This document shows positions 1-61,271 of a DNA stretch of 61,271 nt, piece after piece. Positions within the stretch are counted from its first letter, which is position 1. The number at the start of each line of letters is the position of its first letter. The stretch comes from Chloroflexota bacterium (GTDB taxonomy: Bacteria > Chloroflexota > Limnocylindria > Limnocylindrales > CSP1-4). The notes beneath the pieces are model-generated. The model saw only the letters and a program-made list of their open reading frames with translations. It searched no databases and had not been told where the DNA came from. The position numbers and the translations under genes are program-made. Where the stretch lies: NCBI GenBank assembly GCA_039931975.1, contig JBDTQW010000003.1, positions 1 to 61,271 on the forward strand, written 5' to 3'.

Positions 1-697
1 TGTAGAGCGGAAGGGCGAACAGGAGCGTGGCCCACAGTCCGGCGCCGCCAGGCAGCCGCTCGTAGATCTGTGCCATCAACCAAGCGAGTGGCGCTAGCGC
101 AAAGAGGTTTGCCCAGTATCCGCGTGCATCTCCGAGGAGGACGAGTCGGAAGTCCAACCCATGCAGGAGGCTTACGCTGGCCGCCGTGATGACCACATTG
201 AGAAAAAAGCAGATACCGGCCATGACGATCGTCGCGGCGAAGCTAACCGCCGGTTCACTGGATACCCTGAGGATCGCCTCATAGGCGAAAGCACCGAGGA
301 TCGCCGGGAGGACGATGCCGGCGTGATTGAACAGGGAGCCATACCAAGGCACTCGTCCGCGAAGCTCGCGGACCTCAGTAGTCCCGAGCGCGGCCACCCA
401 CCCGGCCGCAGCCGGACCTCCCAGGATTGCCGCGGCAACAATCGGAGCCAGCGCGACGGATACAAGGGTCCCGCGCGGCATCCTAACCGGAAACGCCGAC
501 GCGAAGAGTGTGATCAGGACCCAAAATCCCACGCCCAAAAGTGCAAAGAGCGGGGTTGCTTGCTCGCTGACCGCGATCGACCGGCGCATCCCGAGGACGT
601 AGTCCGGTGCCCCAACAAAGACAAGACTCGTGACAACGAGTGCGATTGCACTCGCTCCCACGAGCCCTGCAATGTAGAACCTAAGTGCCTTCGGCAT
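1..697 (-). CDS. Multi-pass membrane sensor protein, N-terminal part only (runs off the window edge); resembles the MASE-type input domains that precede HD-GYP/GGDEF domains
   Basis: Not in the ORF track. ATG at 697 preceded by GGGACGAGGA, open for 232 codons to the edge. Translation MPKALRFYIAGLVGASAIALVVTSLVF...FWVLITLFASAFPVRMPRGTLVSVALAPIVAAAILGGPAAAGWVAALG...WYGSLFNHAG...WATLLFALPLY has many hydrophobic segments. Any catalytic domain lies outside the window. Confidence 0.8.
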   Translation of the reverse strand, partial: MPKALRFYIAGLVGASAIALVVTSLVFVGAPDYVLGMRRSIAVSEQATPLFALLGVGFWVLITLFASAFPVRMPRGTLVSVALAPIVAAAILGGPAAAGWVAALGTTEVRELRGRVPWYGSLFNHAGIVLPAILGAFAYEAILRVSSEPAVSFAATIVMAGICFFLNVVITAASVSLLHGLDFRLVLLGDARGYWANLFALAPLAWLMAQIYERLPGGAGLWATLLFALPLY

Positions 698-769
698 TCC
701 TCGTCCCTGAGATCCCGACCTCCCGGAACTCTAATCCCTCTGGTCAGGACTGGTTATGAGACTAAGGTC

Positions 770-859
770 CTAAAAGCCCCTTAGTGACGCAGCGCCAGCA
801 AGCGCGGCGGCGAGCACCGCGCCCAAGGCGACTACTGTTCGAAGGAAGCGGTCCTTCAT
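770..859 (-). CDS. 29-aa signal-peptide-like small protein MKDRFLRTVVALGAVLAAALAGAASLRGF
   Basis: Manual translation from ATG 859 to TAG 770. Basic n-region, 15-residue hydrophobic core, AxA motifs and a short polar tail. Below the ORF-track cutoff; its own SD is weak (AGTGGA). Confidence 0.65.
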   Translation of the reverse strand: MKDRFLRTVVALGAVLAAALAGAASLRGF

Positions 860-882
860 GGTTCCACTGGCTCTGTTTCTGG

Positions 883-915
883 TTACCAGGTCTTGGTAAA
901 CGTTTCGGTCGCCAC
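883..915 (-). CDS. 10-aa micro-ORF (V/M)ATETFTKTW
   Basis: GAGGAGGT (928-921) lies 5 nt before GTG 915; TAA at 885-883; ends 23 nt upstream of the 29-aa peptide ATG. Confidence 0.4.
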   Translation of the reverse strand: MATETFTKTW

Positions 916-952
916 GGTGTACCTCCTCGCGGCCCTCATGCCCTTAGAGACA

Positions 953-985
953 CGAAAACCGACCTGACTGGTAAGTCGGTCGGTT
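953..985 (-). terminator. Terminator-like hairpin (riboswitch expression platform)
   Basis: Minus-strand RNA AACCGACC-GACU-UACC-AGUC-A-GGUCGGUU followed by UUCG: 8 bp plus 4 bp with one bulge and a short U tract. The 5' arm is shared with the aptamer 3' end. Confidence 0.6.
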
Positions 986-1048
986 GCACTACTCGCTCCG
1001 CACCCACCCTAAGTGCCCATTTCAGGTGGGGCTTCCGCGCGTCCGAAC
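975..1048 (-). promoter_or_regulatory. c-di-GMP-II riboswitch aptamer
   Basis: Minus-strand RNA GUUCGG-A-CGC-GCGGAAG-CCCCACCU-GAAA-UGGGCACUU-AGGGUGGGU-GCGGA-GCG-A-GUAGUGCAACCGA-CCGAC. Carries the class II hallmarks UGGGCACUU and AGUAGUGCAACC, the GCACU/AGUGC pseudoknot, P1 UCGG/CCGA, P2 CGC/GCG, P3 CCCACCU/GGGUGGG, and kink-turn-like GAAG/GGA strands. Confidence 0.85.
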
Positions 1049-1093
1049 ATCTTGACATTGCTTCCCAGTACTTCCGTACTGAGTCGTGGCGGG

Positions 1094-1123
1094 ACTATAG
1101 GTAGCCCGAACTTCGCCGGTCAA
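1094..1123 (-). promoter_or_regulatory. sigma70-type promoter TTGACC-N18-TATAGT for the riboswitch/peptide transcript
   Basis: ggtcaa at 1118-1123 and actata at 1094-1099 on the + strand; overlaps the regulator stop codon. A CAGUAC-GGAA-GUACUG hairpin (1081-1066) would sit near the transcript 5' end. Confidence 0.6.
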
Positions 1124-4100
1124 TACGGCACCTTACCTATCGTCACAAGGCTCTCGAGTGACGGCGGCTCAATTCCTAGATCGTTTCGGAACGCGGCAGC
1201 GTAATGCCCGTAAAGCTCCGCGGCAGCCGATTGGGCGTCAGTTCGGACGTAGAGCCGAACGAGTGACAGCTGCATCTGCTCGGCCTTGGGGTCGGCCTCA
1301 AGGGCTCTCCTAGCCAGCCTGATCGCCCGATCGACTGCACCCGTGTTGGTATCAGCCGAAACAGCCCGTTCGATGATTTCCAAGTAGCTCGCGTGCATCG
1401 AGTCACGAAACTGCCCAGCCCAGTCCTCATATTCGAAGTCAAGGGCAAACCGACCCCGGTACGTCTCGCTCAGGCGTTCGACATTCTCGGGTGATGGATC
1501 TGCCTCGGCTTGGCGGATGGCCGCTCGCGACCGAGCAGATCGGCTGTCCACGAGCTCGGGATCCAGCCATAGCACATCAGAGTCATGGTGCAGGTAGTGA
1601 GGGGACGTATCGGCCGAGTAGGACGGCTCGAAGACACGGCGAAGGTGGTAGGCGGTTTGGTTCAGCGAGTTGACCGCGATCTTTGGAGCCTGCTCAGGCC
1701 ACAAGGCATCGAGCACCTGGTCCCGTGTCGCCGACAGGTTCGGGCGTGACAGAAGGAAACAAAAGAGCGCCAGCGCCATTCGACGCACTCCCGTGCTACC
1801 CAAGATATCCCTATCCCCGACTTGAATGGCCACGCGGCCCTGGTCCTCGACGACGATACGAGCAGCGAGCCGCCGGGCCAGTCCGCGACCTAGGCCAGCA
1901 GCCCCGTGCGATCTCCGGTGTTCCTTTGCGATGAGACGCAATGGGAGGACATCCTGGTGTTCACCGACCCGATCGAGGATTACGGCCGCCTCGAGTCTCA
2001 AACGTCGATCATCCCGATGGATGGCTTGCCTCAGTCCCTCTCTCCAGCGGTCCGGCATCCGAGCAGCCTCAGACGCTACCGATGCGAGGACTGCTGGATC
2101 GAGGAGCGGGAGCCGGTCGGTAACCAGCTCAGCGATCAGCGACAGGCTGGCTGGCCTATCGGCGACGACATGGCGCACGGCCTCGTTGAAGGCCGGCTGG
2201 TCATGAGTCGCCGCCTGGAGCACTCGGGCGCTGCAGGCGTAGAGACGTGCGCCTTGTCGTACTGCCAGGTTTAGAGCGTCGGACACGTCCTTGTCGGCTC
2301 CAGCTGACTTCGCCGCGACGGCGAGCCAGGCCCTGGTCAAGAGAAAACGGCTCATGAATGCCGCGACGGCGTGCGGACGATCGGTGGCGATGGCGTCGAG
2401 GCTCATCCGGGCCCCGTCGAGGTCGCCCCGACGCAACGCGAACATGGCAGACACCAGGTGCTGAAGATCGACGGTGGAGTCTGAGTTAAAGGGAGCTTCA
2501 GACGCCCGTAGCAGCGATCCTTCGCCCAGGAAGCGGTCGCCGAAGGCAGCATAGGCCTCCGCGATGAATGCCAGGGTCTCGCCCCTGACTGCGTCAAAGT
2601 CCTTCGATTCCGCTCGCTGAAACTCCTCGCGCGCCTCTTGCCATTCGCCTTGCTGCGCGAGGGCCCAACCCCGAAGAGCCATGGCAGCCTCAACCTCGAT
2701 CCCGGAAGATGTGGCCGATAGCTCTTGGATTGCTCTGGTCGATGCGGACAGTGCGCTCGCCGTATCGCCTCGGGCGCAGTCGATATCCGCGACATTGAGC
2801 CACGTGATTCCAACGTAGTGTCGGAGGCCGCTCGCCTCCTGTTCAGCCGCCATCTCTAGGAGCATGGTCCGTACTTCATCGAGGTTCGCAGTCGTCGAGC
2901 CGTCGAGGATTGCCACCACGGCTCTCGCGATTGCACGGACGATGCTCGAGGTCGTGCGAGTGGCCAACAGTTCTGCCACCTCGTGCTCAGTCTCCAGATC
3001 ACCACCGACATGCAGGACCGTGATCAGGTTGAGTAAAGCGTGGTCGGCGATGGTCGCCTGGTTCCAACTCATCGCTTTCTCGACAGCGAGCTCAGCGTGC
3101 TTGCGAGCGCTATCAGTGCGGCCACGGTAGAGGTCCATTCGCGAAACGAAGAGCTCGAAGGCTGCGTTGTTCTGGGCGCCGACCCGCAGAACGTAGGACT
3201 CGGCCAGGGCGAATTCGCCGGTACCCATGATGGTCGGTACTGCAGCCTGAACCACAGTGGCGAGATCAGCCATGTCGTCTGCGGCCGCGAAGTGGTAGGC
3301 CGCCAGGCGCCAGTCCGATGCGCCAGCGTGGCGAGCCACGGCTCGATGGAGATCTCTGGCAACGGCATCCCCGAGTGTGCGTCGCAGCCGCGATTCCAGG
3401 AACTCGCGCACGAGCGGGTGATACCGCCGGACCCCTCGGCGACTGGTTCCCCGCGTCGACAGGAGGCCGTATCGCTCCGTGGCAGCGATCAACTCTCTCG
3501 CACGAGTGGCCGGGAATCCACCGACGACCTCGGCCAGGGCCGGATCGACGGTCTGTAGCAGCGATGTAGTCATGAGGAAGCGTTGGGTCTCGTCGTCGAG
3601 ATCGCCGACCACCTCCTCGGCGAGGTAGTCGTACAACTCGCCTTGCGCCCCGCTCAAGCCCCGGACGAAGGTCCGGATCTCGCCGGGCGATCGGTCTCGC
3701 AGCGCTGCGTTGACCATCTCCAGGGAGGCTGCCCAGCCTTCCGTCCGATCGGCCAGGTCCGACAGCACATCCGGTTCCAGAGTCCGCTTATACGTCTCTC
3801 GGAATAGCCGCTCGGTCTCATCGAGGTCGAAACGGAGATCCGCGGCGTCGAGTTCCGCAACCTCACCGAGGGTCCGCAAGCGAGCCAATGGGACCGTGGG
3901 TGAAAGGCGAGACACGAACACGAGGGTGAGGCGCTCAGGAGCGCGGCTGATCAGCTGTTTGATCAGGACCCTGATATCGGGGACGTCGTCGACGAGGTGG
4001 TAGTCGTCGATAATCAGCGTGGCTCCCTTCGGGCCGAGGCTCTGGAGCTCCCTCATGAAGGTGGCGATGACCGTGTCGCGCGACGGGCCTGTCCCGACCC

Positions 4101-4626
4101 CGAGCTCGGTCAGCAGGCCCTTCGTCGCGGGCGCGAAGTCCGGCTTGATCTCCCGTCCGGCGGCAACCAGGTAGTGAAGAAAGCTCACCCAGTTGCGGTC
4201 GTCCTCGTCGAGCCGGTACCACATCGTCGGCCGTCGGTGATGGCGCGCGAAGTCGGCCAGCAGCGTCGTCTTGCCGTATCCAGCCTCGGCGGTGACGAGC
4301 ACGATCCGATGGTGGATCTTGACCTTCAGCCACGCGATCAGGCGTTCGCGACGCAGCGTTTCGCGCCGCAACGGCGGTCGCTGGACCTTCGCCGGTTGGA
4401 GCGGGAACTCGTGCAAGACGTCGCCGCCGATCGGGAGCGCAAGGCTGGGGCTGGATGCCGGTCGTCCCGGTCCGACAGGAACCGGTTCCCGCGCTCCCAG
4501 CTCGATGCGGGTCCCCGTGGACGGCCCCAACGATAAGGACCGGTTCTCCCTGGTGTCAACGCCGCGGTCGGCCAGGGGCGTTCTGTTGGGTTGGGCCATG
4601 TCGCCATAGTGGCGAGCGACGCTCAT
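1120..4626 (-). CDS. Large transcriptional regulator: MalT-like STAND ATPase, TPR-like helical region, C-terminal SARP module (OmpR-type wHTH + BTAD)
   Basis: Walker A AEAGYGKTTLL, Walker B LIIDDYH, MalT-like TEGWAASL and LYDYLAEEV motifs; C-terminal ATRDQVLDALWPE...LRRVF and YRGRFALDFEYEDW. Exact start uncertain. Confidence 0.85.
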   Translation of the reverse strand: MSVARHYGDMAQPNRTPLADRGVDTRENRSLSLGPSTGTRIELGAREPVPVGPGRPASSPSLALPIGGDVLHEFPLQPAKVQRPPLRRETLRRERLIAWLKVKIHHRIVLVTAEAGYGKTTLLADFARHHRRPTMWYRLDEDDRNWVSFLHYLVAAGREIKPDFAPATKGLLTELGVGTGPSRDTVIATFMRELQSLGPKGATLIIDDYHLVDDVPDIRVLIKQLISRAPERLTLVFVSRLSPTVPLARLRTLGEVAELDAADLRFDLDETERLFRETYKRTLEPDVLSDLADRTEGWAASLEMVNAALRDRSPGEIRTFVRGLSGAQGELYDYLAEEVVGDLDDETQRFLMTTSLLQTVDPALAEVVGGFPATRARELIAATERYGLLSTRGTSRRGVRRYHPLVREFLESRLRRTLGDAVARDLHRAVARHAGASDWRLAAYHFAAADDMADLATVVQAAVPTIMGTGEFALAESYVLRVGAQNNAAFELFVSRMDLYRGRTDSARKHAELAVEKAMSWNQATIADHALLNLITVLHVGGDLETEHEVAELLATRTTSSIVRAIARAVVAILDGSTTANLDEVRTMLLEMAAEQEASGLRHYVGITWLNVADIDCARGDTASALSASTRAIQELSATSSGIEVEAAMALRGWALAQQGEWQEAREEFQRAESKDFDAVRGETLAFIAEAYAAFGDRFLGEGSLLRASEAPFNSDSTVDLQHLVSAMFALRRGDLDGARMSLDAIATDRPHAVAAFMSRFLLTRAWLAVAAKSAGADKDVSDALNLAVRQGARLYACSARVLQAATHDQPAFNEAVRHVVADRPASLSLIAELVTDRLPLLDPAVLASVASEAARMPDRWREGLRQAIHRDDRRLRLEAAVILDRVGEHQDVLPLRLIAKEHRRSHGAAGLGRGLARRLAARIVVEDQGRVAIQVGDRDILGSTGVRRMALALFCFLLSRPNLSATRDQVLDALWPEQAPKIAVNSLNQTAYHLRRVFEPSYSADTSPHYLHHDSDVLWLDPELVDSRSARSRAAIRQAEADPSPENVERLSETYRGRFALDFEYEDWAGQFRDSMHASYLEIIERAVSADTNTGAVDRAIRLARRALEADPKAEQMQLSLVRLYVRTDAQSAAAELYGHYAAAFRNDLGIEPPSLESLVTIGKVPY

Positions 4627-4668
4627 CTGGCGCTTAGCTGACCCTATCGGCCCGAAGATCGGAGCCTC

Positions 4669-4872
4669 TCAGCCCTCGTATTCGAAGCCGATCTTGAGCT
4701 CGACCCGATACTCGACGATCTCATTGTCGTCGACGATGGCGCTCGACTTCACGACCTCGACGGTCCTGATATTGCGGACGGTCTTCGACGCCATGGCGAC
4801 GGCCACTCGTGCCGCGTCGGACCACGAGTTCGGGCTGGTCCCGACCATCTCCCGGATGATGATGACGCCCAT
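4669..4872 (-). CDS. Dodecin family flavin-binding protein
   Basis: 67 aa; VGTSPNSWSDAA...KTVRNI...EYRVELKIGF matches the dodecin pattern. Confidence 0.85.
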   Translation of the reverse strand: MGVIIIREMVGTSPNSWSDAARVAVAMASKTVRNIRTVEVVKSSAIVDDNEIVEYRVELKIGFEYEG

Positions 4873-4946
4873 GTGTGCCTCGCTCGTGCGCCGCGGACCG
4901 GCCCGAGCCAGTCCAGAACGGTCTGCTCAGTCTAGCCCGCAGGAAT

Positions 4947-4979
4947 CGAGAAGCCGACCTCGTCCAGGCCGGCTTCTCG
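4947..4979 (-). terminator. Stem-loop downstream of the zinc-ribbon gene, probable terminator
   Basis: Perfect 10-bp inverted repeat cgagaagccg (4947-4956) / cggcttctcg (4970-4979); weak U tract. Confidence 0.5.
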
Positions 4980-5001
4980 GGTGACCTCGCGGCACGCCGG
5001 A

Positions 5002-5304
5002 TCAGGCGGAGACGGCTCCTGCGGCAGCCGCGCGGACTTTGTCGAAGCAGGAGCTGCAATAGACCGGACGATCGTTGCGGGGGGCGAACGGGACGATCGC
5101 CTGGCCTCCGCATTCCCCACAGATCGCGGCGTGGAACTCGCGCGGGCTATCGCTCGAGCGAGCCCTCTTGGCGGCCGCCCGGCAGGACGGGCAGCGTTGC
5201 GGGTCGTTCTGAAGACCCTTGCTGGCAAAGAAGGTCTGCTCGCCGGAGGAGAACAGGAACTCGTCGGAGCAGTTGCGGCAGGTCAGTGTTCGATCTTGGT
5301 ACAC
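5002..5304 (-). CDS. Small zinc-ribbon protein (zf-trcl-like plus CxxC-x17-CxxC domain)
   Basis: MYQDRTLTCRNC...GEQTFF...PQRCPSCR...CGECG...PFAPRNDRPVYCSSCF. Confidence 0.9.
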   Translation of the reverse strand: MYQDRTLTCRNCSDEFLFSSGEQTFFASKGLQNDPQRCPSCRAAAKRARSSDSPREFHAAICGECGGQAIVPFAPRNDRPVYCSSCFDKVRAAAAGAVSA

Positions 5305-5560
5305 CCTGGTCCCTCGTCCGCATCAGGGATGACGGTGTCGATCGAACGGACTGGCTGGATTCGGGCGCGGCCGCTGGGGACGGTGACGCGGGCTCGACTC
5401 CGACCGTAGTGCCCGGACGGTCGCAATTCTGTCCGGCAGGATACGCGCCGAGTCAAGGGCTGGGGAATACAGCCATGTCCTGATTAGACCGGCTCCGTTG
5501 CGCATTGGCACCACGAGCGACCGTTGGGAACCCGATGGCCTGCGCTATCGTCCGGGCGAC

Positions 5561-6439
5561 ATGCCGAACGCCCGCCCTGCCACTTTTGCCTTGTCCACAG
5601 TCGTCCTGGCCGCGGCATGTGCGACCGGTGCGGCCTCACCGTCACCCATCCCGCCCACCCCGGCCCCGACCCTGGCGATCGAGCACGCCAAGGGCGCGAC
5701 CGACGTCGTCCTGCGCATGTCGACCGGGGGCGGCTTCGTCCCTGCTGGGTTTCTCCTGACCGAGGCACCCGAGTTCACCCTGTACGGCGACGGGACCGTC
5801 GTCTTCCGGAACCCGGCCAACGGTCCGGCGGCTCCTGTCCCCGACGATGGCGTGATCCGCAACGCGCCGTTCAGGACGGCGCGTCTGACCGAGGCCCAGG
5901 TCCAGGAGCTCCTCGAGTTCGCGATCGGCCCGAGCGGCCTGGGGATCGCCCGCGCCCAATACGACCCGTGCTGCGTCGCCGATGCGCCATCGACCACCTT
6001 CAACTTTCGGGCGGGCGGTCCGAACAAGGAGGTCACCGTCGGGGCCCTCGACTTCGACGATCCGCAACCGGGGCCGGACTCACTCGTGCGCAAGGCCTTC
6101 AAGGGACTCGCGGAGCGACTGCGCAACCTCGATCGGACTGGCGTCTCGTCGCCGGTCTTTGTGCCCGCGGCCTATCGGGGCGTCCTGTTCGAGGGCGGCG
6201 GTGGCCTCGCGGTACCGATCCGCGACTGGCCGTGGACGACCTTCGGTCCCGATGGATTCACTGCACCGGCCGACCCAAATGGCAATCAGACCCCGACCCG
6301 GACCTTGACCGCCGACGAGGTGGCTGCGTTGAAGATCAGCGGCCTCGAGGGCGGGGCTCAATCCATCGCGCTGCGGACCTCGAACGGAAAGATCCTCCTG
6401 CTCGGGCTCCGTCCGCTGCTGCCCGGCGAGAAGAGTTAG
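5561..6439 (+). CDS. Hypothetical lipoprotein
   Basis: ATG 5561; signal peptide ending LAAAC followed by a Pro/Thr linker; high GC at third codon positions. Confidence 0.7.
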   Translation: MPNARPATFALSTVVLAAACATGAASPSPIPPTPAPTLAIEHAKGATDVVLRMSTGGGFVPAGFLLTEAPEFTLYGDGTVVFRNPANGPAAPVPDDGVIRNAPFRTARLTEAQVQELLEFAIGPSGLGIARAQYDPCCVADAPSTTFNFRAGGPNKEVTVGALDFDDPQPGPDSLVRKAFKGLAERLRNLDRTGVSSPVFVPAAYRGVLFEGGGGLAVPIRDWPWTTFGPDGFTAPADPNGNQTPTRTLTADEVAALKISGLEGGAQSIALRTSNGKILLLGLRPLLPGEKS

Positions 6440-7788
6440 CCGGGCACGTCCGCGTAGCGCTCGCCGGCATAGGACACGAACCGGGTCTGGCGCTTCTTGA
6501 ACCAGAGCTGGACCTCACCGGTCGGCCCGTTGCGGTGCTTGGCGAGCTTGAGATTGATGACCTCGCCCTCCTGCTCTTGATCGTCCGTTCCGCGCTCCTT
6601 ATCCCGCCACAGGAACATCACCAGGTCGGCGTCCTGCTCGATCGCGCCCGACTCGCGGAGGTCCGAGAGTCGTGGCTCCTTGCTCTCGCGCATCTCCGGT
6701 TGGCGTGACAGCTGGGAGAGCGCGATGACCGGCACGGAGAGCTCGCGGGCGAGCGCCTTGAGCCCACGCGAGATCTCCGACACCTCCTGGACCCGGTTTG
6801 CGTCGCGGTTGGTCGTCGTCGCCTGCATCAGCTGGAGGTAATCGACGACGATGAGATCGAGTCCGGCCTCGGCCTGGAGCCGGCGAGCCTTGGTCCGAAG
6901 CTCCATCGCGGTGATGTTCGGTGTGTCGTCGATATAGACCGGTGCCTCCGAGAGCGCGTTCATCGCCGGGGCGAGCCGGGCGAAGTCCATCTCCTCGAGA
7001 AAGCCCGTGCGCAGCCGCTGCGAGTCGATGTTGGCGACGCTCGAAAGAAGACGCAGGACGAGCTGCTCCTTGCTCATCTCGAGGCTGAACACACCGACGC
7101 TCTTGCCCTCGGTCACCGCGGCGTATTCGGCGATATTGAGCGCGAAGCTCGTCTTGCCCACGCTTGGGCGGGCGGCCAGGACCACGAGGTCGCTCTTCTG
7201 GAGGCCGGTCGTCAGAGCGTCGAGATCGGCGAACCCGGTCCGGACTCCGCTGATCTCCCCTCGGTGAGCGTGGAGATAGTCGAGCCGGTCGTAGGCGTCG
7301 TGGAGAAGGGTCTTGAGCGGGCTGAAGCCGGTCGAGATTCGCCGCTGACTGACGTTGAAGAGCTCGCTCTCGGCGCGGTCGATCGCCTCCTGGATCTCTG
7401 CCGGATCCTCGTACCCGATGCCGGCGATCTTGCCCGCTGCGGAGATCAGGTTCCTGAGCACCGCCTTGCGCTCGACGATCCGGGCGTACTGAACGGCGTG
7501 AACCGCGGTCGGGGTCTGGTTGGACAGGCTCGAAAGGTATGACCGCCCACCGACCGTCTCGAGCTGGTCGCCCCGCTCGAGCGCCTCGGCCACGGTCACG
7601 ATGTCGACCGGCTCGCGCTTGTCGAACAGCTCGAGCATCGCGGCGTAGATCGAGCCGTTGGCTGGGCGGTAGAAGTCCTCCGGCCGCAGAAACTCCGCGA
7701 TCTCGACGACGGCGTCGCGGTCGATCAGGATCGAGCCGAGGACCGATTGCTCGGCCTCGGTGCTCTGGGGTGGCAGACGATCGATCAA
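6436..7788 (-). CDS. dnaB: Replicative DNA helicase
   Basis: LPPQSTEAEQSVLG N-terminus, AARPSVGKT Walker A, SLEMS, VVDYLQLM, LSQLSR, LSDLRESGAIEQDAD. Start set at TTG 7788 (ORF track extends to 7860). Confidence 0.97.
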   Translation of the reverse strand: MIDRLPPQSTEAEQSVLGSILIDRDAVVEIAEFLRPEDFYRPANGSIYAAMLELFDKREPVDIVTVAEALERGDQLETVGGRSYLSSLSNQTPTAVHAVQYARIVERKAVLRNLISAAGKIAGIGYEDPAEIQEAIDRAESELFNVSQRRISTGFSPLKTLLHDAYDRLDYLHAHRGEISGVRTGFADLDALTTGLQKSDLVVLAARPSVGKTSFALNIAEYAAVTEGKSVGVFSLEMSKEQLVLRLLSSVANIDSQRLRTGFLEEMDFARLAPAMNALSEAPVYIDDTPNITAMELRTKARRLQAEAGLDLIVVDYLQLMQATTTNRDANRVQEVSEISRGLKALARELSVPVIALSQLSRQPEMRESKEPRLSDLRESGAIEQDADLVMFLWRDKERGTDDQEQEGEVINLKLAKHRNGPTGEVQLWFKKRQTRFVSYAGERYADVPG

Positions 7789-7860
7789 GGCACACCGAAT
7801 CTGGCGGAGGGGAGTGACAGGTCGAGTGTCATCGACGGGATGGGTGGGCCGGTCAACCAA

Positions 7861-7880
7861 GCGGTCCGCCCAGGGACCGC
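7861..7880. terminator. 7-bp hairpin between lexA and dnaB
   Basis: gcggtcc-gcccag-ggaccgc; on the minus strand followed by UUGGUU. Confidence 0.35.
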
Positions 7881-7937
7881 TGCGTCCACCAAAGTGCCGG
7901 TCGTGTTGGCCGATTGTGGACGGGCCTGTGGACAGGC

Positions 7938-8588
7938 CTAGTCGAGGCGGCGGATGACTCCGATGAGCTTGCCCTGGATGCGCACGTCGTCGTAGTACAT
8001 CGGCTCGTACTCGGCGTTGGCCGGCTGGAGGCGGATGCGGCCCTGTTCCTTGAAGAAGCGCTTGAGGGTGACTGCGTTCTCCTCGACCTGGGCCACGATG
8101 ATGTCGCCGTTACGAGCGGTGGTCTGCGGTCGGATGACGACGAAGTCCCCATCGGCGATATGGGCCTCGATCATCGAATCCCCGCGGACCCGCAGCACAT
8201 AGGCATCTCCGCTGGGTGCGAAGACATCGGGCACGGCCAAGGTCTCGTCCGCTCGCTGGTAGGCCTCGATCGGGCCACCTGCAGCGATCTCACCGATGAT
8301 CGGCAGAAGATGCGCCTCGGTTGCGGCGGACTGCGGGGTGAGCTCGCTCGACAACCCCAGCTCGATCGCAGCCATGGGGGTGAGCCGGATCGCTCGAGCC
8401 TGGGCAGCGCCTCGCTCGAGGAAGCCCTCGCGCTCGAGGATCTGGAGATGATGGTGGACCGCCGAGGTCGACGCGAGACCGACCGCGCGAGCGATCTCCC
8501 GGACCGACGGTGGGACGCCGCTGGTGCGCAGGGTCGCGGCGATGTAATCGAGGATCCTGACCTTGCGGTCCGCATCGTGCTTGGTCAT
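7938..8588 (-). CDS. lexA: SOS repressor LexA
   Basis: PPSVREIARAVGLASTSAVHHHL HTH, IAAG cleavage site, VRGDSMIEAHI catalytic Ser, VTLKRF catalytic Lys; SD GGAGG before ATG 8588. Confidence 0.97.
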   Translation of the reverse strand: MTKHDADRKVRILDYIAATLRTSGVPPSVREIARAVGLASTSAVHHHLQILEREGFLERGAAQARAIRLTPMAAIELGLSSELTPQSAATEAHLLPIIGEIAAGGPIEAYQRADETLAVPDVFAPSGDAYVLRVRGDSMIEAHIADGDFVVIRPQTTARNGDIIVAQVEENAVTLKRFFKEQGRIRLQPANAEYEPMYYDDVRIQGKLIGVIRRLD

Positions 8589-8607
8589 CGGGCCTCCATG
8601 TGGCCTC

Positions 8608-8636
8608 ACCGTACCGAACGGACGTTCGATTGTCAA
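8608..8636 (-). promoter_or_regulatory. lexA promoter TTGACA-N17-TACGGT with SOS box CGAAC-GGAC-GTTCG (8615-8628) in the spacer
   Basis: tgtcaa 8631-8636 and accgta 8608-8613 on the + strand; GAAC-N4-GTTC palindrome between them. Confidence 0.85.
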
Positions 8637-8753
8637 GCGACGGGGAACGGGATTCCGGCGGCGACACGCACGACTGCTAGACTGCGCAGTCCCGACGCGT
8701 GACCTCGGATCGGTCGCGTCGGGGCGACCGTGCGAAGGAGGATCGCGAGCCAC

Positions 8754-9254
8754 ATGGCGCGACGGAAACGGCGGATGCCGGGCGCGAGTCTGAACCGGAT
8801 GCTGGCGATGGCCGCCCTGTTGCCGACGGCCAGTCGCTCGGCGGTCTACGCCCGGCTGGTTTGGGCGCTGATCAACGACGATCGTGTCCCGGCCTCGCGC
8901 AAGGCGCTCCTCGGTGGGGCGCTGGTCTACTTCGCCCTGCCGTTCGATATCGTCCCCGATGGGGTCCCCGTGCTCGGGGTTCTCGACGACCTGGTCGTGG
9001 TGGTCCTGGGGGTGGACCTGTTCTTCGATGGTATCCCCGCCGAGATCCTCGACGAGAAGCTGGCCGACCTCGGGATCGATCGGGCTGCCTTCGAGCACGA
9101 CCTGGGTCAGATCCGGCGGCTCACTCCTCACCCCGTTCGCCGGCTCGCCCGGCGGATCCCCCCGGCGATCGGGGTCGTCGTCCAGGCGGCCCGCGCTTCA
9201 GGCCTCGGGCCGCGGGTCCGCGGCTGGATCGACAAGGAGGGTTCGTTCGCGTGA
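8754..9254 (+). CDS. DUF1232/YkvA family membrane protein
   Basis: ALVYFALPFDIVPDGVPVLGVLDDLVVV motif; AAGGAGG upstream. Confidence 0.85.
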   Translation: MARRKRRMPGASLNRMLAMAALLPTASRSAVYARLVWALINDDRVPASRKALLGGALVYFALPFDIVPDGVPVLGVLDDLVVVVLGVDLFFDGIPAEILDEKLADLGIDRAAFEHDLGQIRRLTPHPVRRLARRIPPAIGVVVQAARASGLGPRVRGWIDKEGSFA

Positions 9255-9697
9255 AGGTCATCCTGACCGGCGATGTCGACAAGCTGGGGAAGAGCGGCGA
9301 GATGAAGGTCGTGGCGGACGGCTACGCCCGCAACTTCCTCATCCCAAAGCGGCTGGCCGTACCCGCCGAGGGCGGTGCCTACCGTGCCTGGCAGCACGAC
9401 ATCGCAAGCCGCGAGGACAAGCGGCGGCGTGAGCGCGAAGAGGCCGAGATCTACGCCACCCGGATCGCCTCGACCACCCTGACGATGGGGGTCAAGGTCG
9501 GCGACGGCGGCAAGCTCTATGGCTCGATCACGTCCAAGGACATCGCCGATGCCCTGGGCCGGCGCGGGATCGTCATCGACCGCCACAAGGTCGATCTCGA
9601 GGAACCGCTGAAGAGCCTCGGCACCTACAAGGTCGCAGTCAAGGTCTTCAGCGGGATGGCCCCGGAGGTCACGATCATCGTCGAGCCGAAGGGCTAG
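9251..9697 (+). CDS. rplI: 50S ribosomal protein L9
   Basis: MKVILTGDVDKLGKSGEMKVVADGYARNFLIPKRLA...GKLYGSITSKDIA, 148 aa; GTGA overlap with the upstream gene. Confidence 0.97.
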   Translation: MKVILTGDVDKLGKSGEMKVVADGYARNFLIPKRLAVPAEGGAYRAWQHDIASREDKRRREREEAEIYATRIASTTLTMGVKVGDGGKLYGSITSKDIADALGRRGIVIDRHKVDLEEPLKSLGTYKVAVKVFSGMAPEVTIIVEPKG

Positions 9698-10992
9698 AAG
9701 TCGACGAAGCTGATGGAGATCGCCCAGAGGGCGTAGGCGCAGATCGCCACCGACGCGACGGCCGCCGCCCACGCCCAGCGTGACATTCCGCGCTCGAACA
9801 CGGTCGCCAGGATGACGAACAGTAGCGGTTGGACGTCGAGACTGAAGCGATAGCCGAACTGGGTGAGCCCCACGTTGCCGTGGGTGACGATCGGGATGAG
9901 CGCGAGCGTAATGCCGATGGCGGCCCAGGCCACCCGCGGATCGCGCAATCGGGCCTTGCCGAGCCACAGGAGCAGCGGTGTCGTCAGGAACGGCGACAGG
10001 CCCCACCAGGATGGCTGGAAGAACGGCGCGTCGTCGACGTAGTTCCAGCTCCGCAGGAAGATCGCATGGAGATGGCGGGGGATGTACTCGAAGGCGAGGA
10101 TCCCATGCTTGGCATAGATCGGGTCCTGGAGCACGCCGGGGATGAGAACGTAGCTCTGGTCGACGACCGTGCCCCAACGGGCGATGTTGTAGAGCAGGTA
10201 GACGGCGGTCGGGATCGCGATGCCGATGAGGAAGGCCAGGCCGGCCCGAATCGCGGCCTCGCGCTCCCCCCGGGCCGGTAATCGGGGTGGCCGCCCCAGC
10301 CCGATGACGAACGCGAAGAAGAACGGAGCGGTGAGGCCGACCGGCAGGCGCGAGATCGCGGCGCAGCCGAGGAGCAGGCCGACCAGCAACGGCCAGCGCT
10401 TCTCGAACAGGAGCAGGAGCGCGGCCATGCTGAACATGACCGCCACGACGTGGCTTATGTACCAGACCGAGCCGACCTCGGCTACGTACCACAGGACCGT
10501 CCCGAAGCCGAACACGACGGTCAGCGCCAGCCGGACCCGACCTGACAGTGCGAAGCGCCCGAAGACCAGCCAGGCCAGCCCGACGGCGATCCCGCCGAAC
10601 AGGCAGCTGGCGACCTGTTGATGGAACCCGGGACCGAAGATGGCTACGAACGGGACGAGCAGGAAGGCCGGCATCGGCGGGTAAGCGACGTACCAGCCGC
10701 CATCTTTAGGGATGAGCTCGTTGAGCCACGATGGCGCCTCGGTCAGATAGATGCGGCCGTGAAGGAAGGCGTCGGCCAGGCGCACGAAGTAATCGAGCTC
10801 CTGGCGACCGCCCGAGGAGCTCAGCAGGTACAGGGCGAACGTGGCCGCGACGATGACCAGGGTGCCAAGGGTGTCCGGCCGCCGGCGGACCGGGTCGAAG
10901 ATCTGAGCCAGGCGCGTGTCACCGAACCAGCCGACGAGCCGGGCGTACCCGGCGGCACGCTGGTCGGCTCGCCGCTCCTCGAGGTGGGCCAT
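9694..10992 (-). CDS. Polytopic membrane protein, GT-C-type glycosyltransferase-like
   Basis: About 10-12 hydrophobic segments with YFVRLADAFLHG, YVAYPPMPA and FGYRFSLDV loop motifs. Confidence 0.7.
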   Translation of the reverse strand: MAHLEERRADQRAAGYARLVGWFGDTRLAQIFDPVRRRPDTLGTLVIVAATFALYLLSSSGGRQELDYFVRLADAFLHGRIYLTEAPSWLNELIPKDGGWYVAYPPMPAFLLVPFVAIFGPGFHQQVASCLFGGIAVGLAWLVFGRFALSGRVRLALTVVFGFGTVLWYVAEVGSVWYISHVVAVMFSMAALLLLFEKRWPLLVGLLLGCAAISRLPVGLTAPFFFAFVIGLGRPPRLPARGEREAAIRAGLAFLIGIAIPTAVYLLYNIARWGTVVDQSYVLIPGVLQDPIYAKHGILAFEYIPRHLHAIFLRSWNYVDDAPFFQPSWWGLSPFLTTPLLLWLGKARLRDPRVAWAAIGITLALIPIVTHGNVGLTQFGYRFSLDVQPLLFVILATVFERGMSRWAWAAAVASVAICAYALWAISISFVDF

Positions 10993-11017
10993 CGGGCCGA
11001 AGATACACTCTCGGACC

Positions 11018-12253
11018 ATGAGCGCGGACGCCAACCCCGGCCACGGAACCGTCGGCGGCGCATGGGCCGGGCTGGGTGCCGGGCTCGGGCCGGCGTTGCG
11101 CGACGCGATCGGGTTGTTCCTGTCCCTCCGCGTCGTTTTCGGTCTCTTCGCGATCTACCTGTGGTGGCAGGGGGGACTGGCCGGCCCGTGCCACTTCGAG
11201 CTTGCCCGCAACGGCTGGGAAACGATCCCGCCGTTGGCCGATCAGGGCGCGGCGTTCCCGCTGGTCGGTGTCTGGCAACGCTGGGACGCCTGCTGGTACA
11301 CCAAGATCGCAACCTACGGCTACGAGGCCCCGAACAGCGTCAGCTTCTTCCCGCTGTTCCCGCTCCTGACTGGGCTGGCCGGCCGGATCCTGCTCGGCGC
11401 GATGGCCCTTGGTGGGCTGGCCGTCGCCGGCGCGGCCTACGTCGCAGCGATGACCGGGCTGCGACGCCTGGTCGCGGACGACTTCGACGACGACGTGGCA
11501 CAGACGACGGTCGTGGCCATCTCGATCTTCCCGACCGCTTTCTTCTTCTTCGCCCCCTTCACGGAGTCGCTCTTCCTGGCCAGTGCGGTCTGGGCCATCC
11601 TCGCCGCCCGTCAACGTTCGTGGTCGATCGCCGCGATCGCCGGCCTCCTCGCCGCGCTGACCCGGACCCAGGGCCTGTTCCTGGTGCTGCCGCTTGGCTG
11701 GGAGGTGGCCATGGCCTGGCGCGAGGCGGGCTGGGGGATTGGGGGTCGCTGGCGTCCGCCGCCAGGTACGTTCCCGCTTCCGGTCCTCGCTGCCTTGGCC
11801 CCCGTGGTCGGCTTCGCGGCGTTCCTCGCCTTCTCGGCCGCGGTCGTGGGTGAGATCCCGATCGACACCGCGGCGGCGTGGGGTGGCACGAACTTCCATC
11901 CGCCCTGGGAGGTGATCGACGCGTCGTGGCGTTGGGCGATCGAGCACCGTGATCCGCTCCAGGCATTCAACCTGGCCATGCTGATCCTGTTCGCCCTGGT
12001 CACACTCGTCGGTTTGCGCCAGGTCCCGCTCGCCTATTCCCTGTTCGCCATCCCCCAGATCGCGCTGATCGGGACACGGATCCAGCCGATCCCGTTGACC
12101 TCGACGGGGCGCTACCTCCTGGTCGTCTTTCCGGTCTTCGTGATCCTGGCGCTTGTCCCTGGACGCTGGCTGCGGTTCGGTTGGGCGGTCGCCTCGACGA
12201 TGTTCCTGGCCCTGCTGCTCGCCGACTACCTCCAGGGCACCTTCGTGGCATGA
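11018..12253 (+). CDS. GT-C mannosyltransferase-like membrane protein (PIG-V/PMT-like)
   Basis: WQRWDACWYTKIA..GY, FFPLFPLL, FFFAPFTESLFL, STGRYLLVVFP motifs. Confidence 0.85.
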   Translation: MSADANPGHGTVGGAWAGLGAGLGPALRDAIGLFLSLRVVFGLFAIYLWWQGGLAGPCHFELARNGWETIPPLADQGAAFPLVGVWQRWDACWYTKIATYGYEAPNSVSFFPLFPLLTGLAGRILLGAMALGGLAVAGAAYVAAMTGLRRLVADDFDDDVAQTTVVAISIFPTAFFFFAPFTESLFLASAVWAILAARQRSWSIAAIAGLLAALTRTQGLFLVLPLGWEVAMAWREAGWGIGGRWRPPPGTFPLPVLAALAPVVGFAAFLAFSAAVVGEIPIDTAAAWGGTNFHPPWEVIDASWRWAIEHRDPLQAFNLAMLILFALVTLVGLRQVPLAYSLFAIPQIALIGTRIQPIPLTSTGRYLLVVFPVFVILALVPGRWLRFGWAVASTMFLALLLADYLQGTFVA

Positions 12254-13512
12254 GGACGATCCTCCACGTCGACCTCGACGCGTTCTTCGCCGCCGTCGAG
12301 CAGCGTGACCGTCCGGAGCTAAGCGGCAAGCCCGTCATCGTCGGCGGCGGCGACCCCACCGCGCGCGGTGTGGTCAGCGCGGCGTCCTACGAGGCTCGGC
12401 AGTTCGGGGTCCACTCGGCGATGCCCCTGCGCACGGCCTACGCCCTCTGCCCGAGGGGCGTGTTCCTGCCGGTCGACGGACGCAAGTACCAGTCGGTCAG
12501 TCGCGAAGTCATGACCATCCTGCGGACATTCACACCGCTGGTCGAGCCGATCTCGATCGACGAGGCGTTCCTGGACGTGACCGCATCGCGGGCATTGTTC
12601 GGCGACGGGCCGACGATCGGGGCCGCGATCAGGGCGAAGGTCGACCAGGACGTGGGCCTCACCGTCTCGGTCGGGGTCGCCACGACCAAGCTCGTGGCCA
12701 AGATCGCGTCCGACCTGCGCAAGCCCGACGCCCTGGTCGTCGTGCCGCCAGGCGAGGAGGCGGCATTCCTGGCGCCCCTCGCGATCTCCCGGCTCTGGGG
12801 CGTCGGTGAGAAGACCGCTGCGGCGCTCGCCGAGTACGGCGTGACGACGATCGGCGACCTGGCTGCTCTCTCCGATGAGCTCCTGGTTCGCCGGTTCGGC
12901 AAGCACGGGGCTTCGCTCGGGACCCGGGCTCGCGGGCTCGATCCGGATCCGGTCGGCGGCGGCGATCCGGCCAAGTCGATCGGGCACGAGCACACCTTTG
13001 ATGTCGATACCTCCGACAGCGACACCATCGAGCGAACCCTCCTGGCGATGGCCGACGGCGTGGCGGCGCGACTTCGGTCAGCGGGGCTCAAGGCCGGCAC
13101 GGTCCAGGTCAAGATCCGCGACTCTAGCTTCCGTACGATCACCCGCCAGCGGACTCTGCCCGACCCGACCGACCAGACCGAGTCGATCTGGAAGGTCGCC
13201 CTCGAGCTCGCGCGTCCGGAGATGCGCGGCCTGCGGATCCGGCTCCTGGGGGTCACCGCCAGCCACCTCGGCGAGCGTCAGCAGATGGGCATGTTCGACG
13301 AAGGCCCCGGGGCGGCCGGGGGCGATCGCCGGCGCCGGGCGACCCAGGCCGCAGACGCCGTCCGCCGGCGGTTCGGAGACGGGGCCATGACCCGGGCCCG
13401 CTTGCTGGGCGCCGGCCTGCCCGCGCCTTTCGAGCGCGATCCGATGAAAGCCGTCGAGCGACGAACCGGGATGCGCGATCCGGACGCTCCGCCCGAGGGC
13501 GAACACGACTGA
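12250..13512 (+). CDS. dinB: DNA polymerase IV (Y family)
   Basis: ILHVDLDAFFAAVEQ, SAASYEAR, SIDEAFLD, KIASDLRKPD; ATGA overlap with the upstream gene. Confidence 0.96.
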   Translation: MRTILHVDLDAFFAAVEQRDRPELSGKPVIVGGGDPTARGVVSAASYEARQFGVHSAMPLRTAYALCPRGVFLPVDGRKYQSVSREVMTILRTFTPLVEPISIDEAFLDVTASRALFGDGPTIGAAIRAKVDQDVGLTVSVGVATTKLVAKIASDLRKPDALVVVPPGEEAAFLAPLAISRLWGVGEKTAAALAEYGVTTIGDLAALSDELLVRRFGKHGASLGTRARGLDPDPVGGGDPAKSIGHEHTFDVDTSDSDTIERTLLAMADGVAARLRSAGLKAGTVQVKIRDSSFRTITRQRTLPDPTDQTESIWKVALELARPEMRGLRIRLLGVTASHLGERQQMGMFDEGPGAAGGDRRRRATQAADAVRRRFGDGAMTRARLLGAGLPAPFERDPMKAVERRTGMRDPDAPPEGEHD

Positions 13513-13567
13513 GCCCTGGTGACAGGCAACCTGTCACGAAGCCGCGCCAATCTGTGCGCAGAAGGGC

Positions 13568-13621
13568 TTGACATCGAACAGGTGTTCGGTCTAGTGTCAG
13601 GTCGAAGAGAACAGACGTTCT
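13568..13621 (+). promoter_or_regulatory. Promoter TTGACA-N18-TAGTGT with two SOS boxes (CGAAC-AGGT-GTTCG 13575-13588; AGAAC-AGAC-GTTCT 13608-13621)
   Basis: Read directly from the sequence; same GAAC-N4-GTTC motif as in the lexA promoter. Confidence 0.88.
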
Positions 13622-13678
13622 GTCGCCGACGTGCCCGGGGCGACGACCAGGTCGCTGCCGAGCGAAGGAGTCGAAGAC

Positions 13679-13948
13679 ATGGCGATGATCCGAATGGAAC
13701 CCACCCTGGTCCGGGTCCGGACCGACTGGTTCGATGGGCGTCCGCGCGAAGTGACGTGGGGCAATGAGCGCCTTCCGGTCACCGCCCTCGCCGCCGTGCG
13801 TCACGAGGACTCGGCCTACCCGATCGAAGTCGGCCCGCGGACGGTGTTCGAGGTCGTGACCCCCAAGGCTCGGCTGGCGCTGAGCTTCCAGCATCGCTCG
13901 CGACGCTGGACCATCGAGGGCCTCGACGAGGATCGCCCCGCCGCCTGA
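13679..13948 (+). CDS. 89-aa hypothetical protein, predicted LexA-regulated
   Basis: SD AAGGAG, ATG 13679; MAMIRMEPTLVRVRTDWFDGRPREVTWG...RWTIEGLDED; coding-like codon bias. Confidence 0.8.
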   Translation: MAMIRMEPTLVRVRTDWFDGRPREVTWGNERLPVTALAAVRHEDSAYPIEVGPRTVFEVVTPKARLALSFQHRSRRWTIEGLDEDRPAA

Positions 13949-14158
13949 CAGACCAGCTGGCGCCCGGGTCGTCGATCCTCCCAACGTCGGCCCGAACGGG
14001 ACCCTCGCCGGGCGAGTGCGCCGGTACCGCGCTCGTCCGGCGGGTGCGTCCGTCCTGGCGGCGCCCCGGAATGAGCCTGAGCAACGGAGCGCATCGTTGG
14101 GGCGCGGCCCTCGCGCCGTGGGACGCGAGAGGCCGCTGGGCGCGCCTACAATCGGCTC

Positions 14159-14827
14159 GTGGAGACGAGATCGCAGGGCTTCCGGGACCGGACGCTCGCC
14201 CAGTTCGTCGACGATCTCGCGTCGGATGCGCCGGTGCCGGGGGGTGGGAGCGCGTCCGCGGTGGCGGCGTCGCTCGGCGCGGCCCTCGTGGCCATGGTCG
14301 CGGCACTGTCGGCCGGGCGGCCGCGATACGCCGAGCACGCAGCGGTCCACGAGGCCGCAGGCGCCCGCGGGCGCGAACTGGCTGACCGATTCCTCACCCT
14401 GGCCGACCGCGACGCCGACGCGTACGCCGATTTCGCCGCGGTCCTCAAGATGCCCAAGGAGACAGAGGCCGAGAAGCTCGCACGGACGACGGCACTTCGG
14501 GCGGCTGCCCGGATCGCTGCCGAGGTCCCGCTCGCCTGTGTCGAGGCGTGCCGCGAGCTGGTGGTCGCGGCGGAGATGCTCGCCGGACGGAGCAACGCCA
14601 ATGCGGCCAGCGACCTGTCGGTCGCGAGCCTGCTTACCGAGGCCGCCGCCAAGGGTGCCGCGGCGAACGTCCTTGTCAACCTGCCCTCCGTCGGCGACGA
14701 CGCCTACGCGAGCGAGATGACCACCCGGGTCGAGAGCCTGCTCGCCGACGTCGTGTCGATCACCTCCTCCATCCGCGCGGTCGTCGCATCCGGTGTGGCG
14801 CGCAGTGCGCTCCCGATGGACGCCTGA
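14159..14827 (+). CDS. fchA: Formiminotetrahydrofolate cyclodeaminase / cyclohydrolase family (FTCD C-terminal domain)
   Basis: LASDAPVPGGGSASA...MVAALS, NAASDL..A..L, NVLVNL motifs. Confidence 0.88.
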   Translation: METRSQGFRDRTLAQFVDDLASDAPVPGGGSASAVAASLGAALVAMVAALSAGRPRYAEHAAVHEAAGARGRELADRFLTLADRDADAYADFAAVLKMPKETEAEKLARTTALRAAARIAAEVPLACVEACRELVVAAEMLAGRSNANAASDLSVASLLTEAAAKGAAANVLVNLPSVGDDAYASEMTTRVESLLADVVSITSSIRAVVASGVARSALPMDA

Positions 14828-14832
14828 TCGCG

Positions 14833-15735
14833 GTGGCGGACGGAGAGGCTCGCCTCCTTCTCGGCGCCCCGATCGCCGCTGAGATCCGGGCATCGGTCCG
14901 AGACGACATCACCCGCTTCGTGGAGCGCCAGGGCTACGCGCCCACCCTCGCGATCGTGCTGGTCGGTCGAGACGCTCCCTCCGCGGTCTACCTGCGCCAG
15001 ATCCTGCGGGCCTGCGAGGCTGCCGGGATCGGCGGTCGGCTCGTCGAGATCGAGAACACGGCCGCGGACCGCACAGCCCTCGAGGAGCGGGTCACCACGG
15101 CGATCCGCGCCCTCAACGACGACCCGCTGGTCGCCGGGATCATCGTCCAGATGCCCCTGCCTCCGGAGGTCCGCCTCCGGGCCGTGATCGACACGATCGA
15201 CCCCGCCAAGGACATCGACGGGATCCACCCGCTCAATGCCGGCCTGCTCCGCCTCGGCTTCGAAGGCTTCCTTCCGGCGACGGCCCACGCCGCGATCGAG
15301 ATCCTGCATCGCTATGACATCCCGATCGAGGGCCGCGAGGCCGTCGTGGTCGGGCGATCCAACGTTGTGGGGATGCCGGTCGCGTTCATGCTCGTGCGCG
15401 AGCACGCGACGGTCACCGTCTGCCATTCGGGGACCCGCGACCTCGCCGCCGAGGTAGCGCGGGCCGAGATCCTGGTCGTGGCGGCTGGACGGCCTGGCTT
15501 GATCCACGGCTCGATGCTTCGGCGCGGTGTCGTGATCGTCGACGTGGGGATCAACGTCGTCGGCGACGCGATCGTGGGCGACGTCGACATGGCCAGCGCC
15601 CGTGCCGTGGCCAGCGCGATCACACCGGTTCCCGGAGGCGTGGGCCCAGTGACCAATGCCCTCCTGCTCACCCACCTCGTCCGCGCCGCCGTCAGCCAGG
15701 CCGGGGCCGGGCAAGCCCAGGAGTCAGCCGTATGA
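14833..15735 (+). CDS. folD: Methylene-THF dehydrogenase/cyclohydrolase
   Basis: GIIVQMPLP, KDIDGIHP, PATAHA, VVVGRSNVVGMP, IVDVGIN, TPVPGGVGP. Confidence 0.95.
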   Translation: MADGEARLLLGAPIAAEIRASVRDDITRFVERQGYAPTLAIVLVGRDAPSAVYLRQILRACEAAGIGGRLVEIENTAADRTALEERVTTAIRALNDDPLVAGIIVQMPLPPEVRLRAVIDTIDPAKDIDGIHPLNAGLLRLGFEGFLPATAHAAIEILHRYDIPIEGREAVVVGRSNVVGMPVAFMLVREHATVTVCHSGTRDLAAEVARAEILVVAAGRPGLIHGSMLRRGVVIVDVGINVVGDAIVGDVDMASARAVASAITPVPGGVGPVTNALLLTHLVRAAVSQAGAGQAQESAV

Positions 15736-17438
15736 GCTTCCCGTCCGACCTTGAGATCGCCCGCTCCGTCACGCCCCGCCGGATCGTCGATGTGGCAGCC
15801 GACCTGGGCCTGACCGAAGACGAGATCGAGCTGTACGGGCCGCTTAAGGCGAAGGTCAAGCTCTCGGCGATCGAGCGGGTCGAGGCGGCCAATCCGCGCG
15901 GCAAGTACATCCTGGTCAGCGCGATCACCCCGACGCCGCTCGGCGAGGGCAAGACGACCACGACAGTGGGTCTGGCCCAGGGTCTGAACCGGATCGGCAA
16001 ACGTGCGGCGGTGGCGATCCGCCAACCCTCGCTCGGGCCGGTTTTCGGGATCAAGGGTGGAGCTGCCGGCGGAGGCTACAGCCAGGTCATCCCGATGGAA
16101 GACTTCAACCTCCATCTGACCGGTGACGTTCATGCCATCGGCGCCGCGCACAACCTGGCCGCCGCATTCATCGACAACAGCCTTCACCACAAGAACCCGC
16201 TCGGGATCGACCCATTCTCCATCGCCTGGCCACGGGTCATCGACATCAGCGATCGGGCCGTCCGGAGGATGGTCATCGGGCTCGGCGGGCGGGAGAACGG
16301 AGTGCCGCGGGAGACCGAGACAGTGATCACCGTGGCCAGCGAGGTGATGGCCATCCTGGCCCTGGCCCGCGACCTGAAGGACCTGCGGCTCAGGCTCGGA
16401 CGGGTCGTGATGGGCCAGACGACCGACGGCAAGCCGATCACCACTGAGGATCTCAAGGTCGCCGGGGCGATGACCGCCCTGCTGGTCGACGCGATCAAGC
16501 CGAACCTCCTCCAGACGCTCGAGGGCGGCCCGGCGCTTGTCCACTGCGGACCGTTCGCCAACATCGCCCACGGCAACAACTCGATCCTGGCCGACCGGCT
16601 CGCCCTCGCAACAAACGACGCGGTGTGCACCGAGGCCGGCTTCGGTGCCGACATGGGCGCGGAGAAGTTCTTTGACATCAAGTGTCGGGCGTCCGGGCTG
16701 CGCCCCGACGCGGCGGTGGTGGTGGCCACGATCCGGGCCCTCAAGATGCACGGCGGTGTCGGTAAGATCGTCGCCGGCAAGCCGCTGGACAAGGCGCTCC
16801 TCGAGGAGAACGTCGACGCCGTTCGTCGAGGCGCCCAGAACCTGGCCAAGCAGATCGAGAACATCCGCGCCTTCAACGTACCAGTCGTCGTGGCGATCAA
16901 CGCGTTCCCGACCGACACCCCGGCCGAGGTCGCGGCCATCCAGCAGGTAGCGATCCCGGCCGGCGCGCTGGCGGCAGTCGTGACCACCCATTTCGTCGAT
17001 GGCGGACGCGGAGCCGAGGCCCTCGCCCATGCCGTCTGGGCCGCTGCCGAGGCGGGCGCCCCGGACTTCGGATTCCTCTACCCGGACGACGCTCCGCTGC
17101 GCGACAAGATCGAGACGATCGCGACCCGGATCTACGGAGCCGCGGGCGTCGAATACCAGCCAGCGGCGACGAAGGCGCTCAAGGTCTACGAAGAGCTCGG
17201 GTTCGGGAAGCTGCCGGTGTGCATGGCCAAGACCCAGTACTCGCTCAGCCACGACGCGGCGCTCAAGAACCGGCCCTCGGGCTTCATCCTGCCGGTCCGC
17301 GAATGCCGTCTGTCGGCTGGGGCCGGGTTCATCACCGCCCTGTGTGGGGAGATGCGCACGATGCCGGGTCTGCCGTCGAGGCCGGGCGGCGAGAACATCG
17401 ACATCGACGCCGCGGGCAACATCGTTGGCCTGTTCTAG
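15732..17438 (+). CDS. fhs: Formate--tetrahydrofolate ligase
   Basis: ITPTPLGEGKTTT, RQPSLGPVFGIKGGAAGGGY, HCGPFANIAHG, TEAGFGADMGAEKF, CMAKTQYS. Confidence 0.97.
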   Translation: MSFPSDLEIARSVTPRRIVDVAADLGLTEDEIELYGPLKAKVKLSAIERVEAANPRGKYILVSAITPTPLGEGKTTTTVGLAQGLNRIGKRAAVAIRQPSLGPVFGIKGGAAGGGYSQVIPMEDFNLHLTGDVHAIGAAHNLAAAFIDNSLHHKNPLGIDPFSIAWPRVIDISDRAVRRMVIGLGGRENGVPRETETVITVASEVMAILALARDLKDLRLRLGRVVMGQTTDGKPITTEDLKVAGAMTALLVDAIKPNLLQTLEGGPALVHCGPFANIAHGNNSILADRLALATNDAVCTEAGFGADMGAEKFFDIKCRASGLRPDAAVVVATIRALKMHGGVGKIVAGKPLDKALLEENVDAVRRGAQNLAKQIENIRAFNVPVVVAINAFPTDTPAEVAAIQQVAIPAGALAAVVTTHFVDGGRGAEALAHAVWAAAEAGAPDFGFLYPDDAPLRDKIETIATRIYGAAGVEYQPAATKALKVYEELGFGKLPVCMAKTQYSLSHDAALKNRPSGFILPVRECRLSAGAGFITALCGEMRTMPGLPSRPGGENIDIDAAGNIVGLF

Positions 17439-17444
17439 AGGCGC

Positions 17445-17663
17445 TCAGCGGACGGTGGCGACCAGGTTGGCCAGGATGAATGCCCACGCGACCGCGAAGC
17501 CGAGCGCCACCCCGAGGAGGCCGGCTCCCCAGGCGGCCCAGTCGACCGGCCCGAGCGCGGCATCCTCATGACCGTGGTCGTCGTGACCGTGGGTCGAGCC
17601 GTGGTCCCCGAGTCCGTGCGGCTCCCCGGCCATCGGCGGATCGCTCGCGTGCGGCTGGCTCAT
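17445..17663 (-). CDS. 72-aa membrane protein with His-rich N-terminus
   Basis: SD GAGGTGAGG; HGLGDHGSTHGHDDHGHED followed by one hydrophobic helix. Confidence 0.65.
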   Translation of the reverse strand: MSQPHASDPPMAGEPHGLGDHGSTHGHDDHGHEDAALGPVDWAAWGAGLLGVALGFAVAWAFILANLVATVR

Positions 17664-17712
17664 CTTGGGCTGCCTCACCTCCGAACGCATTCTGGCAGAT
17701 AGACTCCGACGG

Positions 17713-18387
17713 ATGCTGACCCTCGTCCTGACCCGCCACGGATTGACCACGCGGTCCCACCCGGAACAGCACCTCGGACAACGAATCGACGTCGGCCTGT
17801 CCGAGGCAGGCCGTGCCCAGGCCGAGGCGCTCGGGCGGCGACTGTCCGGCGTCGCCCTGGAGCGGATCGTGGCCAGCCCGCTCGTCCGCGCCCGGGAGAC
17901 GGCCGACATCGTCCGGACCGGGGTGCCGAACCATCCGGAGATCACGGTCGATTCTCGTGTCGTCGAGATGGACTACGGCGAATGGGAAGGTCTGACCTAC
18001 GAGCAGATCGAGGAGCGCGACAGCGCTCGCCGCCAACGCTGGGAGGACGACCCGGAGTCGTACGCCTGTCCCGGCGGTGAATCCGGCGACGATGTCGCCG
18101 ATCGGGCGAGGGGCTTCTTGATCGATCTCATCGACTGGCATGACGCGTCGCATGGAACGCCCCACGAACGACCGGTCCTGGCGGTGGCGCACAGCACGTT
18201 CAACCGGGTCCTCGTCTGCGTCGCGACGGGGATCCGCGTGCGCGAGTACCGCCGCCGCTTCAGCCAGGACCAGGCCAACCTGACCGTGCTCCGCTTCGAG
18301 CACGGCGCCGGCCCGGCCGACGCCCGCATCCTGCTGCTCAACGACACGGCCCACATCCGGGCGCCAGGGACCGTGCCCTGGGGATGA
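17713..18387 (+). CDS. Histidine phosphatase (phosphoglycerate mutase) family protein
   Basis: LVLTRHG, ASPLVRARETA, EMDYGEWEG, PGGES, VAHS motifs. Confidence 0.9.
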   Translation: MLTLVLTRHGLTTRSHPEQHLGQRIDVGLSEAGRAQAEALGRRLSGVALERIVASPLVRARETADIVRTGVPNHPEITVDSRVVEMDYGEWEGLTYEQIEERDSARRQRWEDDPESYACPGGESGDDVADRARGFLIDLIDWHDASHGTPHERPVLAVAHSTFNRVLVCVATGIRVREYRRRFSQDQANLTVLRFEHGAGPADARILLLNDTAHIRAPGTVPWG

Positions 18388-19643
18388 CCGCCCCGGAGTC
18401 CGGTCTCGTCGCCAGCTTGCGTGGGCTCGACCGGGACGGGCGACTCCTGTTCACGACCCGCATCCTGCGGATGTTCGGATACGGGTTCCTGGCCGTCGTG
18501 CTCGTCCTCTACCTCGACGCGATCGGCCTCGACGCGATCACGATCGGTGTCGTCCTGACCCTGACCCTGATCGGTGACACGCTGATCTCCCTGTGGCTGA
18601 CCACCAACGCCGACCGGCTCGGCCGCCGACGCGTGCTTGTGGCCGGCTCCGTCCTGGTGGTGGCCGCCGGGCTGGTCTTCGCCCTGACCGACTGGCTGCC
18701 GTTGCTGGTCCTGGCCGCCACGATCGGCGTCATCAGCCCGACCGGCAACGAGGTCGGGCCGTTTCTCGCGGTCGAGCAGGCGGCGCTCAGCCAATCGGTC
18801 GGCGATGCGCGCCGGACCGCCACCTTCGCCTGGTACAACCTGGCCGGTTACGTCGCAACCGCCACTGGGGCGCTGGCTGCCGGAGTCATCAGCCAGCTGC
18901 TGCTGTCGGCGGGCTTCGCCCCCGCCGATGCCTATCGGGTCATCGTCATCGGCTACGGGCTGGTCGGCCTGGTGATGGCCGTCATCTTCGAGCGGCTCGG
19001 CCCGGACATCGAGGCGCCACCAAGGGTGGCCCCGGCGAACGGCGTGCGGCGACGCCTGGGGCTGGGGCGCTCGAGGGGCATCGTCCTGCGCCTCTCCGCG
19101 TTGTTCTCGATCGACTCGTTCGCCGGTGGGTTCGTGCCCCAGAGCCTGATGGCCTACTGGTTCCATCTGCAGTATGGCGTGGAGCCGGCGGTGCTCGGCG
19201 GGATCTTCTTCGGGGCCAACCTGCTGGCGGCCGTGTCGAGCCTCTCGGCCGCAAGAATCTCGGCCCGGATCGGCCTCGTCAACACGATGGTCTTCACCCA
19301 CCTGCCCTCGAACGTCCTGCTGATCCTGGTCCCGCTGATGCCCAACCTGGAGCTGGCGATCGCCGTCCTGCTGCTCCGCTTCAGCCTCAGCCAGATGGAC
19401 GTTCCCACCCGCCAGTCGTACGTTATGGCGGTGGTCGACCCGGACGAGCGCTCGGCGGCGGCCGGGGTCACGGGGATCGCCCGGACGACCGGCGCGGCGC
19501 TGTCGCCGGCCCTGTCGGCGCCGCTGGTCGCGAATGCTGGCCTGGCCGCCGTCCCGTTCCTCGTGGCGGGCGGCCTGAAGATCGTCTACGACCTGTTGCT
19601 CTATCGGGCGTTCCGGGCGGTCGAGCCACCCGAGGAGACCTAG
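18384..19643 (+). CDS. MFS transporter
   Basis: 12-TM pattern, ADRLGRRRVL motif A. Confidence 0.9.
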   Translation: MTAPESGLVASLRGLDRDGRLLFTTRILRMFGYGFLAVVLVLYLDAIGLDAITIGVVLTLTLIGDTLISLWLTTNADRLGRRRVLVAGSVLVVAAGLVFALTDWLPLLVLAATIGVISPTGNEVGPFLAVEQAALSQSVGDARRTATFAWYNLAGYVATATGALAAGVISQLLLSAGFAPADAYRVIVIGYGLVGLVMAVIFERLGPDIEAPPRVAPANGVRRRLGLGRSRGIVLRLSALFSIDSFAGGFVPQSLMAYWFHLQYGVEPAVLGGIFFGANLLAAVSSLSAARISARIGLVNTMVFTHLPSNVLLILVPLMPNLELAIAVLLLRFSLSQMDVPTRQSYVMAVVDPDERSAAAGVTGIARTTGAALSPALSAPLVANAGLAAVPFLVAGGLKIVYDLLLYRAFRAVEPPEET

Positions 19644-20311
19644 CTCGTCGGCGGCCCGGCGGTTCGGCGCCAGCCTGGGCGGCCGACGTGGAACCACACG
19701 AACAGGACAACCGCCGCAACGATCGCCAGCGCGACGAGCAGGTCGAACGGCTGGAGTGCGTGACGGATCTGGGTCCAGTTGGCGCCCAGGACCGTCCCGG
19801 CGTAGACGAGCAGCATCGACCACAGCAGGGCCCCGGCGGTCGAGTACACGATGAACTTGCCGAGCGGCATCCGGGCCACCCCCGCCGGGAAGCTGATGAA
19901 CGTCCGGACGATCGGCAACAACCGGCTGAAGAAGGCGGTCTGCGAACCCCACCGGGCGAAGAACCGATCGGCCAGCTCGATGTCATGCGGGCGGATCAGC
20001 AGGTACTTGCCATAACGCTCGAGGATGGGCCGGCCACCGATCGCCCCGATGGCGTACGCGATGAGCGAGCCCGCGGTGTTCCCTGCCGTGGCCACGATGA
20101 CCACGATCCAGTAGTTCCAGGTCGAGCCGGTCAGTGGCTCGAGCCTGGTCAGGTCCGAGACCAGGAAACCGGCGAACGGGAGGATGAGCTCCGACGGCAA
20201 GGGGATCATCGCCGACTCGATCGTCATCGCCACGAAGACCCCCAGGTAGCCCAGCGTTCCGTAGAGCTGTTGGAGGAACGGGATGACGATCTTGTCGATG
20301 AATTCGAGCAC
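19640..20311 (-). CDS. DedA family membrane protein
   Basis: IESAMIPLPSELILPFAGFL, FFSRLLPIVRTFISFPAG. Confidence 0.93.
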   Translation of the reverse strand: MLEFIDKIVIPFLQQLYGTLGYLGVFVAMTIESAMIPLPSELILPFAGFLVSDLTRLEPLTGSTWNYWIVVIVATAGNTAGSLIAYAIGAIGGRPILERYGKYLLIRPHDIELADRFFARWGSQTAFFSRLLPIVRTFISFPAGVARMPLGKFIVYSTAGALLWSMLLVYAGTVLGANWTQIRHALQPFDLLVALAIVAAVVLFVWFHVGRPGWRRTAGPPTS

Positions 20312-20369
20312 GTCGGACTCCGGCGCGGACGGGGGACGGCGGGCAGCATAGCCGACTATCCTCGACGTC

Positions 20370-21947
20370 GTGAGCGGTACCGTGATCCTGACCGGGGCCG
20401 CCCTGACCATCGCCGACGTTGAGGCCGTGGCCCGCCACGGGGCCCGCGCCGAGCTCGATCCGGATGCCCGGGCCCGGATCCTGGAGGCCCGCGAGGTCGT
20501 CGAGCGGCTGGTCGCCGACGGTGCCGTCGCCTACGGCGTGACGACCGGATTCGGCGATCTGGCCAGCGTCTCGATCCGGTCCGAAGACACCGGACGTCTC
20601 CAGGAGAACCTCCTGATGAGCCACGCAGCCGGCGTCGGACCGGCCTTCCCGGCGGAGGTCGTCCGGGCGATGCTCCTGCTGCGGGCCAACACCCTCGCCT
20701 TGGGGCACAGCGGTTGTCGCCCGCTGGTGGTCGAGCAGCTGCTGGCCTTCCTCGCCTCGGGCATCCATCCGATCGTCCCCGAGCAGGGCTCGCTCGGCGC
20801 GTCGGGCGACCTGGCCCCATTGGCCCATCTCGCGCTGCCGCTCATCGGGCGCGGCGAGGTCGAGCTCGACGGGCGACGGATGTCCGCGCGGGCCGCGTTG
20901 GAGCAGGTCGGCCTGGAGCCGATCCGACTCGAGGCGAAGGAAGGGCTGGCGCTGCTCAACGGGACCCAGATGATGGGCGCGGTCGGGGCGCTGGCCCTGG
21001 CCGACGCGGACCGCCTGACCCAGACCGCGAGCGTCGCGGCCGCGATGAGCGTCGAGGCGCTGCTCGGCACCGACGTCGCCTTTGCGGCGGCGTATCAACT
21101 GGCCCGGCCGCATCCTGGCCAGATCGAGGTCGCCGCGGAGCTGCGCCACCTGCTCCGGGGATCGTCGCTCCAGGCCAGCCATCACGGCCACGCCCACAAG
21201 GTCCAGGACGCCTACTCCCTGCGCTGCGTGCCCCAGGTGCACGGCGCCGTCCGCGACGCGCTGGATCACCTGCGGCGGGTGCTCGACATCGAGCTCAACA
21301 GCGCGACCGACAACCCGTTGATCTTTCCCGCTGGTGGTGGGGTCCCCGAGGGCACCGTCGCGACCGGCGGCGGCACAGTCATCAGCGGCGGCAACTTCCA
21401 CGGCGAGCCGATCGCGCTGGCTCTCGACTTCGCCAAGATCGCGGTCGCCGAGCTCGGTTCGATCTCCGAGCGACGCACGGCGCTGCTGGTCGATCCCCGC
21501 CTGAACGGGGGTCTGCCCGCCTTCCTGGCGGCCTCGTCGGGGATCGACTCCGGGATGATGATCTACCAGTACACGGCGGCCGCCCTGGTCTCCGAGAACA
21601 AGGTCTTGGCCCATCCCGCTTCGGTCGACTCGATCCCGACAAGCGCCAACCAGGAGGACCACGTGTCGATGGGCGCGATCTCGGCCCGTCATGCCCGAGC
21701 GGTCGTCGACAACGTCGAACGGGTTCTGGCGATCGAGCTGCTGGTCGCCGCCCAGGCACTCGACGCCCGACTGGCGCTTCTGCCCGGAACGGCACCTGGG
21801 GCCGGGGTGGCCGAGGCCCATCGCCGGGTCCGCGCCGTCGTGGCGCCCCTGGTCGGCGATCGTGAGCCGGGGCCGGACATCGCCGCGGCTCTTGCCCTCG
21901 TCCACGATGGCGCCCTCGCTCCGCTGGCCGATCCGGCAGTCGCCTGA
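20370..21947 (+). CDS. hutH: Histidine ammonia-lyase
   Basis: YGVTTGFG, GSLGASGDLAPLAHL (ASG/MIO), KVQDAYSLRC, SANQEDHVSMG. Confidence 0.96.
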   Translation: MSGTVILTGAALTIADVEAVARHGARAELDPDARARILEAREVVERLVADGAVAYGVTTGFGDLASVSIRSEDTGRLQENLLMSHAAGVGPAFPAEVVRAMLLLRANTLALGHSGCRPLVVEQLLAFLASGIHPIVPEQGSLGASGDLAPLAHLALPLIGRGEVELDGRRMSARAALEQVGLEPIRLEAKEGLALLNGTQMMGAVGALALADADRLTQTASVAAAMSVEALLGTDVAFAAAYQLARPHPGQIEVAAELRHLLRGSSLQASHHGHAHKVQDAYSLRCVPQVHGAVRDALDHLRRVLDIELNSATDNPLIFPAGGGVPEGTVATGGGTVISGGNFHGEPIALALDFAKIAVAELGSISERRTALLVDPRLNGGLPAFLAASSGIDSGMMIYQYTAAALVSENKVLAHPASVDSIPTSANQEDHVSMGAISARHARAVVDNVERVLAIELLVAAQALDARLALLPGTAPGAGVAEAHRRVRAVVAPLVGDREPGPDIAAALALVHDGALAPLADPAVA

Positions 21948-22050
21948 TCCCGGGCCGATCCCTCAATTCCACGGGGTCTCCGACGCGCGTCTGACGGCCG
22001 GCGGCGCTCTCACGGCATGCGACGGGCTGCCCGCGGCGTAGACTCCCGCG

Positions 22051-22821
22051 ATGGCCGAGCTGCGGATCGTCGACGTCACCGATGAGGCGACCTTCCGGCT
22101 CGTCCCGCCGTGCGCCGATCCGGGCTTCGACCACCGGTCGTGCGACTACTGGGAGGATGCCGAGCGCGGCTCGAAGGCCGCCCGCCTGAGCTGGCTCGAG
22201 CCGGGCCCCGGCCCCTCGACGACCGGCTCGACCGGCACCCGCAACCCGTTCGGGCAGCCCGATGACGAGCCGGTCGCCAATCCGTTCGCGCCAGGACGAA
22301 GCGCTGCGCCCGCGCCGAATCCATTCGCAGTCGGTGCCGATCGCATCACGGACAACCCGTTCGCCCCGCCGCCGCCCAGCCGGCCGACATTTGGCCCAGA
22401 CCAACCCCGAAAGCTGAGCCTGTTCGGCCGCGGGCTCGGTGTCTTCGGCAGTTACGCCAAGGTGCTCCTGATCGACGAAGTCGCAGCGGTCTATGCCCAG
22501 TTCGGACCACTGTCGGCCTACCCGAGGGCGCTCCGCCTGCGCGAGCTCTATCCGCAGCTGCCCGACGCGCCGCTGCCGGCGGTCATCACCTGCATCGCAA
22601 CAACTCGGTCGGCCCGGGGCAGCGGTCATGCCCGGCGGCTGGTTGAAGCGGTCTGCGACGATCTCGCCGAGCGCGGCTTCGCGGCGGTCGAGGCGTACCC
22701 TGAGGCAGGTGCCCCGCCGGATGCCACGAGCGGAGCCACGCCGGGGTTCTGGCAGACCGCGGGGTTCCTCCTGGCCGTGCCGGATGAGCGCTTCCCGGTC
22801 GTCCGTCGAGAGCTCGGCTAG
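22051..22821 (+). CDS. GNAT-like protein with an NPF-repeat insertion
   Basis: N-terminal C...CDYWE; C-terminal VITC, RGSGHARRLVEAV and AVEAYP...GF, resembling GNAT acetyl-CoA-binding motifs. Confidence 0.7.
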   Translation: MAELRIVDVTDEATFRLVPPCADPGFDHRSCDYWEDAERGSKAARLSWLEPGPGPSTTGSTGTRNPFGQPDDEPVANPFAPGRSAAPAPNPFAVGADRITDNPFAPPPPSRPTFGPDQPRKLSLFGRGLGVFGSYAKVLLIDEVAAVYAQFGPLSAYPRALRLRELYPQLPDAPLPAVITCIATTRSARGSGHARRLVEAVCDDLAERGFAAVEAYPEAGAPPDATSGATPGFWQTAGFLLAVPDERFPVVRRELG

Positions 22822-22842
22822 GCCGCGAAAAGGGAGTCGTCG

Positions 22843-23265
22843 ATGTCGATGATCCAGGCCCTCGGAAGCGTCACCAAGGTCCGCGGCGCGCTCATCTTCG
22901 TCGAGGACATCGACGAGGAGAGCGTCTTCTACCGGGACGTCATCGGCCTTCGGCTGCTGTATCGGACGCCCAAGTTCGTCCGCTTTGACGCCACCCAGGG
23001 GACCAGCCTTGCTTTGATCGCGGGGGGCACGGCCAGCGCCGAGCCCAAGGACTACCGCATGGGCGGCGTCGTCCCAGAGGTGATCGTCGACAACCTCGAT
23101 CTCGCCCTCCGTCGACTCGATGGGGCCGGCGTCCGCCACGAGGAGGTCACCGCCACGGCCTGGGGGCGGTTCTGCTTCTTCTGGGATCCGGAGGGCAACC
23201 CGCTCCAGTTCTACGAATCGGCATTCGTCCGGCCGGACGCCGATCCGGACCGGATCCCCGGGTAG
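22843..23265 (+). CDS. VOC (glyoxalase/bleomycin resistance) family protein
   Basis: FYRDVIGL...WGRFCFFWDPEGNPLQF. Confidence 0.9.
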   Translation: MSMIQALGSVTKVRGALIFVEDIDEESVFYRDVIGLRLLYRTPKFVRFDATQGTSLALIAGGTASAEPKDYRMGGVVPEVIVDNLDLALRRLDGAGVRHEEVTATAWGRFCFFWDPEGNPLQFYESAFVRPDADPDRIPG

Positions 23266-23915
23266 TGCGGCGGGCATCGGACCGCAGGCGCCGCCCGGCG
23301 ATCGCCGGGTTGCTGGCGGTCATCGCCCTTGGTGGCGCGTTTGTCGCCTGTAACGGATCCTCCGGCTCCCCGAGCCCGGCCGGCGCCAGCCCGGCCGGCC
23401 CGGACACGCCGGTCGCCGAGGAGTCGCTCGCCCCGGCCGAGTCCGACCCGGCGGAGAGCCTCGCGGCCGGGCTGATCCCGGTCGACCCGACCCTGCTGGA
23501 TCTGCTTCCGGCCACCGTCAATGGCGTCGCGCTCGACCCGGAGCCGGATCCGGAGGGCGCAAACGACCCCGCCCTCGTCGATTCGGTCGATCGGCTGGCC
23601 CAGGGGATCCTGGTCGATCCGGCATCGAGCGATTTCGTCGTCGTCTCGGTCATCGCCCTGCGTCCCGGCGTCTTCGACCAGGCGTATTTTCGGTCGTGGC
23701 GCGACAGCTTCGACGAAGGCGCCTGCTCACAGTCCGACGGGCTGGCCGGCCATGCCCAGGCCGTGATCGCCGGCAGGACTGTCTTCATCGGCCGCTGCAC
23801 CGGTGGGGTCACCACATATCACACCTGGGTCGCCTCGCACAACGCGATCGTGTCGATCTCGGAGCTGCTCGACACCCGGCTTGGCGAGCAGGTCATGGCC
23901 GGTCTCCGGCCCTAG
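23265..23915 (+). CDS. Hypothetical lipoprotein
   Basis: Signal peptide ending GAFVAC, then a Ser/Pro linker. Confidence 0.7.
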   Translation: MRRASDRRRRPAIAGLLAVIALGGAFVACNGSSGSPSPAGASPAGPDTPVAEESLAPAESDPAESLAAGLIPVDPTLLDLLPATVNGVALDPEPDPEGANDPALVDSVDRLAQGILVDPASSDFVVVSVIALRPGVFDQAYFRSWRDSFDEGACSQSDGLAGHAQAVIAGRTVFIGRCTGGVTTYHTWVASHNAIVSISELLDTRLGEQVMAGLRP

Positions 23916-25267
23916 CCCGGATCGTCGCTCCGGTCGTCCGCCAGCCCGCGCAGGCGAAAGGCATTGGCGTGGGCGGGGAAGCCTTCGTGATCGGCCAGCG
24001 CAACGGTCGGCCGGGCCAGCCGGGCCAGGGCGTCCGGGCTGAGACGCGCGGTCGAGGTCGAGGTGAGGAACGTCCGGGCCGTGACCCCCCCATTGAGCCG
24101 GGCATAGCCACCGGTCGGCAGCGTCGCCGGGATGCCGACGGTGTAGCTCGAGGCACCGATCGGGGTGTCCTGGCCGAGCAGCGCCTCGCCGGCGTAGCGC
24201 AGACCGGTCAGGGTCGCCTCCGGGTCGCGGGTGGCGATCTGGACGTGCTCGGCGGCATATTTGTTGGCGAAAGCGACCGCCGCGTCCATCGAGTCGACGA
24301 GGATCACCCCGCCGAGGTCCGACAGTGCGATCCGGGCGGCCGCTGCGCGGACCTCCGGCAGCCCGACGATCTGCTGGGCGACCGCATCCTCGACCGCCGC
24401 CGCCAACGCGACCGAGTCGGTCACCAGCGTGGCGGCGGAGTCAGAGCCGTGCTCGGCCTCGTTGAGCAGGTCGATCGCCAATCGCCAGGGGTCGGCCGAG
24501 TCATCGGCGATGAGCAGGCTTTCGGAGGGGCCGCACAGCATCTGCGTGGCCGCGCCGTAGCGCTGGGCGAGGACCTGGGCAGCGGTCACGGCCGGCGAGC
24601 CGGGTCCGACGATCTTGAGGACGCGCGGCAACGTCGCCGTGCCGAAGGTCAGGGCGGCGATGGCCGCCGGACCGTTGGCCCGGAAGACCCGATCGATGCC
24701 GAGCTCGCGGGCCACGGCGAGGGTGGCCGGGTCCACGGCGCCTTCCGTCGATCCGGGCACGGGTGGCACCACGACCGCGATGTCGGTCACCCCGGCCACG
24801 ACCGCCGGCGTCCCGATCTGGCACAGGACCGACGGGTATGAGGCCTTTCCGGTCGGCACGAACAGGCCCACGCTCGGGATGGCCGCGAATCGCTCGCCGA
24901 CCAGGAAGCCGGGCCGGACGTCGCGCTGCCAGTCCTTCGCCGTGGCCGAAAGCTGGGCCTCGTTGAATCGCCGGCTGTTGGCGATCGCCTCGCGGATCCC
25001 CGCGAGGAGGGGCGCCGGGGTCGCGGCGTGAGCGGCGTCGATCTCGACCGCCGACACCGCCAGGCGTTCTGGCGTCAGGGCGACGCCGTCGAACCGTGCC
25101 GTCGCCTCGAGGACCGCCGCGTCGCCGCGCTCCCGGACGTCGGCGAAGATCGCCTCGATCGATGCCATCAGGACCGGATCGAAGATGGCGGCCGTCGATC
25201 GGGCGAGGAGCCGCGCGCGCTCTGATTCGGGGAGCTCCGCCCAGCGGCGGACCGCGATGATCGGCAT
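23912..25267 (-). CDS. Histidinol dehydrogenase family protein with a divergent active site
   Basis: [40 protein letters not shown] and EGFPAH motifs; see findings for the substitutions. Confidence 0.9.
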
Positions 25268-25318
25268 GGCCCGCCGAGCGTACCCGACGCGGTCCGCCCG
25301 CGGCGTAGACTCGCGGCC

Positions 25319-27007
<1,689 letters not shown>

Positions 27008-27020
27008 TCCTCGGGCTGCC

Positions 27021-28403
27021 TCAATCGAGGGTCGGGCCGGGACCGACCATGTCGGCGTCGGTGTCGAGCAGGGCCTTATCTGCTGGGGTCGCCTCGGGCG
27101 TCGGGATCCGCTCGAGCGAGCGGACCGTCGAGAACAGGATCGGCACGAACGCGAAGCAGCCGAGGACCCCGCCGACGGCGAGCGCCCCGCGCGCACCGAG
27201 CTCCGGGATGCTGGCGATCGCCCCGCCGATGATCATGCCGATCGGGATCGTGCCCCAGACGAGGAAGCGCATCGTCGCGTTCATCCGCCCTTGGATCCGT
27301 TCCGGGGTGATCGCCTGGCGCAGGCTCACCTGGTTGATGTTGTAGACGACCCCGCCGAAGCTGCCCAGGAAGATCGATGCGATGAGCAGCGGGATGGCGG
27401 TCGCGGGCTGTGCGAACGCCGCGAGGAGGTTCGCCGGTCCGAACAGGATCGCCGACCACAGGATCGTCCGGCCGACCCCGACGCTCTCCGCGATGCGCCC
27501 CGCGACGAGCGCGCCGACGAGGACGCCGATGCTGCCGATCCCGCCGATCACCCCGACTGTGAACGGCGTCAGCTCGAGCGTCCGGTAGGCGAAGACCGCG
27601 AACGTCGCAAGCGCTACGTTCGAGAACAGGTTCGATAGGCCGGTGGTGGCCGCGATGTAGCGCAGGTACGGGTGGCCGAGGACGTAGCGCAGGCCTTCGT
27701 CGATCTCCGCACGGAGGCCCGCGATCGGCGCCAGGCGGCCACTTGCGGCCGGCCCGACGGCGCGTTTCGGCTCGCGCTTGCGGATCCAGAAGATGAGCCC
27801 GCCCGAGAGGACGAAGCTGATCGCATCGAACAGGATCGCGATGGGTGCGCCGAGCAGGCCGACGAGACCGCCGCCGAGTGGCTGGCCGAGGACCTGGGCC
27901 GCGGAGCCGCTGATCTGGAGCTTGGAGTTCCCCTCGATCAGGTCCTCCGGCTCGAGGATCGCCGGCAGGTACGACTGGTCCGCGACATCGAAGAAGACTG
28001 TCAGCACCCCGTTCACGAAGCCGACGACGTAGAGCTGCCAGATCGTCAGGCCCCCGAGCTCGTAGGCGATCGGGATCGTCAAAAGGGAGGCCGCCCGGCC
28101 GAAGTCGCCGGCGACCAGGATCAGCCGTCGCGGCAGCCGGTCGACCCACGCCCCGGCTGGCAGGGTGAACAGCAGGAACGGGAGGAACTCGACGGTGCCG
28201 AGGAGGGCCACCTGGTACGGCGGAGCGTCGAGCAGCAGGACGGCGATGACGGGGATCGCGACCAGGCTGACCTGGGTCCCGAAGAGCGAGATCGTGGCCG
28301 CGGTCCAGAGCTTGAGGAAGTCGCGCGAGCGAAGGAGCAGGTTGCGACGCGGTGGGGCCAAGTCGGACCTCTCGAGGCGGCCTGTTAGTCTATGGTCTAA
28401 CAT
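27021..28403 (-). CDS. MFS transporter (DHA3/EntS-like)
   Basis: FLKLWTAATISLFGTQVS, AGAWVDRLPRR, LRQAITPERIQGRMNA. Start may be TTG 28361. Confidence 0.9.
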   Translation of the reverse strand: MLDHRLTGRLERSDLAPPRRNLLLRSRDFLKLWTAATISLFGTQVSLVAIPVIAVLLLDAPPYQVALLGTVEFLPFLLFTLPAGAWVDRLPRRLILVAGDFGRAASLLTIPIAYELGGLTIWQLYVVGFVNGVLTVFFDVADQSYLPAILEPEDLIEGNSKLQISGSAAQVLGQPLGGGLVGLLGAPIAILFDAISFVLSGGLIFWIRKREPKRAVGPAASGRLAPIAGLRAEIDEGLRYVLGHPYLRYIAATTGLSNLFSNVALATFAVFAYRTLELTPFTVGVIGGIGSIGVLVGALVAGRIAESVGVGRTILWSAILFGPANLLAAFAQPATAIPLLIASIFLGSFGGVVYNINQVSLRQAITPERIQGRMNATMRFLVWGTIPIGMIIGGAIASIPELGARGALAVGGVLGCFAFVPILFSTVRSLERIPTPEATPADKALLDTDADMVGPGPTLD

Positions 28404-28486
28404 CGGTTAGTCAACACAGACCTGTGATGCCGGCCTGAGCGGTGGCTGCTGGGCCCATCGTTGACCTGCCGACCTGTCACGATATC

Positions 28487-29461
28487 GTGGTGGCGCGGCT
28501 CGTCGAATCCGTCCCGAACTTCAGTGAGGGCCGGCGATCGGACGTCGTCGATCGGCTGGCAATTGCCGTGACCGGCACGCCCGGCGTTCACCTCCTCGAC
28601 CGGACCAGCGACGCCAGCCACAACCGGACGGTGCTGACCATGGCCGGTGAGGCCGGACCGGTGACCGCGGCGCTCGAGGCGGCGATCGAGGTCGCCGTTG
28701 AGGCCATCGACATGGAGGTCCAGCGGGGTGAGCACCCGCGGATCGGGGCGGTCGACGTCGTGCCATTCGTGCCGCTCGGTGACACCACGATGGACGACTG
28801 CGTGGAGCTTGCCCGCGCCTTCGCCGCCCGCGTCGCCGATCGGTTCGCCATCCCGGTCTACCTGTACGCCCGGGCCGCGACGCGGCCGGATCGGACGAGG
28901 CTGGCCGACGTGCGCCGGGGCCAATACGAGGGGCTGCGCGACGAGATCGCCAGCGACCCGGACCGTCGACCCGACTTCGGTCCGGCACGGACCCATCCGC
29001 GGGCCGGCGCCGTCGCCGTCGGCGCCCGGCCGTTTCTGATCGCCTACAACATCAATCTCGCCTCGACCGACCTCGAGCTGGCCGAGCGGATCGCCCGGGT
29101 CGTGCGGGAGTCCAGTGGCGGGTTGCCGGCCGTCCAGGCGAGCGGCTTCCGCCTCGACGACCCTGATTGCGCCCAGGTCTCGATGAACCTGCTCGACTTC
29201 GAGGTCACCCCACTGTGGCGCGTCTGGGAGGCCGTCAAGACCGAGGCCGACGCTGCCGAGGTCGAGCTGGCCGAGTCGGAGCTGATCGGGCTCGCTCCGC
29301 TGGCCGCGTTCGCAGCCGTCGCGGACCACGTCGGCGCGCCGGCCGACGCTCCGATCGGGGATCGATTGGCCGCTGCCGCGAGGTATCTCCGTCTGCGCGA
29401 CTCCTCGCCGCTCCAGGCACTGGAGCTCCGGCTCGCGTCGGCGCAGGCGACCGAGCCGTGA
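28487..29461 (+). CDS. ftcD: Glutamate formimidoyltransferase (FTCD N-terminal domain)
   Basis: ESVPNFSEGR, DASHNRTV, GEHPRIGAVDVVPFVPL, GARPFLIAYNINL, QVSMNL. Confidence 0.93.
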   Translation: MVARLVESVPNFSEGRRSDVVDRLAIAVTGTPGVHLLDRTSDASHNRTVLTMAGEAGPVTAALEAAIEVAVEAIDMEVQRGEHPRIGAVDVVPFVPLGDTTMDDCVELARAFAARVADRFAIPVYLYARAATRPDRTRLADVRRGQYEGLRDEIASDPDRRPDFGPARTHPRAGAVAVGARPFLIAYNINLASTDLELAERIARVVRESSGGLPAVQASGFRLDDPDCAQVSMNLLDFEVTPLWRVWEAVKTEADAAEVELAESELIGLAPLAAFAAVADHVGAPADAPIGDRLAAAARYLRLRDSSPLQALELRLASAQATEP

Positions 29462-30822
29462 GCCTGCGACTGATCGAAGGCGGCCGGACCGAGAGCGCAT
29501 CGACCGGCCTGCTCGTCGTCCGCGCGAGTGCCGTGGCCACGCTCGCCGGGGGCATCCGGCGCGGCCAGGGCCAGGCTGACACCGCCACGCTCGATGCCGC
29601 GGACGTTGGTGGGCCTGATTCGCCAGATGCGCCGGTGGTCGCGACGTGGGGCGATCGGATCGCCGCCGTGGGCCCGCGTCGCCAGGTCGAGGCGAGTCTC
29701 GAGGCGGCCGGGCTGCCGACGTCGCGTCTCGCCCGGATCGACGCAGCCGGCGGGCTGGTCACGCCCGGCCTGATCGATCCGCACACGCATCTGCTGTTCG
29801 CCGGATCGCGCGAGGGCGAGCTGGAGATGCGCCAACAGGGTGCCGGCTACCTCGAGATCCTGGCCGCCGGCGGCGGCATCCTCTCGACGGTCGCGGCCAC
29901 CCGGGCGGCATCCGCGGACGACCTGCTCGCCCACGGTCGTCGCTGGCTCGACGAGATGCTCGGACACGGGGTCACCACGATCGAAGCCAAATCCGGCTAT
30001 GGCCTCGACCTCCAGACCGAGCTGCGGCTCCTCGAGGTGGCCCACCAGCTCGGGCACGAGGGACCCATCGACGTCCTGCCGACCTGGCTCGGCGCCCACG
30101 CCGTCGCGCCCGAGTTCCGCGAGAAACGAGATCCCGCGGAGGCCTATGTCCGCCATCTCATCGACGAGCAGCTGCCCGGGATCGCCGCCCAGGGCCGAGC
30201 CCGGTTCGCCGATGTGTTCTGCGAACGCGGCGTCTTCAGCGTCGACCAGAGCCGGCGAGTCCTGCTCGCGGCCGAGGCCTACGGGATGCGCCCCCGGCTT
30301 CACGCCGACGAGCTCGCTGCGTCCGGGGGCGCGGAGCTGGCGGCCGAGCTGAAGGCCATGTCGGCCGATCACCTCGCGACCCCTTCCGGTGCCGGGATCG
30401 ATGCCCTGGCCACGGTCGCGTCGTCGGGCCTGCCGGTGGTGGCGGTCGTCCTCCCGGCGACGACGTGGTTCCTGATGAAGTCGGTGCCCGCGCCCGCCCG
30501 GACGTTCATCGAGCGAGGCATCCCGGTCGCGCTAGGCACCGACTTCAACCCGGGGACCTCGCCCACTGCCAGCCTGCCGCTGGCCATGACCATCGCCTGC
30601 CTGTCGCTCACGCTCAGCCCCTCGGAGGCGCTGACCGCCGTCACGATCAATGCGGCTCACGCTTTGGGGATCGGCGACGTCGTCGGCTCTCTCGAGCCGG
30701 ACAAGCAGGCCGACCTCGTCGTCTGGCGGGTTCCCAGCGTCGATCAGATCCCGTACTGGCCGGCGGCAGACCTCGTCCGAACGGTCGTCAAGCGCGGCCG
30801 GCCGCGCCTCCAGCAGGACTGA
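29458..30822 (+). CDS. hutI: Imidazolonepropionase
   Basis: PGLIDPHTHLLFAG, GVTTIEAKSGYG, DVFCE, LHADE, ALGTDFNPG. Confidence 0.96.
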   Translation: MSLRLIEGGRTESASTGLLVVRASAVATLAGGIRRGQGQADTATLDAADVGGPDSPDAPVVATWGDRIAAVGPRRQVEASLEAAGLPTSRLARIDAAGGLVTPGLIDPHTHLLFAGSREGELEMRQQGAGYLEILAAGGGILSTVAATRAASADDLLAHGRRWLDEMLGHGVTTIEAKSGYGLDLQTELRLLEVAHQLGHEGPIDVLPTWLGAHAVAPEFREKRDPAEAYVRHLIDEQLPGIAAQGRARFADVFCERGVFSVDQSRRVLLAAEAYGMRPRLHADELAASGGAELAAELKAMSADHLATPSGAGIDALATVASSGLPVVAVVLPATTWFLMKSVPAPARTFIERGIPVALGTDFNPGTSPTASLPLAMTIACLSLTLSPSEALTAVTINAAHALGIGDVVGSLEPDKQADLVVWRVPSVDQIPYWPAADLVRTVVKRGRPRLQQD

Positions 30823-30831
30823 CTCGTCCGC

Positions 30832-31506
30832 TCAGACCTTGCCGCGGGCCTCAAGCAGGATCGTGGTGGTCTCAGCAGGAAGGCCGGAGATGGTGATGTT
30901 GAGACGCGGCTGAGGCGGCGGCGGCGAGGCGCCCATCTCGTGCAGGAAGCGGGCCAACGCCTCGGCGCAGTCGGCCTCGTTCTCGCAGATCGGCATGGGC
31001 ACCACGATCCGCGGGTCGAGCTGAGCGACCAGCTCCGCCGCCTTGGTCGCCGTCAGCGCCCCGCCGATCGGCAGGCAGGCGATGTCGATCGCGCCGATGT
31101 CGCCGACCTTCTCCTCGGTCAGGAGATGCCCGACGTCACCGAGGTGGATGGTGTGCATCTGGTCGAGCTCGACCACGAAGGCGGTCTGCCGGCCTCGCTG
31201 GGATCCGCGATCGTCGTCGCGATAGGTCCGGACGCCGGTCAGCAGGACGTTACGGACCTCGTACTCCCCGGGGCCATCCAGGACGAAGGCATCGTCGAGG
31301 CTCGTGGGAAGGCGGCTGCCGCCGTCCCGCGACGTGCGTCCCTTGGCCTTCGGCAGCGGGTGGTCGTCGGGGTGGCTGAAGGTGACGATCTCGGCGGTGA
31401 TCCCGCGCCCGGTCGGCCCGACGACGGACTGGTACGGATCTGCGACGACGACCGCGTCCCGGCCCTTCAGGCGAATGCAGGTCCGCCCGTACCAGCTCAG
31501 TTCCAT
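30832..31506 (-). CDS. MBL-fold metallo-hydrolase (UlaG-like)
   Basis: MELSWYGRTCIRL, DGPGEYEV, IHLGDVGH, PRIVVPM; HxHxDH motif is degenerate (SHPDDH). Confidence 0.85.
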   Translation of the reverse strand: MELSWYGRTCIRLKGRDAVVVADPYQSVVGPTGRGITAEIVTFSHPDDHPLPKAKGRTSRDGGSRLPTSLDDAFVLDGPGEYEVRNVLLTGVRTYRDDDRGSQRGRQTAFVVELDQMHTIHLGDVGHLLTEEKVGDIGAIDIACLPIGGALTATKAAELVAQLDPRIVVPMPICENEADCAEALARFLHEMGASPPPPQPRLNITISGLPAETTTILLEARGKV

Positions 31507-31560
31507 GTGGCCCGATTCTGACACAGCGGCCTTACCGTCGCGTCGCCCCGGAAACGGGAA

Positions 31561-31595
31561 GACCGGAGGCGCCTGCCCAATCGGCGCCTCCGGTC
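31561..31595. terminator. Perfect 13-bp hairpin in a long intergenic region
   Basis: gaccggaggcgcc-tgcccaatc-ggcgcctccggtc; on the minus strand followed by UUCCCGUUUCC. Confidence 0.6.
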
Positions 31596-31771
31596 GGAGG
31601 GAGGGAGTGGAACTCTTCGCGGGTTCCAAGGAAACAGTAGCGGGCCCCCGATTCAGGCACGAGAGGGCAGAGGGTTAAGAAAGGTACATCCGAAGAGGGG
31701 AACCATCAGGCCGCGCTGCGGCGACCATCGCGCGGGGCGGCTCGTTCGAGGTCCCGTGCCACAATCCGCCG

Positions 31772-33073
31772 ATGGACCTCCACCGCCGTTCTCTGCCTGC
31801 CCTGGCATTCATCTCGGCCGCTGTCCTCGCGCTGGGCGCCTGTGGTCCGGCGGCCCCGACCCCGACCACGAGCATCGTCGCGACGGCAGGTCCCACCGCC
31901 TCGCTCCCGTCTTCGTCGCCAGGGTCCCTCGGCTCACCCACCCCGAACCCGGCCACGGTCTATGCCGAGATCGAAGCGCAGGTCCAGCAGATCCGCGAGC
32001 TCACGGCCAAGACCCCGGTGGCGCCAAAGCTGCTCGACGACGCAACCCTCAAGGCGAATGTCGCGGCAAGCTTCGAGAAGGACAATCCGCCCAAGATCGT
32101 GGCCGCCAACGAGCGGACCTATCAGCTACTCGGCCTGATCCCGGACGGCACGTCGCTCAAGGAGCTCTATCTCAAGCTCCTCGGCAGCCAGGTCGCCGGC
32201 TACTACGATTCCGACACGAAGGAGCTGTATGTCGTTTTGCGCTCCGGCGGCTTGGGCCCGACTGAGCGGGTCACCTTCGCTCATGAGTTCGATCACGCCC
32301 TCCAGGACCAGAACTTCGGACTGGACAAGCTCCAGCTCGACGCGATCGGCGAAAGTGATCGGAGCCTGGCCCGGTTGTCGGTCGCGGAGGGCGACGCGAC
32401 CCTGCTCATGTCGCTCTGGGCCGGCCAGAATCTGACCCCGGCCGAGCTCGTCCAGATGCTCCAGTCGGCGGCCGACCCGGCGCAGACGGCGATCCTGGCC
32501 GAGATGCCCGACATCCTCAAGGACAGCCTGCTGTTCCCGTACACCGCCGGCCAGGCCCTCGTGGCGTCGATCCAGGCGACCGGCGGCTGGGCGGCGGTCG
32601 ACAAGCTCTACGCCGACCCGCCGGCCTCCACCGAGCAGGTCATCCACCCGGACAAGTTCGCGGCCCATGAGCCGCCGATCAAGGTCGACTTCCCCAAGGA
32701 CCTGGCGACGCGCCTTGGCAGCGGTTGGTCGGTCGACCTCCTGGACTCGATGGGCGAGTTCGGGCTCGAGACCTGGCTCAAGTCGGCAGGCAAGGTGCCT
32801 CAGGCGACGGCCTCGGCGGCTGCCGAAGGCTGGGGCGGGGATCGGTTCGCGCTCGTCTCCAACGGCAACCGCTCAGGGATTGTGGTCGACACGCGCTGGG
32901 ACAGTCCCGCCGATGCGGCCCAGTTCGCAGCCGCCGCTCAGACGACCCTCGATGCGGTGGGCGGTCATCGGGCGCTGATCGCCATCGACGGCAGCAACCG
33001 GGTCACAGTGTTCATCGCCACCGACGACGCGACCATCAGCGCCCTCGCCAGCGTCCTCGGGCTGGCCGGCTAG
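31772..33073 (+). CDS. Lipoprotein with HExxH motif (putative zinc metallopeptidase-like surface protein)
   Basis: Lipobox LGAC, Pro/Thr/Ser linker, VAGYYD, AHEFDHALQDQ, EGDATL, FPYTAG, WGGDR. Confidence 0.8.
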   Translation: MDLHRRSLPALAFISAAVLALGACGPAAPTPTTSIVATAGPTASLPSSSPGSLGSPTPNPATVYAEIEAQVQQIRELTAKTPVAPKLLDDATLKANVAASFEKDNPPKIVAANERTYQLLGLIPDGTSLKELYLKLLGSQVAGYYDSDTKELYVVLRSGGLGPTERVTFAHEFDHALQDQNFGLDKLQLDAIGESDRSLARLSVAEGDATLLMSLWAGQNLTPAELVQMLQSAADPAQTAILAEMPDILKDSLLFPYTAGQALVASIQATGGWAAVDKLYADPPASTEQVIHPDKFAAHEPPIKVDFPKDLATRLGSGWSVDLLDSMGEFGLETWLKSAGKVPQATASAAAEGWGGDRFALVSNGNRSGIVVDTRWDSPADAAQFAAAAQTTLDAVGGHRALIAIDGSNRVTVFIATDDATISALASVLGLAG

Positions 33074-33082
33074 GACCCGACC

Positions 33083-34780
33083 CTACATCTGCTCCGGGGC
33101 GGAGATCCCGAGCAGGCCGAGCGCGTTGGCCAGGGTCGTCCGGGTCGCCGAGACCAGTGCCAGGCGGGCCGTCGACCGGGCCGGCTCGTCGGGGTCGACC
33201 ACCTTCGCGTCGCGATAGAAGGCGTGGAAGGTCGACGCCAGCTCGGTGGCATAGGCGGTGATGCCCTGGGCTTCCTCGGCGGCCGCGGCGTCCTCGACGA
33301 CCTCCGGGAGGCGGATGACCTCGCGAACGAGAGCCGCCTCCGGACCTCCGGTCAGGTCGTCCGCGGCAAGCTCGCCGGCAGGGACGAGGCCGACATCGGC
33401 CGCCTTGCGCAGGATCGACGCGATCCGGGCGTGGGCGTACTGGACGTAGTAGACCGGGTTCTCGTTGGACTGCTTCTTGGCCAGCTCGATGTCGAAGTCG
33501 ATGGCCGAGGTCGGCCCGCGGGAGGCGAAGAACCAGCGGGCGGCGTCGACGCCGATCTCCTGGAGCAGCTCGTCGAGGGTGATGAACGCGCCGGCCCGCT
33601 TGCTCATGGCCACGTCCTGGCCATCGCGCACAAAGCGGACCCAGGCCACGAGGAGCATCCGGACGGCCGACTTGTCGTAGCCCATCGCCTCGGCCGCGTT
33701 GCGCACCCGGGCAACCGTCCCGTGGTGGTCCTGGCCCCAGATGTAGATGAGCTCGTCGAAGCCGCGGCTGAACTTCTCGGTGACGTAGCCGATGTCCGAG
33801 GCGAAGTAGGTCGGCTCGCCGTTCGAGCGGATGATCACCCGGTCCTTGTCGTCGCCGAAGGCCGTCGAGCGGAACCAGAGCGCGCCGTCCTGCTCGTAAA
33901 CGTGGCCCCCGGCGCGGAGTCGCTCGATGGCTCGCGCGACCCACCCGTCGTCGTGCAGGGACCGCTCGGTCTTCCACACGTCGAAATGGACGCCGAGGTG
34001 CTCGAGCGAGGCCTCGATCCCGGCCCGCACTCGCTCCGATGCCCAGCGCCCGACGACCCCGTCCGCGTCCTTGGCTGAGGCCTCGGCCGCAGTCCACACC
34101 TCGTCCGGGAGCGCCGCGGCCAGCTCGGCTACGTAGTCGCCGTGGTAACCGTCCTCCGGGATCGGCTGGCCCCGTCGGGTGGCGATGACCGATGCGCCGA
34201 GCTTGACGACCTGGCTGCCGGAGTCGTTGAAGTAGTACTCTCGAGCGACCCGCTGACCGCCGGCCTCCAGGACCCGGCAGAGGAGGTCGCCGACGAACGC
34301 CCCACGGGCGTTGCCGATCGTCAGCGGACCGGTCGGATTGGCCGACACGAATTCGACGTTCACGTCCCGCGGCTGCGCGGCCGGGACCCGGCCCCAGGCC
34401 GCCGGCGATCCCAGGATCCCGCCGACCGATCGGGCCAGGGCCGGATCCGAGTAGCGGACGTTGATGAACCCCGGAGCGGCGACATCCACCGACCCGACGG
34501 GAGTCGTGTCAGGCGCCGCGGCCGCCTCTCGGGCGAGCTCGTCGGCGAGGATCCGGGCGATCTCGAGCGGTGCCCGGCGGTAGGGCCGGGCGAGCTTCAT
34601 CGCCAGGCTGGTGGCCGCGTCGCCGTGTTCGGGGTTCGCCGGCCGTTCGACCTTGACCGCAGGCGCGTCGACGCTCGGATCGATCGGCGGCAGCGCGCCG
34701 GATGCGACCGCGGCGGCCCATGCCCGCTCGATCGCCAGTCGCAGATGTGTGCGGAGGGTGGGATCGCTGGGGGACGGCAC
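33083..34780 (-). CDS. argS: Arginine--tRNA ligase
   Basis: VEFVSANPTGPLTIGNARGA (HIGH-like), YIWGQDHHG, MSKRAG, PVYYVQYAHARI. Confidence 0.97.
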   Translation of the reverse strand: MPSPSDPTLRTHLRLAIERAWAAAVASGALPPIDPSVDAPAVKVERPANPEHGDAATSLAMKLARPYRRAPLEIARILADELAREAAAAPDTTPVGSVDVAAPGFINVRYSDPALARSVGGILGSPAAWGRVPAAQPRDVNVEFVSANPTGPLTIGNARGAFVGDLLCRVLEAGGQRVAREYYFNDSGSQVVKLGASVIATRRGQPIPEDGYHGDYVAELAAALPDEVWTAAEASAKDADGVVGRWASERVRAGIEASLEHLGVHFDVWKTERSLHDDGWVARAIERLRAGGHVYEQDGALWFRSTAFGDDKDRVIIRSNGEPTYFASDIGYVTEKFSRGFDELIYIWGQDHHGTVARVRNAAEAMGYDKSAVRMLLVAWVRFVRDGQDVAMSKRAGAFITLDELLQEIGVDAARWFFASRGPTSAIDFDIELAKKQSNENPVYYVQYAHARIASILRKAADVGLVPAGELAADDLTGGPEAALVREVIRLPEVVEDAAAAEEAQGITAYATELASTFHAFYRDAKVVDPDEPARSTARLALVSATRTTLANALGLLGISAPEQM

Positions 34781-34805
34781 GACCCAATCGTAGCCGGTCC
34801 GCCGC

Positions 34806-35555
34806 TCAGATCGAGAAGCGATCGCCCGGGTCGACCATGCTGACATCGACGCCGGCCAGGTCGCGGACGGCGACCACAGTCGCCTCCCGGTCGTGGCCCA
34901 TCAGCACGTGGGTGAGCAGGACGCGCCCGGCACCGCTCGCGGCCGCGATCCGGCCGACATCGGCCGCGTTGAGGTGCTCCGATCCGGCCGCAACGGGATC
35001 CGCCCCGAACGACGCCTCGGACAGAAGCGTGTCGCCGGGCTGGATCAGCGAACGCAGGTCGTCGGCGTTGCCGCAGTCGCCGGAGTAGACCAGACCGGGT
35101 CCGTCACCGGCCGTGACCCGGAAGCCGTAGCTCTCGTCCGTATGGCTGATCAGCCTCGCCTCGACGTCGAACGACCCCACGGTTTGCACGCCGGAGCCGC
35201 CCAGCGCGGCGACATCGAGGGATGCTGCGCAGAAACCGACCTCGTCGTGGAGCGCGTCGATCCGCTCCGCCAGGCCGGACGGGCCGAGGACGGCCACTCG
35301 GCGCGGCGGATCGAAGTCCCACAGCAGGTAGTGCCGGAGCGAGACGAGGTCGATGAAATGATCGGGGTGGAGGTGGCTGACGATGACCGCCTCGAGCGAG
35401 CTTGGCTCGATCGCCCCGGCCAGGTTCGTGAAGGCACCCTGGCCCAGGTCCAGGACGATCGCGTCCGTGCCGCTGCGCAGCAGGTAGGACGCCCCGACCG
35501 CGCCTGGTCGCGAGGTGTACGCGGGGCCGGCCCCGAGCACGGTCAACTCGATCAT
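34806..35555 (-). CDS. MBL-fold metallo-hydrolase (RNase Z/BN-like)
   Basis: LTVLGAG, SHLHPDH, YSGDCG, LLSEAS, HLNA, LLTHV. Confidence 0.9.
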   Translation of the reverse strand: MIELTVLGAGPAYTSRPGAVGASYLLRSGTDAIVLDLGQGAFTNLAGAIEPSSLEAVIVSHLHPDHFIDLVSLRHYLLWDFDPPRRVAVLGPSGLAERIDALHDEVGFCAASLDVAALGGSGVQTVGSFDVEARLISHTDESYGFRVTAGDGPGLVYSGDCGNADDLRSLIQPGDTLLSEASFGADPVAAGSEHLNAADVGRIAAASGAGRVLLTHVLMGHDREATVVAVRDLAGVDVSMVDPGDRFSI

Positions 35556-35584
35556 CGGCGCGGTGTCGGGCGCATGGCGCCAGC

Positions 35585-36469
35585 CTACCCGCGCGCCGAC
35601 CGCGCCGGCAACGCGATCGACACCGGCTCGCCGCCGCGGCGAAAGGTCAGGTCGGCGAAGTTGGCCCGAGCCAGGATGCGGTAGCCCTGTTCCAGGCCCC
35701 AGGCCAGCCAGTCCGAGCGATGCGCATCCGAGCCGGCCGTGACCCGCCGTCCGCCGAGCTCGTGGTAGCGCTCCACGACCGCGGCAGGCGGGTACGTCTC
35801 GTGGACCGGATGGCGCAGGCCGCTGGTGTTGACCTCCAGGGCGGTGCCGCTGTCGACCAGCGCCTCGAGCACCGGTTCGAACAGGTCGGGCCGAGCGGCG
35901 AGATCAGCTGGCAGGACATGCGGATGGAGGTAGCGCTTGACGACGTCGAGATGGCCGATCGTGTCGAACAAGCCGGAGCTCGCCGCCGCCCGGACCTGGT
36001 CGAGGTACGGCGCCACCACCTCGTCGAGCGATCGGCCGGCGATCCAGCGACCCACCTGGCTTCGGGGGTAGGGCGAGCCGGGCCAGTCGTGGACGGAGCC
36101 GATCGTGAAGTCGTAGCGGTATTTCGCGAGGTGATCGCGCAGGTCCGCTTCCCAGCGGGTGTGGAAGGTCAGCTCGGCCCCGAACCGGATGGCCACGCCC
36201 CGGTCCGCCCAGCGCTCCGCCGCCTCCCGGGCGGTGCGCTCACGGTCCTCGAACGTGGCGTAGCCATAGGCCGGGTCGCGCGGGTCGAAGTCGACATGGT
36301 CGGTGATCGCAAGCTCGGCGATCCCCAGCTCGACGGCCAGGGCGGCGTAGACGTCGATCGGCACGGCGCTGTCGGGCGACAGGTCCGTGTGAACATGGGC
36401 ATCGAGCGGAAGGTCGTGCGACTGCTCGGCGGCCGGCAGGCCGAGCGCCCGGAGGTCCGGAGCGATCAC
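35585..36469 (-). CDS. PHP-family phosphatase, histidinol-phosphatase HisJ/HisK-like
   Basis: DAHVHT, AITDH, TIGSVH, IGHLDVVK, LEVNTSG, AGSDAH. Confidence 0.85.
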   Translation of the reverse strand: MIAPDLRALGLPAAEQSHDLPLDAHVHTDLSPDSAVPIDVYAALAVELGIAELAITDHVDFDPRDPAYGYATFEDRERTAREAAERWADRGVAIRFGAELTFHTRWEADLRDHLAKYRYDFTIGSVHDWPGSPYPRSQVGRWIAGRSLDEVVAPYLDQVRAAASSGLFDTIGHLDVVKRYLHPHVLPADLAARPDLFEPVLEALVDSGTALEVNTSGLRHPVHETYPPAAVVERYHELGGRRVTAGSDAHRSDWLAWGLEQGYRILARANFADLTFRRGGEPVSIALPARSARG

Positions 36470-37686
36470 CCGGCGGTCAGGCCCAGCTCGCGGCCGATCC
36501 GATCGAACCCCGCCAGGGCCAGGTCGAGCTGCTCCTCGTCGTGGGCGGCGGTCACGATCGTCCGGATCCGGGACTTGTCGAGGGCCACCGTCGGAAAGAC
36601 GATCGGCTGGGCGAACACGCCCTCCTCGAACAGGCGGTCGCTGAAGCGGGCCGCGGTGTTGGAGTCGCCCATCATGACCGGGGTGATCGGTGTCTCCGAT
36701 GCGCCGGTGTCGAAGCCGAGCCGTACGAGCTCGGCCTTGAACCGCCGGGTGTTGGCCCACAGCTTTTCGATCAGCTCGGGCTCGTCCTCGAGGACGTGGA
36801 TCGCCTCGAGACAGGCCGCCACCACTGCCGGCGGATGCGACGTTGAGAAGAGGAACGGGCGGGCCCGCTGCGTCAGCAGGTCGCGCAGATCCTGCGACCC
36901 CGCGACATAGCCGCCCAGCACCCCGATCGCCTTGCTCAGGGTGCCGACCTGGATGGCCACCCGACCATGAAGACCGAAGTGGTCGACCGAGCCCCGACCG
37001 TTCCGCCCGAGCACGCCCGAGGCATGCGCGTCGTCGACCATGACGGCTGCGCCGAACGCCTCGGCCGCTTCGACGATCGCCGGCAAAGGCGCGATGTCAC
37101 CGTCCATGCTGAAGACGCCGTCGGTGACCACCAGGACGAGGCGATAGGCCAGTCCGGTGTCGGGCCGGCCATGCTCCTCGGCTTCGGCCAGGATCTCGCG
37201 CAGCGCAGCGACGTCGGCGTGCGGGTAGATCTTGCGCGGAGCCTTGGACAGCCGCATGCCATCGATGATCGAGGCGTGGTTGAGCGCGTCGGACACGATG
37301 AGGTCCTGCTCGCCGGTGAGGGCCGCGATGACACCCGTGTTGGCGCTGAACCCGGACTGGAAGGTAAGCGTCGCCGCGGCGCCCTTGAACCGGGCGAGCT
37401 CGGCCTCGAGCTCTTCGTGGAGCGACATCGTGCCGGCGATCGTGCGCACCGCACCGGAGCCGGCGCCGAACCGCTCGACGGCCGCCAGGGCCGCCGCCCG
37501 CAGACGGGGGTGGTGGGTCAGGCCAAGGTAGTCGTTCGACGACAGGCTGATCACGCGCCGATCGTCGACCGATACGATCGGGCCCTGGGCCGAACTCATG
37601 ACCCGCAACGGCCGATACAGGTGGCGGGTCCGGAGATCGTCGAGCTCCCCGGCCAAAAACGCCAGCGGATCGGGTCGGGGACTCAC
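36466..37686 (-). CDS. kbl: Glycine C-acetyltransferase (2-amino-3-ketobutyrate CoA ligase)
   Basis: [44 protein letters not shown]; operonic with tdh. Confidence 0.9.
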
Positions 37687-38711
37687 TTCGTCCAGTCCAT
37701 GATGACCTTGCCCGAGTCGCCCGAGCGGGCCGCGGCGAACGCGGCCTCGAAGTCCCGGAATCCGAAGCGATGGGTGATCGCCGGGCGGATGTCCAGGCCC
37801 GACTGGAGCATGACCGTCATCTTGTACCAGGTTTCGTACATCTCCCGGCCGTAGATCCCCCGCAGGGTCAGCATCTTGAACACGATCTCGCTCACGTCGA
37901 GGGGGATCTCGGCGGTCGGGATACCCAGGATGGCCACGCCCCCGCCATGGGCCATGGCCCCGATCGCCGAGCGCAGTGCGGCGGCGTTGCCCGACATCTC
38001 CAGGGCGACATCGAAGCCCTCGACCATGTCCAGCTCTGCGAACACGCTGGCGAGCTGGCGCTCGCCGGGATCGACGACCAGGCTGGCGCCCATCTTGATG
38101 GCCAGCTCGCGCCGGAACGGATTGGGCTCGGACACGACGATGTGGCGGGCGCCCGCGTGTCGGACGACCGCGGTGGCCATCAGCCCGATCGGCCCGGCCC
38201 CGCTAATCAAGACGTCCTCACCCAGGATCGGGAAGGCCAGGGCCGTGTGGACGGCGTTGCCGAACGGATCGAAGATCGCGGCGACCTCCGGGTCGACCCC
38301 GGGCCAGTGGTGCCACACATTGGTCATCGGCAGGGCGACGTATTCGGCGAACGCTCCGTCTCGACCGACCCCGAGGCCGATCGCCTTGGCACACAGGTTT
38401 CGTCTGCCTGCCAGGCAGTGACGGCACCGGCCGCACACGACGTGACCTTCGCCACTGACCAGGTCGCCCGGGGCGAAGTCGGTGACGTTTGTCCCGACCG
38501 ACACGATCTCGCCGACGAATTCGTGACCGACGACAAGAGGCGGCACGATCGTCCTTGCGGCCCACGGGTCCCAGGCCTCGATATGGAGGTCGGTGCCGCA
38601 GATGCCGGTCCGGGCGACCCGGATCAGGACGTCGTTGATGCCCATCGCCGGGATGGGGACCTCGCGCAATTCGAGGCCCGGTCCCGGCGCGCTCTTGACC
38701 AGGGCATGCAT
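37683..38711 (-). CDS. tdh: L-threonine 3-dehydrogenase
   Basis: [45 protein letters not shown]. Confidence 0.96.
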
Positions 38712-38725
38712 GGCCGCCGCCGCCG

Positions 38726-39694
38726 TCAGTCGGTCTCTGCCGCGTCGACGACCGGGTTCTCGACCGAGCCGATGCCCTCGATCTCGACCCGGATCCGGTC
38801 ACCCGACGCCAGAAAGACCGGAGGCTCGCGGAAGACGCCCACCCCGGACGGCGTCCCGGTCGTGATGATGTCGCCGGGATCGAGGGTGATCGAGCGGCTC
38901 ACGAACTCGATCAGGGCGGGGATATCGAAGAGCAGATCGTCAGTGTTGGCGGCCTGCCAGGGCACCGACGTGCCGGCATCGGCGCCCGACCCTGGAATGA
39001 GCCACGAACGGAGCTCGAGGGCCGGCGGTGACGGCACCTCGTCGGCCGTGACGAACACCGGCCCCATCGGATAGAACGTGTCCGAGCCCTTCGCCCGGAG
39101 CCACTGACCGTCGCCACGCTCGCCGGCCCGAAGCGCCTGTCGCGTGCCCTGCCAATCACGGGCCGAGACGTCGTTGCCGACCACGTAGCCGCCGACATGG
39201 GCCCACGCGTCTGCGGCGGCGACCCGCCGCGCGGTCGTCCCGATGACCACCCCGAGCTCCGCCTCGAAGTCAAGCGCGTGGCAGCCGATCGGACGGATCA
39301 CGGGCTCCCCCTCCGCAACGACCGCGTTGGCGAACTTCGAGAACAGGAGCGGACGGTCGGGTGGCGCGATCCCCTGCTCTGCGGCGTGGGCCCGATAATT
39401 CAGGCCGACGCATACGATCTTGCCGGGGTATGGGAAGGCCGGGCCCGGTCGCCGCGTGTCCAAGGGACGCGATTGGGCGCCGTGGGCGACGGCGCGATCG
39501 GCCGACTTGGCCAGCCGCCGCCACCAGGACCGGTCGGCGAAGCCGAGGACCGTGCCAAGGTCCAGGTGGGTCCAGACCCAGGCGCCGGCGAGCCCACCTT
39601 CACGCTCGAGCTGGCCGCCGGTCAGGAGGCCGCCCCCTACGACCACCGCCCAGCGATCACGGCCGGAGCGGGTGCGATACGCGTATAGCTGCAT
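38726..39694 (-). CDS. Fumarylacetoacetate hydrolase family protein
   Basis: [47 protein letters not shown]. Confidence 0.92.
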
Positions 39695-39705
39695 GGGCCT
39701 CCCTT

Positions 39706-40650
39706 TCAGGAAGGGCCGGGGCTCGCTTCCGGGCTCGCGGCAGGGCTGGTCGAGGGCGAGCTGCTCGATGACGGCGTAGTGCTCGATGAAGCGCCAGGCG
39801 AGCCGCTCGGCGCCTCGGACGGCGTCGGCGGTGGCCGCGCGCACTGCGGCTCGGGGTTGTGGAGCTCCGCCTGGGTCGTGAAGTACTCGAGGATCTGGGC
39901 GGTGTCGAGCTTGTCCTGGAACAGGACCCGTCCCCAGAGCAGCGCCGCGATCGGCTTCTTCATCTCCTCGAACCGGGTGATCACGGGACCGATCTGCCCC
40001 TTTGGCTTCTTGCAGATGGGACTATCGGGGAACGACTTGAACAGGTCCTGGAGGGCCTGCTGGGTCGTCGCGTCGCAGGCGCCCTTGTCGCAGCTGTACA
40101 GGACGACCAACCCGCCGTGCTCCAGGTTGTGGATCCAGCCCTCGGGCACGGTCGCGTCGTCCGGGCTGTAGTAGCGACCCGGGATCGGTCCACCCGACGA
40201 AGCGTAATGGGGACCCGACGCCGGCGGACACGCCGCGTAGCGCTGGTTCGCCGGCGCGATGATGTGGTTCCGACCTATGTCGGACTGGACCTGGCCGAGG
40301 GGACCGGGTGAGCCGTTCGGCAAGGGCGCGGCTGCCGGCGCCGGGTCCGTCTGGGTGCTGCAGGCATAGGCCTTGCTGTTCGCCTGGATGACCACGAACC
40401 CGCCGGCCAGGACGACGGCCGCGATCACCAGCAGAGCGAGGAGGCTGCCGCGGTTGCGTTCGAGGAACGGCCGTCGCCGGTAAGTGGTCCGGCTGCGGGC
40501 GCGTTCGCGCTCGCGTTCTCGCTCGCGTCGGCCGCGCCGGGTCTCGCCGGCAGGGCCTCGCTCCGTGCCGCCGACGTCTCGGCCGCCGACCGGTCGGCTG
40601 ACCCCGGCTGGGGGCAGGCCGCTCGACGACCGCTTGGATTCGTTGCTCAC
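39706..40650 (-). CDS. DUF3105-domain membrane-anchored protein
   Basis: PPASGPHY, WIHNLEHGGLVVLY; Arg-rich N-terminus, one TM segment, Ser/Pro tail. Confidence 0.8.
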   Translation of the reverse strand: MSNESKRSSSGLPPAGVSRPVGGRDVGGTERGPAGETRRGRRERERERERARSRTTYRRRPFLERNRGSLLALLVIAAVVLAGGFVVIQANSKAYACSTQTDPAPAAAPLPNGSPGPLGQVQSDIGRNHIIAPANQRYAACPPASGPHYASSGGPIPGRYYSPDDATVPEGWIHNLEHGGLVVLYSCDKGACDATTQQALQDLFKSFPDSPICKKPKGQIGPVITRFEEMKKPIAALLWGRVLFQDKLDTAQILEYFTTQAELHNPEPQCARPPPTPSEAPSGSPGASSSTTPSSSSSPSTSPAASPEASPGPS

Positions 40651-40842
40651 AGATCGCCTCGGTGGATGGGCGCCGTCGACGATGGCGCCAGGGTATCGGC
40701 AAGAAGGCGACGGGACCAGCCCGCCACCGGCAGAGGGTACCTTCCCGGGGCCGCTAGCGTGTCGCGACGTCGGATCGGTCCGTGGACGAAGCCATGGCCT
40801 CGGTCACCCGCGTCCGATGCGGCGTGGCAGAATCCGCCGGCG

Positions 40843-41244
40843 ATGACCGAGCCCGACACGATCCAACCGAAGCGGCGGATGCCCAATGGGCTGCGGATCT
40901 TCCTGGTCTATGCCCTGGCGATCATGGCCATGATCGGGCTGTCGCTCCGATTCGTGGTCGACACCGCGATCTCGACTCCGGTCAGCCTCCTCGGGCTGAT
41001 CGTGATGATCCTGCTGGCCTACACGATCTTCACGGTCACTCTCGTCCTCCAGCGCAAGCAAGCCGCCCGGGGCCTGGCCCTCGGCCTGGCCAGCCTGACC
41101 CTGCCGGCCGTCCCGCTCGGGTTCCTGAGCTTTACGGTGGCCAGCACCGGGATGGCCGTCGCGCTGTTCTGCTCGGCTCTGGCCGTCCTCCTCTTCCGGG
41201 GCCTGTTGCGGCCCGACGTCGAGGCATACCTCGACCAGCCCTGA
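40843..41244 (+). CDS. Hypothetical 4-TM membrane protein
   Basis: Four hydrophobic segments; coding-like codon bias. Confidence 0.7.
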   Translation: MTEPDTIQPKRRMPNGLRIFLVYALAIMAMIGLSLRFVVDTAISTPVSLLGLIVMILLAYTIFTVTLVLQRKQAARGLALGLASLTLPAVPLGFLSFTVASTGMAVALFCSALAVLLFRGLLRPDVEAYLDQP

Positions 41245-41309
41245 GCCCGGCCCAGGCTGAGCGACCCCAGGCCGATCGGAGACGGGCCGATGCTATCCTC
41301 CGCGTCTCC

Positions 41310-41936
41310 ATGGCCGACCTTCCGTTCAGTCCCGCCGCCCCGGGGATCGCTGAGCGTCTTGCCGCCTGCCTCGACATCGAGGAAAAAATCCCGCGGGCAC
41401 TAGAAGCGCTCGGTCCGGTCGCCGATCGCGATGTCGTCCTGGTCGACGGCGATGGTGGCCGGAGGGCCGCTCAGCTGACCGAGCTGGGCGCCAGGGTACG
41501 GTCGCTGCCCGTGAGCGCACCCGGTGAGCGCCTCGCCGCCGCCGATGGGTCGGCGGATGTCGTTGTCGGCCTGTGGTCGACATTCAGAGCACCCAGCGGT
41601 CACGAGGTGGTGGAGGCGGACCGGGTGCTCCGGCCCGATGGCCGGCTCCTGGTCGTCCATGACTACGGGCGTGACGAGGTGTCGCGGCTGCGCGGCGATC
41701 TGCCCGAATACGGTGCATGGAGTCGGCGTGACGGGTGGTACCTGACCAACGGCTTTCGGATCCGGGTGATCCATTGCTTCTGGACCTTCGAGTCGATCGA
41801 GGAGGCTCGAGCGTTCCTCGGGGACGTCTTCGGCGAGGCGGGCGAACGGGTCGGAGAGAGTCTCAAGCGGCCTCGTCTGAGCTACAACGTGGCGATCTAC
41901 CACCGGACTCGCGGTGGCGCCGAACCGCGGGCCTGA
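41310..41936 (+). CDS. Class I SAM-dependent methyltransferase-like protein with degenerate motif I
   Basis: ADGSADVVV, EADRVLRPDGRLLVVHDYG; motif I reads VDGDGG. Confidence 0.7.
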   Translation: MADLPFSPAAPGIAERLAACLDIEEKIPRALEALGPVADRDVVLVDGDGGRRAAQLTELGARVRSLPVSAPGERLAAADGSADVVVGLWSTFRAPSGHEVVEADRVLRPDGRLLVVHDYGRDEVSRLRGDLPEYGAWSRRDGWYLTNGFRIRVIHCFWTFESIEEARAFLGDVFGEAGERVGESLKRPRLSYNVAIYHRTRGGAEPRA

Positions 41937-41985
41937 TCGGCGTCCGCTGGTACGCTCCGACGGTGACGACCCGACAGGTCCGGCC

Positions 41986-42429
41986 TTGACCGTTCCCAAC
42001 GACCGGCGCTACCTCGTCGACGACGACCCCGGCTATGCCGACCCCGGCTACGCCGAACCCGGCTACGACCCCGGCTACGCCGACCAGAACGAACCCCCCG
42101 AATGGCCGGCGCCCCGGCCGCGGCGGCGGCGGATCACGCCCCTTCGGGTGACGCTCGGGATCGCCCTGCTCGTGTCGCTCGCGGTCGTCGGGTACGGCCT
42201 CGTCGCCCGCGACGCAACGCAGTTGCCGATGCTGACGGCCGGCGAGTTCATCAGCGGGATCGTCTTCGGCCTGTTGGCCCTCGCCGGCGCCTGGGCGGCC
42301 TACAGCCGGTCACGCGAAGGCTCCCCCGGCCGAGCGCTCGTCTACGCCGTGATGGGCGGCATCGCCGCGCTGCTCGCGGCGGGCTCCTTGGCATTCGCGA
42401 TCATCCTGGCCCTCACCCTGGGCAAGTAG
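41986..42429 (+). CDS. Hypothetical membrane protein with N-terminal DPGY repeats
   Basis: Acidic repeat region, then RRRR and three hydrophobic segments. Start uncertain. Confidence 0.7.
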   Translation: MTVPNDRRYLVDDDPGYADPGYAEPGYDPGYADQNEPPEWPAPRPRRRRITPLRVTLGIALLVSLAVVGYGLVARDATQLPMLTAGEFISGIVFGLLALAGAWAAYSRSREGSPGRALVYAVMGGIAALLAAGSLAFAIILALTLGK

Positions 42430-42521
42430 GCGCAGGCGGACCGAGCGGCCTACGTTGGTGCGACCGGCTGCCCTGCGTCGGGTGGGTGGCCGGGGGCCCT
42501 CTGCTAGACTCGGCGACGCTC

Positions 42522-42598
42522 GCCCCCATCGTCTAGAGGCCTAGGACGCCACCCTTTCAAGGTGGAGATCAGGGGTTCGAATCCCCTTGGGGGCACCA
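42522..42598 (+). tRNA. tRNA-Glu (anticodon TTC), CCA encoded
   Basis: Acceptor GCCCCCA/TGGGGGC, anticodon arm CCACC-CTTTCAA-GGTGG, T arm AGGGG-TTCGAAT-CCCCT, then ACCA; TGCTAGACT extended -10 at 42502-42510. Confidence 0.97.
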
Positions 42599-42659
42599 GG
42601 CTCCAGCACCCGTCCACTCGGCCGGACCTCGAGCCGGACGCGATGCTACGATCGGGCCA

Positions 42660-43013
42660 ATGGAGATCATGGGTGTCCACATCCGGACGATCGTCAAGGA
42701 CAACGTCGCGACCCGCTGCGACGGCTGCCAGGAGGTCATCCAGGGCACGCCCTGGCGGATCAACCTGCTCGACATCGTGTCGCCCGAGGCGGCGGCATCA
42801 TGGACCGAGCGGCCCGCGATCAATCCCGGTCCCTTCCAGTTCCATTCAGATCCGACTCACGTTCGTCGCTGGATGGCGGCCAAGGGCTACCTGTTCTGTC
42901 GCCGGGGCGAGGTCCGCGAGCTGATGCGGCCGGTGCCCATCCCGGGAGACGGGCCGCAGTGGGGACTGTGCGACGGCCTCCATCGCGATGACCACGAGTT
43001 CGTTCCCGCCTGA
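42660..43013 (+). CDS. Hypothetical Cys/His-containing protein
   Basis: CDGC plus further Cys/His residues; TGC-TACGAT lies 7 nt before the ATG. Confidence 0.75.
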   Translation: MEIMGVHIRTIVKDNVATRCDGCQEVIQGTPWRINLLDIVSPEAAASWTERPAINPGPFQFHSDPTHVRRWMAAKGYLFCRRGEVRELMRPVPIPGDGPQWGLCDGLHRDDHEFVPA

Positions 43014-43040
43014 CATCCGAGTCGACCTGAGCGACGAGCC

Positions 43041-44099
43041 ATGAACCTGACCATCCTGTTGCCCGCGCTGACCTCGATCCTGGCCCTGGTCTTCGGCGTC
43101 CTCCTGCTCGACCAATGGCGCGAGCGCCGGCGGGCCTACCAGCTGATCTGGGCGGTCGGGATGCTGTTCTTCGGGATCGCCTCGGGCTGCGAGGCCATCG
43201 CCGCGATCGGGGCCTGGGACGAGCTGCTCTATCGGACCTGGTACCTCACCGGGGCGGTCTGGACGGCGGGCTGGCTCGGGCTTGGAACGGCCTTCCTGCT
43301 CGGGCGCACGCGGTTCGGCTACACCTTCGCGGTCTGCCTCCTGCTTGCGGGGGTGTTCACCCTGCTGACGCAGCGCCGGTACGACTACCCGGGGGCCGGC
43401 AGTGCCCCCGTCCTCTACCTGATCGGCGCCATCGTCCTGGCCGTTGCCGTCGCGGTCGAGACGTACTTCGCCAATGAGCGCTGGCCGGTGCTGGCCGCGG
43501 TCGCAGTCGGCGGGGCGACCGCATTGAGCCTGGGGATCATGGTCACGACGACCTTGGCGGCTCCCGGGTACGCACTCGATCCTGCCACTGGCGTCCCGAT
43601 CGGCGACCTGTTCCCCGGGACGCTGCGCCTGCTGACCCCGTTCATGAACATCACCGGAGGATTCGCCCTGATCCTGGGTGCGGCGTTCTCGGCCTACGTG
43701 TTCATGCCAAAGCGTCGCCGGCTCGATTACTCGCTCGATCCGAACCAACCGGGCGACCAGTTCCTCTTCAACCTGCTCATCTCGCCGGTCGCGATCGTGG
43801 TCAACTTCCTCGCCTCGATCCCCGTTGCCATTCGCGCGGCCGTGGCGGGCCGGATCAGCAGTCGGGTGCCGTCCACGATCCTCATCGCGATCGGCGGCCT
43901 GCTCGCAAGCGGCGGCGACGCGCTCAACCGGTTCGGGATCACCGAATACTTCCAGGTCGGCAAGTTCCTGGCCGTGTTGTGCCTTCTGGCGGGCTTCCTG
44001 GTCTCGACCGAGGTCTTCCGCGAGATCCGGGTCCCGTTCACCCGCATCCGTCTCCGTGCGGCGCGCCGGGATACCGCGAGCGAGGTGTCCGCCGACTGA
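43041..44099 (+). CDS. Hypothetical polytopic membrane protein
   Basis: About 10 hydrophobic segments; no family recognised with confidence. Confidence 0.8.
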   Translation: MNLTILLPALTSILALVFGVLLLDQWRERRRAYQLIWAVGMLFFGIASGCEAIAAIGAWDELLYRTWYLTGAVWTAGWLGLGTAFLLGRTRFGYTFAVCLLLAGVFTLLTQRRYDYPGAGSAPVLYLIGAIVLAVAVAVETYFANERWPVLAAVAVGGATALSLGIMVTTTLAAPGYALDPATGVPIGDLFPGTLRLLTPFMNITGGFALILGAAFSAYVFMPKRRRLDYSLDPNQPGDQFLFNLLISPVAIVVNFLASIPVAIRAAVAGRISSRVPSTILIAIGGLLASGGDALNRFGITEYFQVGKFLAVLCLLAGFLVSTEVFREIRVPFTRIRLRAARRDTASEVSAD

Positions 44100-44134
44100 C
44101 CCGGCCCGGAAGCCCAGCTCGCTACGCTTCGGCG

Positions 44135-45169
44135 ATGCAGATCGACGGCCGTCGGGCGACGCTGGGGACCCTCGCAGTCGTCATCGCCGCCTCACTTTTC
44201 GGGATCCTCGGCCCCGTCTCGCGACTGGCCGGTGACCGAGCCGGAATCGAGACGCTCGCGTTCGTCACCTGGCGGTCGCTGCTTGGGGCGGTCGTGGTGG
44301 GCTGTCTCCTGGCGTTCCGCATGTCGCGCGGGCAACCGATCGTCGGGGTTCGGGCGATGTCGGTCCGGGCGCGCTCGTCGCTGCTCGTAGCGGCCGTCAG
44401 CGGGGTCATCCTCAACCTGGCCATCTTCATCGCATTTGCCCGAGTCACCGTTGCCCTCGCGCTACTCGGCTTCTACACGTATCCCGCCCTGGTCACGCTC
44501 GCCGTGATCCTCATCGAGCGGCGCCGTCCGGACCGGATCCAGCTCGCGGCCCTGGCCATGGCCACGGCGGGGATGGCGATCGTCCTCCTCGGCGGGGTGG
44601 ATCCCGCCTCGGGCCTCTCCTTCGACGTGCTCGGTCTCGTCCTGGCCCTCGTCGCCGCGGTCGCCCAGACCGTATTCGTACTGGTCAGCCGACACGGCTA
44701 TGCAGCGGTCCCGATCGATCAGGCGTCGTTCGTGGTGCTTGCCGGCGGGGCCCTCGGCTTCCTGGCCATCGCCCTGCTGACCGGCACGGGCCCTGCCATC
44801 GTTAGCCCAGTGTCCAACCCGATCGCATGGTCCTACCTGGTCGCCGGCGGCGTGCTCGGCGCCGGGATCCCGACCACACTGTTCCTGCTCGGGATCCGCT
44901 GGATCGGCGGAGTCCGGTCGGGGATCCTGGCACTGCTCGAGCCCGTCGTGGGTGTGCTCCTGGCGGCGATCCTGCTGAACGAATTGCTCCGACCGATCCA
45001 GCTGCTCGGTGGCGCCCTCGTCCTCTCCGCGGCGTTCCTCCTGCAGCGGACGCCGTCGCAGCCGGGCCCGCAGGCCGGGCCAGGGAGCGACGCTCGGCAG
45101 GGCCCTGCCGGACAGAGCGGCGAGGCGTCCGCCGAAGCCGCGGGAGCCCAGCCGCCGCCCCTCGTCTGA
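44135..45169 (+). CDS. EamA/DMT family transporter
   Basis: Two 5-TM repeats; LGFYTYPALV and LLEPVVGVLLA motifs. Confidence 0.9.
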   Translation: MQIDGRRATLGTLAVVIAASLFGILGPVSRLAGDRAGIETLAFVTWRSLLGAVVVGCLLAFRMSRGQPIVGVRAMSVRARSSLLVAAVSGVILNLAIFIAFARVTVALALLGFYTYPALVTLAVILIERRRPDRIQLAALAMATAGMAIVLLGGVDPASGLSFDVLGLVLALVAAVAQTVFVLVSRHGYAAVPIDQASFVVLAGGALGFLAIALLTGTGPAIVSPVSNPIAWSYLVAGGVLGAGIPTTLFLLGIRWIGGVRSGILALLEPVVGVLLAAILLNELLRPIQLLGGALVLSAAFLLQRTPSQPGPQAGPGSDARQGPAGQSGEASAEAAGAQPPPLV

Positions 45170-45233
45170 CCGGTTGCGAAGGCCCTCGGGGGTATACTCG
45201 GCCGGTCCACGAGCGCTGTCCATCCGAGGTTCG

Positions 45234-46112
45234 ATGCGAGTCCGCAAAGCCGTCTTCCCCGCCGCCGGATGGGGCACCCGCTTCCTGCCGGCCACGAAGG
45301 CGCAGCCCAAGGAGATGCTCCCTCTCGTCGACAAACCAGTCATCCAGTACGCGGTCGAAGAGGCCGTCGCCGCCGGCATCGAGCAGGTCATCATCGTCAC
45401 CTCGAGCCAGAAGCGAGCGATCGAGGACCACTTCGACCTGTCGTATGAGCTCGAGCACCTCCTCGAGGAGCGCGGTGACGTCGAGATGCTTCGGCGCATC
45501 CGCCACATCAGCGACCTGGCTCAGATCGCCTACGTCCGCCAGAAGGAGCAACTCGGCCTCGGCCACGCCGTGCTGATGGCCAAGGAGCTGATCGGCCACG
45601 AGCCGTTCGCCGTCATCCTGTCCGACGACGTGCTGGTCTCGGATCGACCGGTGATCGGTCAGCTGATGCACGTCTACGACCAGACCCACGCCTCGGTCAT
45701 CGCGGTCACCGAGGTAGCCCATGACGAGACCGGGCGCTACGGGGTCATCGATCCCGAGCCGGCCGGCGATGAGCTCGACCACGGACGACTCCACCGAGTG
45801 AAGGGCGTGGTGGAGAAGCCCGATCCGTCGGTGGCTCCCTCGAACCTGGCGATCATCGGGCGCTATGTCCTGACCCCGAAGATCTTCGACAAGCTGGAGC
45901 AGACGCAGCGCGGGACTGGAGGCGAGATCCAGCTGACCGATGCGATCGAGGCGCTGATGGTCGAGCAGGCCGTCTATGCCTACGAGTTCGAGGGGACCCG
46001 CTACGACGCCGGGACGACGATGGGCTGGCTCAAGGCCTCAGTTGAGCTCGCCCTCCAGCGGCCCGAGCTGTCGGCCGAGTTTCGGGAGTACCTGGCCAAC
46101 CTCGCGCTCTGA
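45234..46112 (+). CDS. galU: UTP--glucose-1-phosphate uridylyltransferase
   Basis: KAVFPAAGWGTRFLPATKAQPKEMLP, QKEQLGLGHAV, GGEIQLTDAI. Confidence 0.96.
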   Translation: MRVRKAVFPAAGWGTRFLPATKAQPKEMLPLVDKPVIQYAVEEAVAAGIEQVIIVTSSQKRAIEDHFDLSYELEHLLEERGDVEMLRRIRHISDLAQIAYVRQKEQLGLGHAVLMAKELIGHEPFAVILSDDVLVSDRPVIGQLMHVYDQTHASVIAVTEVAHDETGRYGVIDPEPAGDELDHGRLHRVKGVVEKPDPSVAPSNLAIIGRYVLTPKIFDKLEQTQRGTGGEIQLTDAIEALMVEQAVYAYEFEGTRYDAGTTMGWLKASVELALQRPELSAEFREYLANLAL

Positions 46113-46316
46113 GTCGTCCCCGCCCGGCGAGGTGCGGGCGGGCGCCGAGCATCCGCCGTCACCTCGGCCGCCGAGCATCCGTCCCGGGTGGGGTACGATG
46201 CCGGCCGGCACACGCACGGTCCGACGGTCGCGGGCTGACTGGCGTGATCGACGCGCGGGCCATCCTTGGCGACAGGCGACGCGCGCTACACCAATGACAG
46301 CATCGAGGGATCAAGC

Positions 46317-48179
46317 TTGGCGGAGATCGGAAGCGTCCTTGGAGGTCGATATCGCCTCATCGAGCTGCTCGGCCAGGGCGGCATGGCGACCATCTTCCGC
46401 GCCACGGACAGCCAGCTCGGCCGCGACGTCGCGGTCAAGGTCCTTCGCCCCGAGTACGGTCGGGATCCCGACTTCACCGCCCGCTTCCGGATGGAGGCGC
46501 AGGCGGTCGCCTCGCTGAGCTCGCCGAACATCGTGGGCGTCCACGACTTCGGGATGGATCCGGCCGGGCCATTCATCGTCATGGACTACGTCGACGGCGA
46601 GGATCTGGCCACGCTGCTGCGCCGAACCGGCCCCCTTTCGGGGCCCCGAACGGCCCGGATCGCCGCCGAGGTCGCCCGCGGACTCGCCGCGGCCCATGCC
46701 CGCGGGATCGTCCATCGCGACATCAAGCCGGGCAACATCCTGCTCGCCCAGGACGGTCGGGTCCAGGTGGCCGACTTCGGCATCGCCCGGGCGATCGCAG
46801 AGGCCCAGATGACCCTGCCGGGGACCACCCTCGGGTCGGTCCAGTACATGAGCCCGGAGCAGGCCCGGGGCGAGACGGCGACCGAGCGCTCCGACATCTA
46901 CTCATTGGGTGTCGTGCTCTTCGAGATGCTCGCCGGCCGACGTCCATTCGAAGGCGACAGCGCCGCGTCGATCGCCATGGCGCGCCTGACCCCGCCCGTG
47001 CCGATGCCGTCCGCCTACCGGTCCGGGATCCCGCCGGTCCTCGAGGCGATCTGCCGCAAGGCGATGGCGATCGACCCGGCCGAGCGCTTCCAGACCGCCA
47101 GCGCGATGGCGGCGGCACTCGAGGACCAGCTCTCGGATCGGGCTGCCGGTGCCGCTGCGGCGGCGGGGCTTGGTGCGGCCGTTGCGGCCCCGACGGTCGC
47201 CGCGGGCGTGGCCCGACCCAATCCGACCAGGGGCATCCCCTACGGGCCGGAGGCCTACGCCGCGGCCGGTAACCGGAACCCGCCACCGCCACGCGGGTCG
47301 CGGGCCCTGCCGCCCGAGGACGATCGCGACGAGGGTGGCTCCGGCGCGTGGGCCTGGATCGCCGGCCTGCTCGGGCTGGGCATCCTGGCCGCCGTCGGCT
47401 TCCTCGCCTTCAAACTCCTGACCGGTGGATCGGCGCCGACCGCGGAGCAGGTGGTCGTACCCGACTTCGTCGGCCAGACCCTCGAACAGGCCAGGCCGCT
47501 GGCCGATGCCAAGGGTCTCGCCCTAGTGGCCTCCAAGTTCGTCAAGAGCAACGATCAACCCGAGGGCACGATCACCGAGCAGGACCCCGCGGCCGATGCG
47601 TCGGTCGCGAAGGGCGCCACGATCAACGTCACGGTCGTCACCGGCCAGGCGCTGGTCGCCGTGCCCGACCTCCGCAACAGGCCACTCGCCGAGGCGCTCA
47701 CGCTGCTCGTCACGAATGGCCTGACGCCGGGTGCCCAGACCGACGCATTCGACCCGGTGGTGCCGCTCGGCACGGTCATCTCGACATCGCCGTCCACCGG
47801 CACGCAGGTAGCCACCGGCACGATCGTCGACTACGTCCTGTCGAAGGGCCCGGAGCCCACGCCGACGCCCTCGCCCACACCGGAGCCGACACCGACGCCG
47901 ACGCCGGTGCCCACCGCCCCGCCGACCGCGACCCCGCTCCTCACCGTCGGCGAGTACCGCTGCCAGACGCTCGACCAGGCGACCGCCGACATCGTGGCCG
48001 ACGGCTTCACCCTCGGGACCGTCACCGCCCAGCCCGCGGGCTACACCGCCGCCGGCGACTCGTTCGTGTACGAGCAGCTCCCGCTGCCGGGCAAGAAGCG
48101 AGCGGCGGGCACGCGGATCGATTTGAGCGTCTACGAACCCGGGTCGTATCCGTTCCCGACCTGCCCGCCCGGCCCGTAA
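46317..48179 (+). CDS. pknB: PASTA-domain Ser/Thr protein kinase (PknB/Stk1-like)
   Basis: LGQGGMA, VAVK, HRDIKPGN, DFG, YMSPEQ, TM segment, PASTA-like repeats and a PT linker. Confidence 0.93.
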   Translation: MAEIGSVLGGRYRLIELLGQGGMATIFRATDSQLGRDVAVKVLRPEYGRDPDFTARFRMEAQAVASLSSPNIVGVHDFGMDPAGPFIVMDYVDGEDLATLLRRTGPLSGPRTARIAAEVARGLAAAHARGIVHRDIKPGNILLAQDGRVQVADFGIARAIAEAQMTLPGTTLGSVQYMSPEQARGETATERSDIYSLGVVLFEMLAGRRPFEGDSAASIAMARLTPPVPMPSAYRSGIPPVLEAICRKAMAIDPAERFQTASAMAAALEDQLSDRAAGAAAAAGLGAAVAAPTVAAGVARPNPTRGIPYGPEAYAAAGNRNPPPPRGSRALPPEDDRDEGGSGAWAWIAGLLGLGILAAVGFLAFKLLTGGSAPTAEQVVVPDFVGQTLEQARPLADAKGLALVASKFVKSNDQPEGTITEQDPAADASVAKGATINVTVVTGQALVAVPDLRNRPLAEALTLLVTNGLTPGAQTDAFDPVVPLGTVISTSPSTGTQVATGTIVDYVLSKGPEPTPTPSPTPEPTPTPTPVPTAPPTATPLLTVGEYRCQTLDQATADIVADGFTLGTVTAQPAGYTAAGDSFVYEQLPLPGKKRAAGTRIDLSVYEPGSYPFPTCPPGP

Positions 48180-48197
48180 CCGGCGGACTCCTCAGGC

Positions 48198-48542
48198 TCA
48201 GGCGTCGATCTCGACCCAGAATCGGGAGGGTGGATCGAGTCCAGGGTCGGTGCCCAGCGGCAGGCCGTCGGCGTCGGTCGGCCCGAACGGGCGTTCGCCG
48301 GCGGCGGCCTCGATCGGGAGTCGCTCCGCGACCAGTGTCGTCGGGGCGGTCCAGCAGGCCCTGATCTCGTCTCCGACCAATGGGCTGCGTCCTCGATCGA
48401 GACCGCAATACCCGCTGGCACCGAAGACAGCGTGGCGGAAGTTGGCGCAGGTCGCGCAGCTCGTGCTCGAGCGCCGGCAGACCCAGCAGCGCGCGGCCTC
48501 GGCCTGGGGTGTCCCACAATGGGGGCAGCGCCACATCGGCAT
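48198..48542 (-). CDS. Small Cys-rich (zinc-ribbon-like) hypothetical protein
   Basis: CPHC...CWVC...CATC...C...C; TACCAT lies 7 nt before the ATG. Confidence 0.75.
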   Translation of the reverse strand: MPMWRCPHCGTPQAEAARCWVCRRSSTSCATCANFRHAVFGASGYCGLDRGRSPLVGDEIRACWTAPTTLVAERLPIEAAAGERPFGPTDADGLPLGTDPGLDPPSRFWVEIDA

Positions 48543-48602
48543 GGGCCCGATGGTAGCTGCGCGGTCAGGCGCTGTCGAGTCCGTGTCCGCGAGCCGGACC
48601 GG

Positions 48603-49802
48603 CTATCTCGCGACGTTGATGAAGGTCTTGTCCGTCGTGTCGCCGAAGTCCTTGGTGTGGACCAGGGCGGCCGCAACGCCCCGCCCCACGGATGCCCTGG
48701 GGATGGTCACCCGCCAGTTGACCCGACCCGAAGCGTCGGTCGTCAAGGTCCGCGTGATCGGTCCGACGCCAGGCGGAGTCAGGGTGATCGTGACCGTCAC
48801 GGCCTCGAGCGCGTGGCCGTCCGGGTCGTTCACGTCGACCGTCAACGTGACATCGGAAGGAAGCGACTTGCGCGAGAACTGGTAACGCGAGGCGGTGATC
48901 TGGGCGGTCAGCTTACCGGCGCCGCGCTTGACGTTGATGACCAGGACACCTTCGTTGTTGGCGGGATCGGTGGCCGTGATCCTGATCGAGTTGGAACCAG
49001 GCGCGATCGCCAGGACCAGGCGGAATGCGCCGTCATCGCCCGCATTCCCGGTGATCGAAGCGTTGTTGGCCACGTTCTTGGCCACTAGCGCGCTGCGGGC
49101 CTGGGTCTTGCCCACGAGGGTCACGGTCTTGCCGTTGACCACCGCGTCCTTGCCGGGCTTGCTGATCGTGATCTTCGGCTTGGTCGTGTCCAGGATGTAG
49201 GTCACGACCTTCGATCGCTCGCTCTCGTCGGCGTCGGTGACCAGGGTCGCGCTGAAGTCGTTGCGGCCCTTGGCCAGCGCCAGCCCGGGCACCGTGAACC
49301 CCGCGGTGGCACCGATGTCCTGCTCGGCGATCTGCTTCGGGCCCTGGTCTGGGAGGGTCCGGTAGATCCGGATCGCTGCCCCTTCCCGACCGATCAACCC
49401 GGTCGGGATGGTCCCCGTCAGGTCGACCGTCGTCTGGTTGGTATATGACTCCGCCGGGACGGACAGCGTCGGTGCATTCGGTGCCACGCGGAGCGTTGGG
49501 CTGGGACTGGGGGTGGTGGTGACCGAGAGGATGGTCTGCTCGAAGGTCCTGCTGATGGCGCCGACGACGTTGCCCAGGACACCGACCCCGGCGAACACCA
49601 CGACGGCTCCGAGGGCGACCACCACCAGGGCCAGCCCGATCCTCAGGTAGGCTGGCATCGCCGAGCCACGCTCGATCTTGCGATGCGGCGCCAGGCGGTT
49701 GGGGGCCGTCGGCCGGAAGGTCGGACGCTTCGCCGGCGCTGCGCGGCCCGTCGATGGTGGACGGGGTCGCACCTGTGAAGAGCGTTGGCGCCGGGTCGTC
49801 AT
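48603..49802 (-). CDS. Membrane-anchored protein with Ig-like beta-rich repeats
   Basis: Arg-rich N-terminus, TM segment, DTTKPKITIS, GSNSIRITATDPANN, DASGRV motifs. Confidence 0.8.
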   Translation of the reverse strand: MTTRRQRSSQVRPRPPSTGRAAPAKRPTFRPTAPNRLAPHRKIERGSAMPAYLRIGLALVVVALGAVVVFAGVGVLGNVVGAISRTFEQTILSVTTTPSPSPTLRVAPNAPTLSVPAESYTNQTTVDLTGTIPTGLIGREGAAIRIYRTLPDQGPKQIAEQDIGATAGFTVPGLALAKGRNDFSATLVTDADESERSKVVTYILDTTKPKITISKPGKDAVVNGKTVTLVGKTQARSALVAKNVANNASITGNAGDDGAFRLVLAIAPGSNSIRITATDPANNEGVLVINVKRGAGKLTAQITASRYQFSRKSLPSDVTLTVDVNDPDGHALEAVTVTITLTPPGVGPITRTLTTDASGRVNWRVTIPRASVGRGVAAALVHTKDFGDTTDKTFINVAR

Positions 49803-49917
49803 CGGGCCCCATTGTCGCACGGCACGTCCGATCCGCCGCAATCCTTGCCGCCCAGCGCGTTGTACTCTGGCGCGGTGAGCGGCCGTCCGGTGGCGTCCGC
49901 CGATTCAGAGGCGCGCG

Positions 49918-50316
49918 TTGCAGGCCCGAAACACCAGGAAGCCCCAGTCAGCCGGTGCGACCGGACGTCCGTCGTTCGGCATCGGACCCATCGCCCGGGT
50001 GGCCACGGCGCCACCACCGGACCTCTCCGCTCGGCCCGGCTACCCGGCCCTCCCGGTCCTTGGCCGGGGCGGTGCCTTCGGTCTGCCCAACCTGCGCCGG
50101 AATGTCTGCCCCCACTTCTATATGACCGGGACCCGCGGGGCGATCCCTATCCAGGCGCCGCACATGCTCAAGGCGCTCATCCGCCAAGACGCCAACGTCT
50201 CGCGCTGCCAGCTCCGCGGCGGGGTCCACCTCGAGGGGGGCTACGTCAACGATGTGTGCCTGACTCCGCGGTTCAACCAATGCGTCTTCTATGAGGACGA
50301 GCTGTCCAGGGAGTGA
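49918..50316 (+). CDS. Hypothetical Cys/His-containing protein directly upstream of folC
   Basis: Strong coding codon bias from about 50020; stop 1 nt before the folC start. Start may be TTG 49918 or GTG 49999. Confidence 0.7.
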   Translation: MQARNTRKPQSAGATGRPSFGIGPIARVATAPPPDLSARPGYPALPVLGRGGAFGLPNLRRNVCPHFYMTGTRGAIPIQAPHMLKALIRQDANVSRCQLRGGVHLEGGYVNDVCLTPRFNQCVFYEDELSRE

Positions 50317-50317
50317 C

Positions 50318-51736
50318 GTGAGCGCCCTCACCTACGAGGAGGCGCTCCGGGCCCTCCAGGAACGCGGCCGCTTCGGGATCCGGCTCGGGCTGGGCCGTAC
50401 CAGGGCCTTGCTGCGCGAGCTCGGCGATCCCCAGCTCGAGTTCCGCGGGGCGCTGGTCGCCGGCACCAACGGCAAGGGGAGCGTGCTTGCCCTGGCCGGT
50501 TCGGCGCTGCGGGCCGCCGGATTCCGCATCGCCGAGACGCCCAAGCCCCATTTGGTCAGCTATCGGGAGCGGCTCCAGGTCGACGGTCGGCTGGTGGACC
50601 CGGCCACCTTCGCCCGGCTCGTCGGCGAGGTCCTCGAAGCGGCTGACACGGTGGGCCGCCGTAGCCTCGGCCAACCGACCGAGTTCGAGCTCCTGACCGC
50701 GGTCGCCTTCCGTTGGTTCGCGGAGATGCAGGTCGATCTGGCCCTGGTCGAGGTCGGGCTGGGCGGTCGCCTCGACGCGACCCACGCCTGGGACGGCGGG
50801 GTGGCCGCGATCACCAACGTGGACCTCGACCATACCGACCGCCTCGGCCCGACGGTGACCGCGATCGCCCGCGAGAAAGCGGCGATCATCGAGCGCGGCG
50901 ACCTGGCGGTGACGGGGGCGACCGGCGACGCGTTGCAGGTCGTCCGCCGACGGGCCCATCGACTCGGGGTGCCCCTGACCGAGGTCCTCCCGCCGCCCGT
51001 GACCGGCTGGGACCGCGACGGGATCACGGTCGCGCTGCCGCGCCTGGGCGAGACCCGGATCGGCCTGCGCGGACGCCATCAGGCCGCCAACGCCGCCGTC
51101 GCAGACGCCGTCCTCGACGCGCTCGCGCTCGCCGGCATCGCCGCCGTGTCAGGCGACGCTCGCCGCGAGGGATACGCGGGGACGCGCTGGCCGGGCCGGC
51201 TCGAGCTCATCGAAACGACCGCCGGATCCAGCGACGGCACAAGGCGCGAAGTCCTCCTCGACGGTGCCCATAACCCGGCCGGGGCGGCGGTCCTTGCTCG
51301 AGCGCTCGACGACCTGCGACCGACGCTCCAGGGTGGCGACGAGCCGGAACCCCCGCCGATCACCCTGCTCCTCGCGACGATGGCCGACAAGGACGTCGCC
51401 GGGGTCCTCGCCGCGCTCGCGGCTTCGCCGATCGCCCGTGCGGCCCACGTCGTGTGCACCCAGGTAGACCACCCGAGGGCGATGCCCGCCGCCAGCCTGG
51501 CCAGGGGTTGGGCCGCGGTCGCCCCGGGATCCCATCCGGACGCGGTCAGGCCGGTGGCGGCCGCATTGGAGCGGGCGCTGTCGACGGCTCGCGGACCCGT
51601 GGTGGTGGCTGGGTCGCTGTACCTGGTCGGTGCCGTTAGGGCAATCCTCGTCGACGAGCCCGAGCTACGCGATGATGTAGCCCCGGGCGCTCCCACCAGG
51701 GCAGTCGGACCCGAGGCGCTGGCCGCGGTCCGATGA
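50318..51736 (+). CDS. folC: Folylpolyglutamate synthase / dihydrofolate synthase
   Basis: VAGTNGKGS, EVGLGGRLDAT, IAREKAAII, WPGRLE, LDGAHN, GSLYLVG. Confidence 0.96.
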   Translation: MSALTYEEALRALQERGRFGIRLGLGRTRALLRELGDPQLEFRGALVAGTNGKGSVLALAGSALRAAGFRIAETPKPHLVSYRERLQVDGRLVDPATFARLVGEVLEAADTVGRRSLGQPTEFELLTAVAFRWFAEMQVDLALVEVGLGGRLDATHAWDGGVAAITNVDLDHTDRLGPTVTAIAREKAAIIERGDLAVTGATGDALQVVRRRAHRLGVPLTEVLPPPVTGWDRDGITVALPRLGETRIGLRGRHQAANAAVADAVLDALALAGIAAVSGDARREGYAGTRWPGRLELIETTAGSSDGTRREVLLDGAHNPAGAAVLARALDDLRPTLQGGDEPEPPPITLLLATMADKDVAGVLAALAASPIARAAHVVCTQVDHPRAMPAASLARGWAAVAPGSHPDAVRPVAAALERALSTARGPVVVAGSLYLVGAVRAILVDEPELRDDVAPGAPTRAVGPEALAAVR

Positions 51737-52602
51737 CTGACGCGCCGGCGGCTATGTTGGGTACGACCGTCATCGGCGGGCGGCCGTTCTCGTGGGGCGA
51801 GCGGACCTACGTCATGGGCATCCTCAACGCCACCCCTGATTCGTTCTCCGGTGACGGCCTGGTCCGGGTGGGTCGATCCGACGCGATCGCCGCCGCCCTC
51901 GAGCTGGCTGCCCAGATGGCGGGCGAGGGTGCCGATCTGCTCGACATCGGCGGCGAGTCGACCCGCCCTGGCCATGCGGCCGTGGACGAGGCCGAGGAGC
52001 TCCGCCGGGTCGTCCCGATCGTGGCCGCCGTCCACGCCGCGCATCCCGACTTGCCGATCAGCGTCGACACCACGAAGCCGGCGGTCGCCGCGGCCGCCCT
52101 CGACGCCGGGGCGGCCATGATCAACGACGTCTGGGGCGTTGCCGAGGACGACGCTCTGGCCCGCCTGGCGGCTAAGCGCGAGGCGCCGATCGTCCTGATG
52201 CACAACCGGGTCGAACCGATCTACGAGGACCTCATGACCGAGATCGTGGCCGATCTCCAGCGGGCGATCGACCGGGCGCTCCGGGCCGGCTGCCGCCGGG
52301 ACGCGCTGATCGTCGATCCCGGTTTCGGCTTTGGCAAGACCCCGGAGCACAACCTGGTGCTGCTCCGCGAGCTCGACCGGCTGCGGGTCCTGGGGCGGCC
52401 GATCCTGCTCGGCGCGTCCCGGAAGTCGACCCTTGGACGCATCCTGGATCTGCCGCCGGAAGACCGGCTCGAGGCGACCCTGGTCACGACCGCCCTCGGC
52501 ATCGCCGCCGGCGTGGACATCGTCCGGGTCCACGACGTGGAGGGCAATGTCCGTGCCGCCAGGACGGCCGACGCGATCGTCCGGGGCGGAAAGCTCTCGT
52601 GA
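51733..52602 (+). CDS. folP: Dihydropteroate synthase
   Basis: MGILNATPDSFSGDG, DIGGESTRPG, VDPGFGFGKT, SRKS, RVHDV. Confidence 0.97.
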   Translation: MTDAPAAMLGTTVIGGRPFSWGERTYVMGILNATPDSFSGDGLVRVGRSDAIAAALELAAQMAGEGADLLDIGGESTRPGHAAVDEAEELRRVVPIVAAVHAAHPDLPISVDTTKPAVAAAALDAGAAMINDVWGVAEDDALARLAAKREAPIVLMHNRVEPIYEDLMTEIVADLQRAIDRALRAGCRRDALIVDPGFGFGKTPEHNLVLLRELDRLRVLGRPILLGASRKSTLGRILDLPPEDRLEATLVTTALGIAAGVDIVRVHDVEGNVRAARTADAIVRGGKLS

Positions 52603-52982
52603 GCGACCGCGTCATCCTCCACGACATGGTGTTCATGGGCCGCCACGGCGTGCTCGAGCAGGAGCGACTCGTCGCCCAGCCGTTCCACGTCGACGTCGAG
52701 CTGAGTCTCGATCTCCAGGGGGCCGGAGTCGACGACGACCTGGCCCGGACCGTCGACTACGGGGTCGTGTTCGAGACCTGCCGGAGCATCGTCGAGTCGA
52801 CCAGCTTCCGGCTGATCGAGGCGGTCGCCGAGGCGATCGCCCACGAGCTCCTGATCGATTTCCCGATCGACGAAGTCACCGTCCGAGTGCGCAAGCCGAA
52901 CGCCCCGATCGAGGGTGAATTCGCCTACGCGGGCGTGGAGATCCGCCGGCGCAGGGACGTTCGGGGTCGGAGTCGACCCTAG
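52599..52982 (+). CDS. folB: Dihydroneopterin aldolase
   Basis: GRHGVLEQE, TVDYG, LIEAVAE, VRKPNAPI. Confidence 0.95.
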   Translation: MSDRVILHDMVFMGRHGVLEQERLVAQPFHVDVELSLDLQGAGVDDDLARTVDYGVVFETCRSIVESTSFRLIEAVAEAIAHELLIDFPIDEVTVRVRKPNAPIEGEFAYAGVEIRRRRDVRGRSRP

Positions 52983-54436
52983 AGGTCCGCGGGGCGGACG
53001 CCCAGGGTGACCTTGACCTCGAGCTGCTGGCCGTTGCGCAGCAGGCCGACGGTGACCGTCCGCCCTGGCGCGAACTGGGTCAGGACCGAGTCGAGCGGGT
53101 GCTCGGTGTCGATCGCCTGGCCTTCGATGCTGACGATGATGTCCTCGGCCCTGATCCCGGCAGTGTCGGCCGGGCCACCCGGGACGATCGCCGGAACGGT
53201 CTGGCCGTTGGCGCCCTGGCCGTCCGCGACATAGGCACCCTCATGGACCGACAGCTTGAGCTGGGTGGCTCGCTGCAGGTCGAGCATCTCGTATCGGATG
53301 CCGACGTACGGTCGGGCGAGCTTCTGGCCGGCGACGGCCTGCTCCATGATCGGTCGGGCGATGTTGATCGGGATCGCGAAACCGATCCCGTTGGCATTCG
53401 CGGCGACCGCGGTGTTGATCCCGATCACATTGCCGCCGGCATCCAGCAGCGGGCCGCCGCTGTTGCCCGGGTTGATCGCCGTGTCGGTCTGGAGCAGGTT
53501 GTTGATCCGGCCGCTGTCGACGGCGATGCTCCGGCCGGTGGCCGAAAGGATGCCGCTGGTGACCGTGCTGGTGTACGTCCCCAGTGGGCTGCCGATGGCG
53601 ATCGTCGTCTGGCCGACCTTGAGGGTCGAGGAATCGCCGATCGCGGCGGTGGGCAGGTCGGTCGCATCGACCTTGACGATGGCCAGGTCGGTCAGGGTGT
53701 CGATCCCATAGATCGTGCCGTCGAACCGGCGCCCGTCCTTGAGCTCGACGGTCAGCTTGCCACCGCCGGACACGACGTGGCGGTTGGTCAGGATCCAGCC
53801 GTTCTTGTCATAGATGATCCCGGAGCCGATCCCCTCGGTGGCCGTGGGGTCGATGTTGTTGGGGTTGGTCGTGCTTACGATCCTGACGACCGCCGGGCTG
53901 ACCCTGGCCGCGACATCGATGATGGCCGAGGACTCATCGATCTTGACCGGTTGGGCGGCGCTGGTGGTCTGGCCGCCGGGGACGGTGGCGGTGGCAGCGG
54001 GCCGATCGAGAGCGCCACTGGCGCGCAGCGTGAAGTAGGTGCCCCCGGATGCGAGGATGGCGGCGATCACCGCGGCGGCCAGGACCTGGCCGAGCACCCC
54101 GCTCGTACGCCGCCGGCTGGTGGGGCTCGCCATGGTCGCCGTCGCCGAGGCGGCGGTCGGCTCGAACCACGCCTCGGGGGTCGGCTGGACCGGCCGCTCC
54201 CAGGCGATCCGGTCACGGTCGACCCGGTCGGGCTGGGGCGAGAAGACCGCGGGATCGGGCTGCGTTTCGGGCGCGGCATCCGGCAGCGGTGCGGTCGGCT
54301 CAGGGATCGGCGCGCCGGTCGTGCTTATCCGTGCCGGCGTGACGTGGCTCGGCGCCGCCGGGGGAGTGCCGGGAGTGGCAGGCGCTGAGGGTGCCTGGTC
54401 GGCGGGGTCGTACGGCTCGGTCGGTCGTTCGTTCAT
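52979..54436 (-). CDS. htrA: HtrA/DegP-like serine protease with PDZ domain
   Basis: GSGII, LTNRHV, DLAIVK, TDTAINPGNSGGPL, C-terminal PDZ; N-terminal disordered region and TM segment. Confidence 0.93.
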   Translation of the reverse strand: MNERPTEPYDPADQAPSAPATPGTPPAAPSHVTPARISTTGAPIPEPTAPLPDAAPETQPDPAVFSPQPDRVDRDRIAWERPVQPTPEAWFEPTAASATATMASPTSRRRTSGVLGQVLAAAVIAAILASGGTYFTLRASGALDRPAATATVPGGQTTSAAQPVKIDESSAIIDVAARVSPAVVRIVSTTNPNNIDPTATEGIGSGIIYDKNGWILTNRHVVSGGGKLTVELKDGRRFDGTIYGIDTLTDLAIVKVDATDLPTAAIGDSSTLKVGQTTIAIGSPLGTYTSTVTSGILSATGRSIAVDSGRINNLLQTDTAINPGNSGGPLLDAGGNVIGINTAVAANANGIGFAIPINIARPIMEQAVAGQKLARPYVGIRYEMLDLQRATQLKLSVHEGAYVADGQGANGQTVPAIVPGGPADTAGIRAEDIIVSIEGQAIDTEHPLDSVLTQFAPGRTVTVGLLRNGQQLEVKVTLGVRPADL

Positions 54437-54524
54437 GGCTCCGGATGCGCTCCTGGGGGTCGCGGTCTCTGGCCGATGCGGCCAGCGTTGGCAGTGGACC
54501 TCAGCCTGAGGGTCCGGGGTTCAG

Positions 54525-56192
54525 TCATGACGCTGGGGATGGTGAAGAATCCGCTACCTCGCCCGGCGTCGTATCCGACCTGGTGGCGAGGCCACCCTCG
54601 TCGACCGGCGCTGTCCTTGTCTCGTCCAGGCTGCGCGGATCCCTGGGCAGGATCACCGTGAACGTCGTTCCGGACCCGAGCCGGCTGTCGACGGTGACCC
54701 GGCCCGCGTGCAGGTCGACGATGGACTTGACGATGGCCAGGCCGAGGCCGCTCCCGCTCGCGCGCGCCTCGTGGGCCAGGGTTCCGCGATAGAACCGCTC
54801 GAAGATCTGGGGCAGCTCCGAGGTATCGATGCCGACACCGGTATCGCGCACGACGATCAGGGCGCCCTCGGCATCGGCCGCCAGCTCGACCGCGACCGAG
54901 CCGTCCCGTGGCGTGAACTTCACGGCATTGCCCACGAGGTTGGTGACGACCTGGCCGATCCGCTGGGGATCGTGGCGGACCCGGACCGGGTTCGGCGGCA
55001 GACTGAGGCTGAGCCGGAGGCCACGCCGCTCCGCGCTGGCCTGGGCCTGCTCGACTGCCGACTCCACTGCCGCTCGAAGGTCGTCCGGGCGCAGGTCGAG
55101 CAGGACCAGCCCGGAATCGAGCTTGGACAGCTCGAGCAGGTTCTGGGCGAGCCAGTCCAGACGCTCGAGCTGCTGGCGGGTCGACTCCAGGAACTCCGCG
55201 CGTGTCTCCGGGTCGTCGCCGGCTGCCTCGCTGAGCAGCTCGTTGGACATCCGCAGGGCGGTGATCGGGGTGCGCAGCTCGTGCGACACGTCGGCCAGGA
55301 AGTCCCGGCTCCGGTCGCGATCGCGGCGGATGATCCCGACGCTCTCCTCGAGCCGGTCGGCCATCGCGTTGAACTGGCGGGAGAGCTCGGAGATCTCGAT
55401 CGCGCCCGTAGCCGCGAGGCGGGTCGGGACCCGGCTGCCGAGCTCACCTCGCTCGAGGTCACGGGCCGCCGTCGTCAATCGGCGGAGTGGGGTCGTGAAC
55501 CGCCGGGCGAGCAGCGACGCGACGGCCACCGAGATCAGGAACGCCACGAGACCGACCACCAGGAACAGGCCCGTCACGGCGGTGAGGGTCGAGGCCCGGA
55601 AGGTATACGGGTTGGACAGGGTCACCTCGATCGCCCATTGCGACCGAGGGGTAACGCCGGGTGGGATCATCGTGGGTTCGGCCACGAGAGAGTCCTGGGC
55701 CTGGCCCCGCTTGGGCGGAGCGGTCAGCCGGACCAGGAAGACACCATTCGGGGCCGGTACCACAGAGATCCGACCGTTGGCCCCGGCGGTCGGGGTGCCG
55801 ACCCGGATGGTGATGTCCGCCTGGGCGACCTTGTTCGCGATGTCCTGCATCAGCGGATCGTTGAAGAAGGCGACCGCCCTGGGCGTCAACCGGTCATCCG
55901 GGGTCACGATCAGGCCGTCGATCGTCGTCATCGCCAGGGTCAGGATCACCGCCGTCGACGTCGTTCGGCCCTCGAGGTTGATCCGTTCCTGGTCCAGGAA
56001 GTAGTCGTCGAGACGGAGGATCACCGCCGGCCCGACCATCAGCAGGGTCAGGGTCACCACCGAAACGAATCCGAGCGTGACTCGGCCCTGGAACGTCCTG
56101 GGCACAAGCCGGCGGAACGGTCCCGGCAGACGGGTAGCCCCGGCGACTGGCGCCGCGTTCGGCTCAGCGCTCGGCGAAGGCGTAGCCCGCAC
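54525..56192 (-). CDS. HAMP-domain sensor histidine kinase
   Basis: Two TM segments, HAMP, DVSHELRTP, NLVGNAVKF, DTGVGI, GSGLGL. Start may be GTG 56105. Confidence 0.93.
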   Translation of the reverse strand: MRATPSPSAEPNAAPVAGATRLPGPFRRLVPRTFQGRVTLGFVSVVTLTLLMVGPAVILRLDDYFLDQERINLEGRTTSTAVILTLAMTTIDGLIVTPDDRLTPRAVAFFNDPLMQDIANKVAQADITIRVGTPTAGANGRISVVPAPNGVFLVRLTAPPKRGQAQDSLVAEPTMIPPGVTPRSQWAIEVTLSNPYTFRASTLTAVTGLFLVVGLVAFLISVAVASLLARRFTTPLRRLTTAARDLERGELGSRVPTRLAATGAIEISELSRQFNAMADRLEESVGIIRRDRDRSRDFLADVSHELRTPITALRMSNELLSEAAGDDPETRAEFLESTRQQLERLDWLAQNLLELSKLDSGLVLLDLRPDDLRAAVESAVEQAQASAERRGLRLSLSLPPNPVRVRHDPQRIGQVVTNLVGNAVKFTPRDGSVAVELAADAEGALIVVRDTGVGIDTSELPQIFERFYRGTLAHEARASGSGLGLAIVKSIVDLHAGRVTVDSRLGSGTTFTVILPRDPRSLDETRTAPVDEGGLATRSDTTPGEVADSSPSPAS

Positions 56193-56862
56193 CCCGGACG
56201 GTGAGCACGAAGACGGGGTTGGAGGGGTCGTCCTCGATCTTCTCGCGAAGATGGCTCACGTGGACGTTGATCGTCTTCTCGTCCTGGTCGAGCGCTTCGT
56301 AGTCGCGCAGGAGCTCCAGGAGCTCGCGACGTGAATACACCCGGCCGGGCCGGCTGGCCAGATGACGCAGGATCTCGAACTCTGTGGCGGTCAGGCCGAC
56401 CCGCCGATGCCCACGCTGGACGCGTCGTCGCTCCAGGTCGATGAGCAGGTCGCGATGGCGGATCACCCTTCCGCCGGCCGCGTCCGCGAGGTCGCCGTAC
56501 GCGCGGCGCAGGAGGGCCCGGATCCGGCTCATCAGCTCGCGCAGACCGAACGGCTTGGTCAGATAGTCGTCCGCTCCGAGCTCGAGGCCGATCACCTTGT
56601 CGACCTCATCGTCGCGGGCGGTCAGGACCAGGACCGGAGCCTTGGAGCCGGCGGCGCGCAGTCGGCGAAGCACCTCGAAGCCGTCGATCCCGGGCAGTCG
56701 GACGTCGAGGACCACCAGGTCGGGCGCCTGGCCCGTCCCGAACTCGAGGCCCTCCTCGCCGGAGCGAGCCACGACCACCTCGTAGCCCTCCTGCTGGAGG
56801 GCGAACTGGATGCCGCGGGCGACGGCGAATTCGTCCTCGACGATCAGGATGGTGGCGGCCAT
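56164..56862 (-). CDS. OmpR-family response regulator
   Basis: ILIVEDE, VLDVRLPG, GADDYLTKPF, wHTH ending TVRGAGY. Confidence 0.95.
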   Translation of the reverse strand: MAATILIVEDEFAVARGIQFALQQEGYEVVVARSGEEGLEFGTGQAPDLVVLDVRLPGIDGFEVLRRLRAAGSKAPVLVLTARDDEVDKVIGLELGADDYLTKPFGLRELMSRIRALLRRAYGDLADAAGGRVIRHRDLLIDLERRRVQRGHRRVGLTATEFEILRHLASRPGRVYSRRELLELLRDYEALDQDEKTINVHVSHLREKIEDDPSNPVFVLTVRGAGYAFAER

Positions 56863-56963
56863 GGCCGTGATGCTACCCTGAACCGCCCTGCGCGGCCCGA
56901 GAGGTCCGATGGCGGCCTGTGCTACCGTGCGCGATGCACCAACGGACGGAGGATCCCCGACTC

Positions 56964-57647
56964 ATGGCCACCGATCGGCCGACTCTGGCCGCCACCAAGC
57001 GAGATGTGCTGGGCAAGCGCGTCGCCAGACTGCGCAAGGCAGGCGTGCTGCCGGCGGTGGTCTACGGCCACGGCGTCCCCTCGCAACCGCTTTCGCTGGA
57101 TGGCCACGAGTTCGAGCTGCTCCACCGGAAGGTCGGTCAGAACGCCCTGGTCGACCTGTCGGTCGAGGGCACGAAGGCCACCCCCGTGCTGGTCCACGGG
57201 ATCCAGCGCGACCCGGTCTATCGTCGGATGCTCCACGTCGACCTGTTCGCGGTCCGCATGACCGAGGAGCTGACCGTCGAGGTGCCCCTGATCACGGTCG
57301 GCGAGTCGGTCGCGGTCGAGAAGCTCGGCGGGACGCTCCTGCACATGCTCGACAGCGTCCGGATCCGGGCGCTGCCGGACCACTTGCCGCAGTCGATCGA
57401 TCTGCCCATCGATTCGTTGGTCGACTTCGAGGCCACCGTCCGCGTCCGCGACCTGAAGATCCCGGCCGACGTCACCCTGCTCACCGACCTCGATGAGATC
57501 GTGGCCCGCGTCCAGCAGCCGCGGATCGAGGAGGAAGAGCCGGTCGTTGCCGAGGTCGAGGGCGAGGAGGGCGCCGAGGGCGAAGTCGCCGAGGGCGAGG
57601 GCGCCGAGGATGGCCAGCCATCGAGCGGGGACGCCGAGGAGAGCTAG
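56964..57647 (+). CDS. rplY: 50S ribosomal protein L25/Ctc
   Basis: LRKAGVLPAVVYG, IQRDPV, HVDLFAV, ALPDHLP, acidic tail; SD GGAGG. Confidence 0.95.
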   Translation: MATDRPTLAATKRDVLGKRVARLRKAGVLPAVVYGHGVPSQPLSLDGHEFELLHRKVGQNALVDLSVEGTKATPVLVHGIQRDPVYRRMLHVDLFAVRMTEELTVEVPLITVGESVAVEKLGGTLLHMLDSVRIRALPDHLPQSIDLPIDSLVDFEATVRVRDLKIPADVTLLTDLDEIVARVQQPRIEEEEPVVAEVEGEEGAEGEVAEGEGAEDGQPSSGDAEES

Positions 57648-57659
57648 TCCCGGAGGAGG

Positions 57660-58496
57660 TCAAGGTCGCCGGGCGACCACCTCGACCACGGGTGCCCGCC
57701 ATACGAACGCATCGGCTGGCAGGCGGGCGAGGCGAGCGGCTGCCCGCTCCCTGAGCCGCTGCCGAAGGTCCGCGTCGAGGTCGGCGAAGACGTCCTGCTC
57801 GGCGTAGTTCTCGAGGAACTCGAGGTACGTCGCCGGATCGTAGTGATGGACCAGCTGCGTCTCGTCCGCCCGGACATCGCGGAAACCCGCCCGGCGCAGC
57901 TGGGCCGCGGCGGCGGGCGCCGAGCGGAAGTCACCGCTGAGCGGCTCCTGGTCCTGACCCTCGGGATCGATGTCCAGGTCCTCGAGTGCCGCGTCGAACG
58001 CCTCATCCGGCTCGAATCGATCGCGCTCGTCGGCGACGAGCCAGGTGACCGAGGCGAACCAGCCGTTCGGGCAGAGTACCCGCCGGATCTCGCGCAGGCT
58101 GGCGGTCCGATCCGCTACCAGCTGGAGCATGAACGAGGCGACCACGAGATCGAACGACCCATCCGCAAAGGGCAGCCGAGCGGCATCACCGGCGACCAGC
58201 TCGAGCCGATCTCTCTGGTCGGCCGTCAGGGCGAGCGCGGCCTCGCGGCGGGCGATGCCGAGCATCCCGTTTGACGCGTCCAGGCCCACGACCCGGGCGG
58301 TCGGCCAGCGTCGCACGGCCGCCAGGGCGAGCACGCCAGTGCCCGTCCCGATGTCAAGGACTCGCCCCGGCGGATCGATGTCGGTCTGGAGGGCGAACCG
58401 TTCGATGAGGCGCGAGGCCGTCGGCGCGAGGACCGGTCCCCACCAGGTGCCGTAGCGGTCGGCCCAGACGTCGTAGCGCTCGGCGAGCGTTCCCAT
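57660..58496 (-). CDS. Class I SAM-dependent methyltransferase
   Basis: VLDIGTGTG, GLDASNGML, GDAARLPFADGSFD. Confidence 0.92.
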   Translation of the reverse strand: MGTLAERYDVWADRYGTWWGPVLAPTASRLIERFALQTDIDPPGRVLDIGTGTGVLALAAVRRWPTARVVGLDASNGMLGIARREAALALTADQRDRLELVAGDAARLPFADGSFDLVVASFMLQLVADRTASLREIRRVLCPNGWFASVTWLVADERDRFEPDEAFDAALEDLDIDPEGQDQEPLSGDFRSAPAAAAQLRRAGFRDVRADETQLVHHYDPATYLEFLENYAEQDVFADLDADLRQRLRERAAARLARLPADAFVWRAPVVEVVARRP

Positions 58497-58638
58497 CGAC
58501 CCGATCGTGCCACAGAGCGCGCCCACAGGTCCGACGGCTCGCTCGCCATCGGCCTGGAACCTGTCCCTCGTGCATGCCGGGGACGCGACTCGACGCGCTC
58601 CCGTCCCGTCAGCGGCTCGGCTCAGCTATCGTCGCGCC

Positions 58639-59736
58639 ATGCGCCTGCCGATCGAGCCGCCCCTCGAACCTATGCTGGCCAAACCGTCGAACGGCCTGCC
58701 CGACGGGGACGGCTGGCTGTTCGAGCCGAAGTGGGACGGCTTCCGGGCGATCGTGTTCCGGGACGGCGACGAGCTGCTGACCCAATCGCGGGACCTGAAG
58801 CCACTCGACCGATATTTCCCTGAGCTGGCGGCGCCACTCCTGGCCGCCCTGCCGGAGCGATGCGTCCTCGACGGCGAGGTGGTCATCGTCGGGAAGGACG
58901 GTGCCCTGGACTTCGATGCGCTGCTCCTGCGGATCCACCCCGCCGAGTCGCGGGTCCGGATGCTGGCCGCGGAATCACCGGCGAGCTTCGTCGCCTGGGA
59001 CCTGCTGGCGCTCGGCGATGACGACCTGCGGGCGATGCCCCAGCGCGAGCGTCGGGAGCAGCTCGAGTCGGTGCTCGGGGCGGCCGCCCCGCCGGTCCAT
59101 CTCACGCCGGCGACGCGCGACCGCGCCCTCGCCGCCGACTGGTTCGACCGGTTCGAGGGTGCCGGACTCGACGGCGTCATCGCCAAGCGTCTCGACGCCG
59201 CGTACCAGCCCGGCAAGCGGGCGATGCTCAAGGTCAAGCATCAGCGTACGGCGGACTGCGTTGTCGCCGGATTCCGCTGGCACAAGGACGGGCCGGGGAC
59301 GCTCATCGGCTCGCTCCTGCTGGGCCTGTACGACGACACCGGCATGCTCCACCACGTCGGGGTCACGTCGTCGTTCACGATGGCCCGGCGGGCGGAGCTC
59401 GTCGCTGAGCTGGCGCCACTGCGGGAGCGGGCCATGGACGGCCACCCCTGGGCGGAGTGGGCCCAGTGGGCCGAAGCGGCGGCGGCATCGGGCCAGCGTG
59501 TGCCCGGCGCGACCAGCCGCTGGAACCGCGGCCGCGACCTGTCCTGGGAGGCGCTCCGATCCGAGCGCGTCGTGGAGGTCGCCTACGACCACCTCCAGGG
59601 CGACCGCTTCCGGCACGGCACGACCTTCGTCCGGTGGCGGCCGGACAAGCGCCCCGAGGATTGCCGGTACGACCAGCTTGAGGAGACGCCGGCCTACGAG
59701 CTGTCGGCGATCTTCGGCCCCGACGAGCGTCGATGA
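58639..59736 (+). CDS. ligC: ATP-dependent DNA ligase, LigC type
   Basis: EPKWDGFR, LDGEVV, EGVIAK-like DGVIAK, KVKH, EVAYD, FRHG...WRPDK. Confidence 0.9.
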   Translation: MRLPIEPPLEPMLAKPSNGLPDGDGWLFEPKWDGFRAIVFRDGDELLTQSRDLKPLDRYFPELAAPLLAALPERCVLDGEVVIVGKDGALDFDALLLRIHPAESRVRMLAAESPASFVAWDLLALGDDDLRAMPQRERREQLESVLGAAAPPVHLTPATRDRALAADWFDRFEGAGLDGVIAKRLDAAYQPGKRAMLKVKHQRTADCVVAGFRWHKDGPGTLIGSLLLGLYDDTGMLHHVGVTSSFTMARRAELVAELAPLRERAMDGHPWAEWAQWAEAAAASGQRVPGATSRWNRGRDLSWEALRSERVVEVAYDHLQGDRFRHGTTFVRWRPDKRPEDCRYDQLEETPAYELSAIFGPDERR

Positions 59737-59762
59737 GCCCGGTCAAGCGTCGATGAGCCCGG
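59726..59762 (+). repeat. 17-nt direct repeat spanning the ligC stop codon
   Basis: agcgtcgatgagcccgg at 59726-59742 and 59746-59762. Confidence 0.85.
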
Positions 59763-59942
59763 CCGAGCCCGGCCGACGCCTCCGCGTGGCGTTCTTCGGG
59801 GCCGGCGTGGCCAGCGTGACCAACAAGCGGGACAGAGAGTGAGGCCTTCGTCGACGCGGTCGAGGCGGGCGATCCGGATGGAGTCCTCGTGACCTAACGC
59901 GATGCGCTCGCGACCGATCGGCTCACGCGGAGTGTGGTCGCA
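59753..59942 (+). pseudogene. Remnant of a Gfo/Idh/MocA-like oxidoreductase (N- and C-terminal fragments)
   Basis: MSPAEPGRRLRVAFFGAGVAS (Rossmann GxG start), then in another frame AFVDAVEAGDPDGVLVT*RDALATDRLTRSV with TAA at 59895-59897. Confidence 0.55.
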
Positions 59943-60007
59943 AATGGCCGGCGTCGCCAGCTGATGGGGCGCCAACGCCCCCTGGTCAGAACCGCCGGAC
60001 TCGTCGA

Positions 60008-60430
60008 TCACCCCGGATGATCCGACGGCTTGTCGACGTCTGTCTCGTCGAGCTGACGCTGCGGCCCATTGGCGAAGCGGTCCCAGTCGAGCTCTGAAAC
60101 GTGCTGCCACTCGCGCCAGTCGGCGATCTTGTCGTCGGCGCCGATCTCCACGATCACGGCGCCGTGATACCGCCGATGTCCTTCGTAGGTGTACTCGGCT
60201 GCTCCCGACTGGGCAGACTCGTCGAACAGGCGGCGATGCCAGGCGACCGACTGACCGGCCGGTGGCGGCTTGAAGAACGGGATCAGCTCCGAGCGGCTTC
60301 CGAATCGGTAGCGGGTCGGATCGCCGTATCGGACCTCGTCGGCAAACTCCGCGGCGACGGCCTCCGCATCTCCCCTCGTCCACCCGTCACCGAGGCGGTC
60401 CAACAACGCAAGGAACTCGGTTCGGGTCAC
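60008..60430 (-). CDS. NTF2/SnoaL-like family protein
   Basis: GDAEAVAAEFADEVRYGDP, AAEYTY, KIADWREWQ; GTGA overlap with the upstream gene. Confidence 0.85.
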   Translation of the reverse strand: MTRTEFLALLDRLGDGWTRGDAEAVAAEFADEVRYGDPTRYRFGSRSELIPFFKPPPAGQSVAWHRRLFDESAQSGAAEYTYEGHRRYHGAVIVEIGADDKIADWREWQHVSELDWDRFANGPQRQLDETDVDKPSDHPG

Positions 60431-61271
60431 GGCGAGTCGTGCGACTTGGTTCCATCGTCGGCTGAGGGCTCCGCCGCGTCCGAGGACGGCTTGGCGGACT
60501 TCGCCGCCTTCAATGCCTTCGAGGCCTCGATCCACGCCGCGCGATCGCCCTCCGGGTACTCGGTCATCGGGTCGTAGTCGGGATCGAGCGCCTCCTGGGG
60601 CGGCCGGTCGCCCTCGGCGACGTGGGTCAGGTTGACTCGGACCCGGGTCCACGTCGTCGAGCGACCACGCATCGAATCGACGAGGATATCGGCCGGCTCG
60701 AGCGCCACGGCCGCTTTGGGCCAGCGGTCCTTCCAGCGCTCGAGGCCGGCCAGGGCGTCGGCCTTCTTGGCCGCCCGCGAGATCTCGATCACCGGGATGG
60801 ATGACTGACGACGACCGGTGGGAGTGGGCCGAGTGCCGGACCAGCGTCGCTCCAGCGCCGCGCGCGACTTCTCGCGTTCCGCCTCGGCCTCCGGCGTGTC
60901 GTAGTCCGCGTCCGGTCGGCGCTGCTTCGAGGGCTGCACGCGCGGCGGCTCGCCGGGCTGCTTGCGATACGTTGGCGGCCAGGGTGCGTCGCCGAGCCCC
61001 TCCGCCTCGTCCCGGGCCGACAGCTCCAGGAGCGCCTCCAGTGACCCGACTGCCTGGTCGATGCCGGCCCCGGGATCGCCGCGCTCGGCATACAGTGCTG
61101 GAACGGTGGCGAGGGTGAACGCCTCCGCCTCCGCGGTCGGGACCTCGTCCCATGCGAGGGGCATGGAAACGCGCGCGTCGGGTGTCGGCCTGACCGAGTA
61201 GACCGAGGCGACCGTCCGGTCCTTGGCGTTCTGGTTGTAGTCGAGGAAGACCCCGTGGCGCTCTTCCTTCC
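60427..61271 (-). CDS. LigD-polymerase / Prim-Pol domain protein, C-terminal part only (5' end outside window)
   Basis: KEERHGVFLDYNQNAKDRTVASVYSVRP...VSMPLAWDEV and DAPWPP.Y.KQPGEPPRVQPSK, plus a long C-terminal extension. Confidence 0.9.
   Translation of the reverse strand, partial: KEERHGVFLDYNQNAKDRTVASVYSVRPTPDARVSMPLAWDEVPTAEAEAFTLATVPALYAERGDPGAGIDQAVGSLEALLELSARDEAEGLGDAPWPPTYRKQPGEPPRVQPSKQRRPDADYDTPEAEAEREKSRAALERRWSGTRPTPTGRRQSSIPVIEISRAAKKADALAGLERWKDRWPKAAVALEPADILVDSMRGRSTTWTRVRVNLTHVAEGDRPPQEALDPDYDPMTEYPEGDRAAWIEASKALKAAKSAKPSSDAAEPSADDGTKSHDSP

Follow-up and report, generated by a model that had tools for sequence, protein, structure and literature searches.

A conserved c-di-GMP-II riboswitch locus with two micro-ORFs, a MASE9-HD-GYP protein and an upstream STAND regulator in Limnocylindria

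Introduction

In Clostridioides difficile, a c-di-GMP-II riboswitch works as a transcriptional ON switch upstream of pilA1. Small membrane proteins modulate sensors or transporters, as in MgrB-PhoQ, SafA-PhoQ, AcrZ-AcrB and KdpF, and Gram-positive bacteria possess the RRNPP form of peptide signalling, represented by Phr/Rap, PapR/PlcR and SHP/Rgg. A passage of PMC12564702 that cites Lee et al. 2010 links the c-di-GMP-II motif with genes for c-di-GMP turnover. The MASE9 domain has been proposed to bind a ligand within the membrane (bioRxiv 10.1101/2021.11.05.467447). That MASE9 paper, by Galperin and Chou, mentions no riboswitch (the word has 0 occurrences), no companion micropeptide and no DUF5317 partner.

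Here we describe a locus from an uncultured soil/freshwater lineage of Chloroflexota, class Limnocylindria, whose parts run in the order regulator, c-di-GMP-II riboswitch, uORF, 29-aa peptide, MASE9-HD-GYP and DUF5317-MFS. The window, meaning the whole analysed stretch of 61,271 nucleotides, has base 1 of contig C3 as its first position. The entire arrangement, from a MalT-type STAND/TPR/wHTH-BTAD regulator through DUF5317-MFS, was found again in two Limnocylindria families (f1 and f3), and family f4 retains the peptide, HD-GYP and DUF5317-MFS genes without riboswitch, uORF or regulator; no regulator ortholog was found anywhere in the f4 genome at E<=1e-20. The identity, conservation and co-location of all parts are established, as are the coding nature of the peptide and the intact catalytic motifs. 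A self-limiting feedback on a messenger is a familiar design, and the conserved peptide layer behind the riboswitch appears to be undescribed. All five parts listed in an earlier note on this DNA (regulator, promoter, aptamer with terminator, two micro-ORFs and membrane ORF) proved real, with the promoter, terminator and micro-ORFs conserved, and the aptamer and peptide ORF, whose joint absence from homologous loci would have spoken against its reading, are both kept there.

Results

The genome encodes at least 16 GGDEF and at least 7 HD-GYP domains, and c-di-GMP signalling is therefore active in this host; c-di-GMP-II aptamers are common in Chloroflexota. The aptamer of the locus (positions 969-1053, minus strand, as are all features below) matches the full length of the RF01786 model (1-84) with 59.9 bits, above the gathering score of 53.5 (E 1e-11). 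It is the single copy in the genome and occupies the equivalent position in 17 of 18 related loci, orthologous aptamers scoring 57.9-72 bits. The core nucleotides and the pseudoknot partners (UGGGCACUU ... AGUGCAACC) are both present in the cmscan alignment and invariant in 13 loci; cmscan flagged mismatches in the outer P1, which is short.

Overlapping the aptamer is an intrinsic-terminator-like hairpin followed by UUUUCGUGUCU (948-985), visible in the sequence and present in MFE and centroid folds alike. The hairpin spans 985-958 (5' arm 984-975, loop 974-969, 3' arm 968-958), and its U-tract reaches 948. The terminator shares AACCGACCGAC with the aptamer 3' end, and since its 5' arm is the aptamer 3' end and P1 strand, the arrangement is that of an ON-switch expression platform. 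This geometry is in line with the earlier proposal that c-di-GMP turns on the downstream genes, the ligand response and the ON direction being predicted from sequence and folds. The stem bases are invariant in 13 loci and f3 has an equivalent hairpin. A simple terminator scan did not call the element because the U-run is interrupted, and covariation support is weak because the stem hardly varies.

The leader opens with a further hairpin, CUCAGUAC-GGAA-GUACUGGG, of 8 bp and a tetraloop (1064-1083), for which covariation was found: 95.3% of alignment cells are paired, 11 cells are changed on both sides, none of 500 shuffles reached this pairing, and slid controls were 14-46% paired. One pair is G-U in 12 of 24 sequences, which points to an RNA element rather than a DNA palindrome. 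Like the C. difficile c-di-GMP-II riboswitches, the element belongs to RF01786 above the gathering score and has a terminator that competes with the aptamer 3' strand. Unlike them, it resides in a high-GC Chloroflexota host, is preceded by a conserved 5' hairpin, has conserved micro-ORFs as its first two cistrons and a STAND/SARP-type regulator fixed upstream, and precedes a MASE9-HD-GYP enzyme and then DUF5317-MFS.

A sigma-70-type promoter, TTGACC-N18-TATAGT (1094-1123; 10/12 matches), precedes the leader and is the sole such site in positions 1-1400, against 0.2 expected from shuffles. Its hexamers are invariant in 13 aligned loci, and the f3 form reads TTGACy-N17-TAnAGT. Some 10 nt 5' of the -35 hexamer lies a GATAGGTA box (1134-1141), a candidate operator or UP-like element identified by its conservation: it is invariant in its own genus, and other f1 genera retain it in a position that the regulator coding sequence does not cover. 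The stop codon of the regulator falls within the -35 hexamer.

The regulator itself (1120-4626, 1168 aa) combines a MalT-type STAND NTPase, a TPR arm, a C-terminal wHTH (Trans_reg_C) and BTAD, as identified with Pfam and NCBIfam. Its Pfam domains are AAA_22/AAA_16, TPR, Trans_reg_C and BTAD, with AAA_22 at 30.7 (cut-off 27), TPR_2 above its cut-off, Trans_reg_C at 26.8 (cut-off 26.2; residues 952-1002) and BTAD at 46.8 (cut-off 22.1; residues 1026-1154). Walker A reads AEAGYGKTT, and residues 76-634 match the MalT model NF003420 with E 2e-65, below the equivalog cut-off. The protein thus has the P-loop NTPase, helical arm and repeat sensor domain of MalT-like STAND NTPases, as in MalT/LAL proteins, together with the OmpR-type wHTH followed by BTAD that marks SARPs of the AfsR type, the latter likewise in f3. 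Unlike in classical SARPs, the wHTH-BTAD module is C-terminal, in the order NTPase-TPR-...-wHTH-BTAD; AfsR has its SARP module at the N-terminus, and the C-terminal end of MalT is a LuxR HTH. The architecture upstream of the aptamer is the same in f1 and f3, and the adjacency of regulator and operon persists across both families and the genus g11 despite 31-58% identity. The regulator may act at the operon promoter.

The first micro-ORF (883-915) is a conserved uORF of 10 codons, (M)ATETFTKTW followed by a stop, with a GTG start. Its Shine-Dalgarno sequence (SD), GAGGAGG at 928-922, 7 nt upstream of the start, is very strong. Of 38 loci, 33 have the uORF, which there ends in [K/R]-x-[W/F]-stop and has a conserved SD; the diverged genus g11 ends in R-x-W, and locus L024 has a tandem in-frame duplication that keeps the motif. 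Variability is highest at third codon positions (0.36 vs 0.29 and 0.18), and in 8 of 10 f3 loci the last codons and stop lie within a hairpin adjoining the peptide SD. The [K/R]-x-[F/W]-stop tail is common to the uORF and the 29-aa peptide, where it is encoded by different, synonymous codons. This motif and its match through synonymous codons exceed what ribosome loading alone would need.

The second micro-ORF (770-859) encodes the 29-aa peptide MKDRFLRTVVALGAVLAAALAGAASLRGF and is recognised by its coding signature and profile matches. Variability by codon position is 0.28/0.25/0.56, with the third highest, as expected of coding sequence. Profile matches at E<=1e-4 are confined to f1 and f3, one per genome, and the peptide lies 90-200 nt after the aptamer in 28/28 genomes with a strong match; no Pfam or NCBIfam family matched it, and its SD is weak. 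The layout comprises a basic N-terminus, a hydrophobic core, A-x-A and a GGAS-x-[K/R]-G-[F/W] tail, which is the most conserved segment among 24 sequences from two families. The hydrophobic core has 11-17 residues, with a near-invariant A-[LIV]-[AG] before GGAS; the stretch of some 17 residues ahead of A-x-A suits a cleavable signal peptide and a membrane anchor equally. Only families that have the regulator (f1 and f3) show the [K/R]-x-[F/W] tail, and it is missing in f4.

In having about 30 residues, a single hydrophobic segment, a conserved sequence and predicted co-expression with a presumed target, the peptide resembles MgrB, SafA, AcrZ and KdpF; it has no homology to them, and its extracytoplasmic-looking GGAS-x-K/R-G-F/W tail, echoed in a soluble 10-mer, is without counterpart. 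It shares with Phr/Rap, PapR/PlcR and SHP/Rgg a short precursor, a signal-like N-terminus, a short C-terminal tail and a TPR-regulator neighbour, whereas the regulator is not of the RRNPP fold and has a wHTH-BTAD output. Two further marks of RRNPP/Phr-type systems were sought: an obligatory pairing of peptide and TPR receptor genes, which is broken in f4, and pherotype-like diversification of the mature region, which at family scale is replaced by a conserved, non-polymorphic tail. With peptide, HD-GYP and DUF5317-MFS but neither regulator nor riboswitch, f4 argues against an obligatory role of the TPR regulator, one of the two candidates in the earlier note, as reader of the peptide. A membrane protein of the operon is therefore the more likely partner.

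Between the peptide and HD-GYP genes lies a structured spacer (698-769) with conserved boxes: GGACCUUAGUC directly 3' of the peptide stop, GGGAUUAGAGUUCC in the middle, and CAGGGACGAGGA, which is the ribosome-binding region of HD-GYP. In single-sequence folds the post-stop box pairs with the ribosome-binding site (RBS), and in the consensus fold its partner is the middle box, compensatory changes being absent. These pairings are suggestive only of translational coupling, which may operate through the spacer. Spacings between the cistrons are short and conserved.

The last ORF of the operon in the window (2-697) encodes the N-terminal 232 aa of a MASE9-HD-GYP phosphodiesterase, identified with Pfam and orthologs and cut by the contig end. 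The search beyond this edge that the earlier note had proposed located the C-terminal half on contig C145 of the same genome (G000), which reads GGLLHDVGK...HHEWYNGSGYPDRL from the start of its reverse strand and continues into the DUF5317-MFS gene. About 65 aa of the split HD-GYP gene fall into an assembly gap. The HD, HHE and GYP motifs are intact in the C145 fragment (LLHDVGK...RHHHEWYNGSGYP), which places it among HD-GYP domains, and the downstream protein is, as anticipated, a membrane enzyme with predicted c-di-GMP activity. Orthologs consist of MASE9 and HD_5, the latter with E 1e-33 to 1e-40. MASE9 (PF20972) scores 20.7 in the window fragment, against a cut-off of 24.3, and 18.0-35.7 in orthologs, three of them above the cut-off (L016 24.6, L024 35.7, L072 29.0). 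The integral-membrane N-terminal domain matching PF20972 and the HD-GYP domain with intact motifs recall T. maritima TM1467 and S. venezuelae HdgA, although the MASE9 match (18-36 bits) is weak, unlike in the proteins of Galperin and Chou. The nearest solved structures are the HD-GYP phosphodiesterases 5z7c, 4mcw and 4r8z; the best PDB match, 5z7c, is specific for 3'3'-cGAMP, and the riboswitch context suggests c-di-GMP as the substrate here. Divergence from genome G002 is greater in the regulator central arm (63-70%) and MASE9 (72-84%) than in the slower catalytic half (83-93%). An MFS_3 exporter-like protein belongs to the operon. Neither the fourth cistron, DUF5317-MFS, nor the 5' hairpin had figured in the earlier note, nor had the frequency of c-di-GMP-II aptamers in Chloroflexota.

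Discussion

We consider it probable, though well short of assured, that the riboswitch is an ON switch by which c-di-GMP exerts negative feedback on itself, that the leader is translated, and that a small peptide, membrane-bound or exported, acts on the sensor or transporter. The constitutive-looking sigma-70 promoter would drive a leader of 5' hairpin, aptamer and terminator; bound c-di-GMP would hold the shared strand in the aptamer, so that the terminator could not form and transcription would proceed. The read-through mRNA would be a single operon transcript of four cistrons. The 10-codon uORF would most likely load ribosomes and open the next start site, the 29-aa peptide with its one hydrophobic segment would be a membrane-inserted or exported partner of the operon membrane proteins, MASE9-HD-GYP would hydrolyse c-di-GMP, and a DUF5317-MFS transporter-like protein would complete the set. 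High c-di-GMP would induce its own hydrolase, an enzyme whose activity MASE9 would set as the membrane sensor, probably jointly with the peptide.

The peptide could instead be a signal: the 29-aa precursor would be nearly all signal peptide, signal peptidase would cut it after A-L-A, and the octapeptide GGASLRGF, or a still shorter tail, would be set free outside the cell. The product would be sensed by MASE9 of the HD-GYP protein or, after re-import, by the regulator TPR arm, giving autocrine or quorum-type control of c-di-GMP. The basic n-region, the core of 11-17 residues and the near-invariant A-[LIV]-[AG] fit such a loop, as do the peptide gene lying between TPR regulator and membrane sensor in f1 and f3, the exporter-like MFS_3 protein, and the faster divergence of the sensor-side segments from G002. 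The confinement of the tail to regulator-bearing families points the same way, but this co-occurrence is essentially one evolutionary split, and the best conservation of the tail across two families is unlike that of diversifying pheromones. With a peptide in f4 that has no regulator ortholog, and a 1168-aa MalT-type STAND protein in place of an RRNPP-type receptor, we regard a signalling loop as unlikely. Still less credence goes to a purely cis-regulatory leader, in which both micro-ORFs would matter through translation alone (ribosome loading, unfolding of downstream starts, protection from Rho or RNases) and their products would be functionless. It would explain the very strong uORF SD beside the weak peptide SD, the stop codons within or beside hairpins touching the next RBS, and the short, conserved spacings; however, the residues and length of the peptide are kept across families amid abundant synonymous change, the two tails match via different codons, and the peptide persists in f4, whose leader architecture differs.

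The uORF product might also be an arrest peptide, a nascent-chain or termination-context sensor whose [K/R]-x-[W/F]-stop would stall ribosomes on a small molecule and add a second input to the riboswitch. Its C-terminal motif, invariant directly before the stop in 33 loci of two families and g11 (there R-x-W) and retained in the L024 duplication, speaks for such a sensor, but the 29-aa peptide, which does not stand before a terminator as a leader would, closes with this motif too, W and F can replace each other, and no known arrest motif matched, which leaves this the least probable reading by our estimate. A different doubt touches the regulator only and is compatible with the feedback proposed above: the STAND protein may be a mere syntenic neighbour, co-directional and overlapping the promoter with its stop by chance, without a regulatory link. 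A near-consensus promoter may need no activator, and f4 carries the core genes without the regulator; yet both families and g11 retain the adjacency at 31-58% identity, and conservation of the GATAGGTA box before the -35 hexamer extends to loci in which the box is non-coding. We hold a chance neighbourhood to be a real possibility, if on the doubtful side.

A predicted riboswitch-controlled phosphodiesterase operon

From sequence and comparative genomics, on which all functional readings presented here rest, we infer that the locus at the end of this contig is a riboswitch-controlled c-di-GMP phosphodiesterase operon carrying an undescribed, conserved layer of twin micropeptides. The window is contig C3 of a MAG that comprises 145 contigs (2.65 Mb, 70% GC, completeness 77%), with one end of the contig at position 1. 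Every element that the earlier note had listed on the minus strand, namely regulator, promoter, aptamer, terminator, micro-ORFs and membrane ORF, was found there. The gene of an 1168-aa regulator (4626-1120) ends with its stop codon within the -35 hexamer of a sigma-70-like promoter (TTGACC-N18-TATAGT, 1123-1094), the sole such site in positions 1-1400. Downstream lie a c-di-GMP-II aptamer (1053-969; 59.9 bits, gathering score 53.5), present as a single copy in the genome, and a terminator hairpin (985-958) followed by UUUUCGUGUCU, whose 5′ arm, AACCGACCGAC, is the 3′ end of the aptamer. These are succeeded by a 10-codon ORF preceded by GAGGAGG (uORF, 915-883), a 29-codon peptide ORF (859-770) and a polytopic membrane ORF running off the contig (697-2). 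The GC content across the module (1-4600) is 0.58-0.66, compared with 0.70 genome-wide, and reaches its minimum of 0.58 at 600-1000.

Orthologs of the cut membrane ORF in the same genus are 463-482 aa long and combine MASE9 with HD_5/HD domains. An HD-GYP domain had been predicted beyond the contig end, and the missing half of the gene was indeed recovered at the end of another contig of the same genome, C145, whose reverse strand opens with GGLLHDVGK...RHHHEWYNGSGYPDRL and retains intact HD, HHE and GYP motifs. This half is 97% identical to the ortholog in the related genome G002, its nearest solved structures are HD-GYP phosphodiesterases (5z7c, 4mcw, 4r8z), and the assembly gap swallows ~65 residues of the protein. 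The next gene on C145 encodes a DUF5317 domain joined to an MFS_3 transporter. At contig C11:20466-23696 (minus strand), a second, stand-alone DUF5317 gene of the genome (190 aa) begins 12 nt after the gene of an 881-aa membrane GAF-GGDEF-EAL protein, so that both DUF5317 copies come after genes of membrane-bound c-di-GMP enzymes. DUF5317 also occurs in the control genomes of Thermotoga maritima and Thermus thermophilus. No mention of DUF5317 was found in the searchable literature, where the one relevant paper on MASE9 leaves riboswitches unmentioned; we know of no ligand or partner of MASE9.

Conservation of the operon and its micro-ORFs

We compared 38 oriented loci from 13 genera. The order regulator, promoter, 5′ hairpin, RF01786 aptamer, overlapping terminator, uORF, peptide, MASE9-HD-GYP and DUF5317-MFS is constant in the family of the source genome (f1) and in a second family (f3), in both of which the regulator has about 1100-1190 aa with a MalT-like NTPase, TPR, wHTH and BTAD. 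Homologous loci carry the peptide ORF and the aptamer together and so do not refute the earlier note's proposal. By themselves, c-di-GMP-II aptamers are frequent in the phylum (a match in 100 of 401 sampled genomes, 51 above the cut-off) and elsewhere stand before other genes. A profile built from 24 peptides and searched in six frames against the 401 genomes gave strong matches (E<=1e-4) limited to f1 (15 of 24 genomes) and f3 (13 of 16), exactly one per genome and each 90-200 nt 3′ of an aptamer match.

Judged by this conservation, both micro-ORFs are genes. Mean pairwise differences at the three codon positions of the 29-aa ORF are 0.28, 0.25 and 0.56, and the length (29-36 aa) and sequence of the peptide are maintained across families, with the C-terminus GGAS-x-[K/R]-G-[F/W]-stop; it belongs to no family in Pfam or NCBIfam. 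The uORF is present in 33 of the 38 loci, every time with a good Shine-Dalgarno (SD) sequence and invariably ending in [K/R]-x-[W/F]-stop. The loci without it come from assemblies of few contigs that are full of frameshifts, apart from L025, where the uORF has 6 codons. A tandem in-frame duplication of the uORF in genome G012 (locus L024; MNPKSALKGWSLNPESALKGW, then stop) and GSPRPTTDR-like repeat units flanking a run of N in genome G275 (L108) mark the region as prone to repeat expansion, with the K/R-x-W end kept.

More distant loci carry reduced or diverged versions. Genus g11 has diverged forms of every part, including a uORF of the form M-x-P-E...R-x-W-stop and a peptide ending in ...GGGASYRPF-stop. 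Its aptamers (L106, L108, L110) score 29.7-37.3 bits, well under the RF01786 threshold. One of them fits RF03169, the c-di-GMP-II-GAG variant, better, at 34 bits where the gathering score is 40. None of the three is followed by a clear terminator, and this divergence may reflect a change of ligand specificity or the use of a translational platform. In family f4, a peptide of the form MRR[IM]...LVLGGGAG[VI]SGI-stop, without the [K/R]-x-[F/W] tail, is followed by a terminator-like hairpin, MASE9-HD-GYP (~40% identity) and DUF5317-MFS. This hairpin between the peptide gene and HD-GYP (L104, L105) is strong, e.g. GGGAGCC-GGA-GGCUCCC-UUUUCGUAUUU, and may serve attenuation or allow the peptide to be expressed separately. 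The f4 genomes yielded no aptamer at E<=0.1, no uORF and, genome-wide, no regulator ortholog, and none of the module's parts was found in family f2 (genomes of ~1.1 Mb). Set against f1 and f3, the f4 gene set defines an evolutionary core of peptide, HD-GYP and DUF5317-MFS. The four other features, namely riboswitch, uORF, regulator and aromatic tail, were all present in the f1/f3 ancestor or were lost jointly in f4.

Leader RNA and possible translational coupling

Riboswitches are established regulators of c-di-GMP turnover genes. Since the 5′ arm of the terminator doubles as the P1 3′ strand of the aptamer and the adjacent junction, binding of c-di-GMP would sequester it, and the switch is expected to be ON with c-di-GMP; the ON logic that had been assumed from the start fits this strand overlap. 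The messenger would then induce its own hydrolase, a homeostatic negative feedback; the genome encodes at least 16 GGDEF and at least 7 HD-GYP domains. Such a design agrees with a report (PMC12564702) that associates the c-di-GMP-II motif with genes of c-di-GMP turnover.

The conserved 5′ leader hairpin NNNRGUAC-tetraloop-GUACYNNN (1064-1083, minus strand), shared by f1 and f3, is placed after the -10 hexamer and ahead of the aptamer. It is supported by covariation (95% paired, matched by 0 of 500 shuffles), and its loops are frequently of the GNRA or UNCG type. It may contribute to mRNA stability or form part of the riboswitch fold. A reading of this element, AGTAC-N4-GTACT, as a DNA operator palindrome was rejected, since its G-U pairs and compensatory changes speak for an RNA hairpin. 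In f3 (L072-L091), a 22-nt block that forms a hairpin, RGAAGAGGGCACCUUCUGAUG, recurs without variation ~40-62 nt past the aptamer; it ends in the uORF start codon, and its loop AGGGCAC repeats the GGGCAC pseudoknot strand of the aptamer. The f1 loci keep GGCAC ~12 nt before the uORF SD. These repeats may be alternative pairing partners of the aptamer's GUGC. When the f3 post-terminator segment was folded as a consensus, nothing beyond the invariant hairpin at the uORF start emerged, and that hairpin showed no covariation.

Translation may be coupled in a chain from the uORF to the peptide and on to HD-GYP. Three features fit such a chain: the uORF SD is much stronger than that of the peptide ORF; at 8 of 10 f3 loci the last codons and stop of the uORF lie within a hairpin, GGGCUGG/CCAGCCC (with G-U variants), abutting the peptide SD; and in single-sequence folds of f1 loci a box right after the peptide stop pairs with the HD-GYP ribosome-binding region. 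The consensus fold of the peptide-to-HD-GYP spacer yielded no structure across mixed genera and an 11-bp helix without compensatory changes in the own-genus subset, for which reason we infer coupling and claim no proven spacer structure. Our searches of the literature found nothing on Limnocylindria together with c-di-GMP, and no description of conserved translated micro-ORFs as first cistrons behind a c-di-GMP riboswitch. The locus would offer a natural instance of stacked control, with riboswitch, translated leader, micropeptide and sensor enzyme, in an abundant uncultured lineage of soil and freshwater.

The regulator and its candidate binding sites

Residues 76-634 of the regulator are MalT-like (E 2e-65), with the Walker A motif AEAGYGKTT, and are followed by TPRs and a C-terminal wHTH and BTAD; by its domains it is a STAND protein with a C-terminally placed SARP-type output. 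Its adjacency to the operon is retained in f1, g11 and f3 at 31-58% identity, and a regulatory link between the two is plausible. The operon promoter deviates little from the consensus. A GATAGGTA box (1134-1141, minus strand), ~10 nt ahead of its -35 hexamer, is conserved across f1 genera, even in those where the regulator stop codon falls further upstream and the box is non-coding. In f3, TTGAC instead occurs a second time, as a repeat 21-32 nt ahead of the -35 hexamer. Both are candidate binding sites of the wHTH-BTAD regulator.

Possible roles of the micropeptides

The peptide combines a basic N-terminus, a ~17-residue hydrophobic core and a near-invariant A-x-A preceding the GGAS tail, features that would suit either a membrane anchor or a signal peptide whose cleavage frees an octapeptide. 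A type I toxin-like role was considered for the hydrophobic peptide but set aside: its gene is an inner cistron of a conserved operon, its polar tail is conserved, and an antisense partner was not seen. As f4 keeps the peptide core without the regulator, the comparison favors a membrane protein, MASE9 or DUF5317-MFS, rather than the regulator as its partner; the peptide tail and the 10-mer may still relate to the regulator. This locus is a compact, testable case in which the membrane-embedded sensor domain of a phosphodiesterase may receive its missing input from a small peptide.

The hypothesis of a quorum or feedback peptide loop, read through sensor or regulator, draws on the signal-peptide-like shape, the exporter-like MFS partner, the GC dip to 0.58-0.61 over 600-1600 (0.70 for the whole genome) and the faster divergence from G002 on the sensor side, where identity is 63-70% in the central arm of the regulator and 72-84% in MASE9, as against 83-93% in the HD-GYP/DUF5317 half. 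Against it, the peptide tail shows conservation, not polymorphism, at the scale of families, and the regulator is missing from f4 and does not belong to the RRNPP type. If the peptides were signals, second-messenger and peptide signaling would be directly linked.

The tails of the two products are identical in several lineages (TLKGF/TLKGF in genus g13, SLKGW/SLKGW at L089), often with different codons for the same residues (CTT/CTC, GGC/GGT, AAG/AAA), so the likeness is maintained at the amino-acid level, and gene conversion or RNA-level identity was rejected as its cause. With only ~3 independent W/F switches, their co-variation is at most suggestive. We regard it as improbable that the soluble 10-mer and the tail of the 29-mer share a [K/R]-x-[F/W]-COOH epitope serving as ligand of the regulator TPR arm and/or MASE9, through which c-di-GMP, via the riboswitch, would gate a peptide signal feeding back on transcription and c-di-GMP hydrolysis. 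Were this the case, the locus would be a second-messenger-to-peptide relay with the same signal in an intracellular and an extracellular copy.

Neighboring genes

Synteny with G002 stops abruptly at ~4120-4200, inside the 5′ end of the regulator gene. Upstream of it, on the minus strand, lie genes for a dodecin (4669-4872; E 5e-23) and a double treble-clef zinc-finger protein (zf_Tbcl and zf_Tbcl_2; 5002-5304), then a plus-strand 313-aa ORF without a Pfam match (5498-6439) and, again on the minus strand, a 474-aa ORF named DnaB-like from sequence alone (6436-7860). At L020, an ORF with an N-terminus similar to that of the DnaB-like ORF likewise lies upstream of the regulator.

Follow-up and report, generated by a model that had tools for sequence, protein, structure and literature searches.

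MgrB and SafA are small single-pass membrane proteins that modulate the membrane sensor PhoQ (PMC2789325, PMC8404706). Both are tiny single-helix proteins whose synthesis is under the pathway that they regulate in return, and both are proposed to act on the membrane or periplasmic part of the sensor (PMC2789325, PMC8404706). In the SHP/Rgg systems of streptococci, precursors of 20-35 residues with a basic N-terminal end and a hydrophobic body are encoded by genes that are usually missed, and the conserved, active part is formed by the C-terminal ~8 residues, which end at the stop codon (PMC5167397, PMC7564271). AgrD of the staphylococcal AgrD/AgrB/AgrC system is a small membrane-targeted propeptide whose gene shares an operon with those of polytopic membrane proteins, including a sensor without a large extracellular domain. 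The Phr peptides of the Bacillus Phr/Rap systems begin with a Sec-like signal and an A-x-A site and give rise, at the C-terminal end, to a very short product that contains a basic residue. Their precursors are 38-57 aa long, contain a pro-region, are encoded together with a Rap gene (usually overlapping it), and act inside the cell after import by Opp. The gene described here shares some of these traits with each system, and it lies directly upstream of a membrane-bound enzyme of c-di-GMP turnover.

The window, by which we mean the whole stretch of DNA that was analysed, is a contig of 61,271 bp with 69% G+C, from a MAG of the class Limnocylindria (Chloroflexota), 2.65 Mb in 145 contigs. At positions 770..859, on the minus strand like every other feature located below, the ORF listing contains a micro-ORF of 29 codons with an ATG start and a TAG stop (772-770), the product of which is MKDRFLRTVVALGAVLAAALAGAASLRGF. 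An earlier note on this DNA had pointed to this frame, to a gap of 72 nt between it and a membrane-sensor gene, and to a basic N-terminal end followed by a hydrophobic core and A-x-A sites. The frame is found exactly as described, the next minus-strand ORF has its ATG at 697, and the layout is correct, with K2, R4 and R7 at the basic end, then the hydrophobic core, and small residues at positions 19, 21 and 22-25. A run of 19 apolar or small residues extends from R7 to R27, and the product, well under a size limit of 50 aa, has one predicted transmembrane helix. It also has the n/h/c build of a Sec-type signal (K2/R4/R7, apolar residues 8-18, and A19-L20-A21 ahead of G22), and the only 8 residues that follow the putative signal-peptidase site do not amount to a mature passenger domain. 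A lipoprotein reading was rejected because the micro-protein has no Cys, and a Tat signal because a consistent twin-Arg motif is missing.

When the architecture and composition of the micro-ORF were used as a filter over the whole 2.65-Mb genome, the micro-ORF was the one match among 12,699 small-ORF/start combinations, which places this layout far beyond chance. A genome-wide search returned no paralogue in its own genome, making the gene single-copy, and Pfam assigned the 29-aa peptide to no family at E<=0.01. An exact look-up of 8 peptides of the family in a collection of 15 billion predicted proteins found 7 of them absent, the one from the window included, and the remaining one present without a name. 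Gene callers thus appear to report this micro-ORF only rarely, which lends indirect support to its earlier description as unannotated.

Loci for comparison were collected by a riboswitch search in 61 relatives and by a search for the downstream phosphodiesterase (PDE) in species-representative genomes (561 relatives, of which 80 were taken). Loss of the reading frame at orthologous loci had been named beforehand as the outcome that would speak against a gene; the frame and its C-terminal motif are kept in all 76 Limnocylindria loci that have at least 200 nt of upstream sequence. The frame is intact in 67 of these, and the 9 with a frameshift or odd start come mostly from long-read MAGs, whose PDE genes show frameshifts too. 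The length is exactly 29 codons in 80 loci (73 unique nucleotide sequences, 72 unique peptides), with the consensus MKxRLxRLxxxLSAVAAxALAGGASL[RK]GF. Starts among the 73 are ATG (67) or GTG (6), and stops are TAG (60), TGA (11) or TAA (2), TAG being over-represented.

The 73 unique sequences vary as expected of a translated gene: mean entropy at codon positions 1, 2 and 3 is 0.92, 0.62 and 1.63 bits, and over codons 19-26 (ALAGGASL) the first two positions fall to ~0-0.4 bits while the third stays at ~1.8-1.95 bits. The dN/dS ratio (Nei-Gojobori) for the whole micro-ORF is 0.22 in the annotated frame and 1.35 and 1.80 in the shifted frames. Within the gene, pN/pS is 0.17 for codons 19-29 and 0.62 for codons 2-18, where only a basic and hydrophobic composition is kept. 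The third-position entropy and a dN/dS that is low in this frame alone demonstrate selection at the protein level, focused on the C-terminal 11 residues. The micro-ORF is therefore a genuine gene under protein-level purifying selection and founds a new small-protein family. ALAGGASL is near-invariant, and so is the tail, over more than 20 genera among which PDE identity falls to 58%.

The gene that follows (positions 2..697) is cut by the contig end and encodes the N-terminal 232 residues of a putative MASE9-HD-GYP c-di-GMP phosphodiesterase, a stretch that corresponds to the MASE9 membrane domain and reaches 20.7 bits with Pfam, short of the cut-off (24.3). Orthologues with the full length of 474-478 aa score 24.6 bits for MASE9 and 128-134 bits for HD_5, carry the motifs HDVGK and HHEWYNGSGYP, and qualify as members of both MASE9 and HD-GYP; the downstream enzyme is, judging from these similarities, probably a c-di-GMP phosphodiesterase. 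In an AF2 model the MASE9 part has a pLDDT of 80-97. Its outer loops are short, and no extracytoplasmic binding domain is obvious from the sequence. The possibility that the micro-ORF is a detached first helix of MASE9 was discarded, given that the enzyme retains an N-terminal helix of its own and the start of the Pfam model is covered.

On the other side lies the gene for a regulator of 1168 aa (1120..4626), in which Pfam recognises a MalT-like STAND ATPase, TPR, and then a wHTH (Trans_reg_C) and BTAD; against NCBIfam MalT it scores 221 bits, below the cut-off. In orthologous loci the PDE gene is followed by a fusion of DUF5317 with an efflux-type MFS transporter and then by a gene for a PIG-L protein, and the order dodecin, regulator, leader, micro-ORF, PDE, DUF5317-MFS, PIG-L recurs in ~88 loci, essentially all those examined by tblastn. 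The STAND regulator is syntenic in about all Limnocylindria loci and was not seen in the flanks of MASE9 genes of other Chloroflexota families, where DUF5317 or MFS is often present. The PDE has DUF5317 behind it in about all Limnocylindria loci and in 6 loci from outside Limnocylindria, and one further locus combines a stand-alone DUF5317 with a TPR-BTAD regulator and with a micro-ORF-like frame that has a different and longer tail, with no PDE between them.

With these neighbours in view, the micro-protein cannot be placed in any of the MgrB/SafA, SHP, Phr or AgrD families, as it lacks both the homology and the partners that define them. Unlike MgrB and SafA, with which it has no sequence similarity, its putative target is a MASE9 c-di-GMP phosphodiesterase instead of the histidine kinase PhoQ, its control is by a riboswitch instead of a response regulator, and its gene is physically linked to that of the putative target. 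MgrB has 47 aa with a functional periplasmic region, whereas the 29-aa micro-protein has almost no extramembrane part. SHP membership was considered and rejected: size and build fit, but no Rgg (XRE-HTH) regulator accompanies the gene; its neighbour is instead the MalT-like STAND/TPR/BTAD protein, which is present only in Limnocylindria, and the flanks outside that class have no regulator at all. SHP tails are moreover polymorphic, in contrast to a tail that is near-invariant across genera, and the candidate receptor here is a membrane enzyme. The likeness to Phr peptides, which had been drawn earlier as an analogy, does not extend to family membership, as the micro-protein has 29 aa, no pro-region, no Rap-type partner gene and no homology (no Pfam family, as above). 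AgrD differs in that the micro-protein has no Cys/thiolactone motif, the locus has no AgrB-like peptidase (no relation of DUF5317 to such a peptidase was detectable), and the presumed output is c-di-GMP hydrolysis and not phosphorylation. In the literature on MASE9, DUF5317, small membrane proteins of HD-GYP enzymes, and c-di-GMP-II riboswitches with HD-GYP, we found no description of the micro-protein.

The leader that precedes the micro-ORF is conserved as a whole in 29 genomes. A consensus scan locates a promoter-like site, TTGACC-18 nt-TATAGT (1094..1123), as the putative promoter; its -35 element shares nucleotides with the stop codon of the regulator gene, and the CCTATAGTCC block of the site hardly changes across the alignment of the 29 genomes. 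The leader starts with a 5' hairpin, CAGUAC-GGAA-GUACUG (1064..1083), in the MFE fold, the GTAC..GTAC arms of which are conserved in that alignment. It is followed by a c-di-GMP-II riboswitch aptamer (969..1053; Rfam RF01786, 59.9 bits versus a gathering score of 53.5, E=6e-13), which matches the model over its full length (positions 1-84 of 84), belongs to the family, is the only copy in the genome, and occurs above the cut-off in the same place in 28 of 61 relatives. Sequence and MFE fold reveal a terminator-like hairpin, ACCGACCGAC-UUACCA-GUCAGGUCGGU, then UUUCGUGUCU (948..984), nearly invariant in the 29 genomes. The 5' arm of this 10-bp hairpin is the 3' end of the aptamer (AACCGACCGAC), and ligand binding should consequently disfavour the terminator, so that the riboswitch is predicted to act as an ON switch.

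Beyond the terminator, comparison among relatives identifies a strong Shine-Dalgarno sequence (SD), GAGGAGG (928-922), and a uORF of 10 codons, (M)ATETFTKTW, from a GTG at 915 to a TAA ending at 883 (feature 883..928). The micro-ORF starts 23 nt past the uORF and has a weak SD of its own. The aptamer is thus a full-length member of RF01786 with a terminator-type expression platform; this example stands out in that the cistrons that come first under its control, before the one for a c-di-GMP phosphodiesterase, are a uORF of 10 codons and a micro-protein gene of 29, and in that the host is a Chloroflexota lineage of 69-70% G+C. The riboswitch and the MASE9-HD-GYP enzyme themselves are ordinary members of known families.

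The spacer between the micro-ORF and the PDE gene (699..767) is also structured, with a long nested hairpin in single-sequence folds that encloses a TAnnnT hexamer (TAGAGT, 733-728). Folded individually, 74 such spacers have a mean of 10.0 long-range pairs versus 5.8 in shuffles (mean z -2.1), and 88% of them form a nested hairpin with at least 5 long-range pairs. The arm sequences differ between loci, and RNAalifold found no consensus structure on the MAFFT-aligned spacers. The hairpin starts 2-5 nt past the micro-ORF stop, and the SD of the PDE gene falls outside it in the folds. T1, A2 and T6 of the hexamer are kept in 41 of 41 aligned spacers. The hexamer could be either an RNA element or an internal -10; in the latter case, the micro-ORF would be the sole full cistron that depends wholly on the riboswitch.

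The distribution of the micro-ORF follows that of the enzyme. A profile of the peptide, searched against 401 Chloroflexota genomes, matched the family of the window and a second Limnocylindria family, with peptides of 31-32 aa ending AGGAS[FL][KR]GW, whose micro-ORF again lies between a c-di-GMP-II riboswitch and a MASE9-HD-GYP gene. A micro-ORF also sits directly upstream of the PDE gene in one genus of the window's family (g9) and in a third family (f4) in which the PDE is only ~40% identical, with peptides such as ...GGGASYRPF and MRRILMAVAALAALVLGGGAGVSGI. In g9 and f4 the riboswitch is either undetectable or degenerate, at 29-37 bits, and no K-x-W uORF is present; that the micro-ORF is kept with the PDE despite these losses indicates that the uORF goes with the riboswitch, whereas it is the enzyme that the micro-ORF accompanies.

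A Pfam search for MASE9 over 301 Chloroflexota genomes yielded 17 loci outside Limnocylindria. A same-strand micro-ORF of the same build was found 80-250 nt upstream of 10 of these genes, for example MKWLVVRILAALSFVLGLLMAVGAGQKWF, MKWQIWRALVVVAALVSAVIASGANDKW, MRKMISVLTGLVSGAVAGGTNLSF and MKVKLMRVAAVLMGLVTLGLASGADVKVGW; the other 7 had no detectable micro-ORF, two of them having too little upstream sequence. The strict architecture filter that singled out the micro-ORF in its own genome, applied to 27 MASE9 loci, Limnocylindria included, accepted 16 of 600 small-ORF candidates, all of them just upstream of MASE9. Common to these micro-ORFs is a design of a basic N-terminal end, ~14-18 apolar residues, a small-G-small motif after A or G, 2-5 polar residues, and an aromatic residue before the stop, and the distance to the PDE gene ranges from 42 to 195 nt between lineages. 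A protein search with the MASE9 region gave 1258 clusters among the matches listed, all from relatives within Limnocylindria. The link that the earlier note had drawn between the micro-ORF and the downstream membrane sensor is strongly supported by this record, class-wide and in other Chloroflexota families.

How the micro-protein might act is a matter of weighing alternatives, and our tentative preference is for a 29-residue, membrane-tethered micro-protein that serves as a dedicated partner of the MASE9-HD-GYP enzyme, and perhaps of DUF5317-MFS as well, closing a c-di-GMP feedback loop. High c-di-GMP would cause read-through at the riboswitch, and as the micro-ORF is the first full cistron behind the predicted ON switch, the peptide should be made when c-di-GMP is high. 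It would then insert in the cytoplasmic membrane with N-in/C-out topology, K2, R4 and R7 remaining inside, as the positive-inside rule predicts a cytoplasmic N-terminal end and an outward-facing conserved tail. ALAGGASL[R/K]GF-COOH would extend through the outer half of the membrane to its outer surface, and from there the tethered micro-protein may act within the membrane as the input or a regulatory subunit of MASE9-HD-GYP, possibly together with DUF5317-MFS. The level of c-di-GMP would thereby be coupled to its breakdown by feedback, and activation of the enzyme would give homeostasis. We infer translation, topology, the physical interaction and the sign of the effect on the enzyme. A more specific proposal, which we regard as unlikely on present evidence, is that the micro-protein is a self-made cognate ligand of MASE9 that switches on the HD-GYP PDE, either as an in-membrane helix or as a cleaved GGASL[R/K]GF octapeptide, perhaps exported by DUF5317-MFS.

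Two calculations addressed the partnership directly. AF2 was given a read-through fusion of the peptide, a 24-residue spacer and MASE9 (TAG=Q; 12 paired rows and 116 PDE rows), and it returned MASE9 with a pTM of 0.82 and a peptide helix at residues 2-23 that was not docked with confidence (pLDDT 75/68, tail below 50). Mutual information between the last 12 residues of the peptide and 101 aligned PDEs had means of 0.26-0.34 for MASE9 and 0.21-0.42 for HD-GYP, i.e., no higher for the membrane domain than for the cytoplasmic one, as phylogeny dominates the signal.

The most serious competitor, though we hold it to be doubtful, is a processed secreted peptide: signal peptidase I would cut after A-L-A(21) and free GGASL[R/K]GF (here GAASLRGF) outside the monoderm cell, where it would tune c-di-GMP breakdown as a quorum or autocrine signal that MASE9 senses or DUF5317-MFS exports. 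Over the design shared by all lineages, the freed peptide would have 6-8 residues. Two observations that count against tethering are the same ones that such processing would explain. The A-x-A sites pointed out earlier are borne out as a sequence pattern, in that [A/V/I]-x-[A/G/S] with GG behind it is conserved and makes a textbook site for signal peptidase I (-3 being A, V or I and -1 being A, G, S or T in the 73 micro-protein sequences and in the other families), and codons 2-18 evolve almost freely (pN/pS 0.62), as they do in signal peptides. The n/h/c build with small residues at -3 and -1 occurs in every lineage (ALA/GG, AIA/GG, VTA/GG, VIA/SG, VLG/GG, the slash marking the putative cut), the h-region from R7 to A21 spans only 14 residues, conservation sits in the last 11 residues while the preceding ones keep composition only, and the C-terminus is free, exactly positioned and ends in an aromatic residue. 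The operon also encodes an efflux-type MFS transporter, and the SHP and AgrD cell-to-cell peptides are likewise small and hydrophobic (PMC5167397, PMC7564271). Against release, the tail barely varies over the whole class, whereas pheromones diversify; total length is fixed; no mature domain is available to drive Sec translocation; and MASE9 has no obvious extracytoplasmic binding domain. The tethered reading, which the earlier note had offered as its alternative, is favoured over release on account of the near-invariant tail in more than 20 genera, the fixed 29 codons, the 19-residue span from R7 to R/K27, and the short outer loops of MASE9 together with the proposal, made by those who described this domain, that ligands bind inside the membrane (bioRxiv 10.1101/2021.11.05.467447).

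The remaining explanations assign the peptide to another partner or to none. It may be a small subunit of DUF5317-MFS and not of MASE9, comparable to KdpF or CydX in their complexes, with the PDE a mere neighbour; this would fit the recurrence of DUF5317 behind the PDE in about all Limnocylindria and 6 other loci, and the one locus in which regulator, micro-ORF-like frame and stand-alone DUF5317 have no PDE between them, but we judge it improbable, since the micro-ORF of the studied loci is always immediately upstream of the MASE9 gene and not the DUF5317 gene, and the tail of that sole exception is different and longer. Less probable still is a cis-acting leader peptide without a function of its own, in which translation or pausing at [R/K]-G-[F/W]-stop controls the folding of the spacer and hence PDE expression. 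The similarity of [RK]G[FW]-stop to the KG[WF]-stop of the uORF, the excess of TAG stops (60/73) and the conserved hairpin 2-5 nt after the stop are what one would expect of such a device, and yet 11 residues in a row are under selection, as is the hydrophobic and basic make-up of the rest, the distance to the PDE gene is anything from 42 to 195 nt depending on lineage, the SD of the PDE gene lies outside the hairpin in folds, and a pause needs no 29-residue membrane-type sequence. Type I toxins have a patchy distribution and are often multicopy. A membrane-depolarising peptide of that type (cf. TisB, 29 aa), with synthesis gated by c-di-GMP, would match in size, hydrophobicity and a tightly controlled, structured leader, and is nonetheless highly improbable for a single-copy gene with strict synteny in a signalling operon across the class, a highly conserved specific C-terminal motif and no antitoxin RNA signal seen. 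A chance ORF in a GC-rich 5' UTR, which would otherwise have to be considered as spurious ORFs are common at 69% G+C, has next to no probability left and is refuted by the comparative data, i.e., three-base periodicity, a dN/dS of 0.22 in frame only, and the presence of the frame in 76/76 loci.

Among the membrane sensor domains of c-di-GMP enzymes, MASE9 is widespread, and to our knowledge no signal has been described for it; a co-encoded peptide of 24-33 residues is a testable candidate for its input. If that role is correct, the peptide would be the first natural input known for any MASE9 domain and the first case of a peptide signal that directly connects a riboswitch to second-messenger turnover, in an arrangement that would be ancient in Chloroflexota and possibly found beyond. 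The tethered and secreted readings share a proposed circuit logic, from high c-di-GMP through read-through and peptide synthesis to an effect on the phosphodiesterase, and the locus would in that event show a riboswitch controlling a second-messenger enzyme via a micro-protein and not only via transcription of the enzyme gene. The micro-ORF is also an example of the functional small proteins that go unnoticed in the "leaders" of uncultured bacteria abundant in fresh water and soil, such as the Limnocylindria.

The uORF between terminator and micro-ORF has a conserved ending of its own. It occurs in 95 unique relatives, always together with the riboswitch, and has 6-10 codons and, in every case, the ending K-x-[WF]-stop: KGW in 49, KGF in 14, KPW in 11 and KAW in 10, the rest being KTW, KSW, KQW and KVW. 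Its stops are TAG (72) or TAA (23) and never TGA, versus TGA at the end of 67% of the long ORFs in the genome. A uORF restricted to RF1-readable stops may be a termination-pausing or ribosome-delivery device, and as such a new kind of riboswitch expression platform. From the end of the uORF to the start of the micro-ORF there are 2-47 nt (median 19). Since the codon that precedes K differs between relatives with no compensating change, what is conserved is not the local inverted repeat or hairpin of the uORF. The K-x-[W/F] ending resembles the [RK]G[FW] with which the micro-protein itself ends.

Between the c-di-GMP-II riboswitch and the micro-ORF, the 29-codon micro-protein gene, lies a short upstream frame (uORF) with a strong SD (window 883-928, minus strand), which recurs at the equivalent position in loci L003-L158. 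Across the window and these loci the uORF is 6 to 10 codons long and ends in every case in K-x-[W/F], followed by a TAG or TAA stop; TGA is used in 0 of 95, versus 67% of the long ORFs of the genome. At L018, L047, and L049, the unit is duplicated in tandem and in frame, and all loci that lack the riboswitch also lack the uORF. Possible roles for the uORF are to deliver ribosomes or to make them pause at termination.

The spacer separating the micro-ORF from the downstream MASE9-HD-GYP phosphodiesterase (PDE) gene (window 699-767, minus strand) forms a recurrent long hairpin, with arm sequences that vary from locus to locus. Inside it is an invariant TAnnnT (TAGAGT in the window, 733-728), with GGAGGGA-like purines just before. 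The spacer could act either as an RNA element not described so far or as a promoter inside the operon. At L004, L006, L010, L015, L022, L028, and their L04x twins, the micro-ORF and PDE gene alike carry frameshifts. These loci come from few-contig MAGs, probably long-read, and indels introduced during assembly are the likeliest source of the frameshifts, ahead of true pseudogenes.

Upstream, a regulator with a MalT-like STAND ATPase/TPR N-terminal part and C-terminal OmpR-type wHTH and BTAD domains (window 1120-4626, minus strand; 221 bits to NCBIfam MalT, below the cut-off) is syntenic across the whole class and is preceded by a conserved dodecin gene. The stop codon of the regulator gene shares nucleotides with the −35 of the promoter ahead of the riboswitch. 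In one Chloroflexota genome outside Limnocylindria (L136, G072:C361), the gene order runs from a TPR-wHTH-BTAD regulator through a micro-ORF-like frame encoding MRLIYVLLSLLAMALAGGAPVPDSFGPG to a stand-alone gene for the membrane domain DUF5317; this pairing hints that DUF5317 may be the partner of the peptide.

In genus g9, from the window's own family, the riboswitch position gave only weak matches (L149, 37.3 bits; L150, 34.0 bits, with the c-di-GMP-II-GAG variant as best model; L152, 29.7 bits), yet all three loci retain the micro-ORF and PDE gene; the aptamer there may have degenerated or altered in specificity. The related genomes G019, G022, G008, and G018 contain 7 to 16 extra c-di-GMP-II-like matches each, all sub-threshold (28-51 bits) and dispersed genome-wide, a possible sign that Limnocylindria have a riboswitch class that is expanded or variant. 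Another family of this class has a c-di-GMP-I-GGC variant riboswitch (L166:676-753, minus strand; 64.5 bits versus a cut-off of 59) close to a distant HD-GYP paralogue.

Follow-up and report, generated by a model that had tools for sequence, protein, structure and literature searches.

What does the RNA encoded near the end of this contig sense, in which direction does it switch, and which genes does it control? The window, by which we mean the whole stretch of DNA analysed (61,271 nt), is the entire contig C3 of the assembly of an uncultured soil Chloroflexota bacterium, a member of the CSP1-4 family of Candidatus Limnocylindria. The assembly comprises 2.65 Mb in 145 contigs and is ~77% complete. 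The original prediction placed a c-di-GMP-II riboswitch at 953..1048 on the minus strand, and this span proved about right, the aptamer starting 5 nt further upstream, at 1053. Our analysis indicated that a known riboswitch class had been identified correctly, with the ON logic expected of it, and that the surrounding leader is unusual. Two features go beyond the textbook arrangement: a second hairpin (H2) overlapping the 3′ arm and U run of the terminator-like hairpin (T), and two conserved micro-ORFs. The leader is also unusual in a predicted masking of the enzyme start.

The aptamer, its predicted ligand and its distribution

Analysis of the whole window with cmscan against Rfam 15 gave two matches above the curated cut-offs, one tRNA and one to RF01786 (c-di-GMP-II). 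The search with the Rfam c-di-GMP-II model, proposed as a check in the original prediction, was thus significant and full length: 969..1053 (−), model positions 1–84 of 84, E = 7.8e-11, and 59.9 bits against a gathering score of 53.5 bits. In a local Rfam rescan RF01786 was retained (E = 1.8e-12), and two overlapping matches with lower scores, to other members of its clan, were dropped. When 1..1400 was scanned permissively against Rfam, no second RNA family appeared in the leader, the only further match being a chance lncRNA (E = 0.66). The elements of the aptamer are as follows.

969..1053 (−): c-di-GMP-II aptamer, full-length RF01786 match
1046..1043 and 979..976 (−): P1, 4 pairs, UCGG/CCGA, from the alignment
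1041..1039 and 996..994 (−): P2, CGC/GCG, from the alignment
within 969..1053 (−): P3, GCCCCACC/GGUGGG-GC, from the alignment
1019..1011 (−): signature UGGGCACUU, read from the sequence
993..982 (−): signature AGUAGUGCAACC, read from the sequence
1016..1012 and 990..986 (−): pseudoknot GCACU/AGUGC, complementary, read from the sequence
985..981 (−): pocket segment AACCG, from the alignment

All the strings quoted earlier for the class-II signatures and for the GCACU/AGUGC pseudoknot are present in the sequence, and P2, for which preserved pairing as CGC/GCG had been claimed, is indeed a paired helix. The cmscan alignment agrees with the model in P2, in P3 and in all highly conserved blocks, and non-standard pairs are confined to outer P1; within the window, P2, P3 and the pseudoknot consist of standard pairs throughout. 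Pair counts over the aptamers of 143 unique relatives showed that P2, inner P3 and the pseudoknot are paired in 95–100%. The pseudoknot is invariant among these relatives, and hence shows zero covariation in the lineage; the segment AACCG is invariant as well. The lineage shows few compensatory changes (some P3 pairs go from G-C to A-U), so the support for the aptamer fold comes mainly from the Rfam model. By cmscan, 5 of the 11 model pairs of P1 are non-standard, and the outer positions are unpaired across relatives; P1 has only 4 contiguous pairs. So short a P1 is compatible with a ligand-dependent switch. We regard the aptamer as almost certainly a genuine class-II c-di-GMP member.

The class (Lee et al. 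2010, as cited in PMC12564702) includes the Clostridium acetobutylicum aptamer 3Q3Z. As described in PMC13715770, the two guanines of the ligand are recognised in 3Q3Z by A69 and G73, with A70 intercalated between the guanines, and the first P2 pair, A14-U60, is the surface on which the ligand backbone stacks. The counterpart of this pocket here, GCAACCG (987..981), is intact. The ligand-contacting positions A69, A70 and G73 are canonical and invariant in relatives, and so are GUGCAACCG (989..981) and GCG-A-GUAG, in which the A after P2 is the pocket ceiling. The copy thus resembles the class in its above-cut-off full-length match, in P2, P3 and the pseudoknot, in the invariant UGGGCACUU and GUGCAACCG, and in A69/A70/G73. 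It differs from the type in a P1 of 4 pairs, in a C-G instead of A14-U60 as first P2 pair, in an A at the pocket floor (the base after G73, opposite A12), and in its Limnocylindria rather than clostridial host.

The differences at the first P2 pair and at the pocket floor bear on the ligand. In an engineered c-di-GMP-II variant, a change of the first P2 pair from A-U to G-C shifted the selectivity among cGAMP isomers (PMC13715770), so that with a C-G pair at this position ligand specificity is not guaranteed. Taken together with the floor A, where the consensus has g, this might mean that a c-di-GMP-II fold here senses another cyclic dinucleotide or a related nucleotide, such as 3′,3′-cGAMP or pGpG. 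However, the Rfam consensus itself has g-c at the first P2 pair and only a weakly conserved g at the floor, the three ligand-contacting positions are canonical and invariant, and RF01786 outscored the two overlapping families of its clan. The controlled gene, moreover, encodes an HD-GYP enzyme, in a genome with many GGDEF genes. We consider a different ligand very unlikely, and take c-di-GMP as the predicted one.

A genome-wide search found no further RF01786 copy in the host genome. RF01786 was present in 33 of the 37 genomes of the CSP1-4 family, and in 28 of the 37 it scored above the cut-off, with these copies all sharing one locus, which argues against a chance match. It was found in none of 24 genomes of a small-genome sister family. 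We then consider the phylum as a whole: among 301 Chloroflexota genomes, evenly drawn over the phylum and representing 172 genera, 73 genomes from 53 genera had RF01786, 43 of these genomes above the cut-off. Among the named control genomes, the high-GC Deinococcus radiodurans also matched. A high-GC copy had been thought notable; with matches in D. radiodurans, in 73/301 Chloroflexota and in 33/37 family genomes, it is unremarkable.

One review calls the c-di-GMP-II class predominantly clostridial (PMC12564702), and our literature search for c-di-GMP-II together with Chloroflexi returned no paper. Our survey suggests that class-II c-di-GMP sensing is common in Chloroflexota (about a quarter of the sampled genomes) and not confined to Clostridia as reviews state. 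The riboswitch by itself is a routine addition to a known class, from uncultured soil and freshwater Limnocylindria.

Hairpin T, hairpin H2 and the direction of switching

The aptamer is embedded in a leader with the following elements.

1120..4626 (−): gene of a 1168-aa STAND ATPase-TPR-wHTH-BTAD regulator (Pfam AAA_22/AAA_16, TPR, Trans_reg_C, BTAD)
1094..1123 (−): sigma-70-type promoter, TTGACC-18 nt-TATAGT, 10/12 consensus positions (0.1 expected from shuffles)
1064..1083 (−): 5′-proximal hairpin CUCAGUAC-GGAA-GUACUGGG, read from the sequence
957..985 (−): terminator-like hairpin T, 12 pairs, one bulged A, −16.0 kcal/mol
951..958 (−): U run with its tail, UUUUCGUG, whose first two U belong to the last two pairs of T
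931..960 (−): hairpin H2, GGUUUUCGUGUCU-CUAA-GGGCAUGAGGGCC, from folding and covariation

The putative promoter (−35 TTGACC at 1123..1118, −10 TATAGT at 1099..1094) lies 41 nt upstream of the aptamer, and of 29 relatives 27 have TTGACN-N17-19-TAnnGT equally far away. The stop codon (1122..1120) with which the upstream regulator gene ends falls within the −35 hexamer. This gene is syntenic in relatives, where its conserved C-terminus is encoded directly upstream of the promoter. The 5′-proximal hairpin sits between the predicted transcription start and the aptamer. Relatives keep GUAC-N4-GUAC, and the flanks vary yet pair (CUGGUAC/GUACUAGG, CUAGUAC/GUACUAG). This element could be an RNA stem or a DNA operator.

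The claim that the aptamer 3′ end doubles as one arm, the 5′ one, of a 12-bp hairpin with U residues after it held: T, read from 985 to 957, has −16.0 kcal/mol and is followed by UUUU. It consists of AACCGACCGACU, the loop UACC, AGUC, the bulged A and GGUCGGUU, with G-C in 8 of its 12 pairs. Its 5′ arm is made of the pocket segment AACCG and the 3′ strand of P1; it begins exactly at the two pocket adenines and passes through G73. Of 29 family copies, 28 keep a T that starts at the pocket A residues, with energies of −14 to −17 kcal/mol, and this 29-copy set was located by the covariance model and so is unbiased by the sequence search pattern. The U run comprises 4 U, two of them inside the T stem, and falls short of a textbook U tract; the versions in relatives are UUUUCG, UUUCCG, UUCUCG and UUUUUG.

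The minimum free energy (MFE) fold of the leader includes T and excludes P1/P2. The secondary structure of the aptamer alone has −17.1 kcal/mol, against −29.1 kcal/mol for the state containing T. As the T state is lower in energy and the unconstrained MFE fold contains it, the default state is predicted to be OFF. In the same MFE fold GGACGCG of the aptamer pairs with CGUGUCU 3′ of the U run, which may be incidental.

Because the 5′ arm of T consists of the ligand-contacting nucleotides and the 3′ strand of P1, the bound aptamer and T are mutually exclusive, and ligand binding should lead to read-through. No anti-SD partner for GAGGAGG, the Shine-Dalgarno (SD) sequence of micro-ORF 1, was found in the aptamer, T or H2. 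With no sequence found in the leader that could mask the SD of the first ORF, transcription attenuation is the sole output that this anatomy offers. Control of micro-ORF 1 translation by the switch was also considered and was rejected, since no anti-SD for GAGGAGG was found in these elements. The riboswitch therefore most likely turns the operon ON at high c-di-GMP, as judged from the predicted folds.

All four C. difficile class-II switches exert positive control in response to c-di-GMP (PMC3649979), so that the ON logic is expected and not new. Two of them, Cdi2_3 and Cdi2_4, precede CD2831 and the pilin gene CD3513, respectively, which are positively controlled by c-di-GMP; short leader transcripts are made at low c-di-GMP and full-length mRNA at high c-di-GMP (PMC3649979). 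The same behaviour is predicted here, having been measured there. Unlike the adhesin and pilus genes controlled by Cdi2_3 and Cdi2_4, the target here is a phosphodiesterase gene, and two micro-ORFs lie between switch and gene, where no translated micro-ORFs are described for the C. difficile pair.

That c-di-GMP binding instead lowers operon expression is, in our estimate, extremely unlikely. What gives an OFF switch any room is that the sign is read solely from the overlap of secondary structures. But that overlap puts the ligand contacts and the P1 3′ strand into T, which is incompatible with a bound aptamer; a separate antiterminator element is not found upstream; and the known class-II switches act positively (PMC3649979). 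We therefore keep the ON reading.

Whether T terminates transcription has to be weighed together with H2. H2 overlaps the last 4 nt of the T 3′ arm and the entire U run. In all 87 unique relatives it forms 12–14 pairs in identical register, and every U of the U run faces a purine partner (87/87). The energy of the H2 region in the window is −17.1 kcal/mol vs −7.5 kcal/mol for shuffles (z = −5.3), and the median z of relatives is −4.6. Of the 13 H2 pairs in the RNAalifold consensus of 35 diverse sequences, 7 show compensatory double changes. In the consensus of the read-through RNA it replaces the four basal pairs of T, those holding AACC. The conservation of the U run could serve this pairing instead of termination.

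Two further results touch on T as a terminator. A simple consensus terminator scan did not call T, owing to its bulge and short tail, and T was assessed via folding and conservation. Canonical hairpin-plus-U terminators are not enriched in the host genome (6 found vs 6.4 expected, 20 kb).

It is conceivable, then, that the aptamer is real and T is no intrinsic terminator, with the ligand affecting how the RNA is processed, how stable it is or how it folds later, e.g. by tipping the T/H2 balance. The short and variable U run (UUCUCG, UUUCCG), its complete pairing with purines in H2, the displacement of the basal T pairs in the consensus and the missing terminator enrichment would all fit. However, the 3′ arm of H2 is transcribed after the U run, so that H2 does not compete during the termination decision. 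T sequesters, and the aptamer releases, no SD or start codon, and a stable GC-rich stem next to UUUU is the usual attenuator design. Short U tracts are frequent in the terminators of high-GC bacteria. On balance we judge this explanation unlikely and retain T as the putative terminator.

Since its 3′ arm is made after polymerase clears the U run, H2 is confined to read-through RNA and is no classical antiterminator. In that RNA it would capture the unused terminator arm and lock the ON fold. It may also be a stabilising stem for the message, 2 nt ahead of the SD of micro-ORF 1.

The micro-ORFs and the HD-GYP gene

The region 3′ of H2 contains the following features.

922..928 (−): GAGGAGG, SD of micro-ORF 1, 6 nt before the GTG and 2 nt after H2
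883..915 (−): micro-ORF 1, 10 codons with GTG start, MATETFTKTW-stop, by translation
770..859 (−): micro-ORF 2, 29 codons, MKDRFLRTVVALGAVLAAALAGAASLRGF-stop, by translation
698..769 (−): structured spacer, 72 nt, from MFE folds of 77 relatives
2..697 (−): first 232 codons of a membrane (MASE9-like) HD-GYP phosphodiesterase gene, cut by the contig end

The SD of micro-ORF 1 is conserved in relatives (positions −12 to −8). Among ~113 full-length leaders, 75 had the ten-codon and 13 a nine-codon version of micro-ORF 1, and several others had six-codon forms such as MTVKSW. Most of the remaining loci showed single-base frame breaks, which we suspect to be assembly indels. The consensus peptide is M-x-P-[ED]-x-x-x-K-[GPAST]-[WFY]-stop. 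The third position is free to vary in the codons for Pro and Glu/Asp, the Lys never changes, and UGG, UUC or UAC stands as last codon. A few species have in-frame C-terminal repeats, e.g. ...SVTKGF-TSVTKGF-TSVTKGF. The possibility that the ...K-x-W-stop region is a non-coding RNA hairpin was rejected by this pattern of codon variation: the variable codon gives small residues only, through many codons, third positions vary, and UGG, UUC and UAC alternate, all of which indicates a coding region.

Micro-ORF 2 has the form of a signal peptide, with a basic N-terminus, a hydrophobic core and an A-x-A site, followed by an eight-residue tail. This form, with the ending ...A-[LI]-A-G-G-A-S-L-[RK]-G-F-stop, is kept in 94 of 111 leaders, and no family was found for it in Pfam or NCBIfam. 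Both micro-ORFs terminate alike, with a conserved Lys/Arg-small-aromatic-stop. The two peptides agree in all of their last five residues in 11 of 79 species (versions TLKGF, SLKGF and SIKGF); the ends in the window itself differ, FTKTW vs SLRGF.

The Salmonella mgtA Mg2+ leader has the short ORF mgtL inside its switching region, and translation of mgtL alters the fold. The leader here is similar in that a ligand-sensing RNA is followed by a short translated ORF ahead of the main gene. Unlike mgtL, both micro-ORFs lie past the decision point. Their peptide sequences are also conserved, suggesting that they serve as peptide products or in translational coupling and not in sensing. Bacillota secrete signalling peptides of the Phr/RRNPP type, and micro-ORF 2 offers an analogy, being a precursor of ~29 aa that is nearly all signal peptide with a short conserved C-terminal tail. 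Homology to the Phr/RRNPP peptides is absent at the sequence level, as is a gene for an RRNPP receptor, and the candidate receptor would be the membrane HD-GYP protein.

A tentative reading, which we hold to be possible rather than probable, is that the locus is a c-di-GMP-gated peptide module. Its members would be a leaderless decapeptide ending in Lys-small-Trp/Phe/Tyr and a 29-mer with a predicted released tail ending in Arg/Lys-Gly-Phe. These two co-evolving micro-proteins would be induced together with the membrane HD-GYP protein and a DUF5317-MFS transporter, and would work either as ligands after export or as subunits controlling the activity of the MASE9-like sensor domain. Conservation of the cassette extends over at least two Limnocylindria families. 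If this reading is true, the module would connect intracellular c-di-GMP to a peptide signal.

The N-terminus of the HD-GYP protein encoded in the window is polytopic, with a weak, below-cut-off match to MASE9 (E = 4e-4). Its 232 residues are 67% identical, over the full span, to the N-terminus of a 476-aa orthologue in the relative L044, and the C-terminal half of that orthologue is an HD-GYP domain (HD_5, E = 1.5e-38; motifs HDVGK and HHEWYNGSGYP). The missing C-terminal part of the host gene was found at G000:C145:2491-2898, 92% identical to the L044 orthologue. As the gene is split over two contigs, the continuity of the operon in the host is deduced from relatives. On long contigs of 20 relatives the order is micro-ORF 1, micro-ORF 2, the HD-GYP gene (~470 aa) and a gene of a DUF5317-MFS fusion (~684 aa), and this cassette was also found 3′ of the riboswitch in a second Limnocylindria family. 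These downstream genes, which give the switch its meaning, were absent from the original prediction.

The host genome has 16 GGDEF matches above the cut-off and 7 HD-GYP-type matches, indicating that c-di-GMP signalling exists in this organism. The c-di-GMP-II class has been associated with genes of c-di-GMP synthesis and degradation (PMC12564702), and the copy here likewise precedes a c-di-GMP turnover gene, in whose 5′ leader it lies in sense orientation. Genes for diguanylate cyclases and phosphodiesterases can be preceded by riboswitches of the c-di-GMP-I (GEMM) class (Sudarsan et al. 2008, as cited in PMC12564702). The locus resembles them in its ligand, which is predicted here, and in feedback on c-di-GMP turnover enzymes. 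The aptamer folds, in contrast, are unrelated, the best match here being RF01786.

In the spacer, a helix is predicted in which the 3′ end of micro-ORF 2 and ~20 nt beyond it pair with the ribosome-binding region of the HD-GYP gene. In the MFE folds, 49 of 56 unique sequences had the HD-GYP SD region paired with the end region of micro-ORF 2; in the window CCUUAGUCUC is predicted to pair with GGGACGAGG. The inner hairpin of the spacer has a conserved UAGAGU-type loop. This predicted pairing suggests that HD-GYP is translated by coupling: a ribosome ending micro-ORF 2 would open the helix that masks the HD-GYP start.

Predicted regulation and its meaning

The locus is probably a c-di-GMP-II ON switch that acts through attenuation at T on an HD-GYP operon and closes a negative feedback loop. 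Starting from the aptamer match, overlap anatomy, conservation and gene content, all computed directly, we infer which ligand is bound, that T terminates, in which direction the switch works, what H2 does and how translation is coupled, as follows. The conserved promoter (1123..1094) would transcribe the leader with its class-II aptamer. In the absence of ligand, AACCG and the 4-nt 3′ strand of P1 would pair with GUC-A-GGUCGGUU into the 12-bp hairpin beside UUUU, and most transcripts would terminate near 955. Binding of c-di-GMP would keep those nucleotides in P1, the pseudoknot and the pocket, so that T would not form and polymerase would read through.

In the read-through RNA, the freed GGUU and the U run would be caught by H2 (960..931), 2 nt before a strong SD, and this capture may lock the ON fold or stabilise the message. 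Ribosomes would translate the 10-codon and then the 29-codon ORF, and reach HD-GYP through coupling. The net effect would be negative feedback, in which high c-di-GMP induces its own hydrolase. The logic would be homeostatic, since c-di-GMP would induce a c-di-GMP hydrolase.

As a prediction, the locus is a clean case of homeostatic feedback in which c-di-GMP induces an HD-GYP hydrolase. The mapped leader, with its promoter, 5′ hairpin, aptamer, putative terminator, H2, micro-ORFs and predicted masking spacer, is a compact and testable system. It can reveal how a riboswitch decision may pass via translational coupling to the enzyme, and whether tiny peptides partner a membrane c-di-GMP phosphodiesterase.

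Upstream region and candidate regulator

Two features lie 5′ of the c-di-GMP-II aptamer:

1064-1083, minus strand: GUAC-N4-GUAC hairpin or palindrome, conserved, downstream of the predicted transcription start and ahead of the aptamer
1120-4626, minus strand: gene of a 1168-aa regulator with a STAND ATPase, TPR and, at the C-terminus, an OmpR-type wHTH and BTAD

The pairs flanking the GUAC-N4-GUAC element differ between relatives yet remain paired. The element may serve either as a stem that stabilises the 5′ end or, at the DNA level, as an operator. The −35 element of the riboswitch promoter overlaps the stop codon of the regulator gene. In relatives, the promoter is directly preceded by sequence encoding the conserved C-terminus of this regulator. 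The promoter may be activated by this STAND-TPR-wHTH-BTAD protein.

Micro-ORF/HD-GYP cassette

The HD-GYP gene is truncated in the window, and its C-terminal HD-GYP half was found on another contig of the source genome (G000 C145:2491-2898). This indicates that the assembly break lies inside the gene. A further region, with a predicted structure, separates micro-ORF 2 from the start of the HD-GYP gene:

698-769, minus strand: spacer with a long closed domain in the predicted fold, shared with relatives L051-L170

Its inner hairpin carries a loop sequence of the GGGAUUAGAGUYCC type, conserved in the window and in these relatives. No Rfam family matched the spacer.

In several species (L161, L170, L017/L168, and L159), the C-terminal unit of micro-ORF 1 is tandemly repeated in frame, as in MEIQSVTKGF-TSVTKGF-TSVTKGF and MTAESAKGW-TPVSAKGW. 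A second family of the class (loci L171-L176) also has the micro-ORF/HD-GYP cassette, on a different platform. There, a CAGAAG-AGGGCAC-CUUCUG hairpin that abuts the AUG holds the SD of micro-ORF 1, and both micro-ORFs end in K-G-W, e.g., MARKVIKGW and ...AGGASFKGW.

Other Rfam matches

Besides the riboswitch, only one Rfam match in the window was above cut-off:

42522-42595, plus strand: tRNA gene (65.9 bits)

Four genomes of the window's own family (G019, G022, G008, and G018) each contained 7–16 additional, weaker RF01786-like matches of 28–53 bits, which could be an expanded, diverged subfamily. At one RF01786-like locus, L029, the pseudoknot shows compensating changes (GGCCGCC with GGCG), and what follows the element is a gene for a signal-peptide protein instead of the micro-ORF cassette.

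Hairpin H2 and termination

A second hairpin, H2, follows the predicted terminator:

931-960, minus strand: H2, kept in 87 of 87 unique relatives, with compensatory changes

H2 covers the final 4 nt of the terminator as well as the U run, and its formation is possible only in read-through RNA. It may act as an ON-state lock, an mRNA stabiliser, or a processing site. Between positions 1 and 20000 of the window, canonical hairpin-plus-U-tract terminators showed no excess (6, versus 6.4 in shuffled sequence). The source organism may terminate its transcripts by weak-tail or factor-dependent mechanisms.

Follow-up and report, generated by a model that had tools for sequence, protein, structure and literature searches.

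Why a small unannotated gene directly downstream of dinB should carry two LexA-type boxes when dinB itself carries none, and what the product of that gene might do, are the questions raised by this locus. It lies at positions 13568-13948 of the window, by which is meant the whole 61,271-nucleotide stretch of Chloroflexota contig JBDTQW010000003.1 (assembly GCA_039931975.1) that was analyzed. The coding region is as follows.

13679-13948 (ATG to stop), plus strand: 89-aa stand-alone ImuB-C-like protein, predicted to be a beta-barrel (homologs, profile comparison, and model)

Sequence searching returned 624 homologs of the 89-aa protein at E ≤ 1e-3, nearly all of 86-93 aa and all unannotated, and the names attached to them point to Chloroflexota or Ca. 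Limnocylindrales. A profile search of 1.84 billion representatives yielded only 167 clusters, all of which were the same narrow family or fragments of it. When 401 genomes of the phylum were searched, the gene was present as a single copy in 44 of the 46 sampled genomes of the class Limnocylindria; the rest of the phylum in this set lacked it, save for one marginal match containing a stop codon. The gene is real and is conserved across the class Limnocylindria. Four long apparent fusions (P0189, P0194, P0123, and P0224) proved to be frameshifted or chimeric metagenome calls and not true domain fusions.

Inspection of 30 orthologous sequences revealed that Trp-77 and Arg-41 are invariant and that Arg-75 and Arg-76 are near-invariant, with Arg-54, Arg-75, and Arg-76 each shared by 90% or more of the sequences. 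With a pI of 8.4 the protein is basic; it contains no membrane segment and was modeled by AF2 as an all-beta fold of seven strands (pLDDT 85.6). These properties agree with the preliminary description of the product, drawn from the DNA letters of the window, as a beta-rich protein of 89 aa with conserved-looking Trp and Arg residues.

The control region of the small gene and the lexA locus that serves for comparison contain the following elements.

13568-13573, plus strand: -35 hexamer TTGACA, read from the sequence; TTGACA or TTGACG in 30 of 30 orthologous loci
13575-13588, no strand assigned: LexA box 1, CGAACAGGTGTTCG, within the -35/-10 spacer; 23.5 bits by weight matrix
13592-13597, plus strand: -10 hexamer TAGTGT (TAnnnT), after a spacer of 18 nt; TAnnnT kept at the same distance in orthologs
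13608-13621, no strand assigned: LexA box 2, AGAACAGACGTTCT, covering roughly +4 to +17 relative to the inferred transcription start; 20.3 bits by weight matrix
13664-13670, plus strand: Shine-Dalgarno sequence GAAGGAG; GAAGGAG, AAAGGAG, or GAGGAG in orthologs
7941-8588, minus strand: lexA; Pfam LexA_DNA_bind and Peptidase_S24
8615-8628, no strand assigned: lexA operator, CGAACGGACGTTCG, in the lexA promoter, taken as the reference for the SOS box of this organism

Reading toward the coding region, TTGACA is followed by 1 base, box 1, 3 bases, TAGTGT, 10 bases, box 2, and a 57-nt leader that ends at the ATG. A strict sigma-70 scan did not call this promoter because its -10 hexamer fits TATAAT at 3 of 6 positions. 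LexA is established to recognize the palindrome GAAC-N4-GTTC in bacteria of the Gram-positive type, Bacillus and Mycobacterium (PMC3323433). Exact copies numbered four in the window against 0.61 expected, and 35 in the whole genome against ∼20 expected (2.65 Mb, 70% G+C); at this box density, roughly one box in a thousand would have a second within 50 nt by chance. A weight matrix was also built from 59 orthologous boxes and applied with a threshold of 12 bits, a site with one mismatch being one that would score ∼14 bits. Four sites in the whole window reached the threshold, namely the lexA operator, the two boxes of the small gene, and a site at 48283. Other promoter-placed boxes in the genome lie upstream of a RecA-fold imuA′-like gene, dnaE2, and uvrA, and GAAC-N4-GTTC therefore marks a typical SOS regulon.

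The layout of the lexA promoter, with TTGACA, a box in the spacer, and TACGGT on the minus strand, matches that of the small gene, and a box adjoins lexA in 8 of 10 relatives, i.e. in all those whose fetched locus includes lexA. To extend the comparison, 30 orthologous loci were oriented and compared, the encoded proteins being 35-100% identical. Two exact boxes were present in 29 of these loci; their starts are separated by 30-35 nt, their positions measured from TTGACA are shared among the loci, and box 1 always sets in 8-10 nt past the first base of TTGAC(A/G). A single box and a very short leader are found in the one other locus. As in genes of a LexA regulon, palindromes resembling the organism's own lexA operator overlap the promoter. 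The small gene is found behind two predicted LexA operators of the same type as the lexA operator, which cover the spacer and the first transcribed bases. Every element of the arrangement first proposed, a TTGACA promoter with one SOS box in its spacer and a second downstream of the -10, was found in the sequence.

The site at 48283-48298 (CCGAACGGGCGTTCGC, 17.4 bits) lies inside a minus-strand open reading frame (48198-48542) that encodes a Cys-rich protein of 114 aa and directly follows the gene of a Ser/Thr kinase of PASTA type; the site may have arisen by chance from the coding sequence (ERPF). The lexA operator is situated in a divergent region facing a gene for a DUF1232-like membrane protein (8730-9254) and rplI (9254-9697), and an effect of LexA on the transcript of these two genes is conceivable. 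In two relatives (L060 and L067), dinB directly follows rplI.

The polymerase gene, its upstream neighbor, and the features of the DinB C-terminal region are listed below.

11018-12253, plus strand: multi-pass membrane protein, PIG-V mannosyltransferase-like (PF04188, E 5e-4, below the curated cut-off)
12250-13512, plus strand: dinB, Y-family polymerase of 420 aa; Pfam IMS, IMS_C, and IMS_HHH, with motifs DLD and IDE present
13279-13296, plus strand: DinB residues 344-349, QQMGMF, a beta-clamp-binding-type motif by the known consensus Q-x-x-[LM]-x-F; EQLGLF or QQLTLF in orthologs
13339-13407, plus strand: DinB residues 364-386, ATQAADAVRRRFGDGAMTRARLL, a RecA-NT-like motif by pattern fit to the motif of PMC6511836
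13417-13443, plus strand: DinB residues 390-398, LPAPFERDP, a short tail after the RecA-NT motif, conserved in orthologs

The start codon of dinB overlaps the stop codon of the PIG-V-like gene (ATGA, 12250-12253), consistent with the proposal in the preliminary description that dinB is the second gene of an operon headed by a glycosyltransferase gene. That description also held dinB to be free of a visible SOS box. Scanning of the window with the 59-box matrix gave no site of at least 12 bits upstream of dinB, and no exact box precedes dinB in ten related loci of 12 kb, so that both data sets agree on this point. DinB looks catalytically active from its sequence motifs and is apparently transcribed constitutively.

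In the ten 12-kb loci, the gene order runs from lexA through rplI and a set of variable genes to dinB, the two boxes, the small gene, an FTCD-like gene, folD, and fhs. Of the 30 orthologous loci, 26 have dinB directly upstream of the small gene, and those examined among the rest have it no more than 3 kb away. Genes have been inserted between the two in part of genus g5, where dinB is still <3 kb away, and in family f2, which has reduced genomes, the small gene is divergent from dinB yet adjacent to it, and lexA follows dinB. Linkage of the small gene to a DinB with clamp-binding-like and RecA-NT-like motifs is maintained. Taken with the paired boxes, this survey of gene neighborhoods, which had been put forward as a check, ties the homologs to LexA boxes as well as to dinB.

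The tail that follows the RecA-NT motif varies by family, being LPAPFERDP in f1 and RRFDFGEKP in f3 and absent in f2 and f4, and it is a site at which the small protein might dock. The correlation between tail and small gene is imperfect, in that DinB of f2 has no tail though the small gene is present. In two genomes of family f4 that do not contain the small gene, DinB keeps the clamp and RecA-NT motifs and has no tail, and no LexA box is present downstream of dinB. The region after dinB in these two loci (L068 and L069) contains four to five TGTGGA(T/C)-type repeats resembling DnaA boxes.

Pfam gave no match to the 89-aa protein of the window even at E ≤ 10. Weak matches to PF20114 (DUF6504) were obtained with 9 of the 30 orthologs (best E 0.008), all below the gathering score of 24.2 bits, and a search of the whole genome with PF20114 gave no match at E ≤ 1. 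Within the phylum, some PF20114 matches come from small genes that separate an ImuB-like gene from dnaE2, and others form the C terminus of fused ImuB-like proteins with IMS and IMS_C domains. DUF6504 can therefore be equated with the ImuB-C domain, which was defined by Aravind et al. in 2013 (PMC3765255) and studied by Timinskas and Venclovas in 2019 (PMC6511836) and 2026 (PMC12926913). The strongest PF20114 matches (E 1e-23 to 1e-30), in other Chloroflexota families (L031-L041), are proteins of ∼115 aa that carry an inserted RRGKMARNM..RGS segment; their genes are not beside imuB, dnaE2, or dinB, and no GAAC-N4-GTTC box is found nearby.

The genome under study also contains a canonical SOS cassette with a split ImuB, located outside the window on contig C14 (34253-41169). 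Downstream of a box at 34253 lie the imuA′-like RecA-fold gene, imuB (IMS and IMS_C), and an overlapping gene for an ImuB-C protein of 82 aa (to 36752), after which come an unrelated minus-strand gene and then a box at 39251 with dnaE2. The 82-aa protein belongs to a conserved family with 561 homologs and is likewise unrecognized by Pfam.

Sequence profiles were compared with hhalign. The alignment of 30 orthologs of the 89-aa protein (A1) matched an alignment of ten cassette-type sequences (A2) with a probability of 90.8% (E 1.2e-6). It also matched an alignment of 20 sequences (A4), comprising fused ImuB-like C termini that match PF20114 together with core DUF6504 members, with a probability of 92.2% (E 6e-7, 76 columns). 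Both matches run end to end and superimpose the invariant Trp residues. The fused ImuB-like genes used here came from Chloroflexota; a plasmid search for annotated fused ImuB gave only Streptomyces DinB2-like genes. With probabilities of 91-92%, not >99%, these comparisons identify the 89-aa protein as a homolog of ImuB-C at the profile level. According to the published signature, ImuB-C has a C-terminal Trp that is highly conserved, two or more conserved basic residues, and no catalytic pattern (PMC3765255); the family shows this signature in W77, R41, R54, R75, and R76. Its gene neighborhood, with a Y-family polymerase and LexA, is also that of ImuB-C.

In the AF2 model of the 82-aa paralog (pLDDT 90.2), the order and register of the strands agree with those of the 89-aa model. 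Foldseek against the PDB revealed no significant match for either model (best E 0.27 for the 89-aa protein), several entries being common to the two lists of weak matches, and a PDB sequence search with both profiles returned noise only. ImuB-C has been described as a beta-barrel of some 80-100 aa without close relatives in the PDB (PMC12926913). The 89-aa protein is most likely a free-standing and very divergent copy of ImuB-C. The preliminary description had suggested a loose likeness to DUF6504 and recommended HHpred and Foldseek searches. The likeness is upheld by profile comparison and by the weak PF20114 matches of some orthologs, and at that level only.

Two further elements were noted around the promoter.

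13622-13644, plus strand: 5′-UTR hairpin GUCGCC-GACGUGCCCGG-GGCGAC with loop core GUGCC (13631-13635), directly after box 2 and part of the minimum free energy fold
13519-13537, no strand assigned: 19-nt element GTGACAGGCAACCTGTCAC, between the dinB stop codon and the promoter; GTGNCA-N7-TGNCAC, often with central CTAG

The GUGCC loop core is present in 28 of 30 orthologs, and the complementary stems that enclose it are lineage-specific (GUCGCC/GGCGAC, CGCUC/GAGCG, CAUCCGG/CCGGGUG, GUCAG/CUGAC, CACC/GGUG, and CCUGUUCG/CGAGCAGG). The mean contiguous stem was 5.5 bp compared with 3.3 bp in 500 shuffles of the flanks, none of which reached 5.5 bp; the sequences are related, and the count is hence not a probability. 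Stem conservation was assessed with a custom script, RNAalifold on a MAFFT alignment having seen only the box-2 palindrome with the stems misaligned. No Rfam family matches the leader. No conserved cis partner (GGCAC) was found for the GUGCC loop, pairing near the Shine-Dalgarno sequence being seen in two f3 loci only. That the arms vary while the center is fixed is the reverse of what is found in a protein operator, and this pattern argues for an RNA element that is read at the loop. The 19-nt element was found as GTGNCA-N7-TGNCAC in 20 of 24 family f1 loci, 49-71 nt before the -35 hexamer and also where dinB is not adjacent, and it could serve a second regulator or form a hairpin at the 3′ end of dinB. 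Three similar sequences are found in other parts of the genome, at C16:7758, C20:7224, and C26:27712.

The 89-aa protein ends in Ala-Ala, as do 24 of 30 orthologs despite varied tail length and sequence, one of the 24 having a 40-residue extension. The tag of the genome's tmRNA ends in ALAA, which resembles this C terminus, and it may reasonably be inferred that Ala-Ala is a candidate ClpXP-type degron. The tmRNA was located by Rfam at C29:18892-19267, and its tag, GNRQSTLALAA, was read by hand. It was missed by ARAGORN, which called a “permuted tmRNA” on C25 that is false and lies within an ABC-transporter gene.

Taken together, it appears moderately probable that the 89-aa protein is a lineage-specific, divergent member of the ImuB-C family that serves the adjacent Pol IV (DinB) as a small subunit or regulator inducible by DNA damage. 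This reading supports the preliminary description, which had put forward a damage-inducible partner of Pol IV analogous in role to UmuD or YolD, with an SOS-induced inhibitor as its second alternative. Under a minimal scheme, two LexA dimers approximately three helical turns apart would block both RNA polymerase binding and promoter escape, holding the gene tightly shut. DNA damage would lead to RecA-stimulated LexA cleavage and opening of the promoter, whereupon the leader and the strong Shine-Dalgarno sequence would deliver a short-lived beta-barrel protein. This protein would then join pre-existing DinB, perhaps at the tail after the RecA-NT motif, and/or RecA or DnaE2, contact with RecA probably being made via the RecA-NT motif. 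Translesion synthesis would thereby be licensed or directed, much as by ImuB-C within ImuA′-ImuB-DnaE2. The hairpin with its GUGCC loop may add post-transcriptional control and the Ala-Ala tail proteolytic control. The first two of these steps draw on the sequence and on established SOS biology, and the delivery of the protein and its joining to DinB draw on homology, linkage, and published AlphaFold-based models in which ImuB-C is a bridging subunit.

Several observations weigh against this scheme. Pfam finds no domain in the window's protein, and the orthologs all score below the gathering cut-off of DUF6504; within a single class, gene order may persist by descent even where two genes do not work together; in family f4 a similar DinB persists in the absence of the small gene, and f2 has the small gene but a DinB without the conserved tail. 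A canonical ImuB-C is already encoded beside imuB in the same genome, so that DinB is no more than a candidate target of the 89-aa paralog. A bolder form of the scheme, which we regard as unlikely though worth stating, would have Pol IV of Limnocylindria licensed by making the ImuB-C-like subunit and not the polymerase. Three gates would act on the subunit, namely a double LexA operator with cooperative binding, the GUGCC hairpin, read by a trans-acting factor that is perhaps the protein itself, and the ClpXP-type Ala-Ala degron.

The same data can be read in other ways. Because DinB appears to be constitutively expressed, the small protein might be a brake, i.e. an SOS-induced inhibitor of Pol IV or RecA in the manner of DinI or RecX that restrains DinB or hands the fork to the DnaE2 mutasome. 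LexA control of the small gene only, with dinB lacking a box, would suit such a role, as would a short-lived protein of the kind suggested by the conserved Ala-Ala and the double operators that are typical of functions needing to stay off. In published models, however, ImuB-C has a positive, structural role as the subunit that links polymerases (PMC12926913, PMC6511836), and Pfam detected no similarity to DinI or RecX in the window's protein or the 30 orthologs, which leaves an inhibitor decidedly unlikely. Were the protein instead a bridge between active DinB and DnaE2, the necessary parts would be at hand, since dnaE2, preceded by an SOS box of its own, is present in the genome in addition to imuA′-imuB-imuB-C. 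Four-part modules of this type have been catalogued (PMC12926913), and DUF6504 genes directly precede dnaE2 in other Chloroflexota. Those modules are reported from Actinobacteria only and occur without ImuA and ImuB, however, and the small gene is beside dnaE2 in none of the 30 loci; a bridge is considered very unlikely.

An SOS function unrelated to polymerases, such as that of a division inhibitor, a toxin, or a DNA-damage sensor, would reduce the adjacency of dinB to inherited gene order. Tight double repression does resemble the control of sulA-type or toxic SOS genes, the protein is basic, and ImuB-C was proposed by Aravind et al. to bind damaged DNA (PMC3765255). Against this stand the homology to ImuB-C detected by hhalign, the absence of a membrane segment and of any likeness to known division inhibitors, and a linkage to dinB that outlasts both a change of orientation in f2 and insertions in g5, and such a function is highly improbable. 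No sequence support was obtained for the division-inhibitor, DinI/RecX, or UmuD/YolD readings.

The favored role, that of a divergent ImuB-C protein serving the adjacent DinB, has published counterparts. [quoted passage not shown] One transcriptional study in Geobacter is cited in PMC6511836. The Limnocylindria protein shares with these a small all-beta structure without a PDB-like fold, a conserved C-terminal Trp with basic residues, a neighboring active-type DinB with a RecA-NT-like motif, and LexA control, here predicted from DNA sequence. It differs in being divergent enough to escape the Pfam DUF6504 model and in being confined to Limnocylindria. Its gene follows dinB and has its own double-operator promoter, whereas dinB has no box and lexA is outside the operon. 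It also coexists with a canonical imuA′-imuB-imuB-C-dnaE2 set and has an Ala-Ala tail and a leader hairpin.

Profile comparison places the 89-aa protein in the same superfamily as the ImuB C-terminal domain of ImuA′-ImuB-DnaE2, the Mycobacterium tuberculosis mutasome, which has been modeled as a beta-barrel contacting the DnaE2 PHP domain and ImuA (PMC12926913). Unlike that domain, the 89-aa protein is not fused to a Y-family domain, and its neighbor is a catalytically competent-looking DinB and not a dead ImuB. With UmuD′ of Escherichia coli Pol V and YolD/YqjX of Bacillus, the likeness is one of role only, that of a small, LexA-controlled, beta-rich Y-family subunit that also uses RecA. UmuD is controlled by proteolysis. 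At E ≤ 1, Pfam matched no Peptidase_S24 or YolD domain among the 30 orthologs, and UmuD′/YolD and ImuB-C belong to different fold classes (PMC12926913).

To include the Limnocylindria sequences extends the ImuB-C superfamily to proteins missed by current Pfam models and bears on the annotation of a widespread soil and freshwater lineage, in which the protein is now labeled “hypothetical.” To our knowledge, none of the stand-alone ImuB-C proteins has been biochemically characterized. The present family offers a clean case, with a compact protein of 89 aa, a confident model, and one obvious candidate partner in a DinB with a RecA-NT motif, and with regulation that would place the whole SOS switch on the accessory protein. 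The category of PolY with stand-alone ImuB-C has already been published on computational grounds (2013, 2019, and 2026), and the locus described here is a new, very divergent, and class-specific case of it. Particular to Limnocylindria are the double operator on the accessory gene alone, the full ImuA′-ImuB-ImuB-C-DnaE2 set alongside, the leader hairpin, and the Ala-Ala tail.
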